DNA of 64,000 nt, from the NCBI GenBank assembly GCA_030059665.1, contig JANVYR010000001.1, forward strand, positions 32,001 through 96,000. The letters are read 5' to 3'. Below the pieces are notes generated by a model that ran no database searches, had not been told where the DNA came from, and worked only from the letters and a program-made list of their open reading frames with translations. Both the position numbers and the translations under genes were made by a program. The DNA comes from Candidatus Calditenuis fumarioli. GTDB taxonomy: Archaea > Thermoproteota > Nitrososphaeria_A > Caldarchaeales > Calditenuaceae. This document shows positions 1 to 64,000 of the stretch, in pieces. Position 1 is the first letter of the stretch. The number at the start of each line of letters is the position of its first letter.

Positions 1-1
1 G

Positions 2-403
2 TACACGCGGGTCTACGAGATCGAGCTCGAGCTCTTCGCCGGCGGCGCCAAGCCGGAGCTCCTCAGGTCCTACATCGGGCTCTCGCCGAGGATCAGGAAG
101 GTCTCGCCCGAGGCGGAGGGGCTGCCGGACTCGGCCATCGCCTACTTCATCGACATGGAGCAGTCGCTCCGGGAGATCATGAGGGTCCTGAGGGCGGGGG
201 GAAAGGCAGCCCTTGTGGTCTCGGGAGGGGTTTACCCCAACACGGTCGTGGAGGTCGACCTGATCCTGGCGAGGATGGCCCGCAGGCTCGGCTTCCATGT
301 GGAGAGGATACTGGCCCTCGGAAAGCGGGTGGCCACCTACGGCCGCGTCCACAGGATAGGCGAGTCGAGGGAGAGCGCTGTCATGCTGCGGAAGGAGGGA
401 TGA
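2..403 (+). CDS. DNA methyltransferase (N4-C/N6-A family), 3' part; 5'-truncated by window edge
   Basis: Frame is open from base 2: YTRVYEIELEL..RSYIG..YFIDMEQSLREIMRVLRAGGKAALVV..D.IL..GF..RES..LRK, the typical C-terminus of TSPPY-type DNA MTases; catalytic motifs lie outside the window. Confidence 0.65.
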   Translation, partial: YTRVYEIELELFAGGAKPELLRSYIGLSPRIRKVSPEAEGLPDSAIAYFIDMEQSLREIMRVLRAGGKAALVVSGGVYPNTVVEVDLILARMARRLGFHVERILALGKRVATYGRVHRIGESRESAVMLRKEG

Positions 404-418
404 CGGTGACCGGACGCC

Positions 419-1156
419 TCAGCCGCTGGCGCTGATCGCCGCAGCCCCCTCCTGATCGACGCGTTCCCGATCGACCCTCTCCTTGGGTATCGTGACGCGA
501 ATCCTGACCTTGTCGCCGTCGCGGAGCCCGTACTTCCCCCGCAGGTAGACGGGCGAGATCACCTCGATCACGTCCTCTCCGTAGTGGGACCGCTCGATGA
601 ACAGGATCGCGCAGAGCTCCGAGTCGTTGAACGTGCCCGTTATCGCCCTGAGGCCTCCGTAGGTCCTCGAGCCGTTCCGGAAGCCCTCTATCCTGATGTC
701 CGCCAGGCGCTCGAGAACCCTCCGGTTGGCGATCGCGTCCACCGAGAGGAGCCGGACGTTCAGAGTGCCGGGATAGGGGTCGAAGCCGAGCTTCTCTCGG
801 AACTGCTGCCGGTATCCGGGTAGCGACATGTAGTACGCGCCCTCCCCGAGACCGGAGAAGACCTTTCCCTCGATCACGTAGTCCAAGGGCCTCTCGAGCA
901 CGAGCCTGAGGTCAGAATATAGGTCTACCAGCTGGCGGTAGCCCAGCTCGGTGATCCGGGCGTAACCCGTCCGGCCCACGTTCCTCCTCTCGATCAACCG
1001 CTCCTTCTCGAGCCTGATCAGGACCCTCGAGGCCGACTGCTGCGAGGTGCCGAGGACCCTCGCCAGGTGGGGAGTCGAGATCCTGACCATTCCGGTGATG
1101 CCGTTCTGTGACGCCAGGAAGATCAGCGCCTTCAGGGCGAGCAGGTTCAGAGCCAT
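419..1156 (-). CDS. ribK: CTP-dependent riboflavin kinase with N-terminal winged-HTH (RbkR-type regulator)
   Basis: N-terminal HTH (LARVLGTSQQSASRVL); G.VFSGLGEGAYY, PYPGTLNV and EVISPVYLR..GDKV motifs. Confidence 0.92.
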   Translation of the reverse strand: MALNLLALKALIFLASQNGITGMVRISTPHLARVLGTSQQSASRVLIRLEKERLIERRNVGRTGYARITELGYRQLVDLYSDLRLVLERPLDYVIEGKVFSGLGEGAYYMSLPGYRQQFREKLGFDPYPGTLNVRLLSVDAIANRRVLERLADIRIEGFRNGSRTYGGLRAITGTFNDSELCAILFIERSHYGEDVIEVISPVYLRGKYGLRDGDKVRIRVTIPKERVDRERVDQEGAAAISASG

Positions 1157-1161
1157 TCGGT

Positions 1162-1174
1162 ATAACAGTGTTAT
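1162..1174. promoter_or_regulatory. Palindromic operator candidate upstream of ribK
   Basis: ATAACA-G-TGTTAT perfect inverted repeat between a TATA-like element (minus-strand CTTATAG, 1181-1187) and the ribK ATG at 1156. Confidence 0.5.
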
Positions 1175-1216
1175 GCCACGCTATAAGCGTATCAGGAGGA
1201 GGTGGCACATAGGAAA

Positions 1217-1825
1217 TCAGCTTACCGCTATCGTCTCGTCTCTGATGACGCCGTTCGGGCCGATCAGGAGGACGTCGATGCCGTTGCCGCTGCCGCTGTC
1301 GCGGGCCATCGAGGCCCTGAGCGCCTTAGTCGCGAGCTCGTAGATCTCGCTCGAGGACATCCCCTGCCTGTACTCGCCCTCGAGGACGCCCGCAGCGATC
1401 TCCGCACCTGTCCCGACCACGGCGAAGTCGTCCTCGATCATCGAGCCCATCGCATCCAGCACGATCACGTGGGGTCCGGTGTCGTCGAAGCCGCCGACGA
1501 TGGTCTCCGTGAGGTACGGGAAGTACCTGTTGCCGAAGAGGAGGTTCGAGACGACCTTCGCTATCACCCTGACGCTGGGCTGCCTCCTCTCCTCGATGGT
1601 GTAGAGGTTCACGAGGAACCGGACGTCCCTGATCAGGTTCTGCATGTCCGAGACGAAACCGGCACATGCGGCCCCGACCTTCGGCGTGATCTGGAAGACC
1701 TTCCTCACGTTCTTGGACATCACGAAGTAGCCGTACGTCAGCCTCTTCTCGGAGGCCAGGACGATCGCGTCCTTGCCCTTGATGCCGAGCGTCGTCGCTC
1801 CCGGGTACGGGTACTGGAACGCCAT
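1217..1825 (-). CDS. psmB: Proteasome beta subunit (Ala-type, G|ATT)
   Basis: GATTLGIKGKDAIVLASEKR..K.FQI..D..AVVGTG..A..RD.GSG; ATG at 1825 preferred over TTG at 1843. Confidence 0.93.
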   Translation of the reverse strand: MAFQYPYPGATTLGIKGKDAIVLASEKRLTYGYFVMSKNVRKVFQITPKVGAACAGFVSDMQNLIRDVRFLVNLYTIEERRQPSVRVIAKVVSNLLFGNRYFPYLTETIVGGFDDTGPHVIVLDAMGSMIEDDFAVVGTGAEIAAGVLEGEYRQGMSSSEIYELATKALRASMARDSGSGNGIDVLLIGPNGVIRDETIAVS

Positions 1826-1873
1826 TCCGCTCACGTCGTCCAATTCGGAGAATATGTGGATTTCCGGTCGGCC

Positions 1874-3076
1874 TCAGAGCAGAAGGAGCTCGGGCCTCTC
1901 GAGGTACCTGATCACAACCCGGAGGAACCTCGAGGCGGGCTCGCCGTCGACGATCCTGTGGTCGAAGGTCAGCGCGAGGGGCATCACGTACCTCGGTACC
2001 ACCTGATCGCCAACGACCCTCGGGGCCCTGACGATCCTGCCCGTGCCGAGGATGGCCGTCTCTGGGTAGTTCGGGATGGGGGTTCCGCTGAGGCCCTCGA
2101 CGGCTCCGTAGTTGGTGATGCCTATCGTCCCACCCCTGACCTCCTCCAGCGAGAGCTTCCTGCTCCTGGCCCGCTCGACCAGGTCCTCGAGGCGGCGGGC
2201 GACCTCGAAGAGCGAGAGACCGTCCGCGCCGTGCAGCACGGGAACCACCAGGCCCTCCTCCGTGTGGACCGCGACGCTGACGTTGACCCGCCTGTGGTAC
2301 CTGATCACCATCCGCTCCTCGTCGATGGTGGTGTTCATCACCGGGTATTCCTTAACGGCCTTAACGATCGCCCTGATCACGAAGGGCAGGTAGGTGAGCC
2401 TGAAGCCCATCCTCTCCGCCTCCTCCTTGAGCGTCTCCCTGACCTCGACGAGCCTGGTGACGTCAGCCTCGTCGAAGATCGTGACGTAGGCCGCGGACCT
2501 CACGGCCTTGGAGAGGTGGTCGGCGATGGCCCTCCTCACCCCCCTGATCGGCACCTCCTCGTACTCGACCTCTGTGACCGCCGTGGCCTGCGGTGCCTCC
2601 ACGAGCCTCTTAGCGGCCCTCGACTCGGCGTACCTCCTCACGTCCTCCTCGGTTATCCTGCCGCCGGGACCCGTGCCCTCGACCTCCTCGAGCGGGACGC
2701 CCAGCTCCCTCGCGAGCCTCCTGACCGCTGGCGAGGCGAGCACCTCCCTTTTCGGCCTCTCCGGCTTGACCTCGACCTCCTCGCGGCGTACCTCCTGGAC
2801 AGGGACCTCAGCCCTCTCAGTGACCCTCACCTCCGCAGGAGCTCCGACCTCCTCGATCACCGCGATCACCTGGCCCACCTTGACGACCTCGCCCTCCCTC
2901 GCGAGGATCTTGGCGATCCTTCCCTCCACAGGTGATGGCACCTCGATGTTCACCTTGACCGTCGTGACCTCGACTATAGGCTGGAACCTCCTCACGTGAT
3001 CGCCCTCCTTCACCAGCCACCTGACGACCTCGGCCTCCGTAACGCCCTCGCCGATCTCAGGAAGCCTGAACTCCAT
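1874..3076 (-). CDS. pdhC: 2-oxoacid dehydrogenase E2 dihydrolipoamide acyltransferase
   Basis: Lipoyl domain (LPEIGEGVTE..TVKV), E3-binding ASPAVRRLA..GTGPGGRIT, catalytic FDHRIVDG. Confidence 0.92.
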   Translation of the reverse strand: MEFRLPEIGEGVTEAEVVRWLVKEGDHVRRFQPIVEVTTVKVNIEVPSPVEGRIAKILAREGEVVKVGQVIAVIEEVGAPAEVRVTERAEVPVQEVRREEVEVKPERPKREVLASPAVRRLARELGVPLEEVEGTGPGGRITEEDVRRYAESRAAKRLVEAPQATAVTEVEYEEVPIRGVRRAIADHLSKAVRSAAYVTIFDEADVTRLVEVRETLKEEAERMGFRLTYLPFVIRAIVKAVKEYPVMNTTIDEERMVIRYHRRVNVSVAVHTEEGLVVPVLHGADGLSLFEVARRLEDLVERARSRKLSLEEVRGGTIGITNYGAVEGLSGTPIPNYPETAILGTGRIVRAPRVVGDQVVPRYVMPLALTFDHRIVDGEPASRFLRVVIRYLERPELLLL

Positions 3077-3087
3077 GCGACCCCACC

Positions 3088-4062
3088 TCAGAAGCTGTGG
3101 ATCTCGACGATTGCATCGAGTATCCTGTCCGAGCTGGGCAGATAAAGCGTTTCGTGGGCCAGCGGTATCGGGGACTCGAAGCCCGCGACCCGCTTCGGCG
3201 GCGCCTCGAGGTGGAGGAAGGCCTCCTCGACGACCTCAGCCACCACCTCCGCACCGTATCCGCCGAAGAAGGGCGCTTCGTGGGCCACGACCAGCCTCCC
3301 GGTCTTCCTCACGCTGCCGACGACGGTATCGAGGTCGAGGGGCTTCAGCGTCCTCAGGTCGATCACCTCGACGGATACCCCCCTCTCCTCGGCTTTCCGG
3401 GCCGCCTCGAGGGCCTCGTGGACGGTGGACCCGAAGGTGACCACCGTGACGTCCTCACCCTCCCTCACGACCCGGGCCCTTCCGATCTCGACGACGTAGT
3501 CGCCCTCGGGGACCTCGCCCTTGAGCGTCCAGTAGAGCCTCTTGGGCTCGAAGAAGATCACCGGGTCATCGGACCTGATGGCGGCCTTCAGGAGGCCCTT
3601 GGCGTCGTGGGGCGTCGAGGGACAGACGACGAAGAGCCCAGGTGTGTGGGCGAAGTACGCCTCCGGGCTCTGGGAGTGGTACATCCCTCCCCTGATCCAT
3701 CCGCCGACGGGGGCCCTGATGACCAGCGGGGCCGAGAAGTCTCCGCCTGACCTGTACCGCAGCGTTGCGAGGTTGCTGACGATCTGCTCGAAGGCGCCGT
3801 AGATGAAATCGGAGTACTGGATCTCAGCAACTGGCTTGAAGCCGTAGACCGCAAGCCCTATGGCAGCGCCCACGATGGCCGACTCCGAGAGGGGAGTGTC
3901 GACGACGCGCTCTGGCCCGAACTCCTCGAGGAGGCCCTGGGTGACGAGGTAGACGCCGCCCTTCCTCCCCACGTCCTGTCCGAGCACGATAACCCGCTCG
4001 TCGCGCCTCATCTCCTCCCTGAGGGCCTCGTTCAGCGCCTGGGCGAAGGTTACTGTCCTCAA
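3088..4062 (-). CDS. pdhB: 2-oxoacid dehydrogenase E1 beta subunit
   Basis: GQDVG..GGV, DTPLSESAI, EIQYSDF, HSQSPE, FFEPKRLY, IDLRTLKPLD; TTG start. Confidence 0.92.
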   Translation of the reverse strand: MRTVTFAQALNEALREEMRRDERVIVLGQDVGRKGGVYLVTQGLLEEFGPERVVDTPLSESAIVGAAIGLAVYGFKPVAEIQYSDFIYGAFEQIVSNLATLRYRSGGDFSAPLVIRAPVGGWIRGGMYHSQSPEAYFAHTPGLFVVCPSTPHDAKGLLKAAIRSDDPVIFFEPKRLYWTLKGEVPEGDYVVEIGRARVVREGEDVTVVTFGSTVHEALEAARKAEERGVSVEVIDLRTLKPLDLDTVVGSVRKTGRLVVAHEAPFFGGYGAEVVAEVVEEAFLHLEAPPKRVAGFESPIPLAHETLYLPSSDRILDAIVEIHSF

Positions 4063-4138
4063 CCGCCCTCGGCCTCTGACATTTGATAACCGACGTAATT
4101 CGCTGTCGCTCCCGGAAGCGCCTCTCCGCCCATCGATC

Positions 4139-5329
4139 TCACTCCGTCCCGAGGATTAGGGCTGCCGCGTTCACGAAGTGGCCGTGGTACCCTATGCCGC
4201 CTATGGCCGTGACGAGGGCCCTTCTCGCTCCCTTCACCTGACGCTCGCCGCACTCGCCCCTGAGCTGCATGACCGCCTCGACCACGTGCAGGCAACCGCA
4301 GGCCATCCCCGCCTGTCCGGCGGAGAGGAGGCCGCCGCTCGTGTTGATCGGCAAATTCCCCTTGTAGGAGATGTCGTTATCGTCGAGGAACTTGGGCGCC
4401 TTTCCCTTCTCGGCGAAGCCAGCGTCCTCGATCTGCATCAGCACCGCGACCGTGAAGTCGTCGTAGGGGTGGAAGTTGTCGATCTCCCCCGGCGAAGTCC
4501 CCGACATCCTGTAGGCCTCGGCCGCAGCCACCTTCACCCCGGTCGTCGTTATGTCAGGCGCGAATGGCCTCCCCTCCCTGTAGTTATGGTATTCTCCGAA
4601 TCCCAGAATCTGCACCGGCTTGTCGGTCACCTGACGTGCAATGCGGGTCGACGAGAGAAGTATTGCGAAGCCTCCGTTGACGAAGGGCGTAACGTCGAAC
4701 ATCCTGAGCGGATCCGAGAGCACCCTCGAGTTGAGGTAGTCCTCCATGCTCATCGGCGACCTGAAGTAGGCCTTCGGGTTCAGAGAGGCGTTGAGGCGCT
4801 CGGTGACGGCCACCTTGCCGAAGTGCTCCGGCTTCGCGCCGGACTCGTGCATGTACCTTTTCATGAGCTGAGCGGCAACGCTCACGGGCCCCATGTAACC
4901 GAAGGGCCTCATGTGGTCCGTGTCGTACTCCCAGGTCGGCCCGGGCCCTCCTAGGAGCGGCGAGTCGGCACCCACGATCAGGAAGTGGTCGATGTAGCCC
5001 GAGTGTATCAGGAGAGCTCCCTGCACGATCAGGGCGGCCGCGTTCGTCCCTCCCTGATCGGCCCTCAGGAGCACCTTCGGCTCGAGGCCCAGGTCCTGCA
5101 CCAGCTCCGGCGACCAGATCTCCGAGTGGGGGTACTCGCTCCCCATCACCCCGACTCCCTGACCCCTGAGGTCCTTCAGGCCGACGTTGGCGGATCTGAG
5201 CAGCTCCTCCAGAGCCCAGGCGCAGTACTCCTTCGGCGTCAGCCTCGGCTCCCCCCTGTCGGCCCTTCCCCTGCTGAAGGGCGTCTGGGAGACCGCCGTG
5301 ATCGAGACGGAGCCCCTGAAGGACGTCAC
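4139..5329 (-). CDS. Thiolase-fold protein (SCP2/Ltp-like, lacking the canonical Cys/His)
   Basis: A.LNP.A, SDPLRMFD, YDDF, INTSGGLLS, EAV.QLRGE..RQV motifs; GTG start overlaps upstream stop. Confidence 0.8.
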   Translation of the reverse strand: MTSFRGSVSITAVSQTPFSRGRADRGEPRLTPKEYCAWALEELLRSANVGLKDLRGQGVGVMGSEYPHSEIWSPELVQDLGLEPKVLLRADQGGTNAAALIVQGALLIHSGYIDHFLIVGADSPLLGGPGPTWEYDTDHMRPFGYMGPVSVAAQLMKRYMHESGAKPEHFGKVAVTERLNASLNPKAYFRSPMSMEDYLNSRVLSDPLRMFDVTPFVNGGFAILLSSTRIARQVTDKPVQILGFGEYHNYREGRPFAPDITTTGVKVAAAEAYRMSGTSPGEIDNFHPYDDFTVAVLMQIEDAGFAEKGKAPKFLDDNDISYKGNLPINTSGGLLSAGQAGMACGCLHVVEAVMQLRGECGERQVKGARRALVTAIGGIGYHGHFVNAAALILGTE

Positions 5330-7749
5330 GCCCCGCCACCCTCCCTTCCCCTGATCAACCTGAGCAGCTCCTCGGGCCTGACGTGCGAGGAGACCAACCA
5401 GACGTCTCCGTCGGCGATCGCGTCCTCGATCGCGTTGACCAGAGCGGGTATCGGCGTCCCGCAGCCCTCTCCAACCCCCCTCGAGCCGAGCGGCGAGGAG
5501 GTGGAGAGCGTCTCCATCGAGTAGGTCCTGAACTCCGGAGCCTCGAGGGCCGTCGGGCAGAGGTACTCGAGGAAGGAGGAGGTGAGGAGCTGACCGGACT
5601 CGTCGTACTCGATCGACTCGTAGAGCACCGCGGCCAGACCGTGAAGCGCCGCTCCGTGGAGCTGACCCTCCAGCACCAGCGGGTTGATCACCCTTCCGGC
5701 GTCGTCGACGATGACGTAGTCGAGCACCTTCACCACACCGGTCTCCCTGTCGACCTCGACCACAGCTCCGTGGACCTGATAGCTGTAGGTGAGCGCGAGG
5801 TTAGCCCTCTTCCTCTCGTCGGGCGAGCGCATCTCCGGCGCGTAGACGAACGTCTCCGAAAGCCCCAACCCGAGATCCCCGACCTCCTCGACGTTGGAGT
5901 AGGCGGTCCGCGCGATCCTCCTGAGGCTGACGTACCTCTCCGGCGATCCTGCGACGTACGCCTTCCCGTCCTCGAGCACCACGTCCTCCGGAGAGCACTC
6001 CAGAAGCCTCGCTGCCAGCTTGACGATCCTCTCTCTCACCTTCAGGGCCGCGCCGAGCACAGCGCCGACGCCGAAGCCCGCGAAGCGGCTGCCGTAGGTG
6101 CCAGAGTGGATGGTGTGGGGATGTGAGTGGGAGTCGAAGCCCCGGGCGACCGTGACGTCCTCGATCGGGACCCCGAGCACGTCCGCCACTATCTGCGCTG
6201 CAACGGTCTCATGCGACTGGCCCTGCGGGACGCTGCTGAGCTTGACGAGGACCTTACCGTCGAAGGTCACGGTCACCGTTGCGGCCTCGCTCCCTCCGAC
6301 GTTCGGTACCCGCGGGTTCATCATCTTGACCTGGCCCATGTTGGGAGATCCGGAGTCGAGCGTGCATGCGAACCCTATCCCTATCAGCCTCCCCTCCTTC
6401 CTCGCCCGCTCCTTCTCGGCCCTCCACCTCGCGTAACCGAGCGCCTCTGCGGCAGCGAGCAGGGCCCCGACGTAGTCGCCGCCGTCGTAGACGCACCCGT
6501 TCAGCGTCACGTAGGGCTGCTCATCCTTCGTGACGTAGTTCCGCTTCCGGATCTCGACCTGGTCGAGCCCGAGCTCCCTCGCGCCGGCGTTCAGGATCCG
6601 CTCGATCATGAACTGGTGCGGTGCCCTCGAGAAGCCCCTGTTGGGACCGGCGGGGCACTTGTTGGTGAAGACCGCGTACATCGTCATCGAGAGGTTCCTG
6701 AGCCTCGTGGCGCCGGGGGCGACCTGGGCCCAGACCGTCAGCCCCGCGGGTTCGTGCCTCGCGTAGGCTCCGATGTCGTCGACCGTGACCGCCTTGATCC
6801 CGAGCAGCTCACCACTCTTGCTGAAGGCTGCCTCGACCTTGAAGTGCCTGTCGGCTCCGTGGGAGCTGGCGAGCATGTGCTCCCTCCGCGTCTCGACCCA
6901 CTTCACGGGCCTTCCGGTGAGCTTGGAGAGGAGCGCCACGAGAACGAGGTACGTGTAGTTGATGATCTTGACGCCGAACCCACCACCTATGTCGGACGTT
7001 ACGATCCTGACCTTGTCGGCCGTGGTGTTGAGGGCCCTGAGGATAGCGGGCGAGAGGAAGACCGGCATCTGGTTGTTGCAGTAGATCAGGTACGAATCGG
7101 TCGATGCGTCGTAGGACGCCAGCACCGCGTTCGGCTCGAGGGGAGTGGAGCTGAAGCGGTGGAAGACCAGGTCCCTCCTGACGATCAGGTCGGCCCTCGC
7201 CTTGGCGGCCTCGTAATCCCCGTACTCGTAATCGACGCGGGCAGCTACGTTGGTGCCGATGTTCTCGTGGACCAGCACCTCCTTCTCCTCGAGCGCTTTC
7301 CACGGGTCAGTGACCGGTTTGAGGGGCTCGTACTCGACCTCGACCAGCTCCGCTGCGTCCTGCGCGGCCGACAGAGACTCGGCCACGACCGCCGCCACCG
7401 GCTCGCCCTGGTACCTCACCTTCCTGTACGCCATCGAGTAGTCGACCACGTCCGATGCTGGTGGAGGAACCAGTTGCGGGAACGGCTGCTGGACCCTCGC
7501 GATCTCCTCGCCGGTGAAGACGCCGACGACCCCCGGGACCCTCAGAGCCCCCTCAACGGAGATCGACTTGATCCGGGCGTGGGCCAGATCGCTCCTGACC
7601 AGAACTGCGTAAAGCTGTCCGGGCATCCTGAAGTCGTCCACGAACCTCCCGAGCCCACGGACGTGCCTCAGCCCCTCCCTCGTGGGAATTCGCTGACCGA
7701 CGTACTTCCACTTTAAACCGCGCGGAATCGGGGGAAATCTGTCAGACAT
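5326..7749 (-). CDS. Xanthine oxidase-family molybdopterin-binding large subunit (CoxL/CutL-like)
   Basis: VRS..AHARI, DIGGGFGVK, PQGQSHET..AQ, GTYGSR, GQLHG, S..GSRGVGE; active-site loop GPNRGFSR. Confidence 0.9.
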   Translation of the reverse strand: MSDRFPPIPRGLKWKYVGQRIPTREGLRHVRGLGRFVDDFRMPGQLYAVLVRSDLAHARIKSISVEGALRVPGVVGVFTGEEIARVQQPFPQLVPPPASDVVDYSMAYRKVRYQGEPVAAVVAESLSAAQDAAELVEVEYEPLKPVTDPWKALEEKEVLVHENIGTNVAARVDYEYGDYEAAKARADLIVRRDLVFHRFSSTPLEPNAVLASYDASTDSYLIYCNNQMPVFLSPAILRALNTTADKVRIVTSDIGGGFGVKIINYTYLVLVALLSKLTGRPVKWVETRREHMLASSHGADRHFKVEAAFSKSGELLGIKAVTVDDIGAYARHEPAGLTVWAQVAPGATRLRNLSMTMYAVFTNKCPAGPNRGFSRAPHQFMIERILNAGARELGLDQVEIRKRNYVTKDEQPYVTLNGCVYDGGDYVGALLAAAEALGYARWRAEKERARKEGRLIGIGFACTLDSGSPNMGQVKMMNPRVPNVGGSEAATVTVTFDGKVLVKLSSVPQGQSHETVAAQIVADVLGVPIEDVTVARGFDSHSHPHTIHSGTYGSRFAGFGVGAVLGAALKVRERIVKLAARLLECSPEDVVLEDGKAYVAGSPERYVSLRRIARTAYSNVEEVGDLGLGLSETFVYAPEMRSPDERKRANLALTYSYQVHGAVVEVDRETGVVKVLDYVIVDDAGRVINPLVLEGQLHGAALHGLAAVLYESIEYDESGQLLTSSFLEYLCPTALEAPEFRTYSMETLSTSSPLGSRGVGEGCGTPIPALVNAIEDAIADGDVWLVSSHVRPEELLRLIRGREGGGA

Positions 7750-7796
7750 CTGCATTACTCGAGAGCCGGTAGCGCCTATTAGCTCTGATTTCGGGC

Positions 7797-8990
7797 TCAG
7801 AAGCTCCTTGGGAGGCCGAGCGCCCTCGTCGCGAGGAAGTTCAGCACCATCTCCTCCGGAACCGGGCCAGTCTTGAAGAGCCGGACGTCCCTGAAGAACC
7901 GCTCGACGTCGTTGTCCTCCGCGAAGCCCATGCCTCCGTAGGTCTGGACTGCCCGGTCGGCAGCGGCGAAAGATGCCCTCGCGGACAGCAGCGAAGCTGC
8001 GTTAGCCTCGACGGCGCAGTCCCTGCCGGAGTCGAAGAGACGGGCGGCGTGCTGGAGCAAGAGCTTCGCAGCGTAAAGCTCGGCGTAGACCTGTGCCAGC
8101 GGGAACTGGATCCCCTGGTTCGAGCCGATGGGCCTTCCGAAGACGACGCGTTCCCTTGCGTACCTCACCGCCGCGGAGAGCGCGTACTCACCGCACCCGA
8201 GGGCGATCGAGGAGGTCGAGAGCCTCTCGGCGTTGAAGACGTGCTTGAGCACATCCCATCCTTTATCGACCTCGCCGAGGACGTTCTCCTCCGGAACCCA
8301 CGCGTCCTCGATGTAGAACTGCGTGGAGGTGAGGGGCCTCATCGACATGCCCTTGATCGGGAAGGCCCTGACGTTGTTCCCCCTCGTCTCGAGAAGCATC
8401 ACCGTGAGCCCGTGCGCCTTCGGCTGAGCGGGGTCGGTCGGCGTGGTCCGGGCAATGAGCAGCACGAGGTCCGCCAAGTGGCCCAGCGTTATCCAGACCT
8501 TCTGGCCCCTGACGACGAAGCCACCGTCCTTTTTGACGGCCTTCGTCTCGATCGCGAAAGTGTTCACGCCGGCGTTCGGCTCGGTGTGGGCTATCGCCAT
8601 CAGAATCTTACCCTCCACGAGCGCCTGCAGGTACTTCTCCTTGGCCTCCTTTGTCCCGAACCTCGATATCGCGAGCCCGCCGAAGACGAGCTGCCTCATC
8701 AGGACGTCCCCCGCCGGGAGGCCGCCGCCCTGCCTCGAGACCTCGTTCATCGCCGCACAGGCCGCCTCCATCCCCATCCCAAGCCCTCCGTACTCCTCGG
8801 GGACCGTGATCCCGAAGAAGCCCTGCCTTGCGGCCGCCTCGAAGTACTCTTTTGGGAACTCCCGGTTCCTGTCCTTCTCCCTCCAGTAATCGACGGGGTA
8901 GGAGCGCATCAGCTCCTGTGCCTGGCGCCTCAAGAGCACGAGGTCCTCGCTCTCCGGGAGGTCTATCACGTAGATGAGCGTGTTGCGCAT
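7797..8990 (-). CDS. Acyl-CoA dehydrogenase
   Basis: PEEYGGLG, AHTEPNAG, GQKVWIT, NAERL, R..FGRPIG.NQ.IQFPLA, QTYGGMGF; start ATG 8990 or GTG 8969 (track ORF over-extended). Confidence 0.9.
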   Translation of the reverse strand: MRNTLIYVIDLPESEDLVLLRRQAQELMRSYPVDYWREKDRNREFPKEYFEAAARQGFFGITVPEEYGGLGMGMEAACAAMNEVSRQGGGLPAGDVLMRQLVFGGLAISRFGTKEAKEKYLQALVEGKILMAIAHTEPNAGVNTFAIETKAVKKDGGFVVRGQKVWITLGHLADLVLLIARTTPTDPAQPKAHGLTVMLLETRGNNVRAFPIKGMSMRPLTSTQFYIEDAWVPEENVLGEVDKGWDVLKHVFNAERLSTSSIALGCGEYALSAAVRYARERVVFGRPIGSNQGIQFPLAQVYAELYAAKLLLQHAARLFDSGRDCAVEANAASLLSARASFAAADRAVQTYGGMGFAEDNDVERFFRDVRLFKTGPVPEEMVLNFLATRALGLPRSF

Positions 8991-9050
8991 GTGAAAAACC
9001 AATGCCGCAAAGGAAGCAGATCTAATTCGCAGCCTATCGGGTGAGATGAC

Positions 9051-10022
9051 GTGGTCCTGGTACTGAGCGGGAAGGATGTGAGGTCCCTCATCGGGCCGAG
9101 GGAGGCGCTGTCGGTGGCCACGGAGTTCTTCAGGACCTTCGACGAGGGCGACTACCGGATCCCCGAGAGGACCGTTCTGGCCGATGAAGGTGAAGGGTAC
9201 GTCTGGCTCTTCATGCCCTCCTCCTCGAGGGCCCTTAACGCGCTGGCGCTGAAGGTGGTGAACGAGTACAGGCGGAACCCTGAGCTTGGCCTTCCACACG
9301 CGCAGGGCCTGACGCTGCTTCACGACCTCTCCAACGGAAGACTGCTCTGCCTGCTAGACAGCCACGCGCTGACGCAGGTGAGGACTGCAGCGATGACGTG
9401 CGTCGCCGCGGACCGGCTCTCAAGCGGAGGTGCGGAGGTCCTCGCGGTGATAGGCAGCGGGGATCAGGCGAGGGTCAACGCCGAGTACCTCAAGGAGGTG
9501 CTGAGGCCGTCGTCGATCAGGGTCTACAGCAGGAGCAGGGAGAGGAGGGAGGCCTTCGCGGCAGAGCTGGAGCGGTTGCTCGGGATCGAGGTGACCGTTT
9601 GCGGTTCGCCCTCGGAGGCCTTGAAGGGAGCTGATGCGGTGCTGACCGCGACCAACTCGGCGACCCCGGTCCTGAACGGCGATGACCTTGAGGAGGACGC
9701 CCTCGTGATGAGCCTCGGAGCACTGCCCACCAGGAGGGAGCTGGACCTGCGCACCTTCGAGAGGACCTCTTTCGTCTGCGCCGACAGGAGGGCGAGCGTC
9801 GTGAAGGAGGCGGGAGACGTGATCGAGGCTCTCCGTCGTGGAGTTCTGAGGGAGGATGAGATCGCGGAGCTCCCGGAGGTCGTCAGGGGATCCAAAGAGC
9901 CCGTGACGTCGGGGATCAGGGTCTACAAGTCCGTCGGTTTCGCGGCGATAGACCTGTTCTTCTCATTGAGGCTGTACGAGATGGCCCGCGACCGGAAGGT
10001 GGGACGCGAGGTCGAGCTCTAG
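9051..10022 (+). CDS. Ornithine cyclodeaminase/mu-crystallin family protein
   Basis: LFMPS, ALKVV, LTQVRTAA, AVIGSGDQA, TATNS.TPV, E.GD, YKSVG.A..D. Confidence 0.88.
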   Translation: MVLVLSGKDVRSLIGPREALSVATEFFRTFDEGDYRIPERTVLADEGEGYVWLFMPSSSRALNALALKVVNEYRRNPELGLPHAQGLTLLHDLSNGRLLCLLDSHALTQVRTAAMTCVAADRLSSGGAEVLAVIGSGDQARVNAEYLKEVLRPSSIRVYSRSRERREAFAAELERLLGIEVTVCGSPSEALKGADAVLTATNSATPVLNGDDLEEDALVMSLGALPTRRELDLRTFERTSFVCADRRASVVKEAGDVIEALRRGVLREDEIAELPEVVRGSKEPVTSGIRVYKSVGFAAIDLFFSLRLYEMARDRKVGREVEL

Positions 10023-11146
10023 AGGGTGCTCGGCAGACCGAGGCCGCGGTGAGCGATGTAGGCCAGCGCGATTTCCTGCGTGACCGGCCCCGCCATCAGA
10101 ACCCAGACCTCCCTCACCAGCCTCTCGACGGTCGTCCCCTTTAGGAAGCCGTGACCGGCGAAGACCCTCATCGCGGTCGAGACCGATTCCATCGCGACCT
10201 CAGCGCCGAGGTACTTGGCAGCCATCGCGTCCACCTCGACCGATTCACCTCTATCGAACCTCTCCGCCACCTGGAGCACGTACGCCTTGAGGGCCGAGAG
10301 CTTAGCGCTGATCGCCGCGAGCGGTAGCTGTACCCCCTGGTTAGCGCCTATTGGTCTTCCGAAGGCCCTCCTCGAGGAAGCCCACCTGATGGCCCTCGAG
10401 AGCGCGAGCTCAGCAATGCCCGCACCGACAGCGCCGTACGCTATCCTGTCGGCCACGAGAGCCCTGGAGAGCGCGACCCAGCCCGCACCCGGCTCGCCGA
10501 TCACGTCCTCCTCTCCCACCGTGCAGCCCTTCAGCACCAGCTCTCCCACCGGAAGATGACCCATAGAGAGCGATGGCCTCACTGCGAACTCGACCCCGGG
10601 ACTCGACTTATCGAGGAGGAAGAGCGTCAACCCCTTCCACCACCTACCGCCCTCAGGCTCGGAGGTCCTGCAGAGGACGAGGTAGTGCGTGGCCCTGATG
10701 AGGTTAGCCACGAGGAACTTCCTGCCCTCGATGACGTACCCGGAACCGGACCTTCGAGCACGTGCCCCGATGCCCGACGGGTCAGATCCGGCCTGCTCCT
10801 CGGTCACCGCGAGCCCGCAGAGGTAACGCCCCTCCGCAAGGCCCCTCAGGAATTCCCTGTGCCTGTCTTTTCCGAAGGACTCTATCACCTTCCCCGCGAG
10901 GTTGTTGCTGATCAGGGGGTAGACGCCGATCCCCGCACCGGACGAGACGATGCCCATCACCGCCTCGCAGAGCTCCCTCAGGCCCATCCCGAGCCCCCCG
11001 CTCTCGCGGGACAGAATCAGTCCTGGCACCCTCCGCTCCGAGACGTGCCTCCAGAACTCCTCCGGGAACCTGCCCTGCGCCTCGCACCCGTTCCAGTAAT
11101 CGTCTCCGAAGGGGCTCAGGTCCAGACCATCGACTATTGACGACAT
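10019..11146 (-). CDS. Acyl-CoA dehydrogenase family protein
   Basis: GGLGMG, LAVTEEQAGSD, GRKFLV, R.AFGRPIGANQGVQLPLA, FAGHGF, ERLVRE; ATG 11146 preferred. Confidence 0.88.
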   Translation of the reverse strand: MSSIVDGLDLSPFGDDYWNGCEAQGRFPEEFWRHVSERRVPGLILSRESGGLGMGLRELCEAVMGIVSSGAGIGVYPLISNNLAGKVIESFGKDRHREFLRGLAEGRYLCGLAVTEEQAGSDPSGIGARARRSGSGYVIEGRKFLVANLIRATHYLVLCRTSEPEGGRWWKGLTLFLLDKSSPGVEFAVRPSLSMGHLPVGELVLKGCTVGEEDVIGEPGAGWVALSRALVADRIAYGAVGAGIAELALSRAIRWASSRRAFGRPIGANQGVQLPLAAISAKLSALKAYVLQVAERFDRGESVEVDAMAAKYLGAEVAMESVSTAMRVFAGHGFLKGTTVERLVREVWVLMAGPVTQEIALAYIAHRGLGLPSTL

Positions 11147-11201
11147 TTCACCCGCCTTCTCGCTCGACCCGGGTAAAAAGTTGGTCGATCGCCACGTCAA
11201 G

Positions 11202-11209
11202 ATATAATA
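11202..11209 (+). promoter_or_regulatory. TATA box of liv-type ABC operon
   Basis: ATATAATA about 27 nt upstream of ATG 11236 (leaderless geometry). Confidence 0.5.
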
Positions 11210-11235
11210 GCTGGACAGTGGGGAATCTCAGTGCT

Positions 11236-12564
11236 ATGGCGACGGCCACTTCCTCAAAACCCTCGAGGAAGACGCTTTACATCGCGGTCGGAGTCGTGAT
11301 CGTGATCGCGCTGATAGCCGCTGCGGTCCTCGTGGTGATGAACCCGTTCCAGCAACAGCAGAAGGAGATCGTCATAGGGCTTTCACTTCCCCTGACGAAC
11401 CCTGTCGGCATCCACGCGCGTAAGGCGGCCGAGCTAGCGGTGGAGGAGATCAACGCCGCGGGTGGTGTCAGGCTCAAGGACGGAGTTTACAGGCTGAGGC
11501 TCGTTGCGGAGGACACGAACGAGATGGACCCGCTGATCCCGGTAGACCAGGGTGTTGCTGCCTTCAAGCGGCTGATCGAAGTCCACGGAGCTCAAGTGAT
11601 CGTCGGCGGCGTTAGGACGGACGTCGTCGTCGCACAGACGCAGCTCCTCTCCCAGTACAAGATCGTGTACCTCGACATTGAGTCGAACCAGGGCATCGTC
11701 GAGGGCAAGGTCAAGGACGATTACCAGAACTACAAGTACTACTTCCACTTCTTCGGAGGAGGCCCCAAGTCGTCTGCAGGGCCGCTGATCATCGGCTTCC
11801 TCCAGCGGCTTAAGGACATGTCCGCGAAGGACCCGAAGATGCCGGACGTCTCCAAGGTGGCCCTCCTGGCTGAGAACGCCCTCTGGACCGTCGGCCTTGC
11901 GGGGAGGCCAGCAGGTAACTCGACGTTCTTCAAGCGCCTCGCCGACCTCGGTTTCAAGCTGGTCTACGCCGAGCTCTACCCGACCACCGAGTCGGACTTC
12001 TCCAGCTACCTCGCCAAGATGAAGGCCCAGTGCCCTGGAGTGATCGTCTTCCTCTTCTCCGGCCCGCCGGGGATAATCTTCACCAAGCAGTGGCAGGACT
12101 ACGACTGGTCGCCGTGCAAGAAGCCGATAGTCTTCGGTCCAGGGCTGCTCGGAGGGTTCTCCTGGTTCTGGGACCAGACGCAGGGCAAGGCTCAGGGAAC
12201 CATCTGGTGGCCCTCCACCGTCAGGGTCCAGGTGACGCCTAAGACGGTCGAGTTCATCGACAAGTTCAAGCGGAGGTACGGAGAGACGCCGAACACCGCC
12301 GCGATCGACGCCTACGACGCCATCTACGTCCTGAAGGATGCCCTCGAGAGGGCCGGTACATGGCAGGCCGAGGAGCTGGTGAAGGCGCTGGAGCAGACCG
12401 ACTACGTCGGCGTCATGGGCCGGATCAAGTTCTCCAGGGAGAACCACGGCCTCGACTTCACGTACGAGAACATCTACAGGTACTTCGGACAGTGGCAGAA
12501 CGGAGAGCTGGTCCCCGTCTGGGAGAGCACCTGGCCCGAGATAAAGAACCTCCTGATCCCGTAA
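11236..12564 (+). CDS. livK: Branched-chain amino acid-type ABC transporter substrate-binding protein, N-terminal membrane anchor
   Basis: TM anchor, IG..LPLT, AELAVEEINAAGGV, YDAIYVL.DAL.RAG, G.MG.IKF. Confidence 0.85.
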   Translation: MATATSSKPSRKTLYIAVGVVIVIALIAAAVLVVMNPFQQQQKEIVIGLSLPLTNPVGIHARKAAELAVEEINAAGGVRLKDGVYRLRLVAEDTNEMDPLIPVDQGVAAFKRLIEVHGAQVIVGGVRTDVVVAQTQLLSQYKIVYLDIESNQGIVEGKVKDDYQNYKYYFHFFGGGPKSSAGPLIIGFLQRLKDMSAKDPKMPDVSKVALLAENALWTVGLAGRPAGNSTFFKRLADLGFKLVYAELYPTTESDFSSYLAKMKAQCPGVIVFLFSGPPGIIFTKQWQDYDWSPCKKPIVFGPGLLGGFSWFWDQTQGKAQGTIWWPSTVRVQVTPKTVEFIDKFKRRYGETPNTAAIDAYDAIYVLKDALERAGTWQAEELVKALEQTDYVGVMGRIKFSRENHGLDFTYENIYRYFGQWQNGELVPVWESTWPEIKNLLIP

Positions 12565-12582
12565 GCCCTCAGTGACAGCATC

Positions 12583-13440
12583 ATGGCCGAACCGCTCGTC
12601 GTTTTCTTCTACGGTCTCGTCACGAGCCTGATCTTCGCCCTCTACTCCGTGGGCTTCTCGCTCGTCTTCGGCGTGGCGAGGGTGATCGACGCAGCATACG
12701 GGATCTGGTACACGACGGCCGCCTACCTGGTCTACGCCCTGGTGACGAGGTTGCTGCTCCCGCTTCCGGTGACGGTAGTAGTTGTGGTGGCCTCGATGGT
12801 CGCCCTCGGCATCAGCTATTACGCGGTCCTTGTGAGGGGCCTGCAGGAGAAGGTGGAAATGATAATGACCACGTTCCTCGTGGCGCTGATGGCACAGTAC
12901 CTGATAGTTGCGATCTTCACCAACTTCCCGTGGTCTATACCGGCCCTCTTCCCAGGGTCTACGCAGGTCCTCGGAGTCTCCCTCTTCAACCAGCAGGTCG
13001 CCGCGGCGATCACCGCGTTCCTCCTACTGCTCGTCCTCTGGTACCTGGTCTACCGGACGAAGATGGGGCTCGCGATAAGGGCGGTCGCCCAGGACAAGGA
13101 GGCGGCCCTCCTCATGGGCATCAACCCCGACAGGGTGATGGCCTTCACGCTGGCGCTCTCCTGCTCCCTCGCAGGGATAGCGGCTCTTCTTCAGGCTCCC
13201 AACTCGGTGATCTCACCGACGATGGGCTGGCCGATGCTGACCCTCGCCTTCGCGGTGGTGGTCCTCGGGGGAATGGGGGACTTCTTCGGAGCCATCATAG
13301 CTAGCTTCATCATAGGATTCTCCTACCAGCTGATAACTAACCTGGTCAACCCGCTCTACTCGATGGCCGCGGCGCTCGCCATGATCCTCCTCGTCCTCTG
13401 GCTGAGGCCCAGGGGCCTCTTCGGGAGGTCGCTGGAGTGA
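12583..13440 (+). CDS. livH: Branched-chain amino acid ABC permease
   Basis: GFSLVFGV, RTKMGLAIRAVAQD.EAA.LMGI, VVVLGGMG. Confidence 0.88.
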   Translation: MAEPLVVFFYGLVTSLIFALYSVGFSLVFGVARVIDAAYGIWYTTAAYLVYALVTRLLLPLPVTVVVVVASMVALGISYYAVLVRGLQEKVEMIMTTFLVALMAQYLIVAIFTNFPWSIPALFPGSTQVLGVSLFNQQVAAAITAFLLLLVLWYLVYRTKMGLAIRAVAQDKEAALLMGINPDRVMAFTLALSCSLAGIAALLQAPNSVISPTMGWPMLTLAFAVVVLGGMGDFFGAIIASFIIGFSYQLITNLVNPLYSMAAALAMILLVLWLRPRGLFGRSLE

Positions 13441-14357
13441 TGTCAGCCGTCAGACCCTCGCACCTCGCGGGCATCGCGTTGCTGGTGGTGCTCGCCGTGC
13501 TACCAGCGCTGCCTGGGATGAGGGCGCTGCTCTTCCCGCTGACGCTCACCAACATAATGGCCACACTGGCGATAGCCTGGAACCTCCTCTTCGGCTACGC
13601 GGGCCTCCTCAGCCTGGGTCACTCGTTCTTCTTCGGTGCTGCGGGCTACGCCTCCGCGATCCTCTCGAAGAGCTACGGGATACCGGTACCGGTCGCGATG
13701 GTCATCGGCGCAGCGGTCTCCTCCGGCATCGCAGCCCTCGTCGGCCTCCCGAGCTTGAAGCTTAGGGGCCACTACTTCGTGCTGGTGACGCTCGTCCTCC
13801 CAGCGGTTGCTTACCAGCTGACGAACGCTCTGGACGTCCTCGGAGGCCACGACGGGATCTTCGGGGTACCGCCCCTTGTCAGGGACTCCTACGCGGTCTA
13901 CCTCGGCAGCCTTTTCCTCATGCTCGCATCGCTGGTCGCATCCGCGTTCGTGATCAGGTCCCGGTTGGGGGTGGAGATGATCTCGGTGAGGGAGGACGAG
14001 GAGGCAGCGAAGGCCCTTGGCGTCGACACGCCGAGGGTCAAGCTGTACGCGCTGATGATCAGCGCCTTCCTCTCCGGCCTCGCGGGAGCCTACTGGGCCC
14101 ACCTCAACGGCGTCATCAGCCCATCGGTCTACGAGCTGGAGAAGGCGAGCATGCCACTGCTGATGAGCGTTCTGGGAGGGAAGGGCACGCTCCTCGGACC
14201 GGTGATCGGAGCATACGTGATCCAGACGCTCTTCGAGTCGCTGAAGATCGAGGCTATAGCGACGGCCAGGCTCTTCGTCTTCGCCGCAGCCACCTTCGCG
14301 ATCTACAGGATCTTCCCGCAGGGCCTCATGGGCGTGCTGAGGCGGGTGATAGGTTGA
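13437..14357 (+). CDS. livM: Branched-chain amino acid ABC permease
   Basis: WNLLFGYAGLLSLGH..FFG, LRGHYF.LVTL, REDEEAA..LGV, VLGGKGT..GP. Confidence 0.88.
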   Translation: MMSAVRPSHLAGIALLVVLAVLPALPGMRALLFPLTLTNIMATLAIAWNLLFGYAGLLSLGHSFFFGAAGYASAILSKSYGIPVPVAMVIGAAVSSGIAALVGLPSLKLRGHYFVLVTLVLPAVAYQLTNALDVLGGHDGIFGVPPLVRDSYAVYLGSLFLMLASLVASAFVIRSRLGVEMISVREDEEAAKALGVDTPRVKLYALMISAFLSGLAGAYWAHLNGVISPSVYELEKASMPLLMSVLGGKGTLLGPVIGAYVIQTLFESLKIEAIATARLFVFAAATFAIYRIFPQGLMGVLRRVIG

Positions 14358-15076
14358 GCGAGGTCCTGGTGACTCGGGACCTGAGGAAGTCCTTCGGCGG
14401 GATCGCTGCGGTCAACGGCGTCGACCTCACGGTCAGGGAGGGCGAGCTGACGGCGATCATAGGCCCGAACGGCGCGGGCAAGACCACGCTCTTCAACCTC
14501 ATCACGGGCTTCGAGCGGCCCGACTCGGGGAAGGTCTACTTCATGGGACGGGACGTGACCGGCGAGAAGCCGTATAATTTGGCGAGGATGGGGCTCATCA
14601 GGACCTTCCAGATCGTGAGGCCCCTCAGGAACCTGACCGTTCTCCAGAACGTTCTGATAGGGTGCAGGGTGCGGGGACTAGGTCCTGAAGCCGCAGAGGA
14701 GAGTCTCAGGGCCGTCGGGCTCTGGGAGAAGAGGGACGTCCTCGCGTCGCTACTGACGCACGGCGAGCTGAAGAAGCTCGAGCTGGCCAGGGCCCTCGCG
14801 ATGAGGCCGAAGCTGCTGCTCTTGGACGAGCCCCTGGGAGGCCTGACCTTCTCCGAGGCGGAGGAGGTGACCGGCGCTATCCGGGAGGCGAACGCTAACG
14901 GCACCACGGTCGTTCTGGTGGAGCACCGGCTGAGGGAGACCTTCAGGATCGTGAGGAGGGTCGTGGTGATGAACCAGGGGAGGATCATCTACGACGGCCT
15001 GCCCGAGAACGTGGCGAAGACCGAGGAGGTCGTGAAGGCGTACATGGGAGGGAGGGGGTGGGTCCTCGGGACCTGA
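14354..15076 (+). CDS. livG: Branched-chain amino acid ABC ATPase
   Basis: GPNGAGKTT, RTFQIVRP, LLLDEP, LVEH, V.KAYMG. Confidence 0.9.
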   Translation: MSEVLVTRDLRKSFGGIAAVNGVDLTVREGELTAIIGPNGAGKTTLFNLITGFERPDSGKVYFMGRDVTGEKPYNLARMGLIRTFQIVRPLRNLTVLQNVLIGCRVRGLGPEAAEESLRAVGLWEKRDVLASLLTHGELKKLELARALAMRPKLLLLDEPLGGLTFSEAEEVTGAIREANANGTTVVLVEHRLRETFRIVRRVVVMNQGRIIYDGLPENVAKTEEVVKAYMGGRGWVLGT

Positions 15077-15157
15077 CCTGGAACCGCACCGTCCGCTCAA
15101 CTCCAGCACGATCTAACGCCAATATCCCGGATTGGACTGTCAACTTCACGGACTTCC

Positions 15158-15730
15158 TTGATCGCGGAGGCGCTCTCTAGGGTGTTTGCCCGGATCTGGA
15201 GGATCGAGCCGTACAGGTTCTGGACTCACAAATGCGCGCTCGTCGGTGCGGTCTCGAGAGGCGCTGAGAGGGTCCTGGACGTCGGATGCGGGCCTCGCCT
15301 CTACAGGAACTGCTGCGAAGCGGTGGAGTACGTGGGCCTCGACCTCCATGGCAGACCGGAGGTCATCGGATCCGCATCAGCGCTCCCCTTCAGGGACGGA
15401 TCGTTCGACGCCGTGGTCGCGATGGACGTGCTGGAGCACGTGGAGGAGATCGACGCTGCAGCCTCCGAGTGCCACCGCGTTCTGAGGGAAGGCGGAAGAC
15501 TACTTCTGGTGACGCCCAATGCGCTCGGCTTCGGCACCTTCGACAGCCTCGCGGACCCGACGCACAGGCACCACCTGACCTGGAGGAGCGCGACCGAGCT
15601 CCTGACGAGGGCCGGTTTCAGAAGGCTCTCGAGCGTGACAACGCAGCTCCACGTCTTCCCGCCTCTCAACCGCCGGGTGAGAAGCCTCACCTTCTTGCAG
15701 CAGTCCGTCTGCCTGATCGCGACGAAATGA
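15158..15730 (+). CDS. Class I SAM-dependent methyltransferase (type 11)
   Basis: VLDVGCG, LPFRDGSFDAVV..DVLEHV, RVLREGG.L...TPN; TTG start. Confidence 0.8.
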   Translation: MIAEALSRVFARIWRIEPYRFWTHKCALVGAVSRGAERVLDVGCGPRLYRNCCEAVEYVGLDLHGRPEVIGSASALPFRDGSFDAVVAMDVLEHVEEIDAAASECHRVLREGGRLLLVTPNALGFGTFDSLADPTHRHHLTWRSATELLTRAGFRRLSSVTTQLHVFPPLNRRVRSLTFLQQSVCLIATK

Positions 15731-16734
15731 ACGTGATCGGCAGGTTCCTCCGGTCGCCGCTCGCGGGCCTACTCATCGCTGGCGTAGTGATCCCTTTGGT
15801 CCTGCTGAGGGCCGGGGGAATAGGGCTGGAGGACCTGATGGACGTGGGGCCGGATCTTCTGGCAACGTCGCTGGCGCTGAACGGGCTCAGGTTCCTCGCG
15901 CAGGGCATGAGGCTCCACGCGCTCCTCAACGCAGCGGGCGTCCGGCAAAAGCTAACCCGCTCCGTGCTTATACGTGGAGCGAGCGAGTTCTTCGCGCTGA
16001 CCGTCTTCCCCTTCGGCGCCGACGAGGCCTTCAGGACGGCCGTTCTCACGCGGCTCGGCCTCAGCGTCTGGACCTCCCTCAGGATCGCGTTCGCGGAGCT
16101 GATCTTCGACGTGATGGTCGTCGCGCCCTTCGCTTTGGTAGCAGGAACCATAGCCCTCTCGGCCGGTAACGCCCACCTCGCCGCCTTACTCATACCGGTC
16201 GCGTCTGTCCAGCTGACGTTCTCGCTCGCGATCTCCAGCGTGGTCCTGAAGGGCACCGTCCCGAGGTCGAGGGTGATCGGGTGGGTGAGCTCGGTGACGT
16301 CGAGGTTCAGGGTCGGTGGCCTCAACCGCCCGGTGAGTGAGGAAGGGTGGACCGATGACCGCTCGGACCTCCGGAAACCCCAGCTCGTCGCGTCGATGAC
16401 GCTCCTCTCGTTGGCCGTGATGCTCGCCCACGCGGTTCTTCTTCAGCTAGCGCTGAGCTCCTGGGGCATCGACCTCATCGTGGCCGTCATCGCCTTCTCC
16501 TCCGGCGGCGTTCTCGGATCGCTTCCCGTTACCGTGGGCGGAGCTGGCCTGACCGAGGCCGGGATACACCTCGCGCTCAGGTCCCTCTTCGGCGTCGACG
16601 ACCTGGAGGCCGTGCTGAAGTGGCGGCTGATGACCTACCACGTCTGCCTCGCCCTCTCGGCGCTCATTTTGCTCCTCTACGGCAGGAGAGTTAGGCAAGC
16701 TCCCGCGATCGGCGAGTCTCCCTCTGCCAGATGA
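15727..16734 (+). CDS. Lysylphosphatidylglycerol synthase TM-region / UPF0104 flippase-like membrane protein
   Basis: Multi-TM; G.DEAFR..., PVTVGGAGLTEAG, WRLMTY; ATG overlaps upstream stop. Confidence 0.7.
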   Translation: MNVIGRFLRSPLAGLLIAGVVIPLVLLRAGGIGLEDLMDVGPDLLATSLALNGLRFLAQGMRLHALLNAAGVRQKLTRSVLIRGASEFFALTVFPFGADEAFRTAVLTRLGLSVWTSLRIAFAELIFDVMVVAPFALVAGTIALSAGNAHLAALLIPVASVQLTFSLAISSVVLKGTVPRSRVIGWVSSVTSRFRVGGLNRPVSEEGWTDDRSDLRKPQLVASMTLLSLAVMLAHAVLLQLALSSWGIDLIVAVIAFSSGGVLGSLPVTVGGAGLTEAGIHLALRSLFGVDDLEAVLKWRLMTYHVCLALSALILLLYGRRVRQAPAIGESPSAR

Positions 16735-17858
16735 AACCCCTCAAGCTCCGTGATAGGTTTTTGTCAGCTGGCTCACATTACATTGACGTGGCAATCCGCA
16801 TCCCCCTCAGGATCGAGCGGAGGCTCGAGGTCCCCGCCTCGGTCTCGCTCGCTATGACGGTCGTCTTCCTGGCCCTCGCGCTCCTCTTCGCGGCGTTCCT
16901 GATGCAGGCGCTCGGCATCGACGCGATGAGCGTCCTCCACCAGATCGCCACCGTCTTCACCACGCGGGAGCTCCTCACCGCGGCGTTCCTCCGCTCAGTC
17001 CCGATCGGGCTGGCTGCCGTGGGCCTCACCGTCTCCTTCAGGGCCAACTTCTGGAACATAGGCGCCGAGGGGCAGATGTTCATGGGGATGTTCGCCTCCA
17101 CGGGAATCGTGCTGCTGCACGCCTACTACGGCCTCATCCCAGGCTGGGCCCTCCTGCCGGCGATGGCCGCTGCCTCCTTCGTCGCCGGGGGCCTCTACTG
17201 TGCGCTTAGTGGGGTGCTGAGGTCGAAGCTCGGCGTCAACGAGGTCCTGACGACCCTGATGATGAACTTCATCGCCATCCTCTTCGTCGACTACCTGGTG
17301 TACGGCCCCTGGAGGGACCCGAGGGGGTACGGCTTCCCGCTCTCGATACCGTTCCCTCCCGAGGCGAGGTTCGGTGGGCTGATGGGGGAGGCCTATGAGG
17401 GCCTGGCGCTGCTTGCGGTGCTCGCGGTTCTGACCCACCTGCTGATGACCCGCACCACCTTCGGCGTCGACGTCAAGGTCGTCGGCGAGAACCCCTACAT
17501 CGCTGGGATCGCTGGCGTCCGAATCCCGAGGACCTACTTCCTCGTGAACCTGATCAGCGGCGGCCTCGCGGGCCTAGCGGGCTTCTTCCTGCTCTCGGGC
17601 ATCATCGGACGTCTGAGGCCCCGCGCCTCACCAGGGTACGGATACACCGCCATCATCATAGCCTTCCTCGCAGGCCTTCACCCGATCCTCGCGATCCCTG
17701 CGGCGGTCTTCATGGGCGGACTGATAGTTGCGGGCGACGTCCTTCAGGCGACGTTGAACCTGCCCTTCGCGGCCGTTCAGCTGCTCCAGTCCACGATCTT
17801 CGTGATGATCGTCGTGGCCGAGTTCGTCAAGCGGTACCGGATCATCTGGAGGTGGTGA
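16731..17858 (+). CDS. BMP-family (nucleoside/sugar) ABC permease
   Basis: WNIGAEGQ, GVNEVLTTLMMN, GYGYTAIIIAFL. Confidence 0.87.
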   Translation: MKPLKLRDRFLSAGSHYIDVAIRIPLRIERRLEVPASVSLAMTVVFLALALLFAAFLMQALGIDAMSVLHQIATVFTTRELLTAAFLRSVPIGLAAVGLTVSFRANFWNIGAEGQMFMGMFASTGIVLLHAYYGLIPGWALLPAMAAASFVAGGLYCALSGVLRSKLGVNEVLTTLMMNFIAILFVDYLVYGPWRDPRGYGFPLSIPFPPEARFGGLMGEAYEGLALLAVLAVLTHLLMTRTTFGVDVKVVGENPYIAGIAGVRIPRTYFLVNLISGGLAGLAGFFLLSGIIGRLRPRASPGYGYTAIIIAFLAGLHPILAIPAAVFMGGLIVAGDVLQATLNLPFAAVQLLQSTIFVMIVVAEFVKRYRIIWRW

Positions 17859-17861
17859 GGC

Positions 17862-18842
17862 GTGGTGGAGCTCTCCTGGATCGAGGGCGTACTGGCCCTG
17901 ACCGTCCAGTTCGGGACCGTTTACCTGCTCGCGTCGCTCGGCGAGATCTACGCCGAGAGGAGCGGTATCCTGAACCTGGGCATGGAGGGGATGATGATAG
18001 TGGGCGCGGCGATCGCCTTCGTCTTCACCAACGCGCTCGGCCACCTCCTGAGCCTCGTCTCGGTCGTCCTGATAGGCGCGCTGATGGGGCTGCTTCTGGC
18101 GTTCCTGGTGGTGACGCTCCGGCTCAACCAGGTCGTGGTCGGCCTGGCCCTTACGCTCTTCGGCTACGGTCTCAGCGGCCTGCTCACCCAGCCCGCGATA
18201 AGGGCGCGGATCATGAGGGCTCTTAACCCGGAGGTCCCGGAGGTGAGGATCGTCACGCAGCAGGCCGAGGCCCTCAGGGCCGTGAAGGTCCCCGTCCTCT
18301 CGGATATACCGGTTGTGGGGCCGGTCCTCTTCTCCCAGAACGCGCTGGTCTACTTCGCCCTAATCGCGGCCGTGGTCATGTGGTTCGTCCTCTTCAGGAC
18401 CTCGATCGGTCTGGCCATCAGGTCCGTAGGAGAGAACCCCTCGATGGCCGACTCGTTGGGGATCAACGTCTTCAGGATCAGGTACGTCACCTCGGTGATC
18501 GCCGGCGTCATGGGAGCTCTCGCGGGCGCATACCTCTTCATCGGCTACCAGCCCTTCTGGGTCGAGATGATGACCAACGGCAGGGGGTTCATCGCGCTGG
18601 CCCTGGTGATCCTGGCCTCCTGGAGCCCCATCAGGGCGGTCTTCGGGTCCCTCCTCTTCGGGGGTGTGGAGGTGATCCAGTTCAGGCTTCAGCTCTTCGG
18701 CTTCGCGGCCCAGACGCCGCAGTTCGTGCTGATGCTTCCGTACGTCGTCGCGATAGTGACCCTGACCGTCCTCTCCGTCGAGAGCGTGAGGAAAAGGCTG
18801 GGCGTCCCCGAGGCGCTCGGAAAGCCGTACTATCGCGAGTGA
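17862..18842 (+). CDS. BMP-family ABC permease
   Basis: GEIYAERSGILNLGMEGMM, RSVGENP..ADSLGINV, GRGFIALA, MLPY. Confidence 0.88.
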   Translation: MVELSWIEGVLALTVQFGTVYLLASLGEIYAERSGILNLGMEGMMIVGAAIAFVFTNALGHLLSLVSVVLIGALMGLLLAFLVVTLRLNQVVVGLALTLFGYGLSGLLTQPAIRARIMRALNPEVPEVRIVTQQAEALRAVKVPVLSDIPVVGPVLFSQNALVYFALIAAVVMWFVLFRTSIGLAIRSVGENPSMADSLGINVFRIRYVTSVIAGVMGALAGAYLFIGYQPFWVEMMTNGRGFIALALVILASWSPIRAVFGSLLFGGVEVIQFRLQLFGFAAQTPQFVLMLPYVVAIVTLTVLSVESVRKRLGVPEALGKPYYRE

Positions 18843-18893
18843 CGTCGGGGGAAGAGCGGAAACGGAAAAATGGGCAACAACAGACCGGAAGCC

Positions 18894-20315
18894 TCACCCT
18901 CGAGGCAGCTCGCTCAGGATGTACTCAACGAACCAGTCCATCTCCCACAGCGCGTCCCTGTCCAGCCTGCCACCCTCCCTCCTCTCGCCGCTGCGCTTGC
19001 TGACGACGTAGGTCTTGCCGTCGACCATCACCTCTCCGGACTGGTCCCTTATCGGCTCCCCGAGGTTGCCCTCCGGTGAGAAGGGCTCGAAGATCAGCTC
19101 CTTCATCTGCTCGTACCTCCGCTTGATCTCGGCCTGCCACTCGCTCGGGATCGCCGGGTTAAGGGGAGCGAGGTAGACCGTTCCCTCGGGCTGGCCAGCG
19201 GTGCTCTTGTCGACCGGCCTCCTCCACCTGTAGGGCACGTAGTCGCCGATCCTCGTCCAGATGTCAACTGACTGCCAGGTGTTGGTGGCCACCATCCTGT
19301 AGAACTCGAGATAGAGTGGGCCCCAGTTGACCACCTGGCCTGTCAGGTGCGCGTTCGGGCCGTACTGCCTCATGTCGCTGTAGTGGCTGAAGCTCCAGAC
19401 CCTCTTCCCCTTCTGGGTCGTGTACTCCTCTGCGACCTGGAGGACCGTCGGGCTGTCCTCCGTGTAGGCTAGCACGTCAGCGTTCTTCTCCTCGATCAGC
19501 GATATTGCCCCGGTCCTAGCCTTCGCTGGATCGAACCACGAGAAGAGCCAGACGACGTACGCCTTGATGTTCTTCCCGGTCCTCTTCTTGTAAGCGTAGT
19601 TGGCCCCGAGGACGAAGGCGTTGATGTGCCTCACCACCTCTGGTATCGGGTGTGCTGCGACGTATCCCACCACACCTGTCTGGGTGACGGCTCCTGCGGC
19701 GAGGCCGTTGAGGTAGTAAAGCTGGTAGAACTCCGCGAAGGCCGAGCTCATGTTGTTCGGCGCGTTCCCCGCGGCACCGCTCCTGTAACCCGATATGTGG
19801 ACGAAGTAGCGATCTGGATACTTCGCCGCCATCTCGGCCGTCGGGTCCATGTAGCCGAAGCTGGTTGTGATGATCAGCTTCGCGTTCTCCTTGGTGATGA
19901 GCGACTCGATCGCGCTGGCCGCCTGAGGCTCGGGAACGCTCTCGATGTACGCGGACTTGGCTGCTGGGAACCTCTGGTCAGCCCACTTCCTGCCCTGATC
20001 GTGGGCGTGGCTCCAGCCGTAATCGCCGACGGGCCCCACGTAGATGTAGCCGACCTTCAGCTCCGTGACCTGCGGCGCCGTGACCGTTCTCTCGACAGTG
20101 GCGGTCCTCTGCACCGTTACGGTCCTCTCGGCCGCTGCCTGCGTAACCGTGGTTGTGACTGCCCTCGGAGGGGCTGCCGACTGGCCGGCGAGGTAGCCAG
20201 CTATGCCGCCTATGACTCCGGCGGCCACGATACCTCCGACCGCGGCACCCGTTGAGACGCCGAGGAACTCCCTCCTGGTGATCCTCCTCCGGTCCGTACC
20301 GGATTTTTCCGTCAT
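18894..20315 (-). CDS. BMP-family ABC substrate-binding protein with Tat signal and Thr/Val-rich linker
   Basis: TRREFL twin-arginine motif; YVGPVGDYGWSHAHDQGR, TSFGYMD, WFDPAK, NWGPLY. Confidence 0.9.
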   Translation of the reverse strand: MTEKSGTDRRRITRREFLGVSTGAAVGGIVAAGVIGGIAGYLAGQSAAPPRAVTTTVTQAAAERTVTVQRTATVERTVTAPQVTELKVGYIYVGPVGDYGWSHAHDQGRKWADQRFPAAKSAYIESVPEPQAASAIESLITKENAKLIITTSFGYMDPTAEMAAKYPDRYFVHISGYRSGAAGNAPNNMSSAFAEFYQLYYLNGLAAGAVTQTGVVGYVAAHPIPEVVRHINAFVLGANYAYKKRTGKNIKAYVVWLFSWFDPAKARTGAISLIEEKNADVLAYTEDSPTVLQVAEEYTTQKGKRVWSFSHYSDMRQYGPNAHLTGQVVNWGPLYLEFYRMVATNTWQSVDIWTRIGDYVPYRWRRPVDKSTAGQPEGTVYLAPLNPAIPSEWQAEIKRRYEQMKELIFEPFSPEGNLGEPIRDQSGEVMVDGKTYVVSKRSGERREGGRLDRDALWEMDWFVEYILSELPRG

Positions 20316-20331
20316 AGCGCAATTACACGTT

Positions 20332-20341
20332 CACCGCGGTG
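20332..20341. promoter_or_regulatory. Palindromic operator candidate upstream of BMP gene
   Basis: CACCGCGGTG between minus-strand TTTAT (20343-20347) and ATG 20315; flanked by repeated TTACAC/ACACGT words. Confidence 0.3.
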
Positions 20342-20436
20342 GATAAAGGTATTGGACACGTCATTACACAGGTTTATGCAAATGCGCTCCGTTCCTGTAA
20401 AAATTGGGGCGCGGAGCGCGGCGATGACCCGACCGG

Positions 20437-21864
20437 TCAGTAGGCTCTCCCGAAGTAGGCGGTGACCCTCGCCTCTCCGCCGCAGTAGATGCATTTCGAG
20501 AGGATCGGCTCCGGCTCGAAGGGTATGACCCTGACGGTGGCGCCCGTGAGCTCCTTGATCGCGGCCTCGCACTCCCTCGATCCGCAGTAGGACGCCTTGA
20601 TGAAGCCGCCCTTCTCCTCGAGGGCCCTTGAGAACTCCTCGAGCGACCTGACCTCGGTTATGTGCTCGAGCAGGAACTTCTTGGCAGCCTCGTAAAGGGA
20701 CCGCTGTATCTCGGCCAAGAGGCTCCGCACGGCGTCGACCAGCTCCCCATCGCCAACGGTCACCCGCGTCAGCGTGTCCCTTCTTGCCAGCGTCACCCTA
20801 CCGCCCTCGACCTCCTTGGGCCCGATCTCGGCCCTCAGCGGCACGCCCTTCAGCTCCCACTCGTTGAACTTCCACCCCGGAGTGTACTCGGTCCTGTCGT
20901 CGAGGTGGACCCTGATGCCTGCCTCCGAGAGCCGGCGCACGACCTCCCTGCACTTCTCGATCACCGCGGCCCTCTCCTCGTCCCGGTAATGTATCGGGAT
21001 CACCACGACCTGGATCGGAGCTATCTCCGGCGGCAGCCTGAGGCCCCGGTCGTCTCCGTGGACCATGATCACGGCCCCTATGACGCGCCAAGAGAGGCCC
21101 CACGAGGTGCTCCACGCGTAGTGCATCTGTCCGTCCGGCCCCAGGTACCTGACCTCGAAGGGGACGGTGAAGTTCTGGCCGAGGTTGTGGGACGTGGCCA
21201 TCTGGAGGACCTTGCCGTCGGGCATCACAGCCTCGAGCGTCGTCGTGTAAACCGCCCCCACGAACTTCTCCAGCTCCGACTTGTACCCCGCGAGGACCGG
21301 TATCGCCAGCTTCTCCTCCACGACCTCCCTGTAGACGTTCAGCATCCTCATCACCTCCTGCTCCGCCTCCTCCTTCGTCGCGTGGATCGTGTGACCCTCC
21401 TGCCAAAGGAACTCGGAGGTGCGGATGAAGGGCTTGGTGGACTTGATCTCGGCCCTGAGAGCGGAGTTCCAGAAGTTCACCAGTACCGGGAGCTCCCTCC
21501 AACTCTTTATCGAGGCTCCGAAGGTGGCGTAGAAGAGCGTCTCAGAAGTGGGCCTCACCGCAAGCCTCTCTCCCAGCGGGTCGTCGCCCGAATGGGTGAC
21601 CCAGAAGACCTCGGGCGTGAAGCCCTTGAAGTGCTCCGCCTCCTTCCTCAATAGCGATTCGGGTATCAGCACCGGCAGGAACGCGTTCCTGTGGCCCGTC
21701 TCCCTGAACCTCCTGTCCAGGTGGGACCTGATCAGCTCCCAGATCTCGTACCCGTAGGGGAGCAGGTATATCGTCCCCTTCACCGGCGCGTACCCCGCCA
21801 GCCCCGCCTCCTCGACCACCTCCAGGTACCACTCCGAGAAGTTCTCGGACTTCTTGTGCTTCAT
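20437..21864 (-). CDS. proS: Proline--tRNA ligase (archaeal/eukaryal type)
   Basis: RPTSET, PFIRTSEFLWQEGHT, TSHNLGQNF, SWGLSWR, HGDDRGL, C-terminal Zn cysteines. Confidence 0.97.
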   Translation of the reverse strand: MKHKKSENFSEWYLEVVEEAGLAGYAPVKGTIYLLPYGYEIWELIRSHLDRRFRETGHRNAFLPVLIPESLLRKEAEHFKGFTPEVFWVTHSGDDPLGERLAVRPTSETLFYATFGASIKSWRELPVLVNFWNSALRAEIKSTKPFIRTSEFLWQEGHTIHATKEEAEQEVMRMLNVYREVVEEKLAIPVLAGYKSELEKFVGAVYTTTLEAVMPDGKVLQMATSHNLGQNFTVPFEVRYLGPDGQMHYAWSTSWGLSWRVIGAVIMVHGDDRGLRLPPEIAPIQVVVIPIHYRDEERAAVIEKCREVVRRLSEAGIRVHLDDRTEYTPGWKFNEWELKGVPLRAEIGPKEVEGGRVTLARRDTLTRVTVGDGELVDAVRSLLAEIQRSLYEAAKKFLLEHITEVRSLEEFSRALEEKGGFIKASYCGSRECEAAIKELTGATVRVIPFEPEPILSKCIYCGGEARVTAYFGRAY

Positions 21865-21977
21865 CGCGCCCTGCAGGTCTCCCCCAGCTCGTCTTATGAC
21901 CTTAGCGCGCTCCTTCCCGCAGGAGGACCGGAAGGGAACCGTATATCTCGTGGTTAGGCGATATCACGTCGGAAGCC

Positions 21978-22310
21978 ATGGGGAAGAGGAAGATCATCTC
22001 CGAGCCGAAGGAGCTGGAGCAGATGCCAGAGCTGGGACCGGGAGACGTCTACGGCGTGGTGGTGAAGCTCGTGGGATACGACAACGCGCTGGTCGAGTGC
22101 TCCGACGGGAAGCAGCGCCTCTGCCGGATCCGGGGCCAGCTGAAGCGGAAGATCTGGATAAAGGAGGGAGACCTGGTGGCGGTCAGCCCCTGGGACTTCC
22201 AGAGCGACAAGCGGGGCGACATATGGTGGAGGTTCACCAAAAACCAGGCGCTGGAGCTGGCACAGAAGGGAGTTCTGCCGGACTTCCTCAGGGCGAAGAT
22301 CGAGGGCTGA
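21978..22310 (+). CDS. eif1a: Translation initiation factor aIF-1A
   Basis: CSDGKQRLCRIRGQLKRKIWIKEGD.V.VSPWDFQ.DKRGDI.WR. Confidence 0.95.
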   Translation: MGKRKIISEPKELEQMPELGPGDVYGVVVKLVGYDNALVECSDGKQRLCRIRGQLKRKIWIKEGDLVAVSPWDFQSDKRGDIWWRFTKNQALELAQKGVLPDFLRAKIEG

Positions 22311-22373
22311 GCTCACCTCACCGGAACCGATTTAACGGACAAGCCTATTATCGGGATTTGGGAACATCGCGGT

Positions 22374-22988
22374 ATGGGCAGGGAGGTCTCGCTCGGGAAG
22401 GAACGCTTCCTCCTCCTGGACTGGGACGACATCGTCTCGGGGGTCGAGGAGCTGGCCAGCAAGATCGCGTCATCGGGTTTCAGGCCCGAGGTGATCGTGG
22501 GGATCCTGAGGGGAGGGCTCTTCGTGGCCAACCTGCTGTCCGACGTGATGGACGTTGAGGACGTGATACCGCTGGGGATCCGGAGCTACGTCGGCGTCAA
22601 GTCCAGAGGCACGCCGGTTGTCTACCACAGGCCCTCCCTCGAGGAGCTCACCGGAAAGAGGGTGCTGCTGGTGGACGACGTCTCTGACGAGGGGAAGACT
22701 TTGATGACGGCCCACTCCCTCATCCGGAGTTCATCTGACCCGGCCGAGCTGAAGACCTCGGTCCTCCACATCAAGCCCTGGACGAAGTTCGTCCCCGACT
22801 ACTACGTCCTCATGACCTCCCACTGGATCCTCTATCCGTGGAGCAGGTACGAGAGCGCGAGGCTCCTCTGGCGTCAGATGTCCCCGCACGTCCCCGGCGA
22901 GGACCTCCTCCCTCAGCTCTCATCGCTGCTCGGGCTGGACGAGGAGAAGATACGGAGGGTGATTCTGGGGGCACAGCAGCCCGGCTGA
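22374..22988 (+). CDS. Purine phosphoribosyltransferase (type I PRTase)
   Basis: GILRGG, PRPP loop VLLVDDVSDEGKTL, PDYY..WI.YPW. Confidence 0.88.
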   Translation: MGREVSLGKERFLLLDWDDIVSGVEELASKIASSGFRPEVIVGILRGGLFVANLLSDVMDVEDVIPLGIRSYVGVKSRGTPVVYHRPSLEELTGKRVLLVDDVSDEGKTLMTAHSLIRSSSDPAELKTSVLHIKPWTKFVPDYYVLMTSHWILYPWSRYESARLLWRQMSPHVPGEDLLPQLSSLLGLDEEKIRRVILGAQQPG

Positions 22989-23051
22989 CCTGCGTCACTT
23001 AGGAACAGATGGTTAAATGGCCCATTAGGTCTGACGGGTGACGGACAGGAA

Positions 23052-24377
23052 ATGCCGAAGGTCTACGTCGAGAGCTACGGATGCGCGGCGAACCTCCACG
23101 ACACCGAGATCATGAAGGCCCTCCTCGCGAGGGCCGGGTACGAGGAGGCGTCGTCGCCGGAGCAGGCAGACCTCCTCCTGATCAACACCTGCACGGTCAA
23201 GACGCCCACCGCCAACCGGATGGTCCACAGGATCGCGACGCTCTCCGGATACGGGAAGCCGCTGATCGTTGCGGGGTGCTTCGCCAAGGCGCAGCCGGAG
23301 CTTGTCGAGCGGATCAACCCGAGGGCGTCCCTGCTGGGTCCAGACGCGGTGGACGAGGTCGTCCGTGTGGCAGAAATCGCGCTCTCCGGCGGAAGGGCGT
23401 CCGTTCTCGACGGTAGGCGTGCCGAGAAGACCCTCCTGCCCAGCGTGAGGACGAACCCCGTGGTCGAGATCGTCGAGGTCTCAAGCGGCTGCCTCTCCTC
23501 CTGCACCTTCTGCCAGACGAAGCTCGCCCGCGGCACGCTCTTCAGCTACAGGCCTGCTACCATCCGGGAGAGGGTCAGGGCAGCGGTCGCGGAGGGGGTG
23601 AAGGAGATCTGGCTGACCTCACAGGACATGTCGGCCTACGGAAGGGACATCGGCACGAACCTCGCTGAGCTGCTGAGGAGCATCACGTGCAACGTCCAGG
23701 GCGACTACCGGATCAGGGTCGGGATGATGAACCCGCTACACTTCAGGAAGCTCGAGCTGCAGGAGCTGATCGAGGCGTACCTCGACGTCCACGTCTTCAA
23801 GTTCCTCCACCTCTGCGTCCAGTCTGGAAGCGACAAGGTCCTCAGGGACATGAGGAGGGGATACACCGTCGCGGACTTCGAGGAGTACGTCTCCGCTTTC
23901 AGGTCAGCCATCCCGGACATGACGTTGATGACCGACGTCATAGTGGGCTACCCGACAGAGGAAGAGGAGGACTTCGAGATGACGCTGAGGCTACTCGAGA
24001 GGACGAGGCCGGACTTCGTCAACATCTCCCGTTTCTTCCCCAGGCCCAAGACCGAGGCGGCCAAGCTCAGGCAGCTTCGGCCTGAGGTGGTCAACAGGAG
24101 GAGCAGAGAGATCACGGAGCTCTGCGAGGAGATCGCGCTCCGTAACATGTCCAAGTGGATCGGGTGGAGCGGGCCGGTTCTGATCGACGAGGTGGGCCAG
24201 AAGGGCGAGGTCATCGGAAGGACGGACCACTACAGGCCCGTCGTGATCAGGTCGCCCGACGCCAGATCTCTTTTCGGAAGGTGGGTGGAGGTGGTGGTGG
24301 AGGAGGCGAGGCCCTACTGCCTGATCGGCCGCCCGATATCCAGGGAAGTGGATCTGGCGCAGGCTCAGGCGACGTAG
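23052..24377 (+). CDS. tRNA t6A37 methylthiotransferase (archaeal MtaB/CDKAL1-like), radical SAM + TRAM
   Basis: YGC..N..D, NTCTVK, VAGC, GCLSSCTFC, RVGMMNP, QSGSDKVL, SRFFPRP.T. Confidence 0.92.
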   Translation: MPKVYVESYGCAANLHDTEIMKALLARAGYEEASSPEQADLLLINTCTVKTPTANRMVHRIATLSGYGKPLIVAGCFAKAQPELVERINPRASLLGPDAVDEVVRVAEIALSGGRASVLDGRRAEKTLLPSVRTNPVVEIVEVSSGCLSSCTFCQTKLARGTLFSYRPATIRERVRAAVAEGVKEIWLTSQDMSAYGRDIGTNLAELLRSITCNVQGDYRIRVGMMNPLHFRKLELQELIEAYLDVHVFKFLHLCVQSGSDKVLRDMRRGYTVADFEEYVSAFRSAIPDMTLMTDVIVGYPTEEEEDFEMTLRLLERTRPDFVNISRFFPRPKTEAAKLRQLRPEVVNRRSREITELCEEIALRNMSKWIGWSGPVLIDEVGQKGEVIGRTDHYRPVVIRSPDARSLFGRWVEVVVEEARPYCLIGRPISREVDLAQAQAT

Positions 24378-24856
24378 GTCAGGTTCTCGTCGTCGAAGTC
24401 CCTCACCAGGACCGGCTCTCCTTCACCGATCTGGTGGGAAGCCTCCATCAGCCTCCTCACGGTCATCTCGTCGAGCGGCCTGAGAGCGGCCTCGTAGGCG
24501 GGATGGTCCTCCCCGAAGACCTCCCTGGTCAGCTCGGCCACAAGCCTCCTGACCTCCTGCTCGTCGAGGAACCCCAGCGAGTGCAGGTACTCGTGGAGTA
24601 GAACCGTAAAGAGGTACGAGTTCAGCCGGACCCTCGGGAGGCCGGAGGAGAGCAGCGCGCCCAGCACCCTCCTGTTGACGACGATGAAGTTGGTGCCGAC
24701 TCCGTGGAAGGCCAGGACGTAGGCCGGAGCGTCCGCGAGGACCAGCATCAGGCCAGCCCTCCTCAGGCCCAGCTTCTCCTCGACCACGCGCTTCACCAAC
24801 CTGAACACCTCCTTGAAGGAGCCTGCCGCCTCGAGCTCCTCCCGGACCTTCTCCAT
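24365..24856 (-). CDS. Small hypothetical protein with HEXXH zincin-like motif
   Basis: 163 aa; FTVLLHEYLHSLG; track ORF over-extended upstream. Confidence 0.7.
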   Translation of the reverse strand: MEKVREELEAAGSFKEVFRLVKRVVEEKLGLRRAGLMLVLADAPAYVLAFHGVGTNFIVVNRRVLGALLSSGLPRVRLNSYLFTVLLHEYLHSLGFLDEQEVRRLVAELTREVFGEDHPAYEAALRPLDEMTVRRLMEASHQIGEGEPVLVRDFDDENLTYVA

Positions 24857-24964
24857 CCCTCCCTCCACCGACCGGCCGCCGAATAAGGGTGCCACCTCTA
24901 CGCGGTCGACGGGCCGCACGGATAAGCATAATACCGGAGGAGGTCCGGCCGTTACTGGAGCGGC

Positions 24965-25582
24965 ATGGTCCGGATCGGCGTCACGACCTTCCAGGGCGAC
25001 GTGGAGGAGCACCTGGCGGCCACGAGGGAGGCGCTTCGGAGGCTTGGGGTACCCGGAGAGGTGGTGACGGTCAAGCTGCCGGAGGAGGTGGAGGGCCTCG
25101 ACGCCCTGATCATACCCGGAGGCGAGAGCACCGTGATGGGGAGGCTCGCCCAGAGGACGGGTGCGCTGGACGCCATCAGGAGGAGGGTGCTGGAGGGGAT
25201 GCCTGTGCTGGGGACGTGCGCGGGGCTCATCTTCCTCGCCAAGCGCGTCTACGACCGCGTCGTCGGCGAGACGGGCCAACCTCTTCTTGGGGTTCTGGAC
25301 GTCCTCGTCGAGAGGAACGCCTACGGCAGGCAGCGCGAGTCCTTCGAGGTCGAGCTGGACATACCCGCTCTCGGAGCAAGGGGGTTCAGGGCCGTCTTCA
25401 TCAGGGCCCCGTCGATCCTCGAGGTGGGGGAGGGCGTCGAGGTCCTCGCCAGCTACGGCAATAGGCCGGTCGCGGTGCGGCAGGAGGCCGTCTACGGGAC
25501 CACCTTCCACCCCGAGCTCTCGGGGAGCACCGCCTTCCACGAGGCGCTGGTGAGGGAGGCGGTCAGGTTCTCGCGGCGCTGA
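24965..25582 (+). CDS. pdxT: PLP synthase glutaminase subunit
   Basis: QGDVEEH, IIPGGEST, GTCAG, RNAYGRQ.ESF, FIRAP, FHPEL. Confidence 0.95.
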   Translation: MVRIGVTTFQGDVEEHLAATREALRRLGVPGEVVTVKLPEEVEGLDALIIPGGESTVMGRLAQRTGALDAIRRRVLEGMPVLGTCAGLIFLAKRVYDRVVGETGQPLLGVLDVLVERNAYGRQRESFEVELDIPALGARGFRAVFIRAPSILEVGEGVEVLASYGNRPVAVRQEAVYGTTFHPELSGSTAFHEALVREAVRFSRR

Positions 25583-25637
25583 AGGAGGCCTTTCGTCCCA
25601 TCAAAATGATATTAGCAGGACGGAGACCTCTGGAGCG

Positions 25638-26588
25638 ATGAGGTTCGTCAGGGACGACGAGGTGGCCTCGGCCATACCGATGAGGGAGGTGATCGATGCG
25701 GTGGAGAGGGGGTTCGCGCTCTACAGCCTCAGGCGCGTCAGGATGCCACAGCGCGTCAGGACCGACGTCCCCGAGCACAACGGCGCGATCCTGCTGATGC
25801 CGTGCCTCGTCCCTGAGCTGGAGGTCTACAGCGTCAAGTACGTCACCGTCTATCCCGATAACCCCTCGAGGGGCCTGCCCACGATCTTCGCGGCGCTTCT
25901 CATCTCCGATCCCAGGACCGGTGAGCCCAAGGTGCTCGCGGAGGCCAGGGCGGCCACGGGGCTCAGGACCGGTGCGGCGACTGCGGTCTCGATCAAGCAC
26001 CTCGCCAGGAGGGACGCGGAGAACCTCGGCATCATCGGTTGCGGGTACCAGGCCAGGTGGCAGCTGAGGGCTGCGGCGGAGGTGATGCGCTGCAGCGCGG
26101 TGAGGGCGTACGACGTCGTGAGGCAGAGGGCCGAGGAGCTGGCCTCCGAGGCCTCGAGGGAGCTGGGGCTCGAGGTCAGGGTTTCGGATACGGCGGAGGA
26201 GGTCGTCAGGAGAAGTGACGTGGTGATCACCGCGACCACCTCGAGGACGCCCTTCGTGAAGAAGCAGTGGGTCAGGCCTGGTACGCACTTCTCCGCGATA
26301 GGCGCCTTCACTCCGGACATGGCCGAGCTCGAGGCGGAGCTGGTCGCATCGTCGAAGGTCTACGTCGACTCGCTCGAGGCCGCTAAGGAGGAGGCGGGGG
26401 ACATCATCCAGGCGGTCGCCAAGGGGCTAATGCGGTGGGAGGACGTCAGGGCCGAGATAGGCGAGGTCGTCGCGGGCCTGAAGAAAGGGAGGGAGAACGA
26501 CGAGGAGGTGACGGTCTTCAAGAGCGTGGGGATCGCCGTGCAGGACGCCGCTGTGGCCGCGCTCATCCTCCGGCACCTAGGGGAGTGA
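25638..26588 (+). CDS. ala: Alanine dehydrogenase, archaeal OCD/mu-crystallin type
   Basis: MP, VKYVTVYPDNP.RGLPTI, RTGAATA, GCGYQA, AIGAF, FKSVGIAVQD. Confidence 0.75.
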   Translation: MRFVRDDEVASAIPMREVIDAVERGFALYSLRRVRMPQRVRTDVPEHNGAILLMPCLVPELEVYSVKYVTVYPDNPSRGLPTIFAALLISDPRTGEPKVLAEARAATGLRTGAATAVSIKHLARRDAENLGIIGCGYQARWQLRAAAEVMRCSAVRAYDVVRQRAEELASEASRELGLEVRVSDTAEEVVRRSDVVITATTSRTPFVKKQWVRPGTHFSAIGAFTPDMAELEAELVASSKVYVDSLEAAKEEAGDIIQAVAKGLMRWEDVRAEIGEVVAGLKKGRENDEEVTVFKSVGIAVQDAAVAALILRHLGE

Positions 26589-26594
26589 CCCTTC

Positions 26595-29171
26595 TTGCGG
26601 GGATCATCAGGTCCCTCCGTCGCCTCGTTCGCGCTTCTGGTGTTCTCCCTTCTGCTGGCTCTCGGTTCGCTGGTCCTCCTCACCGAGCCCGCGTCCGCAC
26701 AGCCCAGGTGGAGCTTCCGCGCCAACGTAACCGGCACGCTCTACCCAGGAGAGGAAGGGACGATCCTCGTCTCGGTGATGAACACCGAGTGCGTGAACAG
26801 GGTCCGGATGGCCAAGCTCGACTACACCAGGCACGACTTCGTCAGGAACGTCGAGGAGCCCCAGATCGAGGCCATCAGGGCAAGGCTCGAGGAGCTGAAG
26901 GGGCTGAACCTCATCGGGAACTATCTGATCGCAGAGAATTCAAGCCAGCTCTTCGGGAGCGTCGTCCGGTTCAACCTAACGGTCTTCGTCTACGACTACT
27001 GCACGGGCCGTAACGCTCAGGTCCAGAAGGCCAGGGTCTGGTTCACATGGCCGGGTTACGGCAGGTCCTACAGCTCCGAGGTCGTCGTGGGGAGGACGCT
27101 ACCGCCGTTCGACGTGCTCGGGTACGTCGTCACCGGCTCCACCTCAGGCTTCAGGATCGACCTCTCGTTCGCATTCAAGGTGCCGAAGGACATCGACTCG
27201 GAGCTCCTGGTGCCCTCCACCCCGGTCGTCGAGCTGGACGCGGTCGTCACAAGGGATCAGTACACCTTCGGAGGGCCGTTCGGTCTGAGGGAGGTCGTGG
27301 TGACCGGATCGGTCAGGATAGAGCCGTTCAGGACCTTCGAGCTCCTGATCACCGACAGCTACGGCGAGAGGCCACTGCCTTCTGCGACTCTTCGGCTACA
27401 GGCCCACGTCTACCCCTTCTCGCTCGAGCTCCGAACGGGACCTGACGGTAGGCTATTGATCAGGAGGCTCCCCGACCAGTACAGCTACAGGGCCTACGTG
27501 CTCTTCCAGACACCGGTCGTAGAGGAGCCGATCACGGTAGCCGTGCTCGACGTCGAAGCGAGGGAACTTGCGGCTTCCGGAACCATCAGGACCGAACTGT
27601 ACACGGTGAGGGTCTCCGTGCGGGACTCGAAGGGCAAGCCTGTCCAGGGAGCTGACGTGACCCTTTCGCCGATCGAGGTGATCTACGCCAAGGAATGGAG
27701 GCCGGTTTCGGTGACCACGACCGGTGAAGGCAAGGCCGAGTTCCCGCTGATATCTCGAGGCAACTACTCGGTCTCCGTCAGAAGACTCGGGATCGAGGTC
27801 TTCAGCTCCTCGCTCTACGTGGGATATCACCCGACGTACGGCTTCAGGGAGCCAAACCTGGACGCGGTCGCGAGGCTCGACGACCTGAAGGTCTCGGTGG
27901 TGGACGGCAAGGGGAGGCCGGTGCCCGCGAACGTGGAGGTCATGATGTCCCCAAGCGGAGAGGTCCTCGCCTCGCTCACCGCACCCGATGGGAAGGTCCT
28001 TCTGGCCCAGATCCCCGTGATCGATTACCGCATCAGGGTCAGCGTCAAGTCGTCGCTGGGAACGGCGCTGGTCAGCGAGGCCACCGCGAGGCCTGGCGAT
28101 GGCGAGGGTGTTACGGTCCGGATGCCTTTGTTCAGGGTGAGGCTCGAGGCCCGAACCGCAGACGGCAGGCCCCTGCCGGAGGGAACGGTCAGGGTCGACG
28201 GCGCGAGCTTCGAGTTAGTGGGCGGCTCGATAGCTCTGGACCTGGTCCCTGAGGGACCACACCGGATCTCGGTCACGTTCAGGGGAGCGGAGGTCTTCAC
28301 GGGCGAGCTCGTGGTCGCTGACGACCAGGAACGGGTGCTCCCGGCATCGGTCTACAGGCTGGATCTGAGCTTCGTGGACGCCGAGGGGAACCCTGTCGAC
28401 GTCTCGTGGCGTGCATCGGGGGCCGGCCTCAGAAAGGAGGGCACAGGCCGCTCCGTTACGCTCGATCTAGTCCCGGACGTTCAGCTCGAGCTCTCCGTGA
28501 CCTACCGCTTCCTCAACACGAGCGCGGATCTGCTGCGGCTGACCGAAAGGGTCTCGTCCCTCGCGAAGGAGGACCGGCTGGTTCTGCCGCTGGCGAGGCT
28601 CAGGGTCTCGGTGGTCTGGGACTACGGCGCGCCCTTCTCAGGTTCCATCTCCCTGACATATGGGAACGCATCCGTGACAGGCCAGGTGAGGAACGGCGAG
28701 TTCTCCACAGGAGTTCCAGTCCCCTTCGGCAACTACTCCTTCAGGGTCGCTGACGGTTTCGGAAACGTCCTGAGCTCGGGCGTCGTCCATCACCGTGGCG
28801 AGACCATCAGGATCACCGTGAGGACCGTCCGGATCGCGGTGGACGTGATAGACCTGTTCGGCACGCCTGTTCCGGGAGCCAACGTCAGGGTCCTCCTCGG
28901 ACCATCTCCCTACCGCATGGGTATCACCGATCTGACCGGAAGGGTCGAGTTCACGGGCCTTCCCGAGCGCCTCTCCCCGTATGTGGTGGAGGTAACCGTC
29001 AGGGATTACGTGGAGCGCAAAATGGTGTCCGCGTCATCAACCTTCACCGTCCCCTACGTCCGCGTGCTGGACTCGCTGCTGTCGTTGCTCGAACTCGGAA
29101 TCGTTGCTGTTGCCGTCTTAGCCGCCAGTGCCGCACTGGCATTATACTCTATCCGGCGACCAAGGTCCTGA
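26595..29171 (+). CDS. Large surface protein: signal peptide, tandem beta-sandwich (carboxypeptidase-regulatory-like) repeats, C-terminal TM anchor
   Basis: Hydrophobic N-terminus ending ASAQ; repeated V.V.D..G.P..GA.V..T...G.. units; C-terminal TM followed by RRPRS. Confidence 0.75.
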   Translation: MRGSSGPSVASFALLVFSLLLALGSLVLLTEPASAQPRWSFRANVTGTLYPGEEGTILVSVMNTECVNRVRMAKLDYTRHDFVRNVEEPQIEAIRARLEELKGLNLIGNYLIAENSSQLFGSVVRFNLTVFVYDYCTGRNAQVQKARVWFTWPGYGRSYSSEVVVGRTLPPFDVLGYVVTGSTSGFRIDLSFAFKVPKDIDSELLVPSTPVVELDAVVTRDQYTFGGPFGLREVVVTGSVRIEPFRTFELLITDSYGERPLPSATLRLQAHVYPFSLELRTGPDGRLLIRRLPDQYSYRAYVLFQTPVVEEPITVAVLDVEARELAASGTIRTELYTVRVSVRDSKGKPVQGADVTLSPIEVIYAKEWRPVSVTTTGEGKAEFPLISRGNYSVSVRRLGIEVFSSSLYVGYHPTYGFREPNLDAVARLDDLKVSVVDGKGRPVPANVEVMMSPSGEVLASLTAPDGKVLLAQIPVIDYRIRVSVKSSLGTALVSEATARPGDGEGVTVRMPLFRVRLEARTADGRPLPEGTVRVDGASFELVGGSIALDLVPEGPHRISVTFRGAEVFTGELVVADDQERVLPASVYRLDLSFVDAEGNPVDVSWRASGAGLRKEGTGRSVTLDLVPDVQLELSVTYRFLNTSADLLRLTERVSSLAKEDRLVLPLARLRVSVVWDYGAPFSGSISLTYGNASVTGQVRNGEFSTGVPVPFGNYSFRVADGFGNVLSSGVVHHRGETIRITVRTVRIAVDVIDLFGTPVPGANVRVLLGPSPYRMGITDLTGRVEFTGLPERLSPYVVEVTVRDYVERKMVSASSTFTVPYVRVLDSLLSLLELGIVAVAVLAASAALALYSIRRPRS

Positions 29172-29348
29172 ACTCCGACGGTCATATCCGGGAATTGGTT
29201 TCCTGAGGTCCTACGGAATTTTTGGGAAAGGTCATGTGATCCGCAGGGAATCCTCGTATATCATCCCGCATCTGACAATAATATGGTGCTGGTGGGCGAA
29301 ATCTATCACGGTTATAGTGGGTTTGTGGCCAATTGAGCCCGAAGACCG

Positions 29349-30470
29349 ATGCAGAGGTTCGTAGAGTACGTCTCGAGCTACGAACTCGAGGGCGGTTGGA
29401 AAACTGAGAAGAGGAAAAGCCACCCACTCCACTCCCTATGCTCACGGACCGGTTCCTTCCCACCGGCTTTGGCGAGGTGGTACATCGAGCGCTGCTCGGC
29501 ACCTGGAGGCGTTGTGTTGGACCCGTTCTCCGGGAAGGGGACGGCGCCCCTGGAGGCTTGCCTGGGAGGCAGAATAGGCATCGGCAACGACCTAGCGCCC
29601 GAGGCGTACATCCTGACCAGGGCTAAGGTGAGGCCGGTGACGTTCGGGGAGGTGAAGGGGTGGGTTGAGAGGAACAGGCGCTTCATCGAGGGCTACAGAT
29701 CCTCCGATGCTCCGGAGGAGGTGGAGGTCTTCTACAGCAGGAGGACGCTCAGGCAGATACTCGCCGTCAGGGAGCTGCTGAGGGAACCTGAGGAGGACGT
29801 GGACTGGTTCGTGAGCGCGGTGATGCTGGGAATCCTGCACGGCTCATCCAGCGACTCGCTATCGGTCAAGTGCTCCCACTCCTTCTCGATGTCGCCCGGA
29901 TACGTCAAGAGGTCGGTCAGGGAGCTGCGCCTTAGGAAGCCGGAGAGGAACGTTCCCGATTGCATCCTGATGAGGGCGAGGAGGGTGCTCTGCGAGGGGA
30001 TCCCGAGCGTGAGGGGTGATGCGTTCAACGTCGACGCCAGGTCGCTGCCTCTCGGAGACGAGTCGGTGGACCTGATCGTGACCTCGCCGCCCTACTTCAG
30101 CATGCAGACCTACGCGTGGGACAACTGGCTCAGGCTTTGGTTCCTCGGCCACGACTACCGTGAGGTAGCCAAGAGGCTCTTCCACACCAGCTCCGTCCCC
30201 AAGTTCCTCGAGTTCATGGAGGAGGTCCTCAGGGAGTCGCACAGGGTCCTGAAAAGGGGAGGAGCCTGTGTCCTGGTCCTCGGCGTGGTCAGGTTGAAGG
30301 GGGTGCTGATCAACATGGCGGAACTCCTCCTCCCCGTCGCGGAGAGGGTCGGGTTTGAACCGATCAGGATAGTGGCCGACGAGATACCGAAGGAGCGGAA
30401 GTACCTGATGTACCTGGACAGGTCGCAGGGCGTGGGGAGGGAGGTGGTCCTGGAGCTGAGGAAAAGGTGA
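29349..30470 (+). CDS. DNA methyltransferase (amino-MTase; motif I before motif IV)
   Basis: H.LH...GSFPP, VLDPFSGKGT, VDLIVTSPPY, RVLKRGG. Confidence 0.88.
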   Translation: MQRFVEYVSSYELEGGWKTEKRKSHPLHSLCSRTGSFPPALARWYIERCSAPGGVVLDPFSGKGTAPLEACLGGRIGIGNDLAPEAYILTRAKVRPVTFGEVKGWVERNRRFIEGYRSSDAPEEVEVFYSRRTLRQILAVRELLREPEEDVDWFVSAVMLGILHGSSSDSLSVKCSHSFSMSPGYVKRSVRELRLRKPERNVPDCILMRARRVLCEGIPSVRGDAFNVDARSLPLGDESVDLIVTSPPYFSMQTYAWDNWLRLWFLGHDYREVAKRLFHTSSVPKFLEFMEEVLRESHRVLKRGGACVLVLGVVRLKGVLINMAELLLPVAERVGFEPIRIVADEIPKERKYLMYLDRSQGVGREVVLELRKR

Positions 30471-31597
30471 TGGACGTGATCGTGGAGACGCACGGAGAGG
30501 TCTGCCGCCTCGGATACCTCAGGGCCATCACGGCGATAGCCGCATCCCTCGGTGAGGGCACCACCCTGGAGTACATAGCGGCCATGCTCCACAGCCTCGT
30601 GCAGAGCACCCCGCTCGTCGACCAGTCCGAGGAGAAGTTGACCGGCTTCATCAGGAACCCGGTGACCGCGAGGAACTACGTCACCCTGGCGAGGGACCTG
30701 GGCTTCGTCGGCGGCGAGAGGACCGGCGGGCTCGGAACATGGGGTAGGATATACATGGCGATGAAGTCGTCGGCGAAGTTCTCGGCGTACGTCAGGGGAG
30801 ACGTGAAGCTGAGCCACAGGGACCTGATATCGCTCAACCCGGTCGAGAAGTTCCTGATGCTGTACGTCGTCCTCCAGCGAGACCACCTGATGACGAAGAG
30901 GCTCCTCGAGTTCGCGATCGAGAGGGGCGAGTTCACCAGGAACGAGGCGATGATCTTCCTGATGGAGGAGGTCTACCCGGAGGTTTTGAGGACGCTGATG
31001 AGCTCGGCCGGGAAGAGGAGGAGGGCGGAGCTGATGCAGAAGCTTGAGGAGGCCCAGCGCTTCAGGGAGCTCAGGGAGAGCTTCGGGAGGAAGTCCGAGT
31101 GGATCAGGTCCCCGCTATACGCGAAGTACCGGCACGTCGCACCTCCGAGGCTCGAGTGGCTGGTGGACCTCGACCTGCTATCGAAGGTGAGGCGCGGAAG
31201 GTATGCGGTCTCAGAGCTCCTCAGGAACAACTCCTCCATTTTCAGGAAGGTGCTGGGCTTCCCGCCCTCCTCGCTCCCTGACCAGCTCTTCGCCAACATC
31301 GCACCCGTTTACCTGAAGTACGTGAAGTCGCCTCCCAGGGGCATGTCGCTCCAGGCACTGCTGACAGCGTTCCGGCAGCTCTCGAGGGACGGGAGGGAGC
31401 CGGTGAACGTCAAGACGCTCGAGGTCGCAACCTCCTTCCTGCTGCTGGAGAACAACCTGCTGATGACGCCGAAGGAGGCGCACGAGTTCCTGAACGGCCT
31501 ATCGCTGATCCACTCGGACAAGATCTTCATGACGCCGATGGAGGACGGCCTTTACATCACCCGCATCGCGCTGAGGGAGACGGACCTCACCACCTAA
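30467..31597 (+). CDS. Hypothetical protein, probable multi-winged-helix DNA-binding protein coupled to the MTase
   Basis: GTGA start/stop overlap; host-like codon usage; wHTH-like segments ARNYVTLARDLGFV and RLEWLVDLDLL. Confidence 0.65.
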   Translation: MMDVIVETHGEVCRLGYLRAITAIAASLGEGTTLEYIAAMLHSLVQSTPLVDQSEEKLTGFIRNPVTARNYVTLARDLGFVGGERTGGLGTWGRIYMAMKSSAKFSAYVRGDVKLSHRDLISLNPVEKFLMLYVVLQRDHLMTKRLLEFAIERGEFTRNEAMIFLMEEVYPEVLRTLMSSAGKRRRAELMQKLEEAQRFRELRESFGRKSEWIRSPLYAKYRHVAPPRLEWLVDLDLLSKVRRGRYAVSELLRNNSSIFRKVLGFPPSSLPDQLFANIAPVYLKYVKSPPRGMSLQALLTAFRQLSRDGREPVNVKTLEVATSFLLLENNLLMTPKEAHEFLNGLSLIHSDKIFMTPMEDGLYITRIALRETDLTT

Positions 31598-32151
31598 GCG
31601 ATGGACCTGAGGTTCCTGATCAGCTCCCTGACCGCTTTGGCCCTGTGCGACCTGAGGTTCTTCTCCTCGGGAGTCATCTCCGCGAAGGTCCGCTCCGACC
31701 CTTCTGGAACGAAGACCGGATCGAACCCGAACCCGCCGGTGCCCCTCGGACTCTCCGCTATGAAGCCCCTCACCTCGCCGAGGAAGACGCTCACCTTGCC
31801 CTCCCGGTCGACGTGGGCGACGGCGGACCTGAAGACGGCCGACCTGTCCCGGGCACCTCGCATCAGCCGTAGCAACCCATCGATGCCGATGGTCCTGAAG
31901 ACGTACGAGGAATAGGGTCCAGGGAAGCCGTTCAGCGCCTCCACGAAGAGCCCAGCGTCCTCCACGACCACGTCTCCCCCGAACTTCGCGTAGGCGTCGA
32001 GGGCCGAGGTCCTGGCGATCTCCGCCAGATCGTCGGACTGGATCTCGAGGACGCGGGCGTTGATCCGCTCCACCCTGACGGAGTGCTCCGCGAAGACCAG
32101 CGAGACCTCGAGCCACTTGCCGTCGTTGGTGGTTACGAACCTCAGGACCAA
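31594..32151 (-). CDS. rdgB: Non-canonical purine NTP pyrophosphatase (RdgB/HAM1)
   Basis: FVTTN.GK, EIQ, VEDAGL, GFPGPYS, GFGFDPVF, K...SHRAKA. Confidence 0.95.
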   Translation of the reverse strand: MVLRFVTTNDGKWLEVSLVFAEHSVRVERINARVLEIQSDDLAEIARTSALDAYAKFGGDVVVEDAGLFVEALNGFPGPYSSYVFRTIGIDGLLRLMRGARDRSAVFRSAVAHVDREGKVSVFLGEVRGFIAESPRGTGGFGFDPVFVPEGSERTFAEMTPEEKNLRSHRAKAVRELIRNLRSIA

Positions 32152-32161
32152 CCCGGCCCCC

Positions 32162-32641
32162 TCAGCCGCCGTAGTACCAGCCGGTGTCCCACATGACGAG
32201 GTACCGGTCTGCCTGCCTCACGAGCTCGCCGTCGACCACCTTACCCACGTAGATCACGTGGTCTCCCTGATCGACCTTCTCGACCACCTGACACTCGAAC
32301 CAGGCAGGGCACTCCTCCAGAACCGGCAGAGAGAGGGTCCTGGAGAGCCTGAACGGGTGGCCGTTGATGTTGTTCCCCTCCACCTTGACGGGCTTGAAGA
32401 AGTCGGCTGCGAGCTGCTTCTGGTCGGCCGAGAGGACGTTCACCGCGAAGGACCTGGAACTCTCTACGGCTCGCTGGAGGCCGCTATCGCGTTTGAGCGC
32501 CACCACCACCAGCGGCGGGTTGAAGCTCGTCTGCGTCAGGAAGTTCACCGTGGCCGCGGAGAGCTCACCACCGGACCTGCTCGTGACGACGTACAGCCCG
32601 TATGTCAGGGTCCTGAGGGCCTTCCTGAACGCCTCCGACAC
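32162..32641 (-). CDS. Flavin reductase-like FMN-binding protein
   Basis: FRKALR..TYGLYVVT, Q.SFNPP, FAVNVL..DQ, GDH.IYVG, YGG. Confidence 0.88.
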   Translation of the reverse strand: MSEAFRKALRTLTYGLYVVTSRSGGELSAATVNFLTQTSFNPPLVVVALKRDSGLQRAVESSRSFAVNVLSADQKQLAADFFKPVKVEGNNINGHPFRLSRTLSLPVLEECPAWFECQVVEKVDQGDHVIYVGKVVDGELVRQADRYLVMWDTGWYYGG

Positions 32642-32690
32642 GCATCAGGACCGCGGGGGCCGCACTTCAACCTTAGCCGATTACTCCGCA

Positions 32691-33350
32691 TCAGTCCTCT
32701 ACCCTCTCCACGTACCTCCCCCTCGCCCTGATCTCCTCGACCCTCTCCAGCACCTCCCTCGTCCTGAGGGGGCCAGCCACCTCCTCGTAGCCCGACCTGA
32801 AGGACTCCATGAAGGCGTCGGCGATCTCCGGGTAGCCGGACCTTAGGCTCCGGTCGAGGAGGTGGTAATCGATCGCGTGCTCCTCGATGTCTGGGGAGTG
32901 CCCCGAGAGGCCGAAGTCGATCAGGTAGGGCTTGCCGCGCTGAACGATCACGTTGGAAGGCACCAGGTCTCCGTGGTAGAGCTCGGCGGAGTGGAGACGA
33001 GCGACGTAGGCGCCGAGGGCCCTCGCAATGGACGGTATGTCGCCCTCCCGTCTACTCAGAACCGACCTCAGGTCGTCGCCGAGGACGTACTGCATGTAGA
33101 TCGTTGATGTGGAGAGCTCCAAATGGACGACGGAGGGACACGGAACGCCCAACCGCTTCGCCCTGTGCATGATCCTCGCCTCCCGCTCCGTCCGCTCGGT
33201 CCTGATCTGGTGGTCGACCTCCGGCCTCCTGTAGGGCTTGGGGACCCTGGTCTTCGCGACGAGCAGCAGGCCGTTCCACCGGACGAGCCTCACCACCGCC
33301 TCCGCGCCCACCTGAAGCACCCTCAGCTCCTCGAAGGGTCCGCCATCCAA
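32691..33350 (-). CDS. bud32: KEOPS kinase Bud32
   Basis: GAEA, K.RVPKPYR, RT.REA, HGDL..SN, LIDFGL, RGRY. Confidence 0.93.
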   Translation of the reverse strand: MDGGPFEELRVLQVGAEAVVRLVRWNGLLLVAKTRVPKPYRRPEVDHQIRTERTEREARIMHRAKRLGVPCPSVVHLELSTSTIYMQYVLGDDLRSVLSRREGDIPSIARALGAYVARLHSAELYHGDLVPSNVIVQRGKPYLIDFGLSGHSPDIEEHAIDYHLLDRSLRSGYPEIADAFMESFRSGYEEVAGPLRTREVLERVEEIRARGRYVERVED

Positions 33351-34327
33351 GGGACTTCCACCTCGTCTATCCTGTACCTAGGCCTCACCCTGCTCTCCTC
33401 TATCGGAACCGTCATGCCGTGGAGGTACATCAGGAGACCTGTCCAGGCGATCATGGCCCCGTTGTCGCCGAGCAGGTCGTCGGGTATCTGACGGAACGAG
33501 GCGCCGTGCAGCCCGACCATCCTGGAGACCATCTCGGAGAGCCGCCTGCTCCTCGCCAGCCCTCCCACCACCAGGACCTCCTTCTTCCCGGTCAGGGCAA
33601 GGGCGCGCTCCAGGACCTCGGTCAGCATCGAGTAAACGGCCTCGGTGAGCGAGAGGCAGAGGTCCTCGACCCTGTGGCCGGTCCTTGCGAGGGAGAGGGC
33701 CCGCGTGAGGAGGCCGCTGAAGGAGACGTCCATGCCCTTCACTTTCATCGGCAGGGGCACGTACCTCTCTCCCCTTGAGGCCAGCAGCTCCGGCGCAGGC
33801 ATCGGTCCTATCCCGACCTTGATGCCGAAGGCGTCGAGGCAGTTTCCCGCCGCTATGTCGAGCGTCTCACCGAGTATCCTGTACCTTCCCGCGTTGTGGG
33901 TGGTCACCAGCGTGTTCCCTCCTGCCACGTAGAGCACCACCGGGTCCCTGAAGCCGGTCGACAGCCGGCCGATCTCGATGTGGGCCACTCCGTGGTTGAC
34001 CGCGACCAGAGGCCTGTTGAGGCGGTACGCCAGAGCCCTCGCGACGGTCGCACCGGTCCTCAGGCAGGGCCCGAGACCAGGTCCTGCGGTGAAGGCAACC
34101 GCGTCGACCTCCCTCAGCCCGATCCCCGCCCTCTCGAGGGCCCTCTCTAGGACCTCGTGGGCCACCGAGGCGTGGTGCTGCGCCGCCTCCCTCGGGTGTA
34201 TCCCGGAGTCAACCGGCCTGTAAACCGCCAGCTCGTTCGCGAGTATCCTTCCGGAGGAGGTGGCTACGCCGACGCCGAAGGTGTGGGCCGACGACTCGAT
34301 CCCGAGGCAGATCACCTCTCCGCGCAA
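33323..34327 (-). CDS. kae1: KEOPS t6A synthase Kae1
   Basis: LGIESSAHT.GVG, GIHPREAAQHH, GPGLGPCL, VNHGVAHIEIG, GETLDIAAGN, DNGAMIA. Confidence 0.96.
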   Translation of the reverse strand: MRGEVICLGIESSAHTFGVGVATSSGRILANELAVYRPVDSGIHPREAAQHHASVAHEVLERALERAGIGLREVDAVAFTAGPGLGPCLRTGATVARALAYRLNRPLVAVNHGVAHIEIGRLSTGFRDPVVLYVAGGNTLVTTHNAGRYRILGETLDIAAGNCLDAFGIKVGIGPMPAPELLASRGERYVPLPMKVKGMDVSFSGLLTRALSLARTGHRVEDLCLSLTEAVYSMLTEVLERALALTGKKEVLVVGGLARSRRLSEMVSRMVGLHGASFRQIPDDLLGDNGAMIAWTGLLMYLHGMTVPIEESRVRPRYRIDEVEVPWMADPSRS

Positions 34328-34421
34328 ACCCTCCTGGAGACGGATCGGCTGGGCCGGTCATAAGGTCATTCCGGAAGAGCTCGGAACTAAATTATGGGAA
34401 GTAGGCGGTGGGTGAGGAAGG

Positions 34422-35138
34422 ATGCGGACGATGCTGAAGGTCGAGGGCCTGAGGTCCGGGTACGGAGGGTCGGAGGTCCTGCACGGGGTCTCGCTCGAGG
34501 TGCACGAGGACGAGGTGGTCTCGGTGATAGGCCCGAACGGCGCCGGGAAGTCGACGCTGCTCCTGACGATCGCCGGGATAGTTCGGCCTCACGAGGGCAG
34601 GATCCTCTACGACGGCGTTGACGTGACGTCGCTACCGGTCCACGAGCGGGTGAGGAGGGGTCTGGTCCTCTGCCCGGAGCGTAGGAGGCTCTTCCCGGAG
34701 ATGACGGTCGGTGAGAACCTCCTGGCCGGAGCCTACCTGAGAAGGGACAGGGAGGGCGTGAGGAGGGACCTGGAGAAGGTCTTCGAGATCTTCCCGTTCA
34801 TCAGGGAGAGGTGGAACCAGATGGCGGGAACCCTCAGCGGCGGCGAGCAGCAGATGGTCGCCATCGCGAGGGCCCTCATGTCCAGGCCGAGGCTACTGAT
34901 GTTGGACGAGCCGAGCGTGGGGCTGGCGCCGGTGATGAAGGTGACCGTCTTCGAGAAGGTAAGGGAGATCCGGGAGAGGGAGGGGATACCGGTGCTGGTC
35001 GTGGAGCAGGACGCTTACCTTGCCATGTCGGTCTCCGACAGGACCTACGTCCTCGAGAGCGGCTCGGTCGTCCTCGAGGGGAGGTCGTCGGAGCTCATGT
35101 CGAACGACGACGTCAAGTCCCGTTACCTCGGCCTCTGA
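34422..35138 (+). CDS. livF: Branched-chain amino acid ABC ATPase (isolated)
   Basis: GPNGAGKST, PERRRLFP.MTV.ENL, LSGGEQQM.AIARAL, LDEPS.GLAP, VEQ, YLG. Confidence 0.9.
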   Translation: MRTMLKVEGLRSGYGGSEVLHGVSLEVHEDEVVSVIGPNGAGKSTLLLTIAGIVRPHEGRILYDGVDVTSLPVHERVRRGLVLCPERRRLFPEMTVGENLLAGAYLRRDREGVRRDLEKVFEIFPFIRERWNQMAGTLSGGEQQMVAIARALMSRPRLLMLDEPSVGLAPVMKVTVFEKVREIREREGIPVLVVEQDAYLAMSVSDRTYVLESGSVVLEGRSSELMSNDDVKSRYLGL

Positions 35139-35150
35139 GGGAGTCCTCCC

Positions 35151-36470
35151 TCACCTCAAAGCCTCCACCACCTCCTGGGCCTCCTCCAGCAGCGCCTCCA
35201 CGTCAACCCCCACAAGACTGTGGTCGCGGACCACGAACTCGCCGGCGACGATCAGGTGCTCTGCGGTCGAGGTGATGTCGCCGTACGCGAGGGCCTGTAC
35301 CGGGTCGCCAAGGGGCAGGAGCCCCACGGATCTTCGCAGGTCGAAGACCGCCAGGTCAGCGGGACCGCCCACCGTGATCCTCCCCGCACCCCTGACGCCG
35401 GCGACCTCCGACGCACTGGTGGTTGTCAGCGAGAGGACGGAGCCTGACGAGAACGCGGCCGGGTCCGACGAGAGGTCCTTGAGGAGGAGAGCCAGGAACG
35501 CCGCCGCCCTGAGCGGGCTGAAGGACCTCGAGGATGGACCTCCGTCGGTCCCGACGCAGAGCCTCACTCCAGACCTGATCAGCTCGAGGTAACGGCCCTT
35601 GACCGAGAGGCCCTTTCCCTTCATCGCACCGGAGACCGGACAGACCACAACACCCGATCCGGACCGCGCTATCCTTGAGACGTCTTCGGAGTCGAGGTAT
35701 ACGGCATGGACCAAGACGGTGTCCCGGTCGAGGACGCCGAGCGACTCGAGGTACCGGATGGGCGTCATGCCTGTCCTGGAAGCGACCCGCTCGACTTCTG
35801 AGAGCGTCGATGCCGCGTGGACGTAGATCCGCCAACCCCTCTCCGAGGCAACCCTCTTCGCCTCCCTGATCAATTCGGGGGAGCAGGTGGACGCCGAGAT
35901 CGGCGCCAGGCCACAGCTCACCCTGCCCTTGAACTCGCCGACGGACCTCTCCAGCTCGTCCGCGACCCTGACGACCTCGTCCGGACTCGTCCTGTTGAAC
36001 TCGGGTAGGTCCCACAGCCAGGGACACAGGATCGACCTGAGCCTGATCCGCCTGAGCGCATCGAGGTGAGCGGAGAGGTGAACGTAACCGGCCTCGACAT
36101 AGAGCGAGACGCCCTGGAGGGCCATCGTCGCCAGCTGCAGCTCGACCGCTACCCGCTCCGCCCGCTCGTCAAGGGAAGCGTGGTAGGGCATCGCGTACCT
36201 CGCCATCCATTCGTCGGGTGCCACCGTGTCGGGGAAGAGGAAGGCCGCCAACCTCTCCCTCGAGTGGACGTGAGCGTCGATCAGCCCCGGCACCACAACC
36301 CTTCCCTTACCGCCCACGACGAGCTCCGGCCTGTGGGCCTCGATCACCTCCCTCGCGGGACCCAGACCGATAACCCTCCCCTGCTCGATCGCTACCGCGG
36401 CGTCCCTCAGCACCGGCGCGCCCGGATCCATCGCGACCACGTAATCGCCGACGACGCAGACCGTCCCCAT
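35151..36470 (-). CDS. Amidohydrolase (MTA/SAH deaminase / chlorohydrolase-like)
   Basis: PGLIDAHVH, HAA, LVHAV, GTDG, G.ITVG.PADL. Confidence 0.85.
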   Translation of the reverse strand: MGTVCVVGDYVVAMDPGAPVLRDAAVAIEQGRVIGLGPAREVIEAHRPELVVGGKGRVVVPGLIDAHVHSRERLAAFLFPDTVAPDEWMARYAMPYHASLDERAERVAVELQLATMALQGVSLYVEAGYVHLSAHLDALRRIRLRSILCPWLWDLPEFNRTSPDEVVRVADELERSVGEFKGRVSCGLAPISASTCSPELIREAKRVASERGWRIYVHAASTLSEVERVASRTGMTPIRYLESLGVLDRDTVLVHAVYLDSEDVSRIARSGSGVVVCPVSGAMKGKGLSVKGRYLELIRSGVRLCVGTDGGPSSRSFSPLRAAAFLALLLKDLSSDPAAFSSGSVLSLTTTSASEVAGVRGAGRITVGGPADLAVFDLRRSVGLLPLGDPVQALAYGDITSTAEHLIVAGEFVVRDHSLVGVDVEALLEEAQEVVEALR

Positions 36471-36549
36471 GCCCGCTGTGGATGAAGATGCAATTCAAAA
36501 CCGTCTCCAGGAAACGCAAATATACCCTTCACACAGCAGGTGACTCGCG

Positions 36550-37962
36550 ATGCCGAACAACAACGTGAACAAGGTCGTTCTCGATGAGGACGGCATACCG
36601 AAGGAGTGGTACAACATCCTGCCCGACCTTCCGGTACCTCTGCCGCCGCCTATCAACCCGGCTACGCGGGAACCGGTCAAGCCGCAGGACCTCGAGAGGG
36701 TCTTCGCGAAGGAGCTGATCAGGCAGGAGGTTAGCCAGGAGAGGTGGATACCGATACCGGAGGAGGTGAGGGAGGTCTACAGGATCTGGAGGCCGACGCC
36801 CCTCTACAGGGCGAGGAGGCTCGAGCAGTACCTGAAGACGCCCGCCAGGATCTACTACAAGTTCGAGGGCGTAAGTCCACCGGGCTCCCACAAGCCGAAC
36901 ACCGCCGTGGCGCAGGCGTACTACAACATGAAGGAGGGGATCGAGAGGCTCACGACCGAGACCGGTGCGGGACAGTGGGGCTCGTCGCTTGCGTTCGCCA
37001 CGATGCTCTTCGGCCTCAAGTGCACCGTCTACATGGTCAGGGCCTCCTACAACCAGAAGCCGTACAGGGCCATCCTGATGAGGAGCTGGGGAGCCGAGAT
37101 CTACCCGAGCCCGAGCGACAAGACCAACTTCGGCCGCTCGCTTTACCAGAAGGACCCGAACCACCCGGGAAGCCTGGGGATCGCCATCAGCGAGGCCCTC
37201 GAGGACGCCGTCACCCACGACAACACCAGGTACTCCCTGGGTTCGGTGCTGAACCACGTCCTAATGCACCAAACGGTTCAGGGGCTCGAGGCGAAGAGGC
37301 AGCTGGAGATGCTCGACGAGTACCCTGACATAGTGGCCGGATGCGTCGGAGGAGGGAGCTCCTTCTCAGGGCTTTTCTGGCCGTTCTACTACGACGTTTA
37401 CGTCTCGAAGAAGGCCCCGAAGAAGACCAAGTTCGTCGCCACAGAGCCCACGGCGTGCCCCACGATGACGAAGGGGATCTACACCTACGACTTCGGTGAC
37501 ACCGCGAAGATGACGCCTCTGCTGCCGATGTACACGCTCGGATCGGACTTCATCCCGGCACCGATCCACGCCGGCGGCCTCAGGTACCACGGCGACGCGC
37601 CGACGCTCTGCCTCCTCCTGAAGAAGGGGTACATCGAGCCCCACGCTTACAACCAGGTCGAGGTCTTCCAGGCGGCAACGATCTTCGCGAGGACCGAGGG
37701 GATAATTCCGGCGCCGGAGCCCTCCCACACCATCAAGTACGTCATAGACGAGGCCCGCAGGTGCAAGCAGACAGGAGAGGAGAAGGTGATCCTCTTCAAC
37801 CTCTGCGGCCACGGCTACTTCGACCTGCAGGCGTACCTCGACTTCTTCGAGGGGAAGCTCCAGCCCTTCGACTACCCGGAGGAGGCCATCAGGAGGTCCA
37901 TAGAGCGCCTGAAGAGCGAGTTGCCCTGGATCGACCAGCTGCCCTACCTCAAGAACCTCTGA
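36550..37962 (+). CDS. trpB2: Tryptophan synthase beta chain 2 (TrpB2)
   Basis: [47 protein letters not shown]. Confidence 0.94.
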
Positions 37963-37980
37963 CCGCGACCTGTTCGGCAG

Positions 37981-37988
37981 CTTTTTTC
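37981..37988 (+). terminator. Oligo-T terminator candidate after trpB2
   Basis: CTTTTTTC about 20 nt after the stop, between convergent genes. Confidence 0.35.
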
Positions 37989-38004
37989 AGCGCGCATTTC
38001 CCCA

Positions 38005-39297
38005 TCAGAAGACGAAGGACTCGGGCTCAGCCCTTCTCCCCCTTATCCCCAGCCAGGAGACAGGGACCCTCTCGCCGGTGTAAAGGACGAACTCCTCCTC
38101 GCCCAGCAGGAGGGAGGTGACGGCCCTTCCTATGGCGTCGCACTTCATCACCCCGGAACCGCTGCCCCCGGTCGCTACCACCATGTTCATCGACCTGAAG
38201 ACGATGGGGTTCTCGTCGATCGTGTTGATCGAGTAGCAACCGGCCCACATGCTGGTGGGTCTGACGTCCTTGAGGACCGGGAAGATCTTGCTGACCATCG
38301 GGTAGATGTTGTCGTAGTAGAAGCTCTCCTCCGGCGTGAAGTCGATCCCCCATGGCCTCCCCACGTCGTCGCTGTACCCGAGCCAGAGGGCCCTCTCCCT
38401 GACGCGGGGTGCGACGTATGGGCCTCTGGGGACGAACGTCATCGGCATCGAGCGGTGGCCGTTGAAGCCATCGACGTCGAAGAACTTCGCCAGCTCTCCG
38501 CGCGCCTCGACCGAGAAGACCTGCCTCTTCTTCGGCTTGACGTGCGAGTCTATCCCGAGGGGGTCCAGCAGCTGGTTGACCCATGCGCCCGCTGCGACCA
38601 CGACGTTCTCCGCGGAGACGTCTCCGTTGTCCGTCTCGATCGCTCCGACCCTCTTCGCCTGCCAGGCCAGAGGCTCCCGCGGGTGACCGATGCTGATCAC
38701 CGGGCTCAGCCTCAGGCGCTTGACGGTGGTCCCGAACCGGAACTCGACGCCTTTGTCCAGCAGGTCCCTGTAGTAGTGTGCCACGAGCTTCTCGACGTCG
38801 AGGTAGCCGGAGCTCGGTGAGAAGACGGCGGCCTCCACGTCCCTCATCCCCAGAAGCTGCGCCTCCTCGTCGTCCCCGAAACGCAATTTCATCCAGGGAA
38901 CCATGGATCCGAGCTCGTCTGCACCCATCACCCGGGCGTTCCCCTTCCTGACGAACTCCTCGATCGCTGCGGAGTTACTCTCAAGCGCCTCCGAGTCGAG
39001 CAGTATCAGGTACCCTATGGGATGCATGCCAAGGTCGACGCCGGACCTCTGAAGGTCCTCGAAGAAGGCCACGGTGGACTCGGAGAGGAGACGGTTGAGG
39101 TTGGAGGTGAATATCCCCTTCCGGTAGCCGCCGACGCTCCTGCCGGTGTTCCCCTGACCTGGGCCGCTGAGGGCATCGAGGACCACCACCTTCCCGCCAG
39201 CCCTCCTGACGTAGTGGTACGCCGAGGCGAGCCCGAAGATCCCAGCTCCTATCACTGCGAGGTCGTATCTCTCCAACCCGGTTAAGGGAAACCTCAC
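38005..39297 (-). CDS. FAD-dependent oxidoreductase (DAO/sarcosine oxidase/proline dehydrogenase family)
   Basis: VIGAGIFG, GNTGRS.G, VVAAGAW, WAGCY..T.D.NP, GSG.MK; true start may be TTG 39276. Confidence 0.85.
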   Translation of the reverse strand: MRFPLTGLERYDLAVIGAGIFGLASAYHYVRRAGGKVVVLDALSGPGQGNTGRSVGGYRKGIFTSNLNRLLSESTVAFFEDLQRSGVDLGMHPIGYLILLDSEALESNSAAIEEFVRKGNARVMGADELGSMVPWMKLRFGDDEEAQLLGMRDVEAAVFSPSSGYLDVEKLVAHYYRDLLDKGVEFRFGTTVKRLRLSPVISIGHPREPLAWQAKRVGAIETDNGDVSAENVVVAAGAWVNQLLDPLGIDSHVKPKKRQVFSVEARGELAKFFDVDGFNGHRSMPMTFVPRGPYVAPRVRERALWLGYSDDVGRPWGIDFTPEESFYYDNIYPMVSKIFPVLKDVRPTSMWAGCYSINTIDENPIVFRSMNMVVATGGSGSGVMKCDAIGRAVTSLLLGEEEFVLYTGERVPVSWLGIRGRRAEPESFVF

Positions 39298-39391
39298 TCG
39301 CTTATAACGGATGATTGAGAGAGCAGCATGGGGCTAAACCCACACGGTCACGCTGTCCCAGAAAATGAGAGGAGTCGAATCGGAAGACCGC

Positions 39392-40414
39392 TCAGAGCTT
39401 CAGCGGAATTCCCAGCGAGGCATCGGTCCTGGAGGCGCTCTCCCGGTACGGAACGTCCGTGACGAGGGCCCTCACGGCGTCGACGTTCTCCGGCACGACT
39501 ATCGCCTCCTGGTGGACCCCCATGAAGAACATCACCTCGTTCCCGGAGACGCTGATCGAGTCCCTCCAGACCACGACCTCGTACAGGTCCCCACGCGGCC
39601 TGCCGGCCTCCCGGGCCAACTCGATCAGGCTGGCGGTGGACTTGAAACCGACCTTGGACTCCAGCAGGAGGATCCTCCGGGAGGAAGCGAGGGCCTCGAT
39701 CACCTGGTCCCTGGTGATGCTCTGACCGGAGACCCGGCCGATGAAGGAGTGGATGTGGACCTGCGTGTTGGGGACCTTCATGGCCATCGTGACGATGTCG
39801 AACCCCTTGATCACAGTTCGGACGTCGTCGGCGTGGTGCGATGGCACCTCCACGGGGTCGAGCACTATCGCGTTGATCGGGCCCTTCGAGACCTCCTCCG
39901 GGTCGGCGGCCCTCCTCGCGATCACAACCCGCGCTGATCCGAGACCGATGCCCTTCACCAGCGCGTTGATGACGCGGCAGAGGCCCGTCGTGTTGCACGA
40001 CACGACCCTGACGTACCTCCTGCCCCTCGCCTGGTCGTAGTTGCACTCGGCCACGAAGGAGACCTCGCCGACGTCGGCCTCCTCACCTCCCTGGAAGATC
40101 GCCGGCTTACCGAGCTCCCGGTAGAGGGAGAGGTTCTTCGCTCCGACTCCGTCGGGGGTCGCGTCGATCGTCACGTCCGAAGCCCTGACCGCGTCGGCCG
40201 TCAGTCCGGCGACCTCGATGCCCAACGAGGAGAAGGCCTGGGCCTCCTTCTCTGACGGCACGTAGATCCTGTAACCCTTAACCGCGGCCAGCCTAGCCTT
40301 GTAGTCGGCCTTCGTCTTCCCTATACCGATGAGCTCCATGTCCGTCTGCCGCGCGATCGCATCGGCCACCCTCCTCCCGATGACGCCGTACCCGTTTACG
40401 AACACCCTCCTCAT
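39392..40414 (-). CDS. gap: Glyceraldehyde-3-phosphate dehydrogenase, archaeal type II
   Basis: NGYGVIGRRVADA, DATP.G.G, FQGGE, VVSCNTTGL, RRAADP, SHH..D, HQE.IVVPENVDA. Confidence 0.95.
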   Translation of the reverse strand: MRRVFVNGYGVIGRRVADAIARQTDMELIGIGKTKADYKARLAAVKGYRIYVPSEKEAQAFSSLGIEVAGLTADAVRASDVTIDATPDGVGAKNLSLYRELGKPAIFQGGEEADVGEVSFVAECNYDQARGRRYVRVVSCNTTGLCRVINALVKGIGLGSARVVIARRAADPEEVSKGPINAIVLDPVEVPSHHADDVRTVIKGFDIVTMAMKVPNTQVHIHSFIGRVSGQSITRDQVIEALASSRRILLLESKVGFKSTASLIELAREAGRPRGDLYEVVVWRDSISVSGNEVMFFMGVHQEAIVVPENVDAVRALVTDVPYRESASRTDASLGIPLKL

Positions 40415-41679
40415 GCTCCTCCCCTCCCCTTGGCGACATTTGACCATGTCTCATACGAAACGGCCAGCGCCTCGAACATCGGCATCTTCTTCCCGGCCAG
40501 GTACATGACCAGCGCACCACCTGCGGTGCTGACGTAGTCGATCCAGTCCTTGACCCCGAGCTTCTGGAGGGCAGCGTTCAGATGGCCTCCGCTGACGATC
40601 GTGATGCCGAGCGAGCTCGCGGTCGCCTGCAGTATCTCGTAGGTCCCGTAGGAGAAGCGGTCGTCCTCGAAGACTCCTGGTGGGCCGCTGACGAAGACGG
40701 TGCCGGCGCTCTTGATCAGCCTGACGTACCTCCTGACGGTCGCTGAACCTATGTCCCTCACCTGGGTCGGGTCCTCGATGGAGCTCACCGGCAGCTCGAC
40801 GCGCTCGCCGTTCCTCTCGACCGCAAGGTCCTCCGGCAGCTCGAACTTCTCGTCGTACTTCTGGTAGATCGTTCTCGCCTTCTCGACCATCTGCTCCTCG
40901 TTCTGGAGGTTCAGCTTGCCCTTGATCTTGCCGACGGCCTTCAGGAAGACCAGCGCGATCAGCCCGGTCAGCAGGATCTTGTCGGCCTTCCCTCCCTGTA
41001 TCAGGGCCTCCATAGCCTCGAGCCTGTCCCTCACCTTCGCACCGCCCAGGACCGTCACGAAGGGAGCCTTCATCACCGACTGGATCTTGCGGAGCGACTT
41101 CAGCTCCTTCATCACCAGCCTGCCTGCCATGGTCGGCTTCACCTTCGCGAACCCCACGATGGAGGGATGGGCCCTGTGGGCGGTGGGGAATGCGTCGAGG
41201 ACGCAGAAGTCGATCACGGACGAGAGCCTCCGGACGAAGTGGGTCCTCATAGCCTCATCGATGGTGAACTCGAAGTTCTCCTCGGCCGCGAACCTTAGGT
41301 TGTCGAGGACGAGGACCTCGCCGTCGCTGAGCGACCTGATCTCCTGAAGCGCAGCCCTCCCCATCACGTCGTCCACAAATTTCACCGGCCTCCCCAGGTA
41401 CTCCTCGAGGATCCTGGCGTGCTGCTCGAGGGAGACGTAGTCGTGACCTCCGACCCTGCCCTGATGGGAGGCGACGACGACCTTCGACCTGGCCAGGTCC
41501 CTCAGCGTGACAGCCGCCTCGGCTATCCGCGAGTTGTCCATGATCTTCCCGGTCCTGGGATCTATAGAGCTGTTCATGTCGGCCCTCACGAAGACCGTCT
41601 TCCCCTCGAGGTCGAAATCGTCCAATGTGAGAACGTTCGCGTTCGCTGAGGACAACACAGGCACCCCTTGCAGTTTCAA
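40411..41679 (-). CDS. pgk: Phosphoglycerate kinase
   Basis: VRAD.NS, SHQGR, LDNLRF, DAF..AHRAH.S, GGAKV.D, SGGH, STAGGA; exact start uncertain. Confidence 0.95.
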   Translation of the reverse strand: MKLQGVPVLSSANANVLTLDDFDLEGKTVFVRADMNSSIDPRTGKIMDNSRIAEAAVTLRDLARSKVVVASHQGRVGGHDYVSLEQHARILEEYLGRPVKFVDDVMGRAALQEIRSLSDGEVLVLDNLRFAAEENFEFTIDEAMRTHFVRRLSSVIDFCVLDAFPTAHRAHPSIVGFAKVKPTMAGRLVMKELKSLRKIQSVMKAPFVTVLGGAKVRDRLEAMEALIQGGKADKILLTGLIALVFLKAVGKIKGKLNLQNEEQMVEKARTIYQKYDEKFELPEDLAVERNGERVELPVSSIEDPTQVRDIGSATVRRYVRLIKSAGTVFVSGPPGVFEDDRFSYGTYEILQATASSLGITIVSGGHLNAALQKLGVKDWIDYVSTAGGALVMYLAGKKMPMFEALAVSYETWSNVAKGRGGA

Positions 41680-41706
41680 CTCACTCCATCCAAGTGATAA
41701 GTGTTT

Positions 41707-41768
41707 GTGTCAGTTCGGGCATCACTCTTCATCCCCGAAGGTCAGAAATACCCGCTCACTTCATCCAC
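41707..41768 (-). ncRNA. Box C/D guide sRNA candidate
   Basis: Minus strand: GTG-GATGA-AGTGAGCGGGTATTT-CTGA-CC(TTCG)GG-GATGA-AGAGTGATGCCCGAA-CTGA-CAC; two 15-nt guides, C/D'/C'/D boxes, UUCG loop, intergenic. Confidence 0.75.
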
Positions 41769-41819
41769 GTGATCTACTGTGAAGCCGTCTAATGAACGTT
41801 CCACGGAACGGTTCTCCGG

Positions 41820-44504
41820 TTACGGAGACCTGAGGCGTTTGAGCAGCTCGATGCTGGCGAAGGTGACCACTCCTCCGAGAACGCACCACAGCACGTCTTC
41901 CGGTGTCGGCACAGTGAGGTGGAGCAGCTCCCTCGTAACCGGAACCGATACGAGGACCGTGATCAGGATAAGCTCCCAGATCACCGAGAGCACCAACCAC
42001 CTGTGCGGCCTCACCCTGAAGACCGTATGCCTCAGTGACCTGCAGTTGAGGGCGACGACTAGCTCGATCGCGATGAATAGCAGGAATAGCCTGGTCCTGG
42101 CCGCATCGATGCCGTTCGGGAGGGCGAAGTAGAACGCGGCTATCAGCAGGGGCGACTCGACCACGACCGCCCTCACCAGGAAGCCGACGACCTCGGAGCT
42201 CAGCACTCCTTCCCCCCTCCTCGGTGGAGGTCTCCTCATCAGGTCCGGATCCGGTGGGCTGACGCCCAGCGCGAGGGCCGGCAATCCGTCCGTGGCCAGA
42301 TTGATGTACAGGACGTGGACCGGCAGAAGGGCCAGCGACTCCTCTCCCGAGTATCCGAGGGCCCTCAATATCACGAGAGTCGTGACGGAGAGGACGACGA
42401 TCTCGACGAGGTTCGCCTGGAGCAGGTACGCCAGGTACTTCTTGATGTTGTCGAAGATCCACCTCCCCAGCTCGATCGCCTTCACCAACGTCGACAGGCT
42501 GTCGTCCGTGAGTATGATGTCGGAGGCCTCCTTCGCCACCTCGGTCCCCCTCATCCCCATTGCAACACCTATGTCGGCCCTCTTCAGGGCTGGAGCGTCG
42601 TTGACCCCGTCACCGGTCATCGCAACGATGTAGTCCTTACGCTTCCAGGCCTCGACGATCTTCAGCTTCTGGGACGGCGTGGTCCTGGCGTAGACCCTGA
42701 CGCGCTCCACGACCTCTGCCAGCTCTTCGGCCGACATCCGCTCGAGCTCCTTCCCCGTCAGGACGAGGTCCACGTCGATCCCGCACTCCCGTGCGATCGA
42801 GACGGCTGTGAGCCTGTGGTCACCGGTTATCATGACAGGTATGACGCCTGCCGATTTGGCGGAGGATATGGCCTCAATCGCCCCTGGCCTCGGCGGATCG
42901 ATCATGCCCACGAGCCCCAGCAGGACCAGCGAGGACTCGGGGTCGTCGTCGGGCCCCGCCATCTCCTTGTAAGCCACCGCCAGCACCCTCATCCCCTCGG
43001 AGGCCAGCTGCTCGCTCACCTGAAGGACCCTCATCCTCTCGGCCTCGTCGAGCGGCCTCACCACACCGTCGCGCATGACCCGATCGCACCTAGAGAGAAC
43101 GACCTCGACCGCGCCCTTCACGTGAGAGACCAGCTTTCCATCGACCAGGTTGACCGTGCTCATCATCATCCTGTCGCTGGTGAAGGGCCTCTCCGAGACG
43201 CGCGGCGCAGCAGACCTGACCTCCTCGGGATCGATCCCTGTTCTCTTCGCGAGGACGAGGAGTGCCACCTCCGTCGGGTCTCCCGAGTGCTGGTGTTTGC
43301 CGTCAGGGGAGTGAAGCCTCGCGTCGTTGCAGAGGACGACCGCCCTGAGCAGGCTCCTGAGCGTGGGAGATTCCGGGGTGTAGGCCGAGCCGTCCTCTGA
43401 GACCAGACCACGATCGGAGTCCCTCAGCAGCCTGTCGTCGACGTAGACCGCCCTCACCACCTGCTCACCCTTGGTCAGGGTGCCCGTCTTGTCGAAGCAC
43501 ATCACCTGCGTTGATCCGAGGCTCTCGACCGCCGAAAGCCTCCTGACCAGCGCTCCGTGCTTGGCGAGCGTCCAGGCACCGATGGCGAGGGACGCGGTCA
43601 CGATCGCCGGCAGCGCCTCCGGAACTGCGGCCACCGCGAGGGCGACACTGAACAGGAAGACCTCCAGCAGGAAGCCGAGGCTCGCGTCACCTGCGATAAG
43701 GGATTCGATGAGCTCGACGACGAAGAGGACCGCGATGATCGCGAGCGCCAGAATGCCGAACTTTTTGCCGAGGTCCTCCATGCGTGCCTCGAGCGGCGTC
43801 CTCTCCTCCCGCATCTGACCCGTGAACTCGGCGATCCTCCCCAGCTCCGTCGATTTGCCTGTGGCGGTGACCACCGCCTTCCCCTTTCCGGAGACGACGA
43901 GGGTTCCGGCGTAAACCACGTTCACCCTGTCGGCCATCGGCGTCTCCTCAGGCAGGGGGTCTGTCCTCTTGTCGACGGGGACCGACTCACCGGTCAGGGG
44001 CGACTCGTCCACGCGGAGCCCGACCGACTCTATCACCCGCGCATCGGCAGCCACTATGTCTCCCTCCGACAGCACCAGAACGTCGCCCGGGACCACGTCC
44101 TCAGACGGTATCACCTGGACGGAGCCGTCCCTGAGCACCTTGCACCTGGGAGCCGTCAGCTCCCTCAGCTTCTCCAGCGCGCGCTCCGCCCTGTACTCCT
44201 GCAAAAAGCCCATCACCCCGATGAAGATCAGGATGACGCCGATCACGGCCGCCTCGATCACGTCACCCAGCAGCGCGCTGATCGCGGTCGCAGCCAGCAG
44301 TATCAGCACCAGCACGCTCCTGTACTGGTTCAGGAAGACCATCACGGGGTTCGGCCGCCTGACCTCGACGATCGCGTTGGGTCCGTGGATCCTCCTCCGG
44401 CGCTCGACCTCCTCGACCCTCAGCCCAGTCGCTGGATCGACGCCGAGCGCCCCGACCACCTCCTCGACCGTCATGCTGTGGTAGGCCCGACGGACCTCCG
44501 CCAT
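41820..44504 (-). CDS. P-type cation-transporting ATPase (type IIA, Ca2+-ATPase-like)
   Basis: TGES, AAVPEALP, DKTGTLT, KGA.E, TGD, GDGVNDAPALK.ADIG, NLATDGLP. Confidence 0.95.
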   Translation of the reverse strand: MAEVRRAYHSMTVEEVVGALGVDPATGLRVEEVERRRRIHGPNAIVEVRRPNPVMVFLNQYRSVLVLILLAATAISALLGDVIEAAVIGVILIFIGVMGFLQEYRAERALEKLRELTAPRCKVLRDGSVQVIPSEDVVPGDVLVLSEGDIVAADARVIESVGLRVDESPLTGESVPVDKRTDPLPEETPMADRVNVVYAGTLVVSGKGKAVVTATGKSTELGRIAEFTGQMREERTPLEARMEDLGKKFGILALAIIAVLFVVELIESLIAGDASLGFLLEVFLFSVALAVAAVPEALPAIVTASLAIGAWTLAKHGALVRRLSAVESLGSTQVMCFDKTGTLTKGEQVVRAVYVDDRLLRDSDRGLVSEDGSAYTPESPTLRSLLRAVVLCNDARLHSPDGKHQHSGDPTEVALLVLAKRTGIDPEEVRSAAPRVSERPFTSDRMMMSTVNLVDGKLVSHVKGAVEVVLSRCDRVMRDGVVRPLDEAERMRVLQVSEQLASEGMRVLAVAYKEMAGPDDDPESSLVLLGLVGMIDPPRPGAIEAISSAKSAGVIPVMITGDHRLTAVSIARECGIDVDLVLTGKELERMSAEELAEVVERVRVYARTTPSQKLKIVEAWKRKDYIVAMTGDGVNDAPALKRADIGVAMGMRGTEVAKEASDIILTDDSLSTLVKAIELGRWIFDNIKKYLAYLLQANLVEIVVLSVTTLVILRALGYSGEESLALLPVHVLYINLATDGLPALALGVSPPDPDLMRRPPPRRGEGVLSSEVVGFLVRAVVVESPLLIAAFYFALPNGIDAARTRLFLLFIAIELVVALNCRSLRHTVFRVRPHRWLVLSVIWELILITVLVSVPVTRELLHLTVPTPEDVLWCVLGGVVTFASIELLKRLRSP

Positions 44505-44589
44505 CTCCTCCCCGACCCGGTCCGACGCCCCTCTCAAAACGTTACCCCAAATCTTCGCTGATGGACCTTTCCGCCGTCGCCTCGCTGCG

Positions 44590-44601
44590 TTAAACTTTAA
44601 G
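44590..44601 (+). promoter_or_regulatory. TATA-like promoter of tRNA-Gly-like gene
   Basis: TTAAACTTTAAG about 25 nt upstream of the tRNA 5' end. Confidence 0.45.
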
Positions 44602-44625
44602 GCTCGAGGAAGGAGCTCCGATCCG

Positions 44626-44699
44626 GCGGCCGTCGTCTAGCCTGGTAGGACGGCGGGGCCCCGGCCCGCAGATCCCGGGTTCAAATCCCGGCGGCCGCA
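44626..44699 (+). tRNA. tRNA-Gly(CCC)-like gene with non-canonical anticodon loop
   Basis: Acceptor GCGGCCG/CGGCCGC + A73; D-stem GTCT/GGAC; anticodon stem GCGGG/CCCGC; loop GCCCCGG; T-arm CCGGG-TTCAAAT-CCCGG. Confidence 0.85.
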
Positions 44700-44769
44700 T
44701 ATGCTTCTAGAAACGACATCCGTGAAGGTTCTAGAGGCGAGCTGAGCGCCGTTGCTCGGTCGTTAAAGA

Positions 44770-46140
44770 ATGCTTAAAGATGAGCAAACAAGGAGTGCGA
44801 AATGGATGTCGGAACGAGAAGTAGACCGAAGGCGACACGAATTAAAAGCAAAGAAAGCAAGGGAATTAAAACCAGATAAACTAACGTTAGAACCTCGAAG
44901 GATCTACGTAAAGGACTTCGGCCCTATCAGGGAGGCTGATATTGAGTTGGGTAAGTTAACAATACTCATGGGACCGAATAACACAGGCAAGACCTTTACA
45001 GCTGCGCTGATACCTGCTCTAGAAGGTCTGATCATTAGCCTAACAATTATTGCAAGTGTGCCAATTTTCAAGTCTGATGAAAAGGAATATGAAAGATTTC
45101 TCAAAAACAGATTTAATGAGATTGTAATTAACATATATTCGGTTGATGATCCGAGACAGCTTATCAGACGAGGTTCTGATAATACAGTTTTAAGCTATTG
45201 GTTAAGTCCTATTGAAGTTTTGAAAGGAGATCACCAATTAAAAATAGAGTTCGATAGAACAGGTGGGATGACTTTTGATTTAGATGGGCTTAGGGAGTTG
45301 ATCAATAATAAAATAGCCCCCCTGTTATCTCCTGTTGTTTTCATACCTGCCGAGAGGGCAGGAATAATGAGGACCTACAAGCAGCTGCTCAGACTTCACT
45401 TAGAGACGAGCTGGTCTTTTGTTCCTCCATCGCTCAGGCAAAAGGTCGTGGAACTGTTAGGCAGCAAAGTGCGGCTTCCTGGACTCGTGAGGATGCTACT
45501 TGACGAGATACTCAGCATAGAGAGGTTCACCTTAGAGGAACGGCAGAGGTCCGATGTAGGAGGAGCACTAGAAGTGCTGGAGGAAGAAGTTCTGCGAGGA
45601 AGGTTAGAAATGGGGGAAGACCTTTCGGTAAAGTATCACGAGGCGGCAGCTGAGAACCCAATAGACCTGATTAATGCATCCTCCATGGTATCCGAAGTCT
45701 CAGCAATCTACCTGCTGTCTGGAATGTTGAGACGCGGCGGGTGGCTAATCATCGAGGAACCGGAGGCCCATGTCCATCCACGGGGACAGATGGGACTGGC
45801 CAGGTTCATGGCCAGGCTGGTCCGACTCGGCGTGAACGTCGTTGCCACCACCCACAGCGACCTGATAGCGCTCAAGCTGGCGCAGATGGTCGGCCTCGCC
45901 AAACTAAGCCCAGAGCAGCGGCGCAGTCTCGGGTACCGGGAAGACGAGTACCTCCAGAAGGACGAGCTCGCCCTTTACTTCTTTGAGCCGACGGAGAGCG
46001 GCTCCGTGACAAGGAAGGTGGAGGTCTCGGAGACCGGTGAGGTGGAGGACCTACCAACATATTCTAGAGTTACGGAGGAGATGTACGGTGAAGCCGTCAA
46101 ATTGCTCGAGCTTCATGGGAAAATTCCAAAACTACCTTAA
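44770..46140 (+). CDS. ABC/AAA_15-AAA_21-type ATPase (defence/TA-associated)
   Basis: V.DFGPI..ADI, Walker A GPNNTGKT, FIPAERAG, signature-like ASSMVSE, Walker B IIEEPEAHVHP..Q, TTHS. Confidence 0.85.
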   Translation: MLKDEQTRSAKWMSEREVDRRRHELKAKKARELKPDKLTLEPRRIYVKDFGPIREADIELGKLTILMGPNNTGKTFTAALIPALEGLIISLTIIASVPIFKSDEKEYERFLKNRFNEIVINIYSVDDPRQLIRRGSDNTVLSYWLSPIEVLKGDHQLKIEFDRTGGMTFDLDGLRELINNKIAPLLSPVVFIPAERAGIMRTYKQLLRLHLETSWSFVPPSLRQKVVELLGSKVRLPGLVRMLLDEILSIERFTLEERQRSDVGGALEVLEEEVLRGRLEMGEDLSVKYHEAAAENPIDLINASSMVSEVSAIYLLSGMLRRGGWLIIEEPEAHVHPRGQMGLARFMARLVRLGVNVVATTHSDLIALKLAQMVGLAKLSPEQRRSLGYREDEYLQKDELALYFFEPTESGSVTRKVEVSETGEVEDLPTYSRVTEEMYGEAVKLLELHGKIPKLP

Positions 46141-46519
46141 ACACAGAAGCTCGGACCTGCAGTTTTACGACTTCGAGAACGCAGTGTTAACTGTGAACGG
46201 CGTGGAGAAAGCTAAGGGCGGGTGCGACTATGCCGTATTATCAAACGAAGGGGAGAACTGCAACCTCATACTCGTTGAGTGCAAGCGCGGACGACTTGGG
46301 GTAAGAGATTTCGAGCAAGGGAAAGCGCAGCTAGAGTGTGGGATCCGCTTCATTTTCAACGCGTTCGGCGAACCGCCTGATTTGGCGGTCCTATGCTGCG
46401 AGAAACTCGATCCTATGGTAACCAAGATTCTACAACTACCCAAAAACCAAAGATTGGTCCATAATGTCCCGCTCATCCGCAAAGGGCTAAAAGAATCCGA
46501 TTGTAGATGCTGCCGCTAA
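46115..46519 (+). CDS. Small PD-(D/E)xK-like protein (putative nuclease partner of ATPase)
   Basis: 134 aa from ATG 46115 overlapping the ATPase end; GCDY...ILVECK.G..QL motif; Cys-rich C-terminus. Confidence 0.55.
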   Translation: MGKFQNYLKHRSSDLQFYDFENAVLTVNGVEKAKGGCDYAVLSNEGENCNLILVECKRGRLGVRDFEQGKAQLECGIRFIFNAFGEPPDLAVLCCEKLDPMVTKILQLPKNQRLVHNVPLIRKGLKESDCRCCR

Positions 46520-46585
46520 TGAGATTCGACCTCTTTCTCACTCTCGTGCACTTCAACCGGAAATCTCAACTCGTAGAAATCGTTG

Positions 46586-46674
46586 AGCCCCGGGAGGGAT
46601 TCGAACCCTCGACCACCGGCTCACCCGGATCAGGGTCATACGAGGCCGGCGCTCTACCGCTGAGCTACCGGGGC
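46586..46674 (-). tRNA. tRNA-Thr(CGU) with 17-nt intron at 37/38
   Basis: GCCCCGG/CCGGGGC, U73; loop CT-CGT-A; intron 46622-46638 TGACCCTGATCCGGGTG forms a BHB (CTCG:CGGG helix); promoter TTAAA at 46704-46708. Confidence 0.95.
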
Positions 46675-46720
46675 CCTCGGCCGTATCGCCCTACCAGTTT
46701 GAATTTAACCCTCAGCCCCG

Positions 46721-47128
46721 TCAACGCCGTCTGGGCCTCGAGAGCCCCCAGCTGACCTTCTTCTCAGGAACAAGCTTGATCACCACCGCCTCGCCCTCGT
46801 CCCAGGGGTCGGCCCGGGCCCACTCGAACCTCTCGTAGAACACCTCCGAGACCCTCCTGAACTCCTCTCCGGAGGTCAGAAGCTCGACGGGCCCCTCGAC
46901 GAGGACTGCCCTGTTGGGCTTGTAGACGTCGACGACCAGCGCCGCGTAGGGGTTCCTCTCGAGGTTCCTGTGCTTCTTGGTTCCGGGATCCGTGACCATG
47001 TAGAACGCGCCGTCGAGGTAGACGTAGCAGATCGGTACGACGTGGGGCCTGCACCGCTCGTCGACCGTCGCCAAGCGGCAGAGCTCCATCCTCCTGAGGA
47101 ACTCCAGCTCGGCATCCGTGAAGCTCAC
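46721..47128 (-). CDS. Pyridoxamine 5'-phosphate oxidase-like (split-barrel flavin/F420-binding) protein
   Basis: RLATVD..RPHVVP, T..GTKK.RNL.RNP..ALVVD, VLVEG. Confidence 0.85.
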   Translation of the reverse strand: MSFTDAELEFLRRMELCRLATVDERCRPHVVPICYVYLDGAFYMVTDPGTKKHRNLERNPYAALVVDVYKPNRAVLVEGPVELLTSGEEFRRVSEVFYERFEWARADPWDEGEAVVIKLVPEKKVSWGLSRPRRR

Positions 47129-47231
47129 CGGGGCCACAACCGTCCTGCCGCACAACGGCCTAATACCGCTATCCCGATCCGCGGAGCCGGAAATTCCCGT
47201 TTATTACGCGGTGGGGAAGTGCTGGGCCGAA

Positions 47232-47681
47232 TTGTGGCTCGAGGAGTTCCGGGAGGGGATGACGCTCTCAACGCGGAGCAGAACCGTTACGCCCTCCGAT
47301 GTGGACCTCTTCGCATCGCTCACTTGGGCCGTCAACCCGATCTTCCTCAGCGACGAGGTGGCGAGGTCCAGGGGCCTTCCCGGTAGGGTCGCACCGGGAG
47401 CGCTGACCCTCTCCTACGCGATCGGCCTCCTCTACCAGACCGGAGTCTTCGACCACATACAGGCGCTGACCAGGATATCGGAGGTCGAGTTCAAGTCTCC
47501 CGTAAGGCCTGGCGACGAGATCTCGGTCGAGGCCGAGGTGGTTGAAGTCAGGGAGGTGAGGCAGGACGCCGGTGCGGTCACTTTGAGGTTCAGGGTGCAG
47601 AACCTCAGCTCCGGAAGGACCTCGCTGACCGGGTCGCTAACCGTCATCGTCCTCAAATCGAGGCCGCAGGGCTCTAAGTGA
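47232..47681 (+). CDS. MaoC-like dehydratase (hot-dog fold)
   Basis: E.FREG....RSRTVT.SD..LFA.LT...NPI...E.A, APG, F..PV.PGD.I; start refined to TTG 47232. Confidence 0.8.
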   Translation: MWLEEFREGMTLSTRSRTVTPSDVDLFASLTWAVNPIFLSDEVARSRGLPGRVAPGALTLSYAIGLLYQTGVFDHIQALTRISEVEFKSPVRPGDEISVEAEVVEVREVRQDAGAVTLRFRVQNLSSGRTSLTGSLTVIVLKSRPQGSK

Positions 47682-47752
47682 AAGAGTGCGAGCTCCCACC
47701 GGAATCGGCACTAACCGATTTATCCAGGGCCGGCGACGTGAACACGGAGAGG

Positions 47753-48466
47753 ATGGAGTTCAGGATCAGCCGGATCGCCCCGAGGGCGAAGGTCCTCGTG
47801 ACGGGCCTGCCGGACATGGGGAACGTGGCCGGGATATCGATGGAGGTACTGGTGAGGTCCTGCAACCTCGAGGAGTTCGCATCGGCCCTCGGAGACTGGC
47901 CGCCGTTCGTCACCCACACCGGCAGCATGATCAGGTTCGAGCGGGGTTGGTACAGGTTCTACGGAAGCGACGCCCACGATTTCGTCGCGCTGACCGGGAG
48001 CTATCAGCCGCCAGAGTCGAACGCGCTTTACGAGCTCTGCAACGCGGTGCTCGACCTGGCCCAGTCGATAGGCGTGGAGACCGTCATCTCGCTCGGCGCA
48101 GCCCACTTCGGCGAGGGCTTCATCGAGAACCCAAGGGTGTTCTTCGCGGCAACCTCCGAGCGGATGGCTGAGAAGGCCAGGCTTCACGGCGCTCTGCCGT
48201 TGCCTGACGAGGGTTACATCACGGGCTACAACGGGCTCATCCACGGCCTCGCGATGGAGCGGGGCATGGAGGGCCTCTGCCTGCTGGGCGAGATCGGGAA
48301 CCCGCGAGTCAGGCAGCCGGCCGCGGCCAAGGCCGTCCTCCAGGTCCTCTCCTCGATGCTGAACGTCTCGATCGACTACACCGACTTGGACAGGGAGATA
48401 GAGCAGATGAGAGCGATGAGGGCCCTCAGGAGGTGGAGGAGGGACCAGCCGCCTGGCGTCATGTGA
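47753..48466 (+). CDS. PAC2-family proteasome assembly chaperone-like protein
   Basis: GLPDMGNVAG, LTGSYQP, YELC..VL, ISLGAA, GYITGYNGL, CLLGE, P.AAKAVL..L. Confidence 0.8.
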   Translation: MEFRISRIAPRAKVLVTGLPDMGNVAGISMEVLVRSCNLEEFASALGDWPPFVTHTGSMIRFERGWYRFYGSDAHDFVALTGSYQPPESNALYELCNAVLDLAQSIGVETVISLGAAHFGEGFIENPRVFFAATSERMAEKARLHGALPLPDEGYITGYNGLIHGLAMERGMEGLCLLGEIGNPRVRQPAAAKAVLQVLSSMLNVSIDYTDLDREIEQMRAMRALRRWRRDQPPGVM

Positions 48467-49238
48467 GCCGCAGCAGCCTCCTGATCAGGTACCTGAGGTT
48501 CCAGATGGCGAAGGTCAGGACGTCGTTCAGACCGAGCTTGCTCTTGCCCGAGAGGCGCGGCCTGAACCTGATCGGCACCTCGACTATCCTTGCGCCTGCC
48601 CTGAAGTAAGCGGCGAGGGTCTCGACCTGGAAGACGTAACCCTTCGTGGAAGGCGGTATGCCGGAAAGGACCCGGAGGAGCAGCGAGGAGGAGATGGCCC
48701 TGTAGCCGCTGGTGGCGTCCCTCACCCTGACGCCAGTGCAAAGCCTCGCGAGGAGGTTCGCGCCCCTACTGACGATCTCCCTGAGGCCCTGCCCTCCCTC
48801 CCATCCTCCGCCCTCCACGTACCTGGACCCGATCGCGACGTCCGCCTCTCCGGAGAGAACAGGCATCACGAGCCTCGGAAGGTCTTTTGGGTCGTGGCTT
48901 CCGTCGGCGTCCATCTCGACCAGCACCCGGACCGATTCGTCCTCCTCCAACGCCCTCCGGAAGCCCTCGAGGTAGGCGCTTCCGATCCCGGACTTGGCCG
49001 GCCTCACGATCAGCCTCACGCGCCTCTCGGTGGACATCAGCTGCCTCACCAGCTCCGCGGTACCGTCGGGGCTGCTGTCGTCCACCACCGTCACGGTGCC
49101 GTCGAGTCCAGCCCTATTCATCGCCTCCAGGACCTCGCCGAGGACCCTGAGGACGTTGCCCGCCTCGTTGTAGGTCGGGATGATCACCGCCACCCTTCGC
49201 GGCCCTGCACCCTCTCCACCCGTGCCGGATCCGCCCAA
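48459..49238 (-). CDS. Polyprenol-phosphate mannose synthase-like GT2 glycosyltransferase
   Basis: IIPTYNE, VDDSSPDGT, MDADGSHDP, GSRYV.GG, DATSGYR, Y.FQVE. Confidence 0.9.
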   Translation of the reverse strand: MGGSGTGGEGAGPRRVAVIIPTYNEAGNVLRVLGEVLEAMNRAGLDGTVTVVDDSSPDGTAELVRQLMSTERRVRLIVRPAKSGIGSAYLEGFRRALEEDESVRVLVEMDADGSHDPKDLPRLVMPVLSGEADVAIGSRYVEGGGWEGGQGLREIVSRGANLLARLCTGVRVRDATSGYRAISSSLLLRVLSGIPPSTKGYVFQVETLAAYFRAGARIVEVPIRFRPRLSGKSKLGLNDVLTFAIWNLRYLIRRLLRLT

Positions 49239-49319
49239 GTCGCCTCCCCGGATTCCCGAACTTTCCGCTCATACCTCCTCAAAACTTAAATCTGGGGCAT
49301 GGGATCTGGTGGGCGAATA

Positions 49320-49631
49320 ATGGTGGATTCGTGTCCCACGTGCGGCCTGCCGAGGAGCCTGTGCGTCTGCCAAACGATCGCCTACGAGAAGCAGAAGGTG
49401 AAGGTCAAGCTGGAGACGAAGAAGTGGAACAAGGTCACGACCGTGATCGAGGGGCTGGCCGACTCGGGGATAGACCTGGAGGACCTGACGTCGAAGCTGA
49501 AGACGAAGTGCGCCTGCGGTGGTGCGGTCAAGAACGGCGTCATCATGCTCCAGGGCGACCAGCGGGAGAAGGTCGTGAGGATCCTCTCGCAGGAGCTCGG
49601 GATCATGCCGGAGAACATAGAGGTCATCTGA
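49320..49631 (+). CDS. Translation initiation factor aIF-1 (SUI1) homolog
   Basis: CPTCGLP..LCVC, K.VT.IEG, LK.KCACGG.VK, LQGDQR. Confidence 0.93.
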   Translation: MVDSCPTCGLPRSLCVCQTIAYEKQKVKVKLETKKWNKVTTVIEGLADSGIDLEDLTSKLKTKCACGGAVKNGVIMLQGDQREKVVRILSQELGIMPENIEVI

Positions 49632-49709
49632 GGTCGTTCGTCATAGGTATGGCTGGGAAGGAGAGGACGATAAAACGGAGAAGAAACGAAGCGAACGGCT
49701 ACGCGCCTA

Positions 49710-50663
49710 TCAGCCGGAGACCTCTGCGGGCTGCTTCCCCTCGAGGACCTCCTTCAAACCCTTGAACCTGTTCCTCACCGTTACCTCGGTGACGCCCGCG
49801 GCCCTCGCGATGTCCTTCTGGGTCACGTTCTGCATCGTCTCCTGGCAGGCCATGTAGAGCGCTGCGGCCGCTATGCCGACCGGGTCCTTCCCGATGGTGG
49901 CACCCCGCTTCGCGGCCTCCTTGAGCAGCCTGATCGCCTCCTGCACCGTCCGCTCGTCGACGTTGACCTTCGAGGCTATCTTGGAGACGTAGATCGACGG
50001 ATCCGTGACGGGCACCTTCAGGTTCAGGTGCTTCAGCATCAACCGGTAACCCTGCGCGATCGTCTTCCTCTTCACGAGCGGGTACGCCTTCTCGAACTCC
50101 CTCAGGTCCCTCGGCACACCGCTGAGCCTGCAGGCAGCGTAGACCGCAGCCGCCATGATGCTCCTGATCGACCTGCCCCTGACGAGCCCTGCCTTGAGCG
50201 CCTTCCTGTAGATCAGCATCGCCTGCTCAGCGACTGACTGGGGAAGGTTCAGCTTGTCCATGTAGATGCCGAGGATGTTCGCCGCCTGCTGGAGGTTCCT
50301 GGTCTCGGACGCGTTGACCTGCGAGGTCTGGTCGAGCTTCTTCAGCCTCAGCATCTTCTCCTTCGCCTCCTTCGGGAGCTTCCTTCCTCCGGCGTCCTCG
50401 CTGGTCTGGTCGATCACCGTCGAGAGCCCGAAGTCCTTGTACATGATCGAGAGCGGAGCGCCGGCCCTGGCCTTGCTTCCCTCTCCCTCCTCGACGTTCC
50501 TCCACTCCGGTCCCCTGTTGACGCCGCGCTCTATGACGACCGCACCGCACTCCTGGCATGAGACCTCTCCCGTGACCGGATCGGTGACGAGCTTCGTGCT
50601 GCCGCACTCCGGGCACATCAGGTCCTCCCTCCAAGCCCTTACCTTACCGCTCATCTGGTCCAC
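49710..50663 (-). CDS. tfb: Transcription initiation factor IIB
   Basis: Zn ribbon CPECG..CQECG, GPEWR, RVGAP-like RAGAP, cyclin repeats, GKDP.G.AAAA.Y, A.VTEVTVRNR. Confidence 0.96.
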   Translation of the reverse strand: MDQMSGKVRAWREDLMCPECGSTKLVTDPVTGEVSCQECGAVVIERGVNRGPEWRNVEEGEGSKARAGAPLSIMYKDFGLSTVIDQTSEDAGGRKLPKEAKEKMLRLKKLDQTSQVNASETRNLQQAANILGIYMDKLNLPQSVAEQAMLIYRKALKAGLVRGRSIRSIMAAAVYAACRLSGVPRDLREFEKAYPLVKRKTIAQGYRLMLKHLNLKVPVTDPSIYVSKIASKVNVDERTVQEAIRLLKEAAKRGATIGKDPVGIAAAALYMACQETMQNVTQKDIARAAGVTEVTVRNRFKGLKEVLEGKQPAEVSG

Positions 50664-50771
50664 CTACCTCCGACAGGGTTTATGCGGAACCCCATCAACC
50701 ACAAATAAGTTTTACCTTTAGATAAATGTTGCGGTAAATGGCGTGCCGGCGTTATTCCGGTATCACTTGAA

Positions 50772-52199
50772 TTAGCTCCGATCGGCCCTCGGACCTGTAA
50801 CGCGCCACCTCGGGCCCCTGGACGTGTCCTCAACGACGATGCCGAGCGCGGAGAGCCCTGACCTTATCGAGTCGGCGAGGTCGAACCGGCGTTCTCGCCT
50901 CAGGGTCTCCCTCACCTCCAGCAGGAGGCCGAGGACGCCCTCCAGTAGCCTGCTCTCGGAGGCCCGCTCCTCCGGCAGGATGCCGAGCAACCCGTCCGCA
51001 ACGGCCATCAACCCCTCCGCCTCGACCAGAACGCTGCGGGAGACCTCCTCGCTGTCCTCGAGGTACCTCGCGAGAAGGCGGGTGCCCGCGTGGAGCGACG
51101 CGAGGGCCTCGGGCGTGTTCAGGTCGTCCTCCAGCTGTCCGACGAACGAGTCCCGAAGAGTCCTCAAACGTCCGGCGACCTCCGCGTCCCGCTCCGACTC
51201 CTCGTCCCTGACGTCCCTACGCCGCAGCTCGTCGACGACCGAGACTATGCCGTCAAGGGCCCTCGAGGCCGACTCGAGCTTCTCCCAGTCGAACTCGATG
51301 GGGCTCCTGTAGTGCGACGCCGCGTAGAAGTACCTGAGCTCCTCGGCCCTGAACCTCCTCAGCACTTCTCTTATCGTGACGATGTTCCCGAGCGACTTGG
51401 ACATCTTCTCTCCTCCCACGGTTAGTAGGCCGGTGTGGACCCAGAACCTGCTGAAGGGAGCGACGCCGGAGTAGGCCTCTGCCTGGACCCGTTCCGCCTC
51501 GTGGTGCGGGAAGATCAGCTCGATCGCGCCTCCGTGTATGTCCAGCTGGGGTCCGAAGTAGGTGAGGATGATCGCGGTGTCCTCTATGTGCCAACCCGGC
51601 CTCCCGTACCCCCACGGCGAGTCCCACCCCAGCTCCTCTTTGGGCCTCCGCTTCCAGAGCGCGAAGTCCTGGGGTCGCTTCTTGGTCGGATCGGGCTCGA
51701 TCCTGTGGACGCTCAGCTCCTCCGGCTCCCTTCCCGACAGCTCTCCGTATGGCCCGAAGGCAGAGGTGTCGAAGTAGACGCCGGTCTCCGTGACGTACGC
51801 GAAACCCTTCCTAAGCAGCTCCTCGATGACCGAGATGATCTCGTCGATGTGTTCCGATGCCCTGGCGAAGAGGTTTACGCTGGAGATCCTCAGGTCCCTC
51901 AGGTCCTCCATGAAGTACCTCTCGAACTCCCTCGCGTGCTCGATCGGGTCTACACCACGCTCTGCTGCACGTTGGATGATCTTGTCGTCCACGTCGGTGA
52001 TGTTCATCAGGTAGAAGAGCGAGTACCCCCGGAACCTCAGCAACCTCGCGAGGAAGTCGTAGGAGATGTAGGTCCTCGCGTGGCCGACGTGGGAGTAATC
52101 GTACACCGTGGGACCGCAAACGTACATCTTCACCCTGTTGGACCTCGCTGGCCTGAACTCCTCAACCCTCCTGGTCAGGGAGTTGTAGAGCCGCAGCAC
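50772..52199 (-). CDS. cysS: Cysteine--tRNA ligase
   Basis: MYVCGPTVY..H.GHAR, NITDVDDKII, DFALWK, GRPGWHIE, FPHHE, KMSKSLGN. Confidence 0.97.
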   Translation of the reverse strand: MLRLYNSLTRRVEEFRPARSNRVKMYVCGPTVYDYSHVGHARTYISYDFLARLLRFRGYSLFYLMNITDVDDKIIQRAAERGVDPIEHAREFERYFMEDLRDLRISSVNLFARASEHIDEIISVIEELLRKGFAYVTETGVYFDTSAFGPYGELSGREPEELSVHRIEPDPTKKRPQDFALWKRRPKEELGWDSPWGYGRPGWHIEDTAIILTYFGPQLDIHGGAIELIFPHHEAERVQAEAYSGVAPFSRFWVHTGLLTVGGEKMSKSLGNIVTIREVLRRFRAEELRYFYAASHYRSPIEFDWEKLESASRALDGIVSVVDELRRRDVRDEESERDAEVAGRLRTLRDSFVGQLEDDLNTPEALASLHAGTRLLARYLEDSEEVSRSVLVEAEGLMAVADGLLGILPEERASESRLLEGVLGLLLEVRETLRRERRFDLADSIRSGLSALGIVVEDTSRGPRWRVTGPRADRS

Positions 52200-52302
52200 A
52201 ATCGGTCATGCACCTTCCCCGCATCACCTCCGGCTACTCATCTACCTTTTCCCGGAGGAGGGCGTTCCGAACAGGGCGAGCACCGGCATTTCTCCACCGC
52301 CG

Positions 52303-53652
52303 TTGCCGAGGGGAAAGCGATATGTGTGGTTCCCGGATCTGGACCTGGAGTTGAGAGTCTTCGCGGACCTGCAGATCCACTCCAGGTACTCGGGAGCCAC
52401 GTCGGGCAACATGAACCTGGACGAGCTGACGCACTACGCGGACCTGAAGGGGATAGACCTGCTCGGCACAGGGGACGCGCTACACCCGGCCTGGCTGAGG
52501 GAGCTGAGGGAGAACCTGGAGGAGGAGGCGCCGGGGATCTACCGGTACCGGCGTGGAGGGAGGGTCAGGTTCCTGGTCCAGACGGAGGTCGCGACGGTCC
52601 ACGAGCACGCGGGGAAGGTGAGACGGATCCACCACGTGATACTGATGAGGTCGCTGGAGGTCGCCGAGCAGCTCTCCTACGCCCTGAGAAGGTTCGGTGA
52701 CGTTTCCTCCGATGGGAGGCCAGTGCTGAACGTCCATCCCGCGGAGCTCGTGGACGTGGTGCTTTCCACCGACAGCAGGTCCTACCTCTTCCCAGCCCAC
52801 GCCTGGACTCCCTGGTGGTCCGTCTTCGGAGCGATAGGCGGGGTCGACAAAATCGAGGAGTGCTACGCCGACAGGTCGGACAGGATTCACGCCATCGAGA
52901 CCGGCCTCAGCAGCGACCCGCCGATGAACTGGAGGGTGAGCTGGCTGGACCGCTTCCTGCTGCTGAGCTCATCCGACGCGCACAGCCCTTACCCCTATCG
53001 GCTCGGCCGCGAGATGGTGGTCTTCGAGCTGGGGGAACTCAGCTACGAGGAGGTCCTCAGGGCCCTGACGAGGTATCCCGGCAACTCGAGGGTCGTGATG
53101 ACGGTGGAGGTCCCTCCGAGCTACGGGAAGTACCACTGGTCGGGCCACAGGAGGTGCGGTGTGGGGCCGCTCCCTCCTGAGAAGGCGAGGGCGCTGAACT
53201 ACAGGTGCCCCAGGTGCGGCAGGAAGCTCACGAAGGGCGTCGAGGACCGGGTCGAGGAGCTCGCCGACAGGCCGCCGGGTTACAGGCCCGAGAACGCGGT
53301 GGACTTCGTGTACGCGCTGCCGCTACAGGAGCTGATAGCGCTGTCGATGGGGGAGGACCCGACCGCCACTAACCTGATGTCGAAGAGGATCTGGGGCGAG
53401 TACGTGAGGCTGGTGAACGCCTTCGGCAGCGAGGTGGAGGTCCTCCTGAGGGCACCGGTCGAGAAGGTGGCCGAGATCGGTGGCCCTCTGCTCGGCAGAC
53501 TGATCTCGATGATGCGGAGGGGTCAGCTCCAGGTGATTCCGGGGTACGACGGCGTCTACGGCAGGCTAGTTCTTCCGGAGGACCTGAGACCGGGGAGGGC
53601 GAGGCGCAGGTCGAGGGGCCCAGCTGACGGCCAGCTCGACGCGTTCGTTTAG
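52303..53652 (+). CDS. Endonuclease Q family (PHP domain + Zn ribbon)
   Basis: ADLQIHS.YS, GTGD..HP.W, PAHAWTPW.S, ETGLSSDP.MN, SDAHS, GKYH..GHR.C, CP.CG..KGV..RV, PGYDG.YG; start may be 52324. Confidence 0.88.
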   Translation: MPRGKRYVWFPDLDLELRVFADLQIHSRYSGATSGNMNLDELTHYADLKGIDLLGTGDALHPAWLRELRENLEEEAPGIYRYRRGGRVRFLVQTEVATVHEHAGKVRRIHHVILMRSLEVAEQLSYALRRFGDVSSDGRPVLNVHPAELVDVVLSTDSRSYLFPAHAWTPWWSVFGAIGGVDKIEECYADRSDRIHAIETGLSSDPPMNWRVSWLDRFLLLSSSDAHSPYPYRLGREMVVFELGELSYEEVLRALTRYPGNSRVVMTVEVPPSYGKYHWSGHRRCGVGPLPPEKARALNYRCPRCGRKLTKGVEDRVEELADRPPGYRPENAVDFVYALPLQELIALSMGEDPTATNLMSKRIWGEYVRLVNAFGSEVEVLLRAPVEKVAEIGGPLLGRLISMMRRGQLQVIPGYDGVYGRLVLPEDLRPGRARRRSRGPADGQLDAFV

Positions 53653-53658
53653 CCCACC

Positions 53659-55569
53659 TCAGTCGCCTGCGAGGTGGATTGAGTCCAGGTTCTTCGGCGC
53701 GTATATCGAGGCCCCGGGCACGACCTTCCGTGCGACCGAGGAGATCGATCCGACCGCCTCCGGCTCGCCGTGGACGAAGACCAGGTTCCTCGGCTTCGGG
53801 CTGACCCGCTTCATGTAGGCGATCAGCTGCTGCCTGCTCGAGTGCCCGGAGAAGCCCTCGATCTTCTCGACCTGCATGCGAACCGTCAGCGGCTCGTACT
53901 TCCCCTCCTCGTTCATTATCTGGACCTCCCTCATCCCCTTCAGTATCTTCCGGCCGAGGGTACCCTCCACCTGGTAGCTCACGAAGAGGAGCAGGTTCCG
54001 CTCGTCGCCGCAGAGCTTCCTGAAGTAGGACAGCACCGGCCCTCCCTCCATCATGCCCGACGTCGCGAGGATCACCGCTGGCTCCCTCGACTCCAGGACC
54101 TCAGCCCTCTGCTGCGGGCTCCTCACCAGCGTGAAGTAGTCGGAGAGGAAGACGTTACCGACCTCAGCCATCTCCTTCTGCAGCCTCGGCGACATGTACT
54201 CGGGGAACATCATGTGGATGGCCGTCGACTCGATCAGGAGGCCGTCCGCGAATATCGGGACCTCCCTCAGCTTCTTCTCCTCGAAGAGCCTCCTGAGCAC
54301 CAGCATCACCTCCTGGGCCCTTCCCACCGCCGGCACCGGCATCAGCACCTGACCTCCCCTCTCGACGGTGCGGGAGATGTGCTCGCCCAGCAGCCTCACC
54401 GCCTCCTCCCTGGTGTAGGGCACAGGCGTGGCTCCGTAGGTGCTCTCCATTATCAGCGTCTCCATCCGGGGGAACTTCGTCACCGCAGGCCCGAGCATCT
54501 CCGTCTCCTCGTACTTGAAGTCCCCGGTGTAGACCACGTTGTAGAAGCCCTCGTCGAAGTGGAGGTGGGCTATGGCGGAGCCTATGATGTGGCCCGCGTT
54601 GTAGAACGTGAGCCTGATGTCCGGGGTTATGTTGGTCACCACGCCGTACTTCAGGGTGGTGACGTACTGGGCCATCACCCTCACGTCGTTCTCGGAGTAG
54701 GGAGCCATCTCGCCCTCCTTCCCCATCAGGTTCAGGTAGTCCAGGTGCTCCATGATCATCAGCGGAAGCGTCGGCTCCGTCATGTACACCGGCCCCCTGT
54801 ACCCGTACTTGAACAGCAGCGGCAGAGCTCCGTGGTGGTCCATGTGGGAGTGCGTGATGACGACCGCGTCGAGCTCGTCTATCAGTTCAGGCCGCGCATC
54901 GAAGCGTGGGAAGGCCTCGGAGACCCTCGAGGCGCCTGCATTTATCCCTGCGTCGAGCAGGACCTTGCTCTCCTTCGTCTCCACGAGGACGCAGGAGCGG
55001 CCGACCTGTAGGCCTCCGCCGAGGAAGGTCAGCCGGACCTCGTTCCCCTGGAGGATCCTGTCCCGGAAGACCCGCTCGCCGATGGAGCGGAGGATCTCGA
55101 GCCTCTCGGATCCAGCGCCGTAGATGTACTTCCTGACCTTCTCCACCGTGGTGGAGGTCATCGGCGGCTCCCTGTTGACGACGACCACCCAATTGAGCCT
55201 CCGCTCGAGCTCCGAGATGACCGACTCGTCTATCGGGACCACGACGTCCCTCGTCTTTATCGTGAGCACCACCTCGCCCAGCTCCTCGTCTATCCTGAGC
55301 GAGTACTGGTGTCCGGAGAAGGCCTCCGCGACGGCCCTCTCCACTTCCTCCCGGGGTGCCCTGATGGACGGGTCGGGCCTGACGATCACGCGCTTCTTGA
55401 TCAGGTTGACCAGCTCCCGCGCTATCCTGTTCCTTTCGGCGAAGACCTCCGGCCTGTCGGTGTATATCGCTATCCGGGGCCCCTCGAAGTCGAGCTTCGT
55501 CGCTACCCTCTGGCCGTTCCCGATCGTGGCTAGATACCGGAATATCTCGTCCCTGAGCGCACTGAACAT
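53659..55569 (-). CDS. fttA: KH-domain beta-CASP ribonuclease aCPSF1 (transcription termination factor FttA)
   Basis: N-terminal KH domains, LGGG.QVGRS, THSHMDH.G, AGHIIGS, GDF, AVGRAQE, FSGHS, VHGE. Confidence 0.95.
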   Translation of the reverse strand: MFSALRDEIFRYLATIGNGQRVATKLDFEGPRIAIYTDRPEVFAERNRIARELVNLIKKRVIVRPDPSIRAPREEVERAVAEAFSGHQYSLRIDEELGEVVLTIKTRDVVVPIDESVISELERRLNWVVVVNREPPMTSTTVEKVRKYIYGAGSERLEILRSIGERVFRDRILQGNEVRLTFLGGGLQVGRSCVLVETKESKVLLDAGINAGASRVSEAFPRFDARPELIDELDAVVITHSHMDHHGALPLLFKYGYRGPVYMTEPTLPLMIMEHLDYLNLMGKEGEMAPYSENDVRVMAQYVTTLKYGVVTNITPDIRLTFYNAGHIIGSAIAHLHFDEGFYNVVYTGDFKYEETEMLGPAVTKFPRMETLIMESTYGATPVPYTREEAVRLLGEHISRTVERGGQVLMPVPAVGRAQEVMLVLRRLFEEKKLREVPIFADGLLIESTAIHMMFPEYMSPRLQKEMAEVGNVFLSDYFTLVRSPQQRAEVLESREPAVILATSGMMEGGPVLSYFRKLCGDERNLLLFVSYQVEGTLGRKILKGMREVQIMNEEGKYEPLTVRMQVEKIEGFSGHSSRQQLIAYMKRVSPKPRNLVFVHGEPEAVGSISSVARKVVPGASIYAPKNLDSIHLAGD

Positions 55570-55719
55570 GCTTGATCCATCACCACCGGATAGGGCTTAG
55601 CCCTGCCCGATCAGATGGAGGGCCGGTTATTAGCGTTTCTTCACGCTGCGGTCCCACGCGATCATCGGGTAGCACGGACTCTCAATTCCCATTCGCCGGA
55701 TCACGTTGCTATCAAATTC

Positions 55720-55824
55720 TGCCGGGGGTGGGATTCGAACCCACGACAACCGCGTCTCCCATCGAACCCGATTATGAGCGCGGCCCTGTGGCCGTGAGCC
55801 TCTGGCCAGCTGAGGTACCCCGGC
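55720..55824 (-). tRNA. Elongator tRNA-Met(CAU) with two introns (22/23 and 37/38)
   Basis: GCCGGGG/CCCCGGC, A73; D-stem CCTC/GAGG; intron 1 55788-55801 (GGCC:GGCC BHB helix); intron 2 55756-55772 (CTCA:TGGG helix); anticodon stem CCGCG/CGCGG. Confidence 0.92.
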
Positions 55825-55950
55825 CGATCAGGAGTTCCTCCGACCCTACTCATTAACTTACACTGGACCGAACTCCGACCACCAGCACGCGGAGCCGTGT
55901 TCGGGGCATGAGGAGTCGCCGCCTGGTCACGGCCCGGTGAAAGGCGCGCC

Positions 55951-57414
55951 TCAAGGAGCCCTCCTTTTCGGTGACAGCAGCTGCAAGATGAACGCTCCCT
56001 GCCCCGCAGCCAGCAACGCGCCGAAGGTCAGCAGAGCAGCAACGCCCTCGGAGCCGACGGGCAACGGATAAGCCCTGCGGGGCGCGCCGAGGGAACCCAT
56101 GAAGGCCATCGTGTAGAGGAGCCCGAGGGCCGCGACGGCCGTGAGCACTATGTGGGCGTATGCCAGCTTCGGGTTCTCCGGCCTCCCGAAGAGCAGCCTG
56201 TAGCTGTGGTAGAGCGCACCGATCCAGATCAGGGTCACGGCGATCAGGATCGTCATCAGGTGGGCCGTGGCCGCGTAGGTCCCGTGAAGCCTGAAGGCCC
56301 ATCCGATCGTGCCGAGCTGCATCGCGAGAAAACCGTCAGCTATGTAGACGCCGAAGCCGAGCATGGCCGCGAGGACCGCAGGCGTCAGCCGCAGGCCGAA
56401 AACGTAGGACGTTGCGAGGACGTTGAAGACGGAGAAGGCCGCACCGAACCCCGTCAGCCAGCTGGCGACCTGTCCCGTGTAGCTAAGCCCCTGGGGCTGG
56501 GAGGTGGGCATCGTGAACAGATGGTGGGGGAAGGCCATGATCGCTGCTGTGGAGTAGAAGACGATCGCGAAGAGCCCGAGCTTCTCGCTGAAGAGCGTCC
56601 TCGCCCTCTGCTCCTCCGAGGCCGTGTAGCGCGGGATCAGCCAGTAAACGGTTCCGAGCGCCATTATCCCCATGGCCTCCATCAGGTTGTGGGCGAATAT
56701 CCAGAACGGGTAGTTGAAGTTCATGGGTGTAAGAGCCCAACCGATGGAACCCAACGGGACGATGCCGACGAGCGCCAGGCCGATCGCGACCGCACCAACT
56801 GTGATCGCCGCACCGAGGGGAGGCAAGATGAAGACGTAAGGGAGCATCCCGGCCATCCCGGAGGGGTTGAGCGTTCCCATGAACCTCTCGAGGACGAGGG
56901 CCTCCTGCGTCTTGCCTCCGAAGACGAGCCGCGCCAGCGCAGCCGGGTAGAGGGCCACCACCACCGCGAGCACGAGAACCACTCCCCAGACGAAGACGGT
57001 CAACCCCTCCATCGACCAGAGGCCTTTGAAGACGCCGACCGCCGGCAGCGGGAACATCAGGGTGTAGCTGGTCCTGACGCCGAGGCCGAGGACAGACGCC
57101 GCTATCATCAGCATCCCCAGGTTCAGCAGGACGTATGATGCCTTGACCAGGAGACCCTTCACCGGTTTGCCGTAGCAGAATCCAGCCCTCAGCAGCGAGA
57201 GGCCCATCATCAGCTGGAAGAGGCCGCCGAAGGTCATGACGGTCCCGTGGAAGGTGAGAAGCGTGTTGTATTCCGGTATCCTCAGCAGACCGGTGGCGTG
57301 GGCCAGGACCATCAGCAGCCCAGCGGTGCCGCCGGCGAGGAACCAAGCCAGCGAGGTCAGCACCATCAGCCTCGGATACCTCGTCAGGTCCTCCAGTTTC
57401 ACGCCGGCCTCCAC
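55951..57414 (-). CDS. Heme-copper oxidase superfamily subunit I, B-family-related, NO-reductase-like active site
   Basis: 12-TM; FHG (helix II), FWIFAHNLME (helix VI), FPHH (helix VII), LHGTY..AHLM (helix X), PRR. Confidence 0.88.
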   Translation of the reverse strand: MEAGVKLEDLTRYPRLMVLTSLAWFLAGGTAGLLMVLAHATGLLRIPEYNTLLTFHGTVMTFGGLFQLMMGLSLLRAGFCYGKPVKGLLVKASYVLLNLGMLMIAASVLGLGVRTSYTLMFPLPAVGVFKGLWSMEGLTVFVWGVVLVLAVVVALYPAALARLVFGGKTQEALVLERFMGTLNPSGMAGMLPYVFILPPLGAAITVGAVAIGLALVGIVPLGSIGWALTPMNFNYPFWIFAHNLMEAMGIMALGTVYWLIPRYTASEEQRARTLFSEKLGLFAIVFYSTAAIMAFPHHLFTMPTSQPQGLSYTGQVASWLTGFGAAFSVFNVLATSYVFGLRLTPAVLAAMLGFGVYIADGFLAMQLGTIGWAFRLHGTYAATAHLMTILIAVTLIWIGALYHSYRLLFGRPENPKLAYAHIVLTAVAALGLLYTMAFMGSLGAPRRAYPLPVGSEGVAALLTFGALLAAGQGAFILQLLSPKRRAP

Positions 57415-57415
57415 G

Positions 57416-57967
57416 TCACACCACCCTGAACTTCGATGCCATCGCGGAGTGGCCGTCGCCGCAGTACTCGAGGCACCTCACCGTGTACTCTCCTGGTTCC
57501 CTCAGCTCGAGGACGATCTCCTCGGTCATACCAGGCATCAGCATGACCGTTGCGAGCAGCTCTCCCTTCGGCGAGTAGACGGCAAACGCGTGGATCGCAT
57601 CGAGGCTCCTGGCGACGAACTTGACGACCCCGGTTCTGAGCTCGTACGCGTCCAGCCTGTAGCCCCACATGAAGGCCTCCACCTGGACGACCTGCGTGGG
57701 CTCCTGTTGCGTCGAAACCGCTGTCTGGGCCTGGATCCAAGGTATCCACTGGATGCTGACCAGGTTGATCGCGGTCCACGTCAAGCCGATCGCTATCAAC
57801 CATACCACCTCCGCGGCCCTGATGAGGCGCTCGTTCTCCCGCAGTCCCTCCGCTGAAGCTCGCTTCCCCCTCCTCACCGAGAGCAGGAACAGCGCGACGA
57901 ATACCACTAGGAAAGGTGCCGTGAGGTAGACGAAGATCAGGACCGCGCCGGCACCTGTGCCCATCAT
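57416..57967 (-). CDS. Heme-copper oxidase subunit II (CuA)
   Basis: Two TM helices; A.MWGY, SLDAIHAF, CLEYCGDGHSAM. Confidence 0.9.
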   Translation of the reverse strand: MMGTGAGAVLIFVYLTAPFLVVFVALFLLSVRRGKRASAEGLRENERLIRAAEVVWLIAIGLTWTAINLVSIQWIPWIQAQTAVSTQQEPTQVVQVEAFMWGYRLDAYELRTGVVKFVARSLDAIHAFAVYSPKGELLATVMLMPGMTEEIVLELREPGEYTVRCLEYCGDGHSAMASKFRVV

Positions 57968-57987
57968 CGCCAGACCCTTTTCCCCGT

Positions 57988-57997
57988 CAATATATAG
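57988..57997 (-). promoter_or_regulatory. TATA box for the HCO operon
   Basis: Minus-strand TATATATTGA 21-30 nt upstream of ATG 57967. Confidence 0.5.
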
Positions 57998-58212
57998 CCG
58001 TTATACTGGAATTAGGCTGCAATAAGACCACCAAAAAGGGAACCGCAGCGACGGGCTGTTCGCCTAGGGACCACCACAGAGCGGGCCGGTTAGCTCCACG
58101 AGGAGAGGACGGTCCATCGAGACGGCGCGAGCGGAAAGGTCAGGGACGCGTCTGCTGGGTGGCATCGGTGGGAAGACGCGCGTTAAACGCTTAAATCAAA
58201 TGCGCTGGGGAT

Positions 58213-58788
58213 GTGGGTGTGAGCCTGAACCTGAAGGTGACGACGATAATGAACCGCGACATAGCAGCGGTCGATGCGGACAGCACCGTCGAGGAGGCTG
58301 CGAGGGTGATGGCGTCCCGGAACATCGGTGCTATCGCGGTGAAAAGGGGAGGAGAGATCGTGGGGATCATGACCGAGCGGGACGTTCTGAAGCGCGTGGT
58401 GGCGGCCGGTAGGGATCCGAGGACGACGCGGGTGGAGGAGGTGATGAGCAGCCCTCCGATATCGGTGGACTCGAACGCCACGGTGGGAGAGGCCGTCGAC
58501 CTGATGAACAGGAGGGGAATAAGGAGGGTCTTCGTCAGGGAGGGCGGAAGGATCGTTGGGATCTTCACCCAGCGCGACGTGCTCGCCCTGATGAGGGTCT
58601 GCCTCTACTGCCTCGGGGAGATAATCCGTACGCCCGGCGCTCCGAGCTCAGGCCTCATCGGCTGCAGGTGCGGTGCCCTCTACCACGCAGACTGCGCCAG
58701 AACGGTGGTTTACTGCATCGACTGCGGATCGAAACTGGTCGAGCTCGTCGAGTACACGTCACCTGAAGACACGATGGCTGCCGACTGA
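58213..58788 (+). CDS. CBS-pair protein fused to a C4HC3 (RING/PHD-like) zinc finger
   Basis: Two CBS repeats (GIMTERD, GIFTQRD), then C130-x2-C-x17-C-x-C-x4-H-x2-C-x6-C-x2-C171. Confidence 0.85.
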   Translation: MGVSLNLKVTTIMNRDIAAVDADSTVEEAARVMASRNIGAIAVKRGGEIVGIMTERDVLKRVVAAGRDPRTTRVEEVMSSPPISVDSNATVGEAVDLMNRRGIRRVFVREGGRIVGIFTQRDVLALMRVCLYCLGEIIRTPGAPSSGLIGCRCGALYHADCARTVVYCIDCGSKLVELVEYTSPEDTMAAD

Positions 58789-58799
58789 GGGGGCGATCG

Positions 58800-59600
58800 A
58801 TGGACTTCGAGATCCCCTTCTTTTTCTATCACCAGGGGAGGAGGTTAGCGACCGTCTCGATTGAGCTGATGAGGCCGGTCCGGAACCTCGGAAGGGTGCT
58901 CGACGCGCTTGAAAGTTCAGGCATCTCGGTGCTCGGGCTCACCAGCTGGTTGCCGTCCGGTGACTCGGAGTGCGTGGGCTTCCTGATGGTGGTGGACACG
59001 ACAGGACACGGAAGCGATCCGGGTGAGCTGGTCAGGAAACTCTCCGAGCTCCCTGGGGTCACTAACGTCAGGATCTGGCGCTCCGGGATCGACGGTTTCG
59101 CGGCGATGACGCCGAACGGCTTCCCGACCTTCATCGGCGAACGGGTGTACGTCATGCCATCGGTCGTCTTCAAATCCATCTACCACGCTCTGTACAGGAG
59201 CCACGGAAAGACCCTCTTCGTCATCCTTTACCTCGCAGGAAAGGCAACGGGCGAGAGGGCAGCCGAGCTCAGATCCCTCTTCATGGATCAGGAGGCGGAG
59301 CCACTCGAGTCGCTGGTCGCGATCCTCAAGGTGCTCGGCCCTCCGCTGGGAGTCCTAAGGGACGTCGAACGTTTGGAAACGAATGGAGACGTCACGAGGC
59401 TGATGGTCGAGGATCTGGCGGACTGCGTGGCTCTGAGGGAGCTGAGCCCAAGAGCTCCGACAGGTCACTTCCTCCGCGGGTTCATCGAGGGCTTCATGCG
59501 GTCGCTCGGCGAACCGGTCGAGGTCTTCGAGACGGAGTGCATCAACCTCGGACACCCGAGCTGCGAGTTCGAGCTGAAGCGCACCGGTGTCCACAGCTGA
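58800..59600 (+). CDS. ACT-like + V4R domain ligand-sensing protein
   Basis: N-terminal ACT-like (RNLGRVLDAL..GISV); V4R C-terminus DC..GHFLRGFIEG..ETEC..GHPSCEF. Confidence 0.75.
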   Translation: MDFEIPFFFYHQGRRLATVSIELMRPVRNLGRVLDALESSGISVLGLTSWLPSGDSECVGFLMVVDTTGHGSDPGELVRKLSELPGVTNVRIWRSGIDGFAAMTPNGFPTFIGERVYVMPSVVFKSIYHALYRSHGKTLFVILYLAGKATGERAAELRSLFMDQEAEPLESLVAILKVLGPPLGVLRDVERLETNGDVTRLMVEDLADCVALRELSPRAPTGHFLRGFIEGFMRSLGEPVEVFETECINLGHPSCEFELKRTGVHS

Positions 59601-59654
59601 TCCATTGGACTGGAGAAATGAGAAGAGGCGGACAACAAAATCGCCTTCTCGATT

Positions 59655-61127
59655 TCAGAACTGATACCTCTCCCTGAGGGCGTGGTACAGGTCGAGGTCC
59701 GAGACCACCTCATCGACCGGTGCGGGGTCGAGCTCCCTCGGATCCGATATGCGGCCGTTGATGGCGGATGCGGCGGCGGTCGCTGGGCTAGCCAGGTGGG
59801 TCCTGGCGTTGGGGCCCTGACGGTGCTCGAAGTTCCTGTTCGACGTCGAGACGCACCTCTTACCCGGCTCAACCCTGTCGCCCGGAGCCATCGCGATGCA
59901 GTAGCTGCATCCGGAGTTCCTCCACTCGAACCCAGCCTCGATCAGCACCCTGTGGATGCCGAGACGCTCCGCCCACCTCTTCGTTACCATCGATCCCGGA
60001 ACGACCACTGCCTTGACCCCTGGAGCCACCCTCCTCCCCTTCACGAGACGGGCCACCTCTATCAGGTCCGAGAGCCTCGCGTTGGTGCACGAGCCGATGA
60101 AGACCACGTCAACGGGCGTCTCCGAGATCTTCTGGCCCGGCCTCAGGCCCATGTACTTCAGAGCCCTCTCCACCGAGACTCTCTGCGCCGGATCGGCGAA
60201 GTCCTCGGGCGATGGCACCTCCTCCGTGACGCCCACCGTCTGGGCCGGGTTGGTGCCCCAGGTGACCTGAGGCTCGATCCGGGAGACGTCGAACTCGTGC
60301 CTCTTGTCGTAGACCGCGTCGTTGTCGGTCCTGAGCTGGGCCCAGTACCTCACCGCCTCCTCCCAGTCCTCGCCCCTCGGTGCCAGCGGCCTCCCCTTCA
60401 GGTACCTGAGCACCTTCTCGTCAGGGGAGATTATCGCGGTCCTCGCGCCCCCCTCGATGGACATGTTGCAGAGGGTCATCCGGTCGTCGACGCTCATCCT
60501 TTCGACCGTCTCGCCGGTGAACTCCATCACGTGCCCGATGCCTCCTCCTGTCCCGATGCTGCGGATCACGTAGAGGATCACGTCCTTGGCAGACACGCCC
60601 TCCCTCATCTGCCCCCTCAGCCTGATCTCCATCTTCTTGGGCTTCTTCAGCCAGAGCGTCTGCGTCGCGAAGACGTGCTCGCCCTCGCTCGTCCCGATCC
60701 CGAAGGCTAGGGCACCGAAGGCGCCGTGGGTGCTGGTGTGGGAGTCGCCGCAGGCCACGGTCAGACCCGGGAGCGTGAGGCCGAGCTCCGGCATGATCAC
60801 GTGAACGATCCCCTGGTAAGGGCTGAAGTAGTCGAACAGCGTTACGCCGAACTCCCTCGCGTTCCTCTTGAGGGCCTCCATCTGGGCCGCCGACATCTCG
60901 TCCGTCACGGGCAGCGTCCTGTCGTAGGTCGGGACGTTGTGGTCCATCACCGCGAAGGTCAGGTCCGGCCTCCTCACCTTCCTCTTAGCGGCCCTCAGCC
61001 CCTCGAAGGCGATCGGAGAGGTGACCTCGTGCGTGTAGTGGCGATCTATGTACAGGAGGGTCATGCCGTCCTCGCGCTCAGCCAGGGCGTGTGCGTCCCA
61101 GATCTTCTCGAAGACCGTCCTTCCCAC
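59655..61127 (-). CDS. leuC: 3-isopropylmalate dehydratase large subunit (bacterial-type)
   Basis: EKIWDAH, IDRHYTHEVTSP.AF, QGIVHV, CGDSHTSTHGA, RMTLCNMSIE, GSCTNAR, CSYC, STSNRNFE. Confidence 0.95.
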   Translation of the reverse strand: MGRTVFEKIWDAHALAEREDGMTLLYIDRHYTHEVTSPIAFEGLRAAKRKVRRPDLTFAVMDHNVPTYDRTLPVTDEMSAAQMEALKRNAREFGVTLFDYFSPYQGIVHVIMPELGLTLPGLTVACGDSHTSTHGAFGALAFGIGTSEGEHVFATQTLWLKKPKKMEIRLRGQMREGVSAKDVILYVIRSIGTGGGIGHVMEFTGETVERMSVDDRMTLCNMSIEGGARTAIISPDEKVLRYLKGRPLAPRGEDWEEAVRYWAQLRTDNDAVYDKRHEFDVSRIEPQVTWGTNPAQTVGVTEEVPSPEDFADPAQRVSVERALKYMGLRPGQKISETPVDVVFIGSCTNARLSDLIEVARLVKGRRVAPGVKAVVVPGSMVTKRWAERLGIHRVLIEAGFEWRNSGCSYCIAMAPGDRVEPGKRCVSTSNRNFEHRQGPNARTHLASPATAAASAINGRISDPRELDPAPVDEVVSDLDLYHALRERYQF

Positions 61128-61191
61128 GTCCTGCCTCTAAAAAAGAACCCTCCTAAAACCCTGTTGCTCGATCCGGGGCGGATGGGTTGCC

Positions 61192-61620
61192 TCAGATCTT
61201 CCGGACAGGCGTCCGCGCGCCGCAGGCCTCGCAGACGAGGAACCTGAACCTCTTCTCCGCGACGATCTGGGTGTCTATCCCTCCGCAGACCGGGCACTTC
61301 ACGAACTCCTTGTAGTAGAGCTGGAGCAGCTTCCCCAGCTCCTGCTCACCTATTTTTCCGTTGATGACGAGCCTCTCTCCCTCGAGCGTTCCGGGCTTAC
61401 CCGTCTCCTTGAAGATGAACCTGGCGAGGTGCTCAGGGTCACGTCCCAAGGCGTCAGCCAGCTGCTTGAAGTTGGTTATCACGGTCCTCCGGTGGTCCTG
61501 GAGCAACGTCGGCCTCAGCGCGATCTCCCTCTCACCACCTCCTGCAGCTCTGCCCTTCAGCTGCGAGTAGAGCCGGTCCAGCAGGGCCACGTACGCTTCC
61601 CGTCCCGAGAGCTCGGTCAA
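61192..61620 (-). CDS. eif2b: Translation initiation factor aIF-2 beta
   Basis: Y..LLDRLY, TVITNF, RDPEHL..FI.KE.G, KCPVCG..DT, CEACGA; start refined to TTG 61620. Confidence 0.93.
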   Translation of the reverse strand: MTELSGREAYVALLDRLYSQLKGRAAGGGEREIALRPTLLQDHRRTVITNFKQLADALGRDPEHLARFIFKETGKPGTLEGERLVINGKIGEQELGKLLQLYYKEFVKCPVCGGIDTQIVAEKRFRFLVCEACGARTPVRKI

Positions 61621-61809
61621 CGGCGACGAGTTGTTGGCAGCCGTATTTGGCTTTGAGCGCACGACGTCCTTTCGCCCTTTGGGAGCCCAGGGATCGCGGA
61701 CAAACCAATTAGCTGGACGGATCGGTCCGGTCCATGGGCGCCCTCTCGTCAGAGGAATCGCATGCGAACCGGTTAAGGGTCCGTCGTCCCGTCCAGGTGC
61801 GGCGCTGAG

Positions 61810-62943
61810 GTGGTCGCGGTGAGGGTCGCCGTTGTTGGCGGCGGGCCTGCGGGTCTCGTGGCGGCGAGGGAGCTGGCGTCTTCAGGTTTCGAGGTGACCG
61901 TCTTCGAGGAGGACGAGGTCATCGGCAGGCCCGAGCACTGCGCAGGCCTCTACAGCGTCTCTGGTCTCCGCCGGATCGCGGGACTTGAGAGGAGGTTCCT
62001 TCTGAATGCGATCAGAGGGGCAGTCTTCACGTCCGTCAGGGGGAGTACGTTCGAGCTCAGGTTCCCCCATCCCGTGGCCGTGGTCGCCGACAGGGAGGAG
62101 CTCGACAGGCACCTCGCCGAGCAGGCCCTTTCAGCGGGGGCCGAGATCCGCCTCGGCACCGGGGTCGTGGGCGTCAGGAGGGGCATGAGGCACTCCGTGG
62201 TGACGAAGGAAGGGTCGTCGGAGTTCGATGCGGTGATCGTGGCAGAGGGGATGTCGCGCAGGCTCACCCGGTCCCTCTTCGGAGACCCCTTCGGAAGGCC
62301 ACCGCTCCCGATAGCGCAGTTCCTGATCAGCCGCCACGGCCTCGAGCGCGACAAGGTCTACGTCTGGTTCGAGCGGTACCTCGACGAGTACTTCTCGTAC
62401 GCCGTCCCGATCGACGAGGAGCTGGCGCGCGTCGGTCTGGCCTGCAGGAGGAACGTGATGGAGCTCGCCCGGAGGTTCCTGAAGGAGAGGTTTCCGGAGG
62501 CCAGGGTCCTGGGCCACTACGTCCACTCGATATGGCTCGACGGCCCGGCCAGCGTGGGGCTCGACGGAAGCGTCGTCCTCGTGGGAGACTGTGCGGGCCA
62601 GAACAAGCCTCTCACAGGTGGGGGCGTCGTGGTGGGAGGCCTCTGCGCTCTGGCAGCGGCGCGCCACGTAGCGGTGCTCCTGAACGAGGGAAGGGACGGC
62701 ACCTACCGGAGGCTCGTCAGGGGGATCTACAGGGACCTGAACTGGACCAAGAGGCTCAGGGACTGGGCCTCCAGGAGGATCGACCCGTCAGACGTCGTGG
62801 AGCTCGCTGCCGAGGCCGGTCTCGATGACGTGCTGAGGAGGGTCGGAGACATGGACATGCACTTCCGGACGCTGCTCATGTCCCTCCCTAACCCACGGGG
62901 CCTGATGTTCCTCGCGGGCCTCATCCGGTCGCTGCTGGTCTAA
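61810..62943 (+). CDS. Geranylgeranyl reductase-family flavoprotein
   Basis: VVGGGPAG, G.PEHCAG, DREELD..LA, GDCAGQ.KP.TGGG. Confidence 0.85.
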   Translation: MVAVRVAVVGGGPAGLVAARELASSGFEVTVFEEDEVIGRPEHCAGLYSVSGLRRIAGLERRFLLNAIRGAVFTSVRGSTFELRFPHPVAVVADREELDRHLAEQALSAGAEIRLGTGVVGVRRGMRHSVVTKEGSSEFDAVIVAEGMSRRLTRSLFGDPFGRPPLPIAQFLISRHGLERDKVYVWFERYLDEYFSYAVPIDEELARVGLACRRNVMELARRFLKERFPEARVLGHYVHSIWLDGPASVGLDGSVVLVGDCAGQNKPLTGGGVVVGGLCALAAARHVAVLLNEGRDGTYRRLVRGIYRDLNWTKRLRDWASRRIDPSDVVELAAEAGLDDVLRRVGDMDMHFRTLLMSLPNPRGLMFLAGLIRSLLV

Positions 62944-64000
62944 CCCCTGGCCTCTATCGGCACGTACCTCTGTCCCGGCTCGGGTCCGGTGTACAGGTGG
63001 AGGGGCCTGATGAGCCTGTTGTCCTTCCAGTACTCGAGGACGTGCGCCACCCACCCGACGACCCTGCTGACCGCGAAGACCGCTGTGAAGTACCCGGGAG
63101 GTATGCCTATCGCGGTGTAGACGATCGGCGTCCAGAAGTCCACGTTGGGGAATAGGCCCCTCGAGGAAAGCTTCTCGATGGCAGCCTGCTCGAGCCTGAC
63201 CGCGATCTCGTACAGGGTCTTCACGCGCCCACCCGCCAGCTCCGCGGCCCTAGCGGCCATCGCCTTCACGTACTTCGCCCTCGGGTCGTAGATCTTGTAG
63301 ACCCTGTGGCCGAAGCCCATCACCCTCCTCTTCTCAGCGAGCGTCCTCTCCAGCCAGCTCTCAACCCTGTCCGGATCGCCGATCTCCACGAACTGGTAGT
63401 ATGCAGCCTCGGCAGCGCCGCCGTGGAGGGGGCCCTTCAGCGTCATCAGACCGGTGACGATCGAGGAGTAGACGTCGCTCAGCGTGGAGGCCGTAACGAC
63501 CGCACCGAAGGTCGAGGCGGGGACGCCGTGCTCCGCGTGGAGGATCAGGATGTCGTCGAGGAACTCCACCTGGTACTGCTCCGGTCTCTTGGAGGTGACG
63601 AGGTAGATCAGGTTCCCTGCGATCCCCAGCTCGGGCTGCGACTCGATCGGCTCCTCCCCCCTCTGGACCCTGATCGTGTTCCCCAGGACAGAGCCGGCCT
63701 TGGCCACCGCTTTGATCGCGTGCTCCATCTGGTCCTTCGCCTGCGGCGGGTCCTTCGACGCGAAGAGGTAGAAGGCCGCCAGCGCGTCCATCGGGCCCGT
63801 TCGCTTCGCGGCGTACTGGACGTCCCTCTTCTCCTCCGGGGTGAGCTCCATCTCGGACCTGAGCTTCGTCAGGAACGCCTCGAACTCCGACCTGCGGGGA
63901 AGCCTGCCGTTCAGGAGGAGGTAGGAGACCTCCTCGTAGCTGCTCTTCTCCGCCAGCTCCTCCACGTCATATCCCACGTAGTACAACTTCCCGTGCTCGG
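62940..64000 (-). CDS. gltA: Citrate synthase, 5'-truncated by window edge
   Basis: L.Y.GYD, HAEHG..AST, LKGPLHGGA, MGFGHRVYK.YDPRA, PNVDF, SRVVGW.AH, RLIRP. Confidence 0.95.
   Translation of the reverse strand, partial: EHGKLYYVGYDVEELAEKSSYEEVSYLLLNGRLPRRSEFEAFLTKLRSEMELTPEEKRDVQYAAKRTGPMDALAAFYLFASKDPPQAKDQMEHAIKAVAKAGSVLGNTIRVQRGEEPIESQPELGIAGNLIYLVTSKRPEQYQVEFLDDILILHAEHGVPASTFGAVVTASTLSDVYSSIVTGLMTLKGPLHGGAAEAAYYQFVEIGDPDRVESWLERTLAEKRRVMGFGHRVYKIYDPRAKYVKAMAARAAELAGGRVKTLYEIAVRLEQAAIEKLSSRGLFPNVDFWTPIVYTAIGIPPGYFTAVFAVSRVVGWVAHVLEYWKDNRLIRPLHLYTGPEPGQRYVPIEARG

What the first reader, a model, noticed from the sequence alone, without database searches (positions are those of the whole stretch)
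58213..58788. CBS-pair fused to a C4HC3 RING/PHD-like finger: candidate adenylate-regulated E3-like adaptor
C-x2-C-x17-C-x-C-x4-H-x2-C-x6-C-x2-C (58600-58725) follows two CBS domains. The H-x2-C-x6-C spacing resembles prokaryotic RING family 1. CBS pairs bind AMP/ADP/ATP/SAM. Aigarchaeota are known to have a eukaryote-like ubiquitin-E1-E2-RING system, so this could couple energy status to substrate ubiquitylation and proteasomal degradation. I know of no described CBS-RING protein.
Basis: inference. Interest (0 to 1): 0.75.

Follow-up and report, generated by a model that had tools for sequence, protein, structure and literature searches.

The report
CBS sensor fused to RING-like finger
A small archaeal protein joins a nucleotide-sensing CBS pair to a divergent RING-type zinc finger, but relatives occur in genomes where no ubiquitin or E2 was found, so it is more likely a ligand-gated regulator than a ubiquitin ligase.

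Summary
The ORF at 58213-58788 (+), with a likely start at 58219, encodes a CBS pair followed at 58600-58725 by the stated C4HC3 motif.

- The finger is a divergent member of the Prok-RING_1/RING superfamily (profile-profile probability 98.2%).
- Its predicted fold matches RING domains almost exclusively.
- The genome carries a Ub-E2-E1 operon 8 kb downstream.

**What argues against an E3 role**
- E2 is near-universal in this order (75/76 genomes), so its co-occurrence with the fusion (26/76) says nothing.
- Full-length orthologues, with all eight ligands and the conserved tail, occur in four genomes outside the order. No E2 or ubiquitin was found in them, while the positive control scored strongly.
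- The positions essential for E2 activation in the validated C. subterraneum RING E3 (Ile, Trp, Arg) are Tyr/Phe/His/Gln, Val/Ile and Gly/Ser here.
- The gene is never in a Ub neighbourhood. In one family it always sits directly upstream of a 2-hydroxyacid dehydrogenase gene.

**Best reading**
This is a nucleotide-gated regulatory adaptor that uses a RING-like finger and an acidic tail as its output. An E3 role remains possible at about 12%. The architecture appears undescribed, and interest is moderate.

The parts
58191..58196 (+). Possible archaeal TATA-like element (TTAAAT), about 25 nt upstream of GTG 58219; this would give a leaderless or near-leaderless mRNA
   Evidence: Read from the sequence. 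Inference only, not tested.
58213..58788 (+). CBS-RING gene (191 aa from GTG 58213; probably 189 aa from GTG 58219)
   Evidence: ORF list and translation. Homologues start at the position equivalent to 58219.
58237..58401 (+). CBS motif 1 (about residues 9-63), with the ribose-binding Thr/Asp pair T54/D57
   Evidence: Pfam CBS, two stretches. Alignments to solved CBS pairs. T54, D57 and G51 are invariant.
58432..58593 (+). CBS motif 2 (residues 74-127), with T119/D122 and the invariant R104/R105
   Evidence: Pfam best stretch 74-127. Invariant columns. Foldseek matches CBS pairs with rmsd 1.2-1.5 A over about 120 columns.
58600..58725 (+). Binuclear C4HC3 RING-like zinc finger (C130...C171), a divergent Prok-RING_1 type with a lengthened first loop (17 residues against 10-13)
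   Evidence: hhalign against bona fide Prok-RING_1/zf-RING_2 fingers: probability 98.2%, E 5e-14, all 8 ligands aligned. RING domains dominate the fold searches. Ligand conservation.
58726..58785 (+). C-terminal tail with the conserved motif Y181-x-x-P184-E-[DE]-T187 (58753-58773); low model confidence, probably a disordered docking motif
   Evidence: Y181, P184 and T187 are invariant. The tail is conserved in all full-length orthologues. pLDDT is 54-39 over the last 11 residues.
58800..59600 (+). Downstream gene, 12 nt after the stop: a 266-aa protein with a C-terminal V4R domain. Probably co-transcribed, but this pairing was seen only in the window and one of two other loci of its genus examined
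   Evidence: Pfam V4R, E 3.2e-10. tblastn over 20 orthologous loci finds it only in L018 and L019.

Best explanation
The gene encodes a small soluble signalling protein made of three parts. (1) A CBS pair (Bateman module) keeps both Thr/Asp ribose-binding pairs and a conserved Arg-Arg, so it most likely binds an adenosine nucleotide such as AMP, ADP or ATP, or a related ligand. (2) A two-zinc, cross-brace RING-like finger descends from the Prok-RING_1 branch of the RING superfamily. (3) A short, conserved, acidic and probably disordered tail carries the motif YPxPE[DE]T. The proposed mechanism is that ligand binding in the CBS cleft changes how the finger and tail are presented, or how the protein dimerises. 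That in turn switches binding to a partner protein, without ubiquitin transfer. In the sister family of the order the likeliest partner is the 2-hydroxyacid dehydrogenase encoded directly downstream. In this genome the partner is unknown; the co-transcribed V4R protein is one candidate. Shown here: the domain identities, ligand conservation, family distribution and gene contexts. Inferred: nucleotide binding, zinc binding, partner binding and independence from ubiquitin.
For: - CBS pair: Pfam E 4.8e-28; structural matches at rmsd 1.2-1.5 A.
- T54/D57 and T119/D122 are invariant. Thr/Asp pairs mediate AMP binding in archaeal CBS proteins, and an Asp-to-Asn change abolishes it (bioRxiv 10.64898/2026.01.19.700304).
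- The finger is homologous to Prok-RING_1 and RING fingers and is predicted to be RING-like.
- Independence from ubiquitin: four genomes outside the order (G417-G420; G417's contig is a 1.96-Mb record titled 'chromosome') encode full-length orthologues with all ligands and the tail. They gave no UQ_con match, no match to this order's own E2 profile (control G026 E 2e-74) and no ubiquitin match (control 1.6e-12).
- E2 is present in 75/76 genomes of the order against 26/76 for the fusion, so the two do not track each other.
- Gene context is metabolic or stress-related and never Ub-related. A 2-hydroxyacid dehydrogenase lies immediately downstream in 16/16 loci of family f2 and in L017, although the dehydrogenase has diverged to 39% identity. 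Elsewhere the neighbours are Usp, rhodanese, HSP20 and EamA.
- Fusion of a CBS pair to a small Cys-rich C-terminal domain is a recurring regulatory design: TA0289 (CBS-rubredoxin-like) and CBS-CP12.
Against: - No partner has been identified, and the neighbouring genes differ between lineages.
- The closest domain relatives are RING fingers, whose best-known role is E2 recruitment.
- This genome has a complete Ub/E1/E2 set only 8 kb away and scatters its other RING genes, so lack of linkage is weak evidence here.
- Completeness of G418-G420 is not reported. Prokaryote-type E2 families were not excluded: the only search, for Prok-E2_B, had no positive control.
- Ligand binding, metal content and oligomeric state are all untested.
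Confidence: 0.5

Rival explanations
1. One reading: an adenylate-regulated RING E3, or E3-like adaptor, that recruits the genome's eukaryote-like E2~Ub to substrates according to energy status, at least within this order (a lineage-specific co-option).
For: The finger belongs to the RING superfamily and has a RING-like predicted fold. Ub-E2-E1 lies 8 kb downstream. Every fusion-bearing genome of the order has E2. The validated C. subterraneum srfp is also C4HC3 (PMC3082918). A Prok-RING_1-like protein sits beside a Ubl-E2 fusion and a JAB protein in this same genome. A basic residue is common 2-3 positions after the last Cys, as in Prok-RING_1 fingers.
Against: Orthologues occur in four genomes in which no E2 or Ub was found. 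The equivalents of srfp I30, W58, the Pro after the seventh Cys, and R69 are Y/F/H/Q, V/I, never Pro, and G/S; I30Q, W58A and R69A impair the validated E3 (PMC5654768). The finger falls below Pfam cut-offs, while the srfp-like, membrane-anchored and C. subterraneum RINGs pass zf-RING_2. The distance to E2 ranges from 8 to 128 kb. His is replaced by Met in the C. subterraneum subclade.
Confidence: 0.12
2. A redox or metal sensor. The Cys-rich finger binds Fe or Zn reversibly, like the rubredoxin-like domain of TA0289 or zinc-thiolate redox switches, and combines with the CBS pair to report redox and energy state.
For: TA0289 is a solved 'CBS-rubredoxin-like protein' in an Fe2+-bound state with the same overall layout (PDB 2QH1 title). 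The finger has seven invariant Cys. The natural His-to-Met swap in 5 genomes is unusual for a purely structural Zn site. Neighbours include heme-copper oxidase genes here and Usp, rhodanese and HSP20 elsewhere.
Against: The C-terminal domains are not homologous: TA0289 aligns only over the CBS pair (119-121 columns). The finger's relatives are structural-zinc RING fingers.
Confidence: 0.12
3. A ribosome-associated or nucleic-acid-binding factor, related in function to the CBS-domain hibernation factors of archaea, with the finger contacting rRNA.
For: The best solved sequence match of the CBS pair is a CBS-domain protein chain of 9ZNI, the M. acetivorans 70S-SriC-SriD complex (E 1.7e-19). The zinc-ribbon ribosomal protein eS27 appears among the fold matches (Z 3.1-4.0).
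Against: Sri, Dri and ARC proteins have four tandem CBS domains, and HibA/AHA add an HPF domain; this protein has two CBS domains and no HPF. The CBS similarity is generic. The tail is acidic, and RING matches outnumber and outscore eS27.
Confidence: 0.05

Closest known systems
Prok-RING_1 (PF14446) fingers of the RING superfamily
   Same: The ligand pattern of the second half is identical (C-x-C-G-x2-[YF]-H-x2-C-x6-C-x2-C). hhalign probability is 98.2%. phmmer finds them directly, with E from 8e-13 to 8e-4. The nearest protein-language-model clusters are Prok-RING_1 or zf-RING_2 (a lead only).
   Different: The first loop is 17-21 residues instead of 10-13. An aromatic or polar residue replaces Ile/Val after the first Cys, and there is no Pro after the seventh Cys. 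It scores below the Pfam cut-off: no hit for the window finger and E 0.007-0.9 in orthologues. It is fused to a CBS pair and carries a conserved tail.
C. subterraneum small RING finger protein (srfp, CSUB_C1477), an experimentally validated archaeal RING E3
   Same: It is a C4HC3 binuclear finger, shares the 'CGA..H..C' core, and comes from the same archaeal order.
   Different: srfp lies in the Ub-E2-E1 operon, passes zf-RING_2 (39.6 bits), and carries Ile30, Trp58, Pro and Arg69, which are needed for activity. The CBS-fused finger has none of these and is unlinked.
TA0289-type CBS plus Zn-ribbon/rubredoxin-like proteins (PDB 1PVM, 2QH1; also 3GHD)
   Same: An N-terminal CBS pair followed by a small C-terminal metal-binding Cys domain, in a stand-alone archaeal protein of about 180-190 aa.
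   Different: The C-terminal domains are not alignable by sequence or structure. From my own recollection of Proudfoot et al. 2008, not checked here, TA0289 binds one Fe through four Cys; the finger here has eight ligands and RING ancestry.
CBS-CP12 (PDB 5NMU)
   Same: A CBS pair fused to a short Cys-containing regulatory C-terminal module; it is among the best structural matches.
   Different: CP12 is not a zinc finger; the proteins are cyanobacterial; the output domains are not homologous.
Archaeal CBS-domain ribosome hibernation factors (Sri, Dri, HibA/AHA, ARC)
   Same: CBS modules that sense nucleotides through Thr/Asp pairs. They give the top CBS sequence hit among solved structures.
   Different: They have four CBS domains or an HPF fusion and no zinc finger.

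Membership tests
CBS pair (Bateman module) | Two tandem CBS motifs recognised by the family profile | tested here: met
   PF00571, 97.7 bits against a cut-off of 24, two stretches. Foldseek E about 1e-13 to solved CBS pairs.
CBS pair (Bateman module) | Ribose-binding Thr/Asp pair in the G-h-h-T-x-x-D motif of each CBS | tested here: met
   T54/D57 and T119/D122 are present and invariant in the family. The role of these pairs is described.
CBS pair (Bateman module) | Actual binding of an adenosine-containing ligand | not testable with these tools
   Needs ITC, DSF or a crystal structure.
RING superfamily (binuclear cross-brace treble clef) | Eight metal ligands in four pairs with RING/PHD-compatible spacing | tested here: met
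   The C4HC3 motif at residues 130-171. Seven Cys are invariant; His in 22/27 orthologues, Met in 5/27.
RING superfamily (binuclear cross-brace treble clef) | Significant profile similarity to bona fide RING fingers | tested here: met
   hhalign probability 98.2%, E 5e-14, against fingers that pass PF14446 or PF13639. The joint profile hits solved RING-H2 E3s (RNF24 4.8e-5, EL5 1.5e-4). The profile of CBS-fused fingers alone hits no solved RING significantly, so the link is transitive.
RING superfamily (binuclear cross-brace treble clef) | Cross-brace fold | tested here: met
   By prediction only. In the AF2 model (pLDDT 79.9) the Foldseek top 50 are all RING-type zinc-finger domains, nearly all from E3 ligases. 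An exhaustive VIA search of 48,161 chains gives a RING as best match (Z 5.4, rmsd 2.6 A, 52 residues), and most of the top 50 are RING, PHD, ZZ or C1 domains. Absolute Z values are low, as expected for a 50-residue domain.
Prok-RING_1 (PF14446) | Score above the curated Pfam cut-off (29.1 bits) | tested here: not met
   No hit for the window finger at E <= 10. Orthologues score 9.9-16.7 bits.
RING-type E3 ubiquitin ligase | A cognate E2, ubiquitin and E1 in the same genome | tested here: met
   Ub (78 aa), E2 (167 aa) and E1 (394 aa) at G000:C1:98523-100456.
RING-type E3 ubiquitin ligase | The family occurs only where an E2/Ub system exists | tested here: not met
   Orthologues occur in G417-G420 with no UQ_con, no match to the order's E2 profile and no ubiquitin, while the control G026 is strongly positive. 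Completeness of these genomes is not reported; G417's contig is a 1.96-Mb record titled 'chromosome'.
RING-type E3 ubiquitin ligase | E2-contact and E2~Ub-activating residues (Ile after Cys1, Trp in the helix, Pro after Cys7, Arg/Lys linchpin after Cys8) | tested here: not met
   Y132, V165, I169 and G172 in the window protein. Across the family these are Y/F/H/Q, V/I, never Pro, and G/S; a basic residue is often found at +2 or +3 instead. The functional importance of these residues is described.
RING-type E3 ubiquitin ligase | Gene neighbourhood with Ub-system genes | tested here: not met
   The gene lies 8 kb from the operon here, with translation-factor (eIF-5/eIF-2B domain), oxidoreductase, TCA-type and phosphorylase genes in between. 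The distance is 55-56 kb in G026 and G010 and 128 kb in G297. Immediate neighbours are never Ub-related.
RING-type E3 ubiquitin ligase | E2 binding and stimulation of ubiquitin transfer | not testable with these tools
   Needs biochemistry with the reconstituted cascade.
TA0289-type CBS-Zn-ribbon proteins | C-terminal domain homologous to the TA0289 rubredoxin-like Zn ribbon | tested here: not met
   phmmer aligns only residues 6-125 to 1PVM and 2QH1. Foldseek aligns 119-121 columns, the CBS pair only. The finger alone finds no such chain.
Sri/Dri/HibA/ARC hibernation factors | Four tandem CBS domains, or CBS plus an HPF/RaiA domain | tested here: not met
   Only two CBS motifs and no other Pfam domain.

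The most novel reading that the evidence does not exclude
Within this archaeal order the CBS-RING protein has been recruited as a metabolite-gated E3 or E3 adaptor for the eukaryote-like E2. That would be the first signal-regulated, substrate-selecting ubiquitin ligase outside eukaryotes. It is directly testable, because the genome that appears to be C. subterraneum (G026, a single 1,680,938-bp contig) encodes an orthologue and its E1/E2/Ub cascade has been reconstituted in vitro.
Probability: 0.12. Interest if true: 0.85.

Novelty: new variant of a known kind. Interest (0 to 1): 0.4.

Why it matters
If the best reading is right, this is a clean natural example of a RING-superfamily finger working outside ubiquitylation. 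Here it serves as the output module of a metabolite sensor, in archaea both with and without a ubiquitin system. That bears on how RING fingers were recruited into the ubiquitin system before eukaryotes arose. It also adds a third kind of small Cys-rich output domain to the stand-alone CBS sensors, alongside the rubredoxin-like and CP12 types. The family is small and well delimited: only 17 hits among 1.84 billion representative proteins. It has a conserved operon partner in one lineage, so its function should be tractable. If the minority reading is right, it would show that regulated E3 specificity predates eukaryotes.

Tried and rejected
- **Complex prediction.** Complex prediction with the genome's E2 (alignment A6) and the finger (A3) scored 0.00, and the tool's verdict was 'no answer'. 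I do not use it as evidence either way.
- **Expression.** The look-up of sequencing runs listed no RNA holder. The DNA holders were hot-spring and sediment metagenomes, so there is no expression evidence.
- **Prok-E2_B.** A PF14461 search in G417-G420 and G000 found nothing anywhere and had no positive control, so it is uninformative. The other Prok-E2 families were not searched.
- **Finger alone.** Pfam gave only noise, E 0.5-0.9. Against PDB sequences only antibody chains appeared, E about 0.7-0.9.
- **V4R neighbour as a conserved partner.** Rejected: among the 20 orthologous loci examined, the V4R gene is present only in the window's own locus and in L018, one other genome of the same genus.
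- **Phyletic co-occurrence with E2 inside the order.** Uninformative, because E2 is present in 75/76 genomes.
- **Homology of the C-terminal domain to TA0289.** Rejected.
- **Literature.** Burroughs, Iyer and Aravind 2011 (PMC5938088) is not held, so I could not check whether that survey lists a CBS-RING architecture. The two C. subterraneum papers do not contain the word 'CBS'.
- **Other.** The look-up of encoding contigs for P0010 returned no DNA. The search for related loci with A3 failed for lack of a conserved stretch, so A8 was used instead. The 'class' search returned the same 76 genomes as the 'order' search.

Full report
**1. The observation**

The ORF at 58213-58788 (+) is real and encodes 191 residues. 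Six close homologues (80-91% identical to the window protein) start at the equivalent of the second in-frame GTG (58219), giving 189 aa. A TTAAAT element at 58191-58196 lies about 25 nt upstream of that codon. This fits a leaderless archaeal mRNA, but that is inference.

Pfam finds two CBS domains (E 4.8e-28). The stated motif, C-x2-C-x17-C-x-C-x4-H-x2-C-x6-C-x2-C, occupies residues 130-171, which is nucleotides 58600-58725. All seven cysteines and the only histidine of the protein lie in that stretch.

**2. What the finger is**

On its own the finger has no significant Pfam or PDB sequence match. I ran an exhaustive phmmer search of residues 122-191 against 1.84 billion representative proteins. 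It returned only 17 hits, of two kinds:
- CBS-fused homologues (P0010, P0011, P0013, P0014, P0016, and the fragmentary P0015 and P0020).
- Unrelated proteins carrying one to four fingers that pass the Pfam cut-offs for Prok-RING_1 and/or zf-RING_2 (P0024, P0021, P0017, P0009).

The second half of the ligand pattern (C-x-C-G-x2-[YF]-H-x2-C-x6-C-x2-C) is identical in both groups. The CBS-fused fingers differ mainly by a longer first loop.

Several lines tie the finger to the RING superfamily:
- A profile-profile comparison of the two groups gives probability 98.2%, E 5e-14, with all eight ligands in register.
- A joint profile reaches solved RING-H2 E3 domains (RNF24 4.8e-5, EL5 1.5e-4, Arkadia/RNF165 about 5e-4 to 2.5e-3).
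- The CBS-fused profile alone does not reach them, so the link to classical RINGs runs through Prok-RING_1.
- An AlphaFold2 model of the finger (pLDDT 79.9) matches RING-type zinc-finger domains in all of the top 50 Foldseek rows, nearly all of them from E3 ligases (best probability 0.99, TM 0.56-0.61).
- In a Foldseek-independent scan of 48,161 chains the best match is a RING (Z 5.4, rmsd 2.6 A over 52 residues). Most of the top 50 are RING, PHD, ZZ or C1 binuclear treble clefs, with two ribosomal eS27 rows among the exceptions.

The finger is too diverged to pass the family's curated threshold.

**3. The CBS pair**

The full-length model (pLDDT 82.6) superposes on solved CBS pairs at 1.2-1.5 A. 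Both CBS motifs keep the Thr/Asp pair (T54/D57 and T119/D122) and an invariant Arg-Arg (R104/R105). Thr/Asp pairs coordinate AMP in archaeal CBS proteins, and an Asp-to-Asn change abolishes binding. Binding of an adenosine nucleotide is thus a reasonable inference, but it is untested.

**4. The ubiquitin system**

The window is G000:C1:32001-96000. A Ub (78 aa), E2 (167 aa) and E1 (394 aa) operon lies at C1:98523-100456, 8 kb downstream of the gene and just outside the window. The genome also encodes:
- two JAB proteins;
- an srfp-like 71-aa RING protein and a membrane-anchored RING protein, both passing zf-RING_2;
- a second cluster on contig 2, with a Prok-RING_1-like protein, a Ubl-E2 fusion and a JAB protein.

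**5. Tests of the E3 hypothesis**

*Phyletic pattern.*
- In the 76 genomes of the order, E2 is found in 75. The fusion is found in 26: genus g1 6/6, g3 1/1 and family f2 18/18, against none of 50 in g2, g4, f3 and f4. Co-occurrence inside the order is therefore uninformative.
- A scan of one genome per species for all prokaryotes found four more full-length orthologues outside the order. Their records are titled uncultured archaeon (two), Nitrosopumilales archaeon and Nitrososphaerales archaeon.
- All four orthologues have the eight ligands and the conserved tail.
- None of the four genomes gave a match to UQ_con, to a profile of this order's own E2, or to ubiquitin. The control genome G026 scored 2e-74 for E2 and 1.6e-12 for ubiquitin in those same searches.
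- One carrier sits on a 1.96-Mb record titled 'chromosome'. Completeness of the others is not reported, and prokaryote-type E2 families remain unexcluded.

*Key residues.* In the C. subterraneum E3 (srfp), I30Q, W58A and R69A impair ubiquitylation. I located that gene in G026 and aligned it. The equivalent positions in the CBS-fused finger are:
- Y132, which is Y/F/H/Q across the family and never I/V/L;
- V165, which is V/I across the family and never W;
- G172, which is G/S across the family.

The Pro after the seventh Cys is also missing. A basic residue often sits 2-3 positions after the last Cys, as in Prok-RING_1 fingers, so a displaced linchpin cannot be excluded.

*Linkage.* The gene is 8 kb from E2 here, 55-56 kb in G026 and G010, and 128 kb in G297. 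Its immediate neighbours are never Ub-related.

*Complex prediction.* The prediction with E2 gave no verdict and is not counted.

**6. Gene context**

- In family f2 (four genera) the gene is always followed, within a few to about 50 nucleotides on the same strand, by a D-isomer-specific 2-hydroxyacid dehydrogenase gene. This holds in 16/16 loci and in the metagenomic L017, even where the dehydrogenase has diverged to 39% identity. That is a conserved gene pair and a candidate functional partner.
- In the window's genus the downstream gene is a V4R-domain protein (the window and L018) or Topo VI-B (L037). In genus g3 it is a DAO-type oxidoreductase.
- Elsewhere the neighbours include Usp, rhodanese, EamA, HSP20 and an HflX-like GTPase.
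- The window genome keeps a 37%-identical 2-hydroxyacid dehydrogenase on contig 2.

**7. Other conserved features**

- A C-terminal tail, Y-P-x-P-E-[DE]-T-x-x-G, is conserved across the family. It is modelled with low confidence, as expected of a short docking motif. Most members end in Gly and three end in Gly-Gly. The window's genus ends in Ala-Asp.
- In five f2 genomes, including G026, the His ligand is Met.

**8. Interpretation**

The domain identities are secure. Because the family exists where no E2 or ubiquitin was found, lacks the E2-activating residues, and sits in metabolic or stress contexts, I favour one reading. It is a ligand-gated regulatory adaptor in which the CBS pair controls presentation of a RING-like protein-binding finger and an acidic tail (confidence 0.5). 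The rivals are:
- an E3 role in this order (0.12);
- a metal or redox sensor, by analogy with TA0289 (0.12);
- a ribosome-associated role (0.05).

**9. Comparison with known systems, and novelty**

The nearest domain family is Prok-RING_1. The nearest architecture is the TA0289-type CBS plus Zn-ribbon protein, but its C-terminal domain is not homologous. I found no description of a CBS-RING fusion. The two C. subterraneum papers mention only srfp and never use the word 'CBS'. The key survey of prokaryotic RINGs was not available to me. I therefore rate this as a new variant of a known kind, of moderate interest.

Noticed in passing
L015:10523-13071 (= G000:C1:98523-101071, starting 2.5 kb beyond the window end): A Ub (78 aa), E2 (167 aa), E1 (394 aa) operon with no adjacent RING or JAB gene. 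In G026 (L066), by contrast, Rpn11, Ub, E2, E1 and srfp are contiguous. Here the operon is followed by a 187-aa ORF with no Pfam match.
   Followed up: partly
L016:4880-8527 (= G000:C2:190880-194527): A second, divergent cluster: a Prok-RING_1-like 99-aa protein (25 bits, below the cut-off), a 280-aa unknown, a Ubl-E2 fusion (272 aa, UQ_con 30.4 bits) and a JAB protein (205 aa). A second weak UQ_con match of this type was seen only in genomes of the window's genus (5 of 7, counting G000).
   Followed up: partly
L027, L030, L031, L033, L034 (family f2, genus g5; L031 is in G026): The fifth metal ligand, His, is replaced by Met (Y-M-[QM]-E-C) in five genomes, while all seven Cys are kept. This is unusual for a structural zinc site.
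   Followed up: partly
window 58753-58785 and the C-termini of all orthologues: A conserved tail, YPxPE[DE]T, ends in a C-terminal Gly in most orthologues and in Gly-Gly in L028, L029 and L035, but in Ala-Asp in the window's genus. Its meaning is unknown.
   Followed up: no
P0008 (104 aa, metagenomic): A protein whose first 37 or so residues match the N-terminus of the downstream V4R protein and whose remainder is the RING finger and tail. It is either an assembly chimera or a rearranged locus in a relative.
   Followed up: no
L020-L035 and L017: A strictly conserved gene pair, CBS-RING followed by a 2-hydroxyacid dehydrogenase, across four genera of the sister family. In genus g5 a calcineurin-like metallophosphoesterase lies upstream on the opposite strand.
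   Followed up: yes
window 55951-57967 (-): Heme-copper oxidase subunit I (COX1, E 4e-36) and a weak subunit II/cupredoxin-like protein (COX2, E 4e-4, below the cut-off), transcribed divergently from the CBS-RING gene.
   Followed up: partly
L038:1486-2421 (G000:C1, about 817.9 kb) and L066:5355-6128 (G026): Membrane-anchored RING proteins: several hydrophobic segments plus a C-terminal zf-RING_2 finger that has Ile and Pro. The copy in the window's genome also has Trp. In G026 this gene lies 1.2 kb downstream of srfp.
   Followed up: no
window 59655-61127 (-) and 61192-61662 (-): An aconitase-family large subunit (E 6e-173), convergent with the V4R gene, followed by a protein with an eIF-5/eIF-2B domain (PF01873; probably aIF2-beta). 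These are ordinary housekeeping genes between the finding and the Ub operon.
   Followed up: partly
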